Below are positions 1 through 14,517 of a DNA stretch of 14,517 nucleotides, one piece after another (positions within the stretch are counted from its first letter, which is position 1; every line of letters starts with the position of its first letter). The notes under the pieces are model-generated. The model made no database searches. It was not told where the DNA came from and saw only the letters and a program-made list of their open reading frames with translations. A program made the translations under genes and the position numbers. The stretch comes from Naegleria gruberi (taxonomy: Eukaryota), in assembly GCA_000004985.1 (NCBI GenBank), contig GG738975.1; one strand, 5' to 3'.

Positions 1-829
1 ATCTTATATCTAGACCAGTAACATTACATTTCATGAAATATGCTGAGCCATCCCCCAATTCGAATTTTCCAAAATTAGTAGAATCCAAATCTACAACCAC
101 TCGATTTCCAATCTTTGATTTGATTCTAACCGCCTTGTGTTCATTCAATTCCGTCATTCCCCTAACATTTCTAAAGACAATATTTTGATGAACATTCATT
201 CCCTCTTCCTTATTAAATTCATCATCTGGGAAAAGATCAATTTTTGTTGGGTTTCCATTGACGATATCCTTAATTGAACAACCTTCTTTGAAGCCAGGGT
301 TCAGATCTTTGATTTTGTGTTCGCCCATATCATAGAATATTAAACTTGATAAGCCCTTCATGTCGGATGCCACGAATTTAATATTATTATCGTGACAGAT
401 TTGAGCCAAATCAATCAGTGATGAAAGAGAATGTTCAGTACAAATAACAAAATCAAACTCTTTCAAAAACTGCACATCACCTGCCAAGCTGTCAACTTGA
501 CCATCTTTCACATTAATTTTTGCAAATGGATTCAATCCATTCAACACAATCATTGCTCTCTCCGCTCTATTTCTTCCAATCACTTCTTCCTCCTTCGAAT
601 CGGCAACAATCGAATAAAAATCTGCCAAATCCTCATACGAAACCATCTTTGAATCCATCAGTGTTAATTGTTCAATTCCATTTTGGAGTAAATTCTTTGC
701 CACTTCCAATCCAAGTCCACCCATTCCACACACCAACACTCTACACTTATTGAAGGTTGTGATTTTATCCTCTGGCCACCACGTATGCACCAACGTTTCA
801 TAGAATTGCTGTTTGGTTAGTGTCGACAT
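1..829 (-). CDS. sae1: SUMO-activating enzyme subunit 1 (Aos1/SAE1)-like E1 (ThiF/MoeB Rossmann fold); start codon present, C-terminus lies beyond window start
   Basis: Start ATG is the complement of 827-829. The upstream context on the coding strand is a T10 run, i.e. an A-rich Kozak on the minus strand. A continuous frame runs from 829 down to position 1, verified by hand at both ends and in the middle. Translation begins MSTLTKQQFYETLVHTWWPEDKITTFNKCRVLVCGMGGLGLEVAKNLLQNGI...GRNRAERA...AQICHDNNIKFVASDMKGLSSLIFYDMGEHKI. The GxGxxG nucleotide loop, GRNRAE motif and QICHxNxIKF...GEH block match Aos1/SAE1 better than ULA1/APPBP1 from memory. The ORF is missing from the supplied track only because it has no in-window stop. 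Confidence 0.75.
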   Translation of the reverse strand, partial: MSTLTKQQFYETLVHTWWPEDKITTFNKCRVLVCGMGGLGLEVAKNLLQNGIEQLTLMDSKMVSYEDLADFYSIVADSKEEEVIGRNRAERAMIVLNGLNPFAKINVKDGQVDSLAGDVQFLKEFDFVICTEHSLSSLIDLAQICHDNNIKFVASDMKGLSSLIFYDMGEHKIKDLNPGFKEGCSIKDIVNGNPTKIDLFPDDEFNKEEGMNVHQNIVFRNVRGMTELNEHKAVRIKSKIGNRVVVDLDSTNFGKFELGDGSAYFMKCNVTGLDIR

Positions 830-1124
830 TTTTTTTTTCTTTTGAAAAGTCGCACACTTTTGGCGGGAAGATATTTTACATTGTTTTACAATCAAATTGC
901 TTTATTCTCTGTTATTTATTAGTATTGAATATCAAAGGTGAAATAAAGAGAATAGAAGGGAGAACAAAGGTTGGCGCCTTCTCACTACAGCTTTGTCAAA
1001 AAAGCTTATTTGGAATGGACAAATTCACAATGATTAATGACATTTTGATCAAACAATTCTCAGTTTTTTGAAAAAAACTTTACAAAGGTTCAATTATTCG
1101 AGAATTTACAAAACTCAAAAAAAA

Positions 1125-2013
1125 ATGTCCTACTCATCTGATGAAGAAGATTATCAAGAAGAAGAAGAAGAACCTTTTTCCTCCTCATCACCATCATCAC
1201 CATCATCATCCTCTTCTGGAGACGAAGAAGAAGAATCAACAGATGATCGATATGTGAGAGTGGAGGGTAATAATCCAAAGAGAAAAAACCTAAATGTCAC
1301 CAGCAATAGCAGTAGCAGCAATATGAATTTTATTCAAAGCAATTTTAATGATCATCATTATATTTATCCTGATTCTGATCTAAATTATGGTTATTTTCTT
1401 AATACTACTGCTAATAGAAGAAGTAGTAGTAGTGGTGGTGATAAGAAGACTGGAGCAGCTGCATTTACATTTACTGCATCGGGACAACCGTTTGGAATTT
1501 CTGGTGGTGGTCTTGGTGGTGGTGATCAAACTCTAATTTCCTCATCAAATTCAAATAGTTTTTCTTCTTCAAATTCAACTCTGTGTGGTGGTTTCAAGTT
1601 TGATGATACTTCTAAAGTCCTGTGTAGTCAACAAAAACCAATATTTGGTTCTTTTAATACTTCTCAGCCTTTTGGTACTAATAGTGGTGATGATCATCAA
1701 GCTACTAACAATTCAAATAGTTCAAATACTCATAATGCATCATCCACTTCATCATTGGCAGCATCGGAAGAGAAATTATTTGTCTTTGGAAGTGTTCCAT
1801 CATCCTCATCCTCTTCATTAAGCCACTCACCAACAAAGACAATGCATAGAAGAGGCATAAATGTTGCATCCAAGAATAGGAATGAAAATATTGATACCAT
1901 ATTCAATTCATTGCCAAAACCTCCTACTTTTGGTTATCAACAAGCAGTTGATCAAAAAGATAGTACCACTGGTGATTCTTTAACAGAGATGAGTCAGTCC
2001 TTGTATAGTATTT
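1125..2013 (+). CDS. Acidic/Ser-rich low-complexity protein with FG dipeptide repeats (FG-nucleoporin-like N-terminal region); 3' part lost in gap 1
   Basis: ATG at 1125-1127 is preceded by a9 (caaaaaaaaaATG). The track's earlier 'M' at 1068 is TTG. Open frame continues to the N run at 2014. Protein: MSYSSDEEDYQEEEEEPFSSSSPSSPSSSSSGDEEEE...PKRKN...QPFGISGGGLGGG...KPIFGSFNTSQPFGTNSG...KLFVFGS...PPTFGYQQ. It has five xFG motifs separated by S/N/G/T-rich spacers, and a basic PKRK patch. Confidence 0.7.
1158..1235 (+). repeat. Coding trinucleotide microsatellites: (GAA)5, a TCA/TCC-rich tract, (GAA)4
   Basis: gaagaagaagaagaa at 1158-1172, ctcctcatcaccatcatcaccatcatcatcctcttct at about 1181-1217, and gaagaagaagaa at 1224-1235. 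These encode the EEEEE / SSPSSPSSSSS / EEEE runs. Confidence 0.6.
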
Positions 2014-3039
2014 NNNNNNNNNNNNNNNNNNNNNNNNNNNNNNNNNNNNNNNNNNNNNNNNNNNNNNNNNNNNNNNNNNNNNNNNNNNNNNNNNNNNNNN
2101 NNNNNNNNNNNNNNNNNNNNNNNNNNNNNNNNNNNNNNNNNNNNNNNNNNNNNNNNNNNNNNNNNNNNNNNNNNNNNNNNNNNNNNNNNNNNNNNNNNNN
2201 NNNNNNNNNNNNNNNNNNNNNNNNNNNNNNNNNNNNNNNNNNNNNNNNNNNNNNNNNNNNNNNNNNNNNNNNNNNNNNNNNNNNNNNNNNNNNNNNNNNN
2301 NNNNNNNNNNNNNNNNNNNNNNNNNNNNNNNNNNNNNNNNNNNNNNNNNNNNNNNNNNNNNNNNNNNNNNNNNNNNNNNNNNNNNNNNNNNNNNNNNNNN
2401 NNNNNNNNNNNNNNNNNNNNNNNNNNNNNNNNNNNNNNNNNNNNNNNNNNNNNNNNNNNNNNNNNNNNNNNNNNNNNNNNNNNNNNNNNNNNNNNNNNNN
2501 NNNNNNNNNNNNNNNNNNNNNNNNNNNNNNNNNNNNNNNNNNNNNNNNNNNNNNNNNNNNNNNNNNNNNNNNNNNNNNNNNNNNNNNNNNNNNNNNNNNN
2601 NNNNNNNNNNNNNNNNNNNNNNNNNNNNNNNNNNNNNNNNNNNNNNNNNNNNNNNNNNNNNNNNNNNNNNNNNNNNNNNNNNNNNNNNNNNNNNNNNNNN
2701 NNNNNNNNNNNNNNNNNNNNNNNNNNNNNNNNNNNNNNNNNNNNNNNNNNNNNNNNNNNNNNNNNNNNNNNNNNNNNNNNNNNNNNNNNNNNNNNNNNNN
2801 NNNNNNNNNNNNNNNNNNNNNNNNNNNNNNNNNNNNNNNNNNNNNNNNNNNNNNNNNNNNNNNNNNNNNNNNNNNNNNNNNNNNNNNNNNNNNNNNNNNN
2901 NNNNNNNNNNNNNNNNNNNNNNNNNNNNNNNNNNNNNNNNNNNNNNNNNNNNNNNNNNNNNNNNNNNNNNNNNNNNNNNNNNNNNNNNNNNNNNNNNNNN
3001 NNNNNNNNNNNNNNNNNNNNNNNNNNNNNNNNNNNNNNN
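2014..3039. other. Assembly gap / masked run (1026 N)
   Basis: Uninterrupted n characters. Flanked by coding sequence on both sides. Confidence 0.99.
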
Positions 3040-3040
3040 C

Positions 3041-3631
3041 ATTAACATTATCTATAACTTTAAAGAGGACAGTGATGCTGTGGTGAAAATTCCTGATTCT
3101 CTGGGAGGAGTCAAAACCATATATTGTCACAAGACTGTGCTCTCCAGTGCTTCTGAAATGTTGGAAGTAAATTTTGGACCCAATTGGAGCAATGAAGAGG
3201 ATGAAGATGGAAGAGCCATCATCAATGTTGAACATCTCATTGAAGTTGCCTCAGATCCAAGTGTAATGGAATTTATTATCGAGTATGCCTATGGAATTTT
3301 TGCACCAATCAAGGTTTCTTCCAAGCAAGTAATTCCACTCATTAAGGCTGCACATTTCTATAGAATTCAGGGCCTTCTCGATGAGTGTCTCTACTTGTGT
3401 GTGAATAGGGACAAGCTCTCCTTTTTCGAAGTGGCCGAATCTCTAGAGGATCATTTCGAAGACGAAACCATGGAAGCTTTTGAGGATGTTATGGTAGAAA
3501 TTGGAACTGCCAATTACCCCTTCATTATTGGAGCAAGTGATGAAGAATTAATGAAATTGCCAAAGAGAATGCTTATTAAGATGTTCAGAAAGATTTACAA
3601 AACATACATTCCAAATATCAAAACCTTGTAA
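3041..3631 (+). CDS. BTB/POZ-domain protein, C-terminal portion (N-terminal part in gap 1); may be the 3' end of the FG-repeat gene or a separate gene
   Basis: The frame of the track ORF 3080..3631 (whose 'M' is GTG) stays open upstream to the gap edge at 3040. It reads ...INIIYNFKEDSDAVVKIPDSLGGVKTIYCHKTVLSSASEMLEVNFGPNWSNEEDEDGRAIINVEHLIEVASDPSVMEFIIEYAYGIFAPIKVSSKQVIPLIKAAHFYRIQGLLDECLYLCVN. This is the classic BTB pattern: DVxL...G..F.AHKxVL..S.YF...F....I.L.....P..F..LL.F.Y.G......NV..LL.AA..LQ. Stop TAA at 3629-3631. Confidence 0.75.
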   Translation: MNIIYNFKEDSDAVVKIPDSLGGVKTIYCHKTVLSSASEMLEVNFGPNWSNEEDEDGRAIINVEHLIEVASDPSVMEFIIEYAYGIFAPIKVSSKQVIPLIKAAHFYRIQGLLDECLYLCVNRDKLSFFEVAESLEDHFEDETMEAFEDVMVEIGTANYPFIIGASDEELMKLPKRMLIKMFRKIYKTYIPNIKTL

Positions 3632-3673
3632 CATTCTCGGTGGATTGGAGATAATGTGAATACAATGTATTTA

Positions 3674-4409
3674 TTAGTTTTTGAAAATTCTCATTACAGT
3701 AACCAAATAGTCACGATATTTCTCTCCAAATAAAGAGATTACTTCTTCCTTGCTTTCAAAGGCAGATCTATTATTCTTCCAAACACGGAAACAGAATCTG
3801 TTTCTTGCATTCCATTCAGCTCCATCCTTATCCAAGGTCAATCTTACATGTTTGTAATAACCAGTAATTAACATCTTGACCTTTTCTTTCACAAGTGGAA
3901 TATTTTTAGAGGATTGGAATGAGTTGACTAAATTGTGGAATGGAACAGATCCCTTCAAGTTTCCATGCAAGATTCCAGCAGCTTCAATTTCATCCTCAGA
4001 TTGAATAAAGAGATTAGCAGTTTCATAGGATGCAGAATTGTTAATCAAATGATTAATGGAAATACTAATCTTTTTGCTAATTATTAGTTGAGTGATGGAT
4101 TTCATAAATTTAATTGATTCTTCTTCATTGAAAGGAGAGTAATATTCTCCCTTTTCAATGGCAACTTTCTTCTTGTTTGGAGTTTGAAAGTTGACAGTTT
4201 GAATCAATAAACAAATGAGTCCAGATTTGCTATTTACCATTGAGTGAATATCAGAAATATCCTCCTTTTCATTCAAATACTCTGATGCTACCTTAATGAA
4301 TGGTAAAATATTGGAACGGAAGGATTCGTCCAATTTCGAAACAAGACCAGTTGCAAGTTGACCTAATCTTTGATATTTCCTGAAGAAATTCCACATTAGT
4401 GTTAAATTC
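3674..4409 (-). CDS. C-terminal fragment of a gene emerging from gap 2; possibly the C-terminus of the vWA-domain gene below; weak, degenerate resemblance to an alpha-kinase catalytic core
   Basis: Frame is open from the gap edge (4409) to stop TAA, the complement of 3674-3676. The ATG at 4396 that the track uses as a start is internal, because NLTL precedes it in frame. Only loose matches to alpha-kinase motifs are present (VAIEKGEYYSPFNEEE vs IEGEYIKYNSNSG; SASYETANLFIQSEDEIEAAG vs SHFTxExSxxxLxVxDxQGVG). These are not convincing on their own. Confidence 0.55.
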
Positions 4410-5895
4410 NNNNNNNNNNNNNNNNNNNNNNNNNNNNNNNNNNNNNNNNNNNNNNNNNNNNNNNNNNNNNNNNNNNNNNNNNNNNNNNNNNNNNNNNNNN
4501 NNNNNNNNNNNNNNNNNNNNNNNNNNNNNNNNNNNNNNNNNNNNNNNNNNNNNNNNNNNNNNNNNNNNNNNNNNNNNNNNNNNNNNNNNNNNNNNNNNNN
4601 NNNNNNNNNNNNNNNNNNNNNNNNNNNNNNNNNNNNNNNNNNNNNNNNNNNNNNNNNNNNNNNNNNNNNNNNNNNNNNNNNNNNNNNNNNNNNNNNNNNN
4701 NNNNNNNNNNNNNNNNNNNNNNNNNNNNNNNNNNNNNNNNNNNNNNNNNNNNNNNNNNNNNNNNNNNNNNNNNNNNNNNNNNNNNNNNNNNNNNNNNNNN
4801 NNNNNNNNNNNNNNNNNNNNNNNNNNNNNNNNNNNNNNNNNNNNNNNNNNNNNNNNNNNNNNNNNNNNNNNNNNNNNNNNNNNNNNNNNNNNNNNNNNNN
4901 NNNNNNNNNNNNNNNNNNNNNNNNNNNNNNNNNNNNNNNNNNNNNNNNNNNNNNNNNNNNNNNNNNNNNNNNNNNNNNNNNNNNNNNNNNNNNNNNNNNN
5001 NNNNNNNNNNNNNNNNNNNNNNNNNNNNNNNNNNNNNNNNNNNNNNNNNNNNNNNNNNNNNNNNNNNNNNNNNNNNNNNNNNNNNNNNNNNNNNNNNNNN
5101 NNNNNNNNNNNNNNNNNNNNNNNNNNNNNNNNNNNNNNNNNNNNNNNNNNNNNNNNNNNNNNNNNNNNNNNNNNNNNNNNNNNNNNNNNNNNNNNNNNNN
5201 NNNNNNNNNNNNNNNNNNNNNNNNNNNNNNNNNNNNNNNNNNNNNNNNNNNNNNNNNNNNNNNNNNNNNNNNNNNNNNNNNNNNNNNNNNNNNNNNNNNN
5301 NNNNNNNNNNNNNNNNNNNNNNNNNNNNNNNNNNNNNNNNNNNNNNNNNNNNNNNNNNNNNNNNNNNNNNNNNNNNNNNNNNNNNNNNNNNNNNNNNNNN
5401 NNNNNNNNNNNNNNNNNNNNNNNNNNNNNNNNNNNNNNNNNNNNNNNNNNNNNNNNNNNNNNNNNNNNNNNNNNNNNNNNNNNNNNNNNNNNNNNNNNNN
5501 NNNNNNNNNNNNNNNNNNNNNNNNNNNNNNNNNNNNNNNNNNNNNNNNNNNNNNNNNNNNNNNNNNNNNNNNNNNNNNNNNNNNNNNNNNNNNNNNNNNN
5601 NNNNNNNNNNNNNNNNNNNNNNNNNNNNNNNNNNNNNNNNNNNNNNNNNNNNNNNNNNNNNNNNNNNNNNNNNNNNNNNNNNNNNNNNNNNNNNNNNNNN
5701 NNNNNNNNNNNNNNNNNNNNNNNNNNNNNNNNNNNNNNNNNNNNNNNNNNNNNNNNNNNNNNNNNNNNNNNNNNNNNNNNNNNNNNNNNNNNNNNNNNNN
5801 NNNNNNNNNNNNNNNNNNNNNNNNNNNNNNNNNNNNNNNNNNNNNNNNNNNNNNNNNNNNNNNNNNNNNNNNNNNNNNNNNNNNNNNNNNNNNNN
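4410..5895. other. Assembly gap / masked run (1486 N)
   Basis: Uninterrupted n characters. Interrupts the minus-strand vWA gene. Confidence 0.99.
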
Positions 5896-6582
5896 CATCA
5901 TCCTTATTGACAAGATTCCAACACTTGAATTAGAGGTCAATAATCCAATGAGATTTTCCATCGATTGATTAATTTCATTGGCATCTTTCACATATTGGAA
6001 AGTTCCTTGAACTGAACCCAATTGAGTAATTTGGGTCAATAATGCAACATCGTGACTAGAGGTGAAACCAATGGTGTGAAATTCGAAACTTTGAGTTTTA
6101 GTTTCGAGAACTTTCTTCATCTGTTCAATGGCTTTTTCTCTCTTATGACTGGATCCATCTTGTCCATCGGTGAAAAACAAGATTGCAACCTCAGATTGAC
6201 GATTAAACATGTCTAAATTTGAAATGGCCTCAAATACACAGGTAAAATCAGTTCCTCCACCAGCTTGAATCTGTTCAAGAGTTGATTGTCTAGTTTCGGC
6301 TGGTTTCTTCCTCAAATCATACAACTCTGCAGAGGTATCATAGGTAATCAATACAACATCTGGTGTATCGACAACTTGTTCAAATAAATTCGAAATTGCA
6401 ATCTTTGCTTGATCAATTCCTTGACCACGCATCGATCCAGAAACATCCAACGCAATTACAATTTGCTTTTCCTTCCTCTGAATATTCGAAATGAGATCAA
6501 ATTGAAGACAAGTTATGCTATCATCAATTTCATATTGACGAGTTTCAATAGTGTTATTATCTGATTGTTTGGAGGAGGACAT
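5896..6582 (-). CDS. von Willebrand factor A (vWA) domain protein with complete MIDAS motif, N-terminal portion; continues into gap 2
   Basis: ATG is the complement of 6580-6582, with an A-rich run upstream on the coding strand. Protein: MSSSKQSDNNTIETRQYEIDDSITCLQFDLISNIQRKEKQIVIALDVSGSMRGQGIDQAKIAISNLFEQVVDTPDVVLITYDTSAELYDL...QAGGGTDFTCVFEAISN...VAILFFTDGQDGSS. The DxSxS...GGT...TDG series is the MIDAS metal-binding signature of vWA domains. The DVSGSM codons are at 6430-6450. Confidence 0.8.
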
Positions 6583-6925
6583 TGTTTTTTTTTTTAATTT
6601 GTTTTTTTTGTTGATTCTTGATTGACCAAGTTCATCCCCTGATGTGGTTTAAATATGAATTTGAAGGTTATGGTTGTGGGGAGGATGAACTTTGTGAATG
6701 GATATATGCAATTATGAAAAATACGAAAGGAAGTGTGGTTATATGAAATTACATTTTAATGTCTAGTGTGTTGGTTGACTTTGCAACATGATTATATTTT
6801 CATTCTTATAAATAATTTATTAGGAAAACATTGTCAAAATAACATATTGATTAATTAATTCACACAAGGGGTTTAAATTCATTTCCAATAACATCAAATT
6901 AAAAAGTGATTGATCATTACAAAAG

Positions 6926-7293
6926 TTACTGCTGAAGGATTGAAATACCTCTCTAAATTGAAACAATTGACTGACCTGGATGTTTCTTCATGCAATATTC
7001 GACATGAAGGAGCCAAAGTTCTTAGTGGAATGGCTCAATTAAAAACGCTAGTCTTGCAAGACTGTAATATTGGAATGGAAGGTGCTCTAGAAATAAGCAA
7101 GCTTACCCAATTGACTTCACTCAATATTCATAGTAATAATATTGGTGATAAGGGAGCCGAATCAATCACTACTAAACTAGAAAATCTTACAATTCTCGAT
7201 ATTAGTTTTAGAGAATTTAATGAAGAAATTAAGAAATCCATTTATTCAATGAAGAATTTAACAATAATCAATAATAATAGTATCATTGATTAA
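6926..7293 (+). CDS. Leucine-rich repeat (ribonuclease-inhibitor / RNI-type LRR) coding exon; no in-frame ATG, 5' boundary uncertain (possible splice acceptor AG at 6924-6925)
   Basis: The track ORF 6910..7293 starts at TTG directly after an in-frame TGA (6907-6909). Translation shows about 3.5 RNI-type repeats of 24-28 residues: LTDLDVSSCNIRHEGAKVLSGMAQ / LKTLVLQDCNIGMEGALEISKLTQ / LTSLNIHSNNIGDKGAESITTKLEN / LTILDISF. Stop TAA at 7291-7293. Confidence 0.45.
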
Positions 7294-7335
7294 CGATTAT
7301 CAGATTATTCTAGAGAATTCTGCTTATTTGCTTAG

Positions 7336-7725
7336 TTATTCATTGAAATATATTGAGGTAATCATTCCAAGAGACAATGCCATCAACACAACAATATCAA
7401 CATTACAAACTCTTACAATCTGTCTATTTACCATTGACTGTTTTTTTGATAATCTACTCAACCAAATAAAGGATGCCACACTAACAATACCAGATCCAAA
7501 TGCCAATCCATACAATTCTGGTCTAAATGCTCCATAACAATGAAAAGTTCCAAGTAATCCAAATAGTACAGCTCTATGTCTCATTAAAATTTCAAGATTC
7601 TCCTCATTGATTGGAATTCCATATAATTTCTCTAATTGCCTTGATCCTAGAAGGCCAGATAGTGGCAACAAGTGGACAATACCCGAAAGAAGAAGAGAGG
7701 CAGCTGGAATGTAATGATGAAACAT
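7336..7725 (-). CDS. Small (129 aa) predicted membrane protein with about 4 hydrophobic helices; function unknown
   Basis: ATG is the complement of 7723-7725, with an A-rich Kozak (ttctttaaaaATG on the minus strand). Stop TAA is the complement of 7336-7338. Hydrophobic segments: AASLLLSGIVHLLPLSGLLG, AVLFGLLGTFHCYGAF, GLAFGSGIVSVASFIWL, IVVLMALSLGMITSIY. Confidence 0.55.
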   Translation of the reverse strand: MFHHYIPAASLLLSGIVHLLPLSGLLGSRQLEKLYGIPINEENLEILMRHRAVLFGLLGTFHCYGAFRPELYGLAFGSGIVSVASFIWLSRLSKKQSMVNRQIVRVCNVDIVVLMALSLGMITSIYFNE

Positions 7726-7894
7726 TTTTTAAAGAATTTCTTCTTCTGCAGAAATTATAATCAAATGATAATATTTAATAAAAATTAATTTTCAATCAAT
7801 TAATTTCATATCTTCGGAATGTTGTTGTAACATGTTAGTGTTTAATTATGTTGTAAATAATATTTAAAATATTTAAAATAATAATAATAAAAAA

Positions 7895-8314
7895 ATGATT
7901 AAAGGTGAAATAGTGGCATCAGGTGGTAGGTGATCAAAATCATCGATATTATTATATTATATTTATCGGATGGTTTCGAATTATAGACCAATTTGTGAGT
8001 GATGTTTGTGGAGAGATTATTTCATACATTGACGATACGTGGTTTATTTTGAATAATTGCACATTGATTTCGAAACAATGGTTGAATGCGATCAAGAATT
8101 ATGCAAAACTTTATGCAGAATTTAGAAAAGATTTGACCGAGGAAAGAGTTAAATTATTATTCGAAAGTTCATTCTTGGACAGAATTATTGGAATGATAAT
8201 ATATTTGCATGATCCGTGTGATGAATTTTGGAGAAATCTTTGGAAATTTACAAATTTACAATTTTTCAATTTTAGTGGATCTGCTGGAAAGCAAGAGAGT
8301 GAAGAAAAAAAACT
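7895..8314 (+). CDS. F-box-like N-terminal region of a larger protein; proposed 2-exon start (exon 1 7895-7925, intron 7926-7986 GTAGGT...TATAG, exon 2 from 7987), continuing into gap 3
   Basis: The track ORF 7923.. begins at GTG, directly after an in-frame TAG (7911-7913), so it has no ATG. The ATG at 7895-7897 (aaaaaaaATG) reads MIKGEIVASG and then hits a stop if unspliced. Removing a 61-nt AT-rich interval beginning GTAGGT (7926) and ending TATAG (7986) joins G + AC into GAC and continues in the long open frame. The joined protein reads MIKGEIVASGDQFVSDVCGEIISYIDDTWFILNNCTLISKQWLNAIKNY..., and the I..I.D...I...C.LISKQW pattern resembles an F-box. Confidence 0.5.
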
Positions 8315-11300
8315 NNNNNNNNNNNNNNNNNNNNNNNNNNNNNNNNNNNNNNNNNNNNNNNNNNNNNNNNNNNNNNNNNNNNNNNNNNNNNNNNNNNNNN
8401 NNNNNNNNNNNNNNNNNNNNNNNNNNNNNNNNNNNNNNNNNNNNNNNNNNNNNNNNNNNNNNNNNNNNNNNNNNNNNNNNNNNNNNNNNNNNNNNNNNNN
8501 NNNNNNNNNNNNNNNNNNNNNNNNNNNNNNNNNNNNNNNNNNNNNNNNNNNNNNNNNNNNNNNNNNNNNNNNNNNNNNNNNNNNNNNNNNNNNNNNNNNN
8601 NNNNNNNNNNNNNNNNNNNNNNNNNNNNNNNNNNNNNNNNNNNNNNNNNNNNNNNNNNNNNNNNNNNNNNNNNNNNNNNNNNNNNNNNNNNNNNNNNNNN
8701 NNNNNNNNNNNNNNNNNNNNNNNNNNNNNNNNNNNNNNNNNNNNNNNNNNNNNNNNNNNNNNNNNNNNNNNNNNNNNNNNNNNNNNNNNNNNNNNNNNNN
8801 NNNNNNNNNNNNNNNNNNNNNNNNNNNNNNNNNNNNNNNNNNNNNNNNNNNNNNNNNNNNNNNNNNNNNNNNNNNNNNNNNNNNNNNNNNNNNNNNNNNN
8901 NNNNNNNNNNNNNNNNNNNNNNNNNNNNNNNNNNNNNNNNNNNNNNNNNNNNNNNNNNNNNNNNNNNNNNNNNNNNNNNNNNNNNNNNNNNNNNNNNNNN
9001 NNNNNNNNNNNNNNNNNNNNNNNNNNNNNNNNNNNNNNNNNNNNNNNNNNNNNNNNNNNNNNNNNNNNNNNNNNNNNNNNNNNNNNNNNNNNNNNNNNNN
9101 NNNNNNNNNNNNNNNNNNNNNNNNNNNNNNNNNNNNNNNNNNNNNNNNNNNNNNNNNNNNNNNNNNNNNNNNNNNNNNNNNNNNNNNNNNNNNNNNNNNN
9201 NNNNNNNNNNNNNNNNNNNNNNNNNNNNNNNNNNNNNNNNNNNNNNNNNNNNNNNNNNNNNNNNNNNNNNNNNNNNNNNNNNNNNNNNNNNNNNNNNNNN
9301 NNNNNNNNNNNNNNNNNNNNNNNNNNNNNNNNNNNNNNNNNNNNNNNNNNNNNNNNNNNNNNNNNNNNNNNNNNNNNNNNNNNNNNNNNNNNNNNNNNNN
9401 NNNNNNNNNNNNNNNNNNNNNNNNNNNNNNNNNNNNNNNNNNNNNNNNNNNNNNNNNNNNNNNNNNNNNNNNNNNNNNNNNNNNNNNNNNNNNNNNNNNN
9501 NNNNNNNNNNNNNNNNNNNNNNNNNNNNNNNNNNNNNNNNNNNNNNNNNNNNNNNNNNNNNNNNNNNNNNNNNNNNNNNNNNNNNNNNNNNNNNNNNNNN
9601 NNNNNNNNNNNNNNNNNNNNNNNNNNNNNNNNNNNNNNNNNNNNNNNNNNNNNNNNNNNNNNNNNNNNNNNNNNNNNNNNNNNNNNNNNNNNNNNNNNNN
9701 NNNNNNNNNNNNNNNNNNNNNNNNNNNNNNNNNNNNNNNNNNNNNNNNNNNNNNNNNNNNNNNNNNNNNNNNNNNNNNNNNNNNNNNNNNNNNNNNNNNN
9801 NNNNNNNNNNNNNNNNNNNNNNNNNNNNNNNNNNNNNNNNNNNNNNNNNNNNNNNNNNNNNNNNNNNNNNNNNNNNNNNNNNNNNNNNNNNNNNNNNNNN
9901 NNNNNNNNNNNNNNNNNNNNNNNNNNNNNNNNNNNNNNNNNNNNNNNNNNNNNNNNNNNNNNNNNNNNNNNNNNNNNNNNNNNNNNNNNNNNNNNNNNNN
10001 NNNNNNNNNNNNNNNNNNNNNNNNNNNNNNNNNNNNNNNNNNNNNNNNNNNNNNNNNNNNNNNNNNNNNNNNNNNNNNNNNNNNNNNNNNNNNNNNNNNN
10101 NNNNNNNNNNNNNNNNNNNNNNNNNNNNNNNNNNNNNNNNNNNNNNNNNNNNNNNNNNNNNNNNNNNNNNNNNNNNNNNNNNNNNNNNNNNNNNNNNNNN
10201 NNNNNNNNNNNNNNNNNNNNNNNNNNNNNNNNNNNNNNNNNNNNNNNNNNNNNNNNNNNNNNNNNNNNNNNNNNNNNNNNNNNNNNNNNNNNNNNNNNNN
10301 NNNNNNNNNNNNNNNNNNNNNNNNNNNNNNNNNNNNNNNNNNNNNNNNNNNNNNNNNNNNNNNNNNNNNNNNNNNNNNNNNNNNNNNNNNNNNNNNNNNN
10401 NNNNNNNNNNNNNNNNNNNNNNNNNNNNNNNNNNNNNNNNNNNNNNNNNNNNNNNNNNNNNNNNNNNNNNNNNNNNNNNNNNNNNNNNNNNNNNNNNNNN
10501 NNNNNNNNNNNNNNNNNNNNNNNNNNNNNNNNNNNNNNNNNNNNNNNNNNNNNNNNNNNNNNNNNNNNNNNNNNNNNNNNNNNNNNNNNNNNNNNNNNNN
10601 NNNNNNNNNNNNNNNNNNNNNNNNNNNNNNNNNNNNNNNNNNNNNNNNNNNNNNNNNNNNNNNNNNNNNNNNNNNNNNNNNNNNNNNNNNNNNNNNNNNN
10701 NNNNNNNNNNNNNNNNNNNNNNNNNNNNNNNNNNNNNNNNNNNNNNNNNNNNNNNNNNNNNNNNNNNNNNNNNNNNNNNNNNNNNNNNNNNNNNNNNNNN
10801 NNNNNNNNNNNNNNNNNNNNNNNNNNNNNNNNNNNNNNNNNNNNNNNNNNNNNNNNNNNNNNNNNNNNNNNNNNNNNNNNNNNNNNNNNNNNNNNNNNNN
10901 NNNNNNNNNNNNNNNNNNNNNNNNNNNNNNNNNNNNNNNNNNNNNNNNNNNNNNNNNNNNNNNNNNNNNNNNNNNNNNNNNNNNNNNNNNNNNNNNNNNN
11001 NNNNNNNNNNNNNNNNNNNNNNNNNNNNNNNNNNNNNNNNNNNNNNNNNNNNNNNNNNNNNNNNNNNNNNNNNNNNNNNNNNNNNNNNNNNNNNNNNNNN
11101 NNNNNNNNNNNNNNNNNNNNNNNNNNNNNNNNNNNNNNNNNNNNNNNNNNNNNNNNNNNNNNNNNNNNNNNNNNNNNNNNNNNNNNNNNNNNNNNNNNNN
11201 NNNNNNNNNNNNNNNNNNNNNNNNNNNNNNNNNNNNNNNNNNNNNNNNNNNNNNNNNNNNNNNNNNNNNNNNNNNNNNNNNNNNNNNNNNNNNNNNNNNN

Positions 11301-12853
11301 NNNNNNNNNNNNNNNNNNNNNNNNNNNNNNNNNNNNNNNNNNNNNNNNNNNNNNNNNNNNNNNNNNNNNNNNNNNNNNNNNNNNNNNNNNNNNNNNNNNN
11401 NNNNNNNNNNNNNNNNNNNNNNNNNNNNNNNNNNNNNNNNNNNNNNNNNNNNNNNNNNNNNNNNNNNNNNNNNNNNNNNNNNNNNNNNNNNNNNNNNNNN
11501 NNNNNNNNNNNNNNNNNNNNNNNNNNNNNNNNNNNNNNNNNNNNNNNNNNNNNNNNNNNNNNNNNNNNNNNNNNNNNNNNNNNNNNNNNNNNNNNNNNNN
11601 NNNNNNNNNNNNNNNNNNNNNNNNNNNNNNNNNNNNNNNNNNNNNNNNNNNNNNNNNNNNNNNNNNNNNNNNNNNNNNNNNNNNNNNNNNNNNNNNNNNN
11701 NNNNNNNNNNNNNNNNNNNNNNNNNNNNNNNNNNNNNNNNNNNNNNNNNNNNNNNNNNNNNNNNNNNNNNNNNNNNNNNNNNNNNNNNNNNNNNNNNNNN
11801 NNNNNNNNNNNNNNNNNNNNNNNNNNNNNNNNNNNNNNNNNNNNNNNNNNNNNNNNNNNNNNNNNNNNNNNNNNNNNNNNNNNNNNNNNNNNNNNNNNNN
11901 NNNNNNNNNNNNNNNNNNNNNNNNNNNNNNNNNNNNNNNNNNNNNNNNNNNNNNNNNNNNNNNNNNNNNNNNNNNNNNNNNNNNNNNNNNNNNNNNNNNN
12001 NNNNNNNNNNNNNNNNNNNNNNNNNNNNNNNNNNNNNNNNNNNNNNNNNNNNNNNNNNNNNNNNNNNNNNNNNNNNNNNNNNNNNNNNNNNNNNNNNNNN
12101 NNNNNNNNNNNNNNNNNNNNNNNNNNNNNNNNNNNNNNNNNNNNNNNNNNNNNNNNNNNNNNNNNNNNNNNNNNNNNNNNNNNNNNNNNNNNNNNNNNNN
12201 NNNNNNNNNNNNNNNNNNNNNNNNNNNNNNNNNNNNNNNNNNNNNNNNNNNNNNNNNNNNNNNNNNNNNNNNNNNNNNNNNNNNNNNNNNNNNNNNNNNN
12301 NNNNNNNNNNNNNNNNNNNNNNNNNNNNNNNNNNNNNNNNNNNNNNNNNNNNNNNNNNNNNNNNNNNNNNNNNNNNNNNNNNNNNNNNNNNNNNNNNNNN
12401 NNNNNNNNNNNNNNNNNNNNNNNNNNNNNNNNNNNNNNNNNNNNNNNNNNNNNNNNNNNNNNNNNNNNNNNNNNNNNNNNNNNNNNNNNNNNNNNNNNNN
12501 NNNNNNNNNNNNNNNNNNNNNNNNNNNNNNNNNNNNNNNNNNNNNNNNNNNNNNNNNNNNNNNNNNNNNNNNNNNNNNNNNNNNNNNNNNNNNNNNNNNN
12601 NNNNNNNNNNNNNNNNNNNNNNNNNNNNNNNNNNNNNNNNNNNNNNNNNNNNNNNNNNNNNNNNNNNNNNNNNNNNNNNNNNNNNNNNNNNNNNNNNNNN
12701 NNNNNNNNNNNNNNNNNNNNNNNNNNNNNNNNNNNNNNNNNNNNNNNNNNNNNNNNNNNNNNNNNNNNNNNNNNNNNNNNNNNNNNNNNNNNNNNNNNNN
12801 NNNNNNNNNNNNNNNNNNNNNNNNNNNNNNNNNNNNNNNNNNNNNNNNNNNNN
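8315..12853. other. Assembly gap / masked run (4539 N)
   Basis: Uninterrupted n characters. Swallows the 3' part of the F-box-like gene and most of the Bub1/Mad3-like gene. Confidence 0.99.
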
Positions 12854-13752
12854 CTTCCAGGTAGCATGATTGGCTGGAGTGGCTTAATTTCCTGTAAAGG
12901 TTGTTTACCAAATATTCTCCTCAAATCAGTGGCCTTTCTACCACCTTTCAGAGGAATGATATTCTCCTTAGCAGCTTCAAATTCCTCAAAATCAACAATG
13001 ACCCTTTCCTCTGTTGATGTTGGTTGTTGTGTTGAATCTTGAATTCCACTTTGATTGTTATTATTATGAGTATTAATGGCAATTGGAGATTGGAAACTAT
13101 TAGAAGGTGAAACACTCAAAGATGGAAAACCCTGATTATTGGAGGAGGTAATAATTGAGGAAGGAGAGCAACTAGTCGATGGTGATGAATACACCGAAAA
13201 GGTCATACTATTCACAGTAGGTGAAGAACTCAAACCAAAGGATTGTTGTGGTGAGGATGACAATGAACCAATTTGATTATTATTATTAGTACTTGGAATA
13301 TCTAGCAAGTTATTCCCATTAGTAGGCATCATGAGCATTTGATTTCCACTACTAAAACCTAATTCATTTGTATTAATTGTATTATTATTAATTGTATTAA
13401 AAGATGATGAAGGAAAAACAAGATTAGGCTTTGATAAACTTCTACTCGGACGATTCATCAAGAGACCAGGGGCAGAACTACAACTCGTCAATGATGATCC
13501 AACATTGCTAATAGTATTAGTTGGTGATGGATTAACACTGGAGGAGGAAGGCTTTGATAATCTCAAGCCATTGTTGGATGATGGAAACGAGACGGAATTA
13601 GTGGGGAGTGTGATGGTGGGAGTTCCTAGGCGTTGAAAGGAGGATGGTCTGATCAGTGATGCTGGAGGCGGTTTATTGTTTGATGAAGCTTGCTGTTGAT
13701 TGATTGAAGAAGGGAGAGTAGGAGGGAATCGCAAGCGTTGACTTTCAAACAT
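12854..13752 (-). CDS. Bub1/Mad3(BubR1)-family spindle-assembly-checkpoint protein, N-terminal portion: about 260 aa S/N/T/P-rich low-complexity extension followed by the conserved KEN-box block; continues into gap 3
   Basis: ATG is the complement of 13750-13752 (ccagaaaaaaATG on the minus strand). Open frame runs to the gap edge. The last visible residues are ...EERVIVDFEEFEAAKENIIPLKGGRKATDLRRIFGKQPLQEIKPLQPIMLPG. The DFEEFEAAKENIIPLKGGRKATDL block parallels the N-terminal KEN-box region of yeast Mad3 (...[24 protein letters not shown]) and BubR1 (SKENVQPLRQGR). KEN codons are the complement of 12961-12969. Confidence 0.72.
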
Positions 13753-13877
13753 TTTTTTCTGGTGTAACGGTAAAAAATTTAAAAATTGTGTAACGTTCTT
13801 GTGAAAGCAAGATGTTGTCTCAAAAGGGCTATTATGAAATTTAATAAGAATTTTGTGAAATCAAACAACGGCCCGCG

Positions 13878-13888
13878 TAGCAGAGTGG
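13878..13888 (+). promoter_or_regulatory. Pol III A box (TAGCAGAGTGG) internal to tRNA-Leu
   Basis: Exact match to the eukaryotic A-box consensus TRGCNNAGTGG at tRNA positions 8-18. Confidence 0.7.
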
Positions 13889-13931
13889 TCAAATGCGTAA
13901 GACTTAAGATCTTATCCCGAATGGGTTCGTG

Positions 13932-13942
13932 GGTTCGAACCC
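13932..13942 (+). promoter_or_regulatory. Pol III B box (GGTTCGAACCC) internal to tRNA-Leu
   Basis: Matches the B-box consensus GGTTCGANTCC in the T arm with one substitution. Confidence 0.7.
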
Positions 13943-13960
13943 CACCGCTGGCAAATTAAT

Positions 13961-13967
13961 TTTTTTC
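13961..13967 (+). terminator. RNA polymerase III terminator (T7 run) 8 nt downstream of tRNA-Leu
   Basis: ttttttt lies immediately after aattaa, following the tRNA 3' end. At least four T residues is the canonical Pol III termination signal. Confidence 0.65.
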
Positions 13968-13992
13968 TGTTACCTAATTGACATAAGGATTT

Positions 13993-14517
13993 TTATTTCT
14001 TTTCAATTAATCTAGTAAACAAGTCACTAATCAATTCTTCATCCTTAGGTACCTCTTTCATTAAAATTTCATGATTTGGATGTTCTTCCCAACTTGGATA
14101 TGGAGCTTCTTCATAAATTTCACCAAACTTTTCACTCAACTCAGTCTTCAACTCTTCCCAAACTCTTCCTAAATGCATATAAGGTCCAACATAGTGTTTC
14201 TTCAAATAAACTCCTTTTGGAATGGTTTTAAGTTGAATAGGAAGAGAATACGAACAAGTTTCGTTCACTTTCTTTATACTTTCTTCAAATTCTTCTCTCT
14301 TTGAAGGAAGATTGAATTTTTCAACAGTTTCTGCTGTGAGAAAAACAGCATTCTCCAAATCTACATCTTCCACAGAATCGAAACGATTGTAAAACGTAGC
14401 TGGATACATTCTTGATTGTTCACCAACTAATTTCAATGCCATTTCATGAGTTTGTTTAATCCAATTGGTAAATTCAGGAGTAATGACACTAACTGATGTC
14501 TGGAGACACTCAGATAG
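13993..14517 (-). CDS. GyrI-like (AraC-effector-binding-type) small-molecule-binding domain protein; C-terminal part, ORF remains open to the right window edge so the true start is outside the window
   Basis: Stop TAA is the complement of 13993-13995. The ATG at 14442 chosen by the track is internal, because the frame is open for 25 more codons to 14517 (LSECLQTSVSVITPEFTNWIKQTHE-M...). The motif ...TIPKGVYLKKHYVGPYMHLGRVWEEL... fits the GyrI-like signature (IPAGxYAVxxHxGPYxxLxxxYxxL). Confidence 0.5.
   Translation of the reverse strand, partial: LSECLQTSVSVITPEFTNWIKQTHEMALKLVGEQSRMYPATFYNRFDSVEDVDLENAVFLTAETVEKFNLPSKREEFEESIKKVNETCSYSLPIQLKTIPKGVYLKKHYVGPYMHLGRVWEELKTELSEKFGEIYEEAPYPSWEEHPNHEILMKEVPKDEELISDLFTRLIEKK

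Follow-up and report, generated by a model that had tools for sequence, protein, structure and literature searches.

Two open frames flanking an assembly gap in Naegleria gruberi as the probable ends of one vWA-domain gene

Two open frames on the same strand face each other across an assembly gap in Naegleria gruberi, and the locus raises the question of whether they belong to one gene and, if so, what kind of protein that gene encodes. The stretch of DNA analysed here (the window) is an entire scaffold of 14,517 nt. A preliminary description had seen in it a von Willebrand factor A (vWA) gene split by the second gap, with a tail that might be a degenerate alpha-kinase. We consider it very probable that the two pieces are indeed the ends of one gene (NAEGRDRAFT_76388) whose middle is hidden by the gap, and that its tail is helical and unrelated to alpha-kinases.

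The two coding pieces and the deposited gene model

The features of the locus are collected in Table 1. The expectation that the N-terminal piece encodes a vWA domain starting about 40 residues from the N-terminus is borne out by Pfam, which places VWA at residues 41-207 (E 2.9e-11), with VWA_2 and VWA_3 matching too. The metal-binding site (MIDAS) is complete, with DVSGS at residues 46-50, T111 and D139, as in vWA domains with MIDAS (PF00092). Following the secondary structure modelled for P0070, a metagenomic protein that is the closest full-length homolog, the piece would comprise two beta-strands of a split beta-sandwich (approximately residues 11-31), the vWA domain (41 to approximately 215) and the first strand beyond it. 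The N-terminus is hydrophilic and no candidate segment for a membrane helix was seen, which points to a soluble protein. The frame on the other side of the gap is likewise real, its first full codon lying at 4408 and not, as had been described, at 4409; the reported spacing of 42 nt to the converging BTB gene agrees with the end of the BTB ORF at 3631.

Table 1. Features of the locus (positions in the window).
Feature	Position	Strand	Remarks
N-terminal coding piece	5896..6582	-	229 codons from ATG at 6582, stop-free, open into the gap
MIDAS DxSxS motif (D46-V-S48-G-S50)	6433..6447	-	coordinates computed from ATG at 6582
MIDAS T111	6250..6252	-	Thr in GGGTDF; motif position
MIDAS D139	6166..6168	-	Asp in FFTDGQD; motif position
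Gap 2 (assembly gap)	4410..5895	.	N run, 1486 nt
Artefactual GT..AG "intron" of the deposited model	4368..5911	-	1544 nt, 1486 of them N
C-terminal coding piece	3674..4408	-	244 codons, stop at 3676..3674, open up to the gap edge
Conserved core of the all-helical C-terminal domain	3719..4231	-	piece residues ~60-230; alignment A2 and AlphaFold model

A protein model of 454 aa has been deposited for this locus (P0004; XP_002668693.1, UniProt D2W4Q3). It is 100% identical to both window pieces, the C-terminal piece corresponding to its residues 225-454, and it is reproduced exactly by translating exons 6582..5912 and 4367..3674, so that residue 223 and a split codon are joined to "LGQLATG...". 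The deposited model is an artefact of splicing across gap 2, by which approximately 530 residues were lost; it is only 454 aa long because the middle third of the window copy falls in the gap. The main value of the present analysis is corrective: the public model is wrong, and the window gene is an ordinary, mis-modelled gene with a function that its sequence leaves unassigned.

Continuity across the gap

Relatives of the C-terminal piece could be collected only by an exhaustive HMMER search, as a word-indexed homolog search returned no match for the piece itself and only four proteins for the alignment of its domain. With the C-terminal piece alone as query, the exhaustive search retrieved 66 relatives. 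Among these, 31 reach a length of 900 aa or more, and 30 of the 31 carry an N-terminal vWA domain homologous to the N-terminal piece, located upstream of the C-terminal domain at a distance of 546-749 residues. P0070 (1011 aa), encoded by a single uninterrupted ORF of 3036 nt, matches the window from end to end: the N-terminal piece aligns from residue 2 (residues 2-231, 50% identity, E 6e-69) and the C-terminal piece up to residue 1009 (residues 780-1009, 34% identity, E 2e-45). Residues 234-762 of P0070 (529 residues, or 1587 nt) are without a counterpart in the window, a rough fit to gap 2, which is about 100 nt shorter. These homologs lend strong support to the proposal of a single gene interrupted by the gap, and from them we infer that the gene is continuous at this locus; gap 2 would conceal approximately 530 codons, the middle third of a protein of approximately 970-1010 residues.

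Taken literally, the length of gap 2 places the two pieces out of frame (6582-4408 = 2174 = 3x724+2). This offset of 2 nt, the shortfall in gap length and the state of the scaffold, which at 14.5 kb is short and consists to 49% of Ns spread over three gaps, could reflect a pseudogene or an assembly chimera, in which both pieces stem from the family but do not form a functional single gene here, the scaffold being collapsed or misjoined. However, draft scaffolds carry estimated gap lengths, and the frame offset therefore says little. Each piece is an intact open frame, free of internal stops; conservation extends to the MIDAS motif and to the six invariant residues of the C-terminal domain without exception; and the nearest homolog is shared by the two pieces (the P0005/P0070 cluster), as origin from a single gene would predict. 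We regard a pseudogene or chimera as improbable.

The frame offset would also suit an arrangement of two genes, one of them a short vWA gene ending in the gap and the other a gene for the helical domain only, starting in the gap or at an ATG at 4396. The latter would open an ORF of 240 aa, and some relatives of the C-terminal domain are indeed short, such as a 394-aa Anaeramoeba protein (P0031). Those short relatives for which contig size was recorded lie mostly on short contigs, however, and are probably fragments, and the two domains occur together and in the same order in nearly all long relatives, including one in which a continuous ORF covers both. Moreover, both frames of the window are open at the gap edges, and the approximately 1590 nt that the homolog requires, as opposed to the 1486 nt that the gap offers, leave no room for the end of one gene, an intergenic region and a new start. 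Two genes are accordingly a highly improbable arrangement, and we proceed with the single gene.

An all-helical C-terminal domain

The AlphaFold model of the C-terminal domain is of high confidence (pLDDT 90.3) and helical almost throughout. Six residues of its core are invariant in the family (Q70, F134, G153, K176, D193 and W199 in alignment A2); because all six are kept in the window, and judging from its sequence, the domain is a normal, non-degenerate member of the family. It retains 27 of 39 consensus positions (family range 26-38), and the family motif HxKNxxRR is relaxed to FQTPNKKK. The fold neighbours of the model are generic helical-repeat proteins only, and a sequence search of the PDB with the piece gave only noise. 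The predicted fold bears a weak likeness to peptide-binding superhelices of the VHS/CID type; an active site would be an equally possible explanation for the invariance of the polar residues Q, K, D and W.

Alpha-kinases have a two-lobed alpha/beta fold with a beta-sheet N-lobe, in contrast to the helical model obtained here. Alpha_kinase (PF02816) at E ≤ 10 matched neither the C-terminal piece nor 24 homologous C-terminal domains, nor five homologous proteins, of which four are complete and one is N-truncated, a result to be read with the caution that HMMER filters may conceal matches above approximately E 0.1. The alpha-kinase reading thereby fails the check proposed in the preliminary description, which had named the absence of an Alpha_kinase match, even at relaxed thresholds, as grounds for giving it up. 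A profile of the domain compared with all PDB chains at E ≤ 10 found only PPR noise and no alpha-kinase (TRPM7, MHCK A, eEF2K, ALPK1), and the best 60 PDB matches of a full-length profile all fell in the vWA region, headed by ArnB (8s05), again without an alpha-kinase chain. No Cys or His suited to the zinc module is conserved at 60% or more in any column among 25 C-terminal domains, and neither of the two Cys in the window piece is conserved. The strings in which faint alpha-kinase motifs had been recognised do occur in the piece (EKGEYYSPFN and SASYETANLFIQSEDEIEAAG), yet they coincide in the alignment with motifs of the family's own, AIxxGxYxxPF and AxxFxxTxDxxEAAGxLxG.

The precedent that makes such a tail tempting is genuine in part. 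Fusions of vWA and alpha-kinase domains exist in protists, namely Dictyostelium VwkA and eight Tetrahymena proteins, the kinase of VwkA occupying residues 398-592 at the extreme C-terminus (PMC2827801). AK1, which had been cited alongside VwkA, carries an Arf-GAP domain and no vWA (PMC2827801), and the appeal to dictyostelids does not apply to DNA from Naegleria gruberi. The window family shares with VwkA and the Tetrahymena kinases a vWA domain at the N-terminus of a cytoplasmic protist protein (PMC2827801), but no alpha-kinase domain was detected in it by sequence, profile or fold; it lacks the zinc-binding module, and differs in length (approximately 1000 residues) and in its middle region. 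That the protein is VwkA-like, its tail being an alpha-kinase that is catalytically dead or has diverged strongly, is thus a reading to which we attach almost no credence, and the annotation as a vWA alpha-kinase should not spread.

Family membership and possible function

With a homologous N-terminal vWA domain, a C-terminal helical domain and a length of about 1000 residues, the window protein, as far as homology at both ends can tell, is a member of an uncharacterised vWA family of protists and putative giant viruses. The family is distributed over several supergroups of free-living protists and giant-virus-like contigs. Besides P0070, its members include a second N. gruberi protein (NAEGRDRAFT_62168, XP_002682397.1, 1065 aa) and proteins of Anaeramoeba ignava (KAJ5068179.1), Pharyngomonas kirbyi (EP00761_P009190) and Stentor coeruleus (OMJ92904.1). 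Their ends are homologous to those of the window copy and follow in the same order, starts and stops coincide, and the conserved motifs and invariant residues are shared; they differ in possessing the middle third that the window copy lacks owing to the gap. A literature search found no mention in papers of NAEGRDRAFT_76388, NAEGRDRAFT_62168 or their accessions.

According to the model of P0070, the family architecture begins with a vWA domain with intact MIDAS inserted in a beta-sandwich, of which two strands would precede the vWA domain and the remainder follow it, an arrangement that appears to resemble ArnB and Sec23/24. Long helices and a conserved alpha/beta core come next, and after them a helical region, a disordered linker and the all-helical domain of approximately 190 residues. 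By the same model, gap 2 would contain the rest of the beta-sandwich, the long helices, the alpha/beta core and the helical region. The middle of the family is marked by the motifs ATLNxxAY..KKLDxR, DCLCLxLxxxR..AIxDPS, HGGF, TIPFLVL and EEExRR, the last four taken from alignments A1, A3 and A4, in a region that lies within the N run of the window; a PDB search with a profile of this region gave only noise. Pfam coverage ends with the vWA domain, approximately 700 residues have no solved relative, and for nine family members without a detectable vWA domain Pfam offered no alternative N-terminal domain. A relationship to prokaryotic defence systems, also considered, was unsupported: PADLOC gave no match on full-length homologs, and NCBIfam matched in the vWA region only.

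Among vWA proteins described previously, the cpRAS-VWA proteins (Elias and Novotny 2008; PMC2430557) are comparable in that they are protist proteins, contain a vWA domain, measure approximately 840-970 residues and show a phylogenetically scattered distribution, and they also occur in Naegleria (PMC2430557). They carry a circularly permuted Ras domain at the N-terminus and the vWA domain in the C-terminal half (PMC2430557), whereas the vWA domain of the window family is N-terminal, from residue 41, and no Ras match in Pfam was obtained for complete homologs at E ≤ 1. An assignment to this group was rejected on grounds of architecture.

The N-terminal module of the window family appears to resemble the Sulfolobus vWA proteins ArnB and ArnE (PDB 8S05, 5A8J) and the core of Sec23/24. 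In ArnB, the vWA domain splits a beta-sandwich, and behind this lies a C-terminal helical bundle, which is phospho-regulated and bound by ArnA, a partner with FHA and zinc-finger domains (PMC12852372). ArnB is a protein of approximately 380 residues ending in this four-helix regulatory bundle; the window family, in contrast, runs on for some 700 residues without known relatives, sequence identity is only 16%, and neither a zinc-finger nor a gelsolin domain was seen in it.

The encoded protein is probably a cytoplasmic, metal-dependent scaffold for protein interactions, in which an acidic residue contributed by a partner would be captured at the MIDAS site, and the helical C-terminal domain would either regulate this partner or bind another one. 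A bolder scenario, which we offer tentatively and think somewhat less likely to hold than to fail, is that the residues beyond the ArnB-like module form undescribed domains common to Heterolobosea, Metamonada, ciliates and giant viruses, that Q, K, D and W, invariant in the C-terminal domain, belong to a new site for ligand binding or catalysis, and that the family has been exchanged between giant viruses and the organisms they infect. No long-standing open question becomes newly testable from the window gene. The wider point is a modest one: a conserved family of proteins of about 1000 residues has no Pfam model outside its vWA domain, and with its N-terminal module the vWA-sandwich architecture of the ArnB/Sec23-24 type would gain a eukaryotic and viral branch.

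Probable continuity of the gene across the assembly gap

The two pieces flanking gap 2 probably represent the two ends of one gene of ~970-1010 codons, a reading of high but not complete confidence, in which continuity at this locus is inferred from homologs; this agrees with the single gap-split gene that the preliminary description had raised as one of two options. With the C piece alone as query, an exhaustive HMMER search retrieved 66 relatives at E<=0.001. Thirty-one of the 66 are at least 900 aa long, and in 30 of these 31 the N-terminus holds a vWA domain that is homologous to the window N piece and always lies upstream of the C-terminal domain (C-domain), 546-749 residues away from it. 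The closest full-length homolog, the metagenomic protein P0070 (1011 aa), is encoded by a single uninterrupted ORF of 3036 nt that adjoins a Ras gene on its contig; the N piece matches its residues 2 to 231 (50% identity, E 6e-69) and the C piece its residues 780 to 1009 (34% identity, E 2e-45), ending two residues before the P0070 stop. Residues 234-762 of P0070 lack a window counterpart. These 529 residues correspond to 1587 nt, whereas the gap measures 1486 nt, and because the homolog requires that much sequence, a gene end, intergenic DNA and a second gene start cannot fit in the gap. While the N-piece and C-piece frames are 2 nt out of phase if the gap length is taken literally, this offset carries little weight, since the size of a gap in a draft scaffold is an estimate and short introns may be present.

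The vWA assignment of the N piece was confirmed by Pfam (VWA at residues 41-207, E 2.9e-11, plus VWA_2 and VWA_3), and its MIDAS set is complete (D46, S48, S50, T111, D139). An open frame does leave the gap on the other side, its first complete codon being at 4408 and not 4409 as first described, and the C-piece stop and that of the converging BTB ORF (3080..3631) are indeed 42 nt apart.

Coordinates of the pieces in the window and of the regions in the P0070 full-length model
Feature	Sequence	Coordinates	Strand	Remarks
N piece	window	6582..5896	-	229 codons from ATG, stop-free (translation)
Gap 2	window	4410..5895		N run, 1486 nt
C piece	window	4408..3674	-	open frame from gap, 244 codons, stop 3676..3674 (translation)
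Two beta-strands	P0070	9-31		model
vWA domain	P0070	41-220		model
Further beta-strands	P0070	223-281		model
Long helices	P0070	294-431		model
Alpha/beta core, most conserved motifs (DCLCL..AIxDPS, HGGF)	P0070	459-545		model
Helical region (TIPFLVL, EEExRR)	P0070	550-742		model
Low-confidence linker	P0070	743-780		model
C-terminal helical domain	P0070	783-1010		model

The same search returned the deposited N. gruberi "predicted protein" of this locus (P0004, 454 aa; XP_002668693.1 / EFC35949.1 / NAEGRDRAFT_76388 / D2W4Q3) as 100% identical to the C piece, and translation of exons 6582..5912 and 4367..3674 reproduces it exactly. The 'intron' between them, 5911..4368(-), is bounded by GT and AG, but N makes up 1486 of its 1544 nt, and it is an artefact of gene prediction over the assembly gap. 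Since this GT..AG 'intron' is almost all gap, XP_002668693.1 / D2W4Q3 is missing ~530 residues. The locus is mostly ordinary: a gap-broken gene, mis-modelled in the public record.

The window (1-14517) is a complete small N. gruberi scaffold and not dictyostelid DNA, and N accounts for 7051 nt (49%) in three runs (2014-3039, 4410-5895, 8315-12853). Gaps interrupt at least three genes: the vWA gene, the S-rich gene at 1068.. together with the BTB gene, and those at 7923.. and ..13752. Elsewhere, a leucine-rich-repeat ORF lies at 6910-7293(+) (LRR_6, E 7e-16), with a hydrophobic 129-aa ORF without Pfam match on the opposite strand at 7336-7725(-), and a 149-aa ORF at 13993-14442(-) matches the GyrI-like small-molecule-binding domain weakly and below threshold (17.8 bits vs a cut-off of 26; E 0.004).

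Nature of the C-terminal domain

The C piece had been proposed to be a degenerate alpha-kinase-like tail, on the model of VwkA and AK1. This proposal fails, as no Alpha_kinase match was found at a relaxed threshold: the C piece has zero Pfam matches of any kind at E<=10, and Alpha_kinase is unmatched in all 25 aligned C-domains at E<=10 and in five homologous proteins (four complete, one N-truncated) at E<=1. A C-domain profile run against the whole PDB at E<=10 recovered zero alpha-kinase chains, and all of the best 60 matches listed for the full-length profile fall on the vWA region. The C-domain alignment has no conserved column of Cys or His, and the C-domains therefore lack a zinc module. 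The AlphaFold2 model of the window C piece is confident (24 homologs used; mean pLDDT 90.3). It consists almost wholly of helices, 12 in number, has isolated beta-bridge residues only, and is therefore incompatible with the beta-rich alpha-kinase N-lobe; Foldseek gave zero matches at E<=0.001.

The strings quoted as motif echoes are present, as the family's own AIxxGxYxxPF and AxxFxxTxDxxEAAGxLxG rather than as alpha-kinase remnants. Nor is the tail degenerate: all six invariant residues (Q70, F134, G153, K176, D193, W199) are kept, as are 27 of 39 consensus positions (family range 26-38). VwkA, in which the vWA motif (residues 121-233) precedes a kinase placed at the very C-terminal end (398-592) (PMC2827801), is much shorter than the window protein and differently laid out, and AK1, cited as a vWA-fused alpha-kinase, has an Arf-GAP domain and no vWA (PMC2827801). 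A VwkA-like identity is rejected on the Pfam, PDB profile, fold and Cys/His evidence.

Architecture and proposed function

The architecture was read from the full-length model of P0070 (pLDDT 82.9). Within the family, Pfam matches the vWA domain alone, NCBIfam similarities are limited to the vWA region, and PADLOC gives zero matches; past ~residue 320 there are no detectable relatives, and a middle-region profile has zero matches in the PDB. In ArnB an inserted vWA domain interrupts the topology of a beta-sandwich, and a helical bundle comes next, an arrangement in which its authors see the archaeal equivalent of the Sec23/24 core (PMC12852372). The window vWA begins ~40 residues from the N-terminus because the leading residues would form the first two strands of such a split sandwich. 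As modelled, the window gene belongs to an uncharacterised vWA family with a predicted N-terminal module of ArnB/Sec23-24 type. An identity with the cpRAS-VWA family, where a Ras-like domain lies N-terminal to a C-terminal vWA (PMC2430557), was rejected, as the vWA is N-terminal here and Pfam finds no Ras domain in the complete homologs at E<=1.

An intact MIDAS normally binds a divalent cation, with an acidic side chain of the ligand protein completing the coordination. The same module serves ArnB and Sec23/24 as a platform for interactions (PMC12852372). The MIDAS of the window protein would bind a cation and an acidic residue of a partner. Alternatively, the invariant polar residues could mark an active site. 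The most conserved family block, DGDCLCLxLxxxRxxxAIxDPS ... HGGF ... PLYIxxEHW (P0070 459-545), falls in the window gap and has zero detectable relatives in Pfam and PDB sequence searches; the functional centre could lie in this block instead of in the C-domain. The protein is most likely cytoplasmic, since it has a hydrophilic N-terminus and lacks any membrane-like segment.

Distribution of the family

Besides the window gene, N. gruberi has a 1065-aa paralog (XP_002682397.1), and members occur in Pharyngomonas kirbyi, Anaeramoeba ignava, A. flamelloides and Stentor coeruleus. The Stentor protein (OMJ92904.1, 1629 aa) has two C-domains, at 824-993 and 1364-1533, and from this double copy the C-domain appears to behave as an independent, duplicable module. 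Two densely packed metagenomic contigs also carry members: L002 (60 kb; member at 10001-13291), with neighbours including a class-I tRNA synthetase, a photolyase, a MutS_V protein and an Rbx1-type RING protein, and L004 (529 kb; member at 10001-13063), with neighbours including two XRN nucleases (XRN_N) and helicases. By gene content, the sole basis of the assignment, both look like giant viruses, which suggests a vWA family common to giant viruses and protists. The interest is modest, lying in an undescribed, widely scattered vWA family with a possible giant-virus link.

On a third metagenomic contig, L001, a homolog at 1404-3842 has a vWA 46% identical and a coding sequence split into ORFs 1404-2237, 2253-2471 and 2576-3703, the breaks apparently being short introns; the contig ends shortly inside the homolog's C-domain, at '...ENGEFNILTESQSFSPLAEE'.

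Follow-up and report, generated by a model that had tools for sequence, protein, structure and literature searches.

The open frame on the minus strand of the window (the whole 14,517-nt stretch of Naegleria gruberi DNA analysed here, ~35% G+C overall) poses the question of why a KEN box of the Mad3/BubR1/Bub1 type should lie so far from the beginning of its reading frame, and whether the low-complexity sequence in front of it is protein. The frame is a single one of 299 codons that runs from position 13752 to 12854 and there enters a run of Ns without a stop; each of the three N runs in the window (2014-3039, 4410-5895 and 8315-12853) cuts long open frames. Measured from stop to stop the frame is 335 codons long, and when the 1,664-nt segment was shuffled 300 times, the longest frame to arise was 82 codons on average and at most 150. 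Since this openness is far beyond chance, the frame reported in a preliminary description of this DNA is real and its coordinates hold.

Identity of the gene

A profile search with the fragment and the Willaertia and N. lovaniensis proteins found the 757-residue "predicted protein [Naegleria gruberi]" (P0005), to whose residues 1-299 the fragment corresponds (100% identity over 100% of its length, verified by an exact string check). The rest of the gene had been placed in the third gap, and this agrees with a fragment that holds 299 of 757 residues and a frame that enters the N run at 8315-12853. A dictyostelid origin is ruled out, since the fragment matches an N. gruberi protein exactly and has its relatives in Naegleria and Willaertia (Heterolobosea). 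A search of the full database protein for Mad3_BUB1_I and Pkinase, as the preliminary description had proposed, gave a strong match to Pfam PF08311 (Mad3_BUB1_I) at residues 416-542 (E = 3.1e-36; 124.5 bits, cut-off 31.4), so that a TPR-like domain does follow the KEN box, and no kinase among the Pfam families at E ≤ 0.01. Pattern matching placed a C-terminal cassette of ABBA (FVIYDE, residue 662), KEN2 (EKENNEKPDKW, 708) and ABBA (FSIFVD, 748) motifs; the TPR and C-terminal motifs are read from the database protein alone, the window DNA there being an N run. The D-box pattern RxxLxxxx[NDE] had no match in the 757 residues. Since passages of PMC5204127 describe occasional loss of the D-box among MAD proteins, this motif is not strictly defining for MAD.

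The supplement of that paper contains both NGRU_MAD and a separate NGRU_BUB, and it lists the exact KEN1 (EEFEAAKENIIPLKGGRKATDLRRIF) and KEN2 blocks for NGRU_MAD, so the gene is the MAD paralogue and was already known. NGRU_MAD, the 757-residue NCBI protein and the window fragment represent the same gene. Passages of Tromer et al. 2016 (PMC5204127) list 16 independent MadBub duplications, with Naegleria as #16. The preliminary description had held that Bub1 and Mad3 could not be told apart at this locus, its sequence-only reading being unable to rule out Bub1, and a KEN1 followed by a TPR would also be found in an undivided MadBub gene, which combines KEN1, TPR and kinase (as passages of PMC5204127 describe). 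However, the 757-residue protein runs to a terminus (...FSIFVDEEFK) 182 residues past the TPR helices without a Pkinase match, a separate BUB sequence exists, and four orthologues likewise have no kinase. Among solved structures, human BubR1 (5lcw_S, 6.5e-24) and S. pombe Mad3 (4aez_C, 5.6e-18) are the best relatives of the full protein, and Bub1 chains score behind them (2e-14 to 3.5e-9). We regard a Bub1-type, kinase-bearing gene or an undivided MadBub as vanishingly improbable here, and the earlier indecision between Bub1 and Mad3 falls away.

Judged by its sequence, this region contains codons 1-299, at the 5' end of the kinase-less Mad3/BubR1-like MAD gene of N. gruberi, and MAD arose by a Naegleria-specific MadBub duplication. 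Both the literature and NCBI already contain the gene, its KEN1 and its identity as MAD; a literature search found no experimental work on Naegleria MAD. If the 757-residue protein is encoded without introns, as its four orthologues are, the gene would span about 11479-13752. Its parts, all on the minus strand, are as follows:

13750..13752, minus strand: probable start codon, M1 of the 757-residue model; first ATG of the frame, preceded by AAAAAA, and start of the NCBI model
13012..13752, minus strand: S/N/T/P-rich N-terminal extension, codons 1-247, predicted to be disordered; no similarity to the closest orthologue
13204..13206, minus strand: alternative start ATG, M183, the start of the published NGRU_MAD (MTFSVYSS..., PMC5204127 supplement)
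12854..13011, minus strand: conserved heterolobosean MAD N-terminal region, residues 248-299 and 2 bases of codon 300
12910..12987, minus strand: KEN1 block EEFEAAKENIIPLKGGRKATDLRRIF, residues 256-281, as matched by the KEN1 HMM; KEN codons at 12961-12969
11479..12853, minus strand: predicted remainder of the gene, codons 300-757 and stop, all within the N run
within 11479..12853, minus strand: predicted gap content, namely the KEN1-TPR linker, the Mad3_BUB1_I TPR and ABBA-KEN2-ABBA

The KEN1 block and its depth

Within the translated frame, DFEEFEAAKENIIPLKGGRKATDL occupies residues 254-277 and the KEN tripeptide residues 262-264 (codons 12969-12961), with 261 residues before K262. To score this block we used an HMM built from 103 KEN1 instances (the 106 published in supplementary sequence file II of PMC5204127, minus that of N. 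gruberi and two degenerate ones). It matched residues 256-281 end to end with 31.7 bits (E = 2e-8), the top score among 5,000 shuffles of the fragment being 8.5 bits, and the flanking consensus W/F-E-x-x-KEN-[IV]-x-P-L-x-x-G-R is present in the block. The assignment to the Mad3/BubR1/Bub1 KEN box is borne out by these scores, and on sequence grounds the KEN1 box of N. gruberi MAD is genuine.

A phmmer search with the 58-residue block against 1.84 billion representatives returned three matches, of which two were real proteins: one of 440 residues in Willaertia magna (E = 5e-11, residues 17-62) and one of 625 residues in Naegleria lovaniensis (E = 1e-8, residues 32-68). Both contain Mad3_BUB1_I (E = 2e-38 and 1.5e-34, respectively) and neither contains a kinase. 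The match listed at the top, a protein of 2,118 residues, was discarded as an artefact, being highly repetitive, with 0 matched stretches and nonsense Pfam matches. Other searches with short queries gave less. A phmmer search of the PDB with the 58-residue KEN block alone, a query too short for the purpose, returned only chance matches to SDO1-like proteins (E about 2), and Pfam found nothing relevant in the 299-residue fragment because PF08311 leaves KEN1 uncovered. A word-indexed homologue search with 64 residues gave no candidate; since relatives sharing words of 8-9 residues do exist, this null result reflects a limit of the index and not an absence of homologues.

In the published set, the K of KEN1 stands at residue 7-67 in the 105 other species (median 17), which confirms the earlier statement that homologues carry their KEN box near the N-terminus. 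The N. gruberi KEN1 is the deepest of the 106 species under either start (K at 262 counted from M1, or at 80 from M183), and in the main-text passages of PMC5204127 we found no discussion of this exceptional depth. The stretch before it is long and of low complexity, as had been described, with S, N, T and P together making up 57% of the first 250 residues.

Orthologues and the start of translation

Four heterolobosean orthologues were available for comparison:

Naegleria fowleri (P0004), 643 residues
Naegleria lovaniensis (P0003), 625 residues
Willaertia magna (P0002), 440 residues
ENA metagenome contig (P0006), 473 residues

All four resemble N. gruberi MAD in having KEN1, the Mad3_BUB1_I TPR, ABBA-KEN2-ABBA and a C-terminus of the form FSIFxD[DE]EF, and in being intronless and kinase-less. 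The closest is the metagenome protein (67% overall identity to N. gruberi MAD), which comes from ENA ERZ27315067, contig k141_220370 (L001; about 43-45% G+C around the gene start). Because its MFE start and a CCGTTACA motif are common to it and N. gruberi, the contig is probably from an unsequenced Naegleria-like heterolobosean. Residues 248-299 of N. gruberi MAD are 63-86% identical to the Willaertia, N. lovaniensis, N. fowleri and metagenome proteins. The similarity begins abruptly: BLASTP against the metagenome orthologue showed homology from N. gruberi residue 248 (residue 31 of the orthologue), and no counterpart of N. gruberi residues 1-247 was found in any of the four proteins, whose KEN stands at residues 29-46 as opposed to 262 in N. 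gruberi. Read back from the annotated ATG, the frame of the four orthologues stays open for just 2-7 codons, so no hidden extension exists there. The preliminary description had suggested looking for conservation of the extension among relatives, and in these four heterolobosean orthologues it is not conserved.

What the five genomes do have in common is a short sequence before the gene. All five heterolobosean genomes have a CCGTTA[C/A] motif on the gene strand, 6-35 nt before the MAD start, with TTTTAAA-type elements around it and an A-run before the ATG in each species. Its coordinates in the orthologous loci are 4411-4417 (L001), 4966-4972 (L002), 4966-4972 (L003) and 2915-2921 (L004). In the window the corresponding features are:

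13763..13770, minus strand: ACCGTTACA-type motif with core CCGTTAC at 13764-13770, 11 nt before the ATG
13789-13796, minus strand: AACGTTACA, a related copy of the motif
between the ACCGTTACA-type and AACGTTACA copies, minus strand: TTTTTAAATTTT element, with an A-run after it

CCGTTAM occurs once in the window (0.39 occurrences expected) and once or twice in each orthologous locus of 8-12 kb. In the Willaertia and metagenome orthologues the sole Met before KEN follows 7-10 nt after the motif, which places the motif at or upstream of the 5' end region of the mRNA. We infer that CCGTTA[C/A] is a promoter or 5'UTR element. In N. gruberi the assembly of motif and A-run stands directly before ATG 13752 and not before M183, and by analogy with the orthologues ATG 13752 would lie in the N. 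gruberi mRNA as its first AUG.

MSA elements are characteristic of G2/M-specific genes that R1R2R3-Myb factors bind. In reverse complement the motif reads GTAACGG and includes AACGG, which forms the core of the MSA element of plants, (T/C)C(T/C)AACGG(T/C)(T/C)A (PMC5405339), and CCGTTA[C/A] could be a putative Myb-type mitotic promoter element in Naegleria. On the opposite strand, 118 nt before the MAD start codon, is a tRNA-Leu(TAA) gene (13871-13953, plus strand), which leaves at most about 118 nt for the MAD promoter; the four orthologous loci contained no tRNA gene.

The composition of the N. gruberi frame itself also bears on the start. Codon usage was scored by a log-likelihood for which nine further ORFs of the window, themselves scoring 0.15-0.36, were the training set; in the annotated frame codons 1-182 scored +0.115, codons 183-250 +0.127 and codons 251-299 +0.229. 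The annotated frame was the sole clearly positive one (one antisense frame was near zero), and at 0.12 bits per codon its extension scored below the reference ORFs. Synonymous codon fractions of the extension correlate with those of the nine window ORFs at r = 0.90, a measure that discriminates poorly as synonymous usage largely tracks the A+T bias of the genome. The 5' flank has a G+C content of 0.27-0.28, which jumps to 0.45-0.50 exactly at ATG 13752, and the S/N/T/P composition of the extension is matched by that of the KEN1-TPR linker (residues 290-412).

Two gene models circulate, the 757-residue NCBI protein from M1 and the NGRU_MAD of PMC5204127 from M183. In the shorter model the same gene would be translated from M183 (ATG 13206-13204), codons 1-182 being 5'UTR or untranscribed DNA that is open by chance, and a 79-residue leader would remain before KEN1. 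This is how the sequence appears in the PMC5204127 supplement, where NGRU_MAD begins MTFSVYSS with KEN1 at 74-99, and it would suit both the modest codon signal of codons 1-182 and their lack of conservation in every orthologue. We nevertheless consider a start at M183 unlikely, as 182 codons without a stop in DNA of about 36% GC are very unlikely for a UTR, the first 300 nt have a GC content of 0.40-0.50 compared to 0.27 in the flank, and the conserved CCGTTAC motif and A-run precede ATG 13752 while neither precedes M183. Were the mRNA to begin near the motif, five in-frame AUGs (M1, M99, M139, M141 and M142) would come before M183. Nor would the shorter model make the protein ordinary, with KEN1 at residue 80 still the deepest of the 106 species.

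The extension might instead be a spliced-out intron or other non-coding DNA, the protein having a short N-terminus, e.g., MFE joined near ...EERVIVDFEEF. That only 28-45 residues precede KEN in the orthologues, that the MFE start is common to N. gruberi and its closest orthologue, and that GT and AG dinucleotides which would keep the frame are present all speak for this possibility, but about 700 nt without an in-frame stop would be very improbable in an intron, the 5' splice-site hexamer GT[AG][AT]GT is absent from the ORF, and introns are absent from all four orthologous genes. The coding-like GC and codon usage, and a composition that is the same as that of the protein's own internal linker, likewise argue against splicing, which we hold to be highly improbable. 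The 757-residue model with its start at ATG 13752 is in our judgement the likely one, preferred over both the M183 start and splicing, and the leader is probably translated. Of the two possibilities left by the preliminary description, a protein extension thus stands on the open frame, codon usage, G+C content and upstream motif, and an internal exon preceded by UTR or intron is disfavoured. That comparative promoter evidence favours the longer of the two models matters for work in which Naegleria MAD is expressed or tagged.

The leader, the checkpoint architecture and neighbouring genes

AlphaFold2, run on a nine-sequence alignment, gave residues 1-251 a pLDDT below 50 with no secondary structure; residues 255-262, immediately ahead of KEN, were predicted as a short helix, and the TPR was modelled with confidence over 413-575. 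For the leader this is a weak prediction, a single sequence within a nine-row alignment, that agrees with the composition, and the leader is probably disordered, as had been supposed. Its description as phosphorylatable, with many S/T-P sites, did not survive as a distinctive trait: the 8 sites observed are what composition leads one to expect (9.0 +/- 2.3 in shuffles), and the extension contains no [ST]Px[KR] site, the full CDK consensus. Recent microsatellite expansion is out as the origin of the leader, which has just one small 9/15-nt tandem repeat (13368-13400).

Since ATG 13752 matches the orthologue starts in position, the N. gruberi lineage would have gained about 740 nt of low-complexity coding sequence in the interval from the start codon to the KEN1 helix. 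Low-complexity expansions are common in the other linkers of N. gruberi MAD and in the orthologues. The leader is most likely a species-specific, low-complexity passive tail, tolerated at the free N-terminus and with no specific function indicated. That the leader is instead a functional, lineage-specific regulatory disordered region, e.g., one that tunes the assembly, turnover or localisation of the MCC in an organism whose mitosis is closed, seems to us improbable. The long leader is a curiosity rather than a discovery, and matters little in itself.

We compared N. gruberi MAD with human BubR1 (chains 5lcw_S, 5khu_Q and 6tlj_S, and the TPR in 2wvi and 3si5) and with S. pombe Mad3 4aez_C. Both the KEN block (residues 248-279 against 12-43 of human BubR1 in 5lcw_S) and the TPR (413-570 against 55-207) are co-linear. 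N. gruberi MAD has 261 residues before KEN where human BubR1 has 25, and its low-complexity KEN1-TPR linker of about 130 residues contrasts with about 25 in BubR1; compared with human BubR1 and S. pombe Mad3 it is also without pseudokinase and without D-box. The N. gruberi linker (residues 282-412) would fall at about 12517-12909 of the window, mostly in the N run. It measures about 180-210 residues in N. lovaniensis (residues 70-250) and N. fowleri (about 58-270); Willaertia and the metagenome orthologue have about 50-70. The KEN1 helix-loop-helix lies packed beside the TPR in the solved MCC, whereas the linker of heterolobosean MAD is long and variable.

Passages of PMC5204127 describe the roles of the KEN1 pseudo-substrate, TPR and ABBA-KEN2-ABBA in the family. 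By analogy, in the mitotic checkpoint complex KEN1, following its short helix, would occupy the KEN receptor of Cdc20 as a pseudo-substrate, and the TPR would be a scaffold packing on Cdc20 and Mad2. The ABBA-KEN2-ABBA cassette would hold a second Cdc20 on the APC/C, and anaphase onset would be blocked. We infer by the same analogy that Naegleria MAD may bind Cdc20 and Mad2 in a checkpoint complex and inhibit the APC/C. KEN1 can apparently function or at least persist 260 residues from the N-terminus, a depth that fits positioning by the adjacent helix and TPR and not by closeness to the chain end.

The remaining recognizable features of the window, apart from the tRNA gene, are gene fragments and open reading frames:

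2-901, minus strand: ThiF/E1-like activating enzyme fragment
1041-2012, plus strand: long ORF, no Pfam match
3041-3628, plus strand: BTB/POZ protein fragment
3677-4408, minus strand: long ORF, no Pfam match
5896-6648, minus strand: VWA-domain protein fragment
6910-7290, plus strand: LRR protein fragment
7339-7728, minus strand: long ORF, no Pfam match
7914-8312, plus strand: long ORF, no Pfam match

The upstream neighbour of MAD in the window is a same-strand ORF (13996-14517, minus strand) with no Pfam match, and the downstream side is the N run. Synteny around MAD is kept only partly. In all four orthologous loci the gene after MAD encodes a UAA-family transporter and is read from the other strand; an Exo_endo_phos gene, likewise on the other strand, stands upstream of MAD in three of them (it was not seen in Willaertia).
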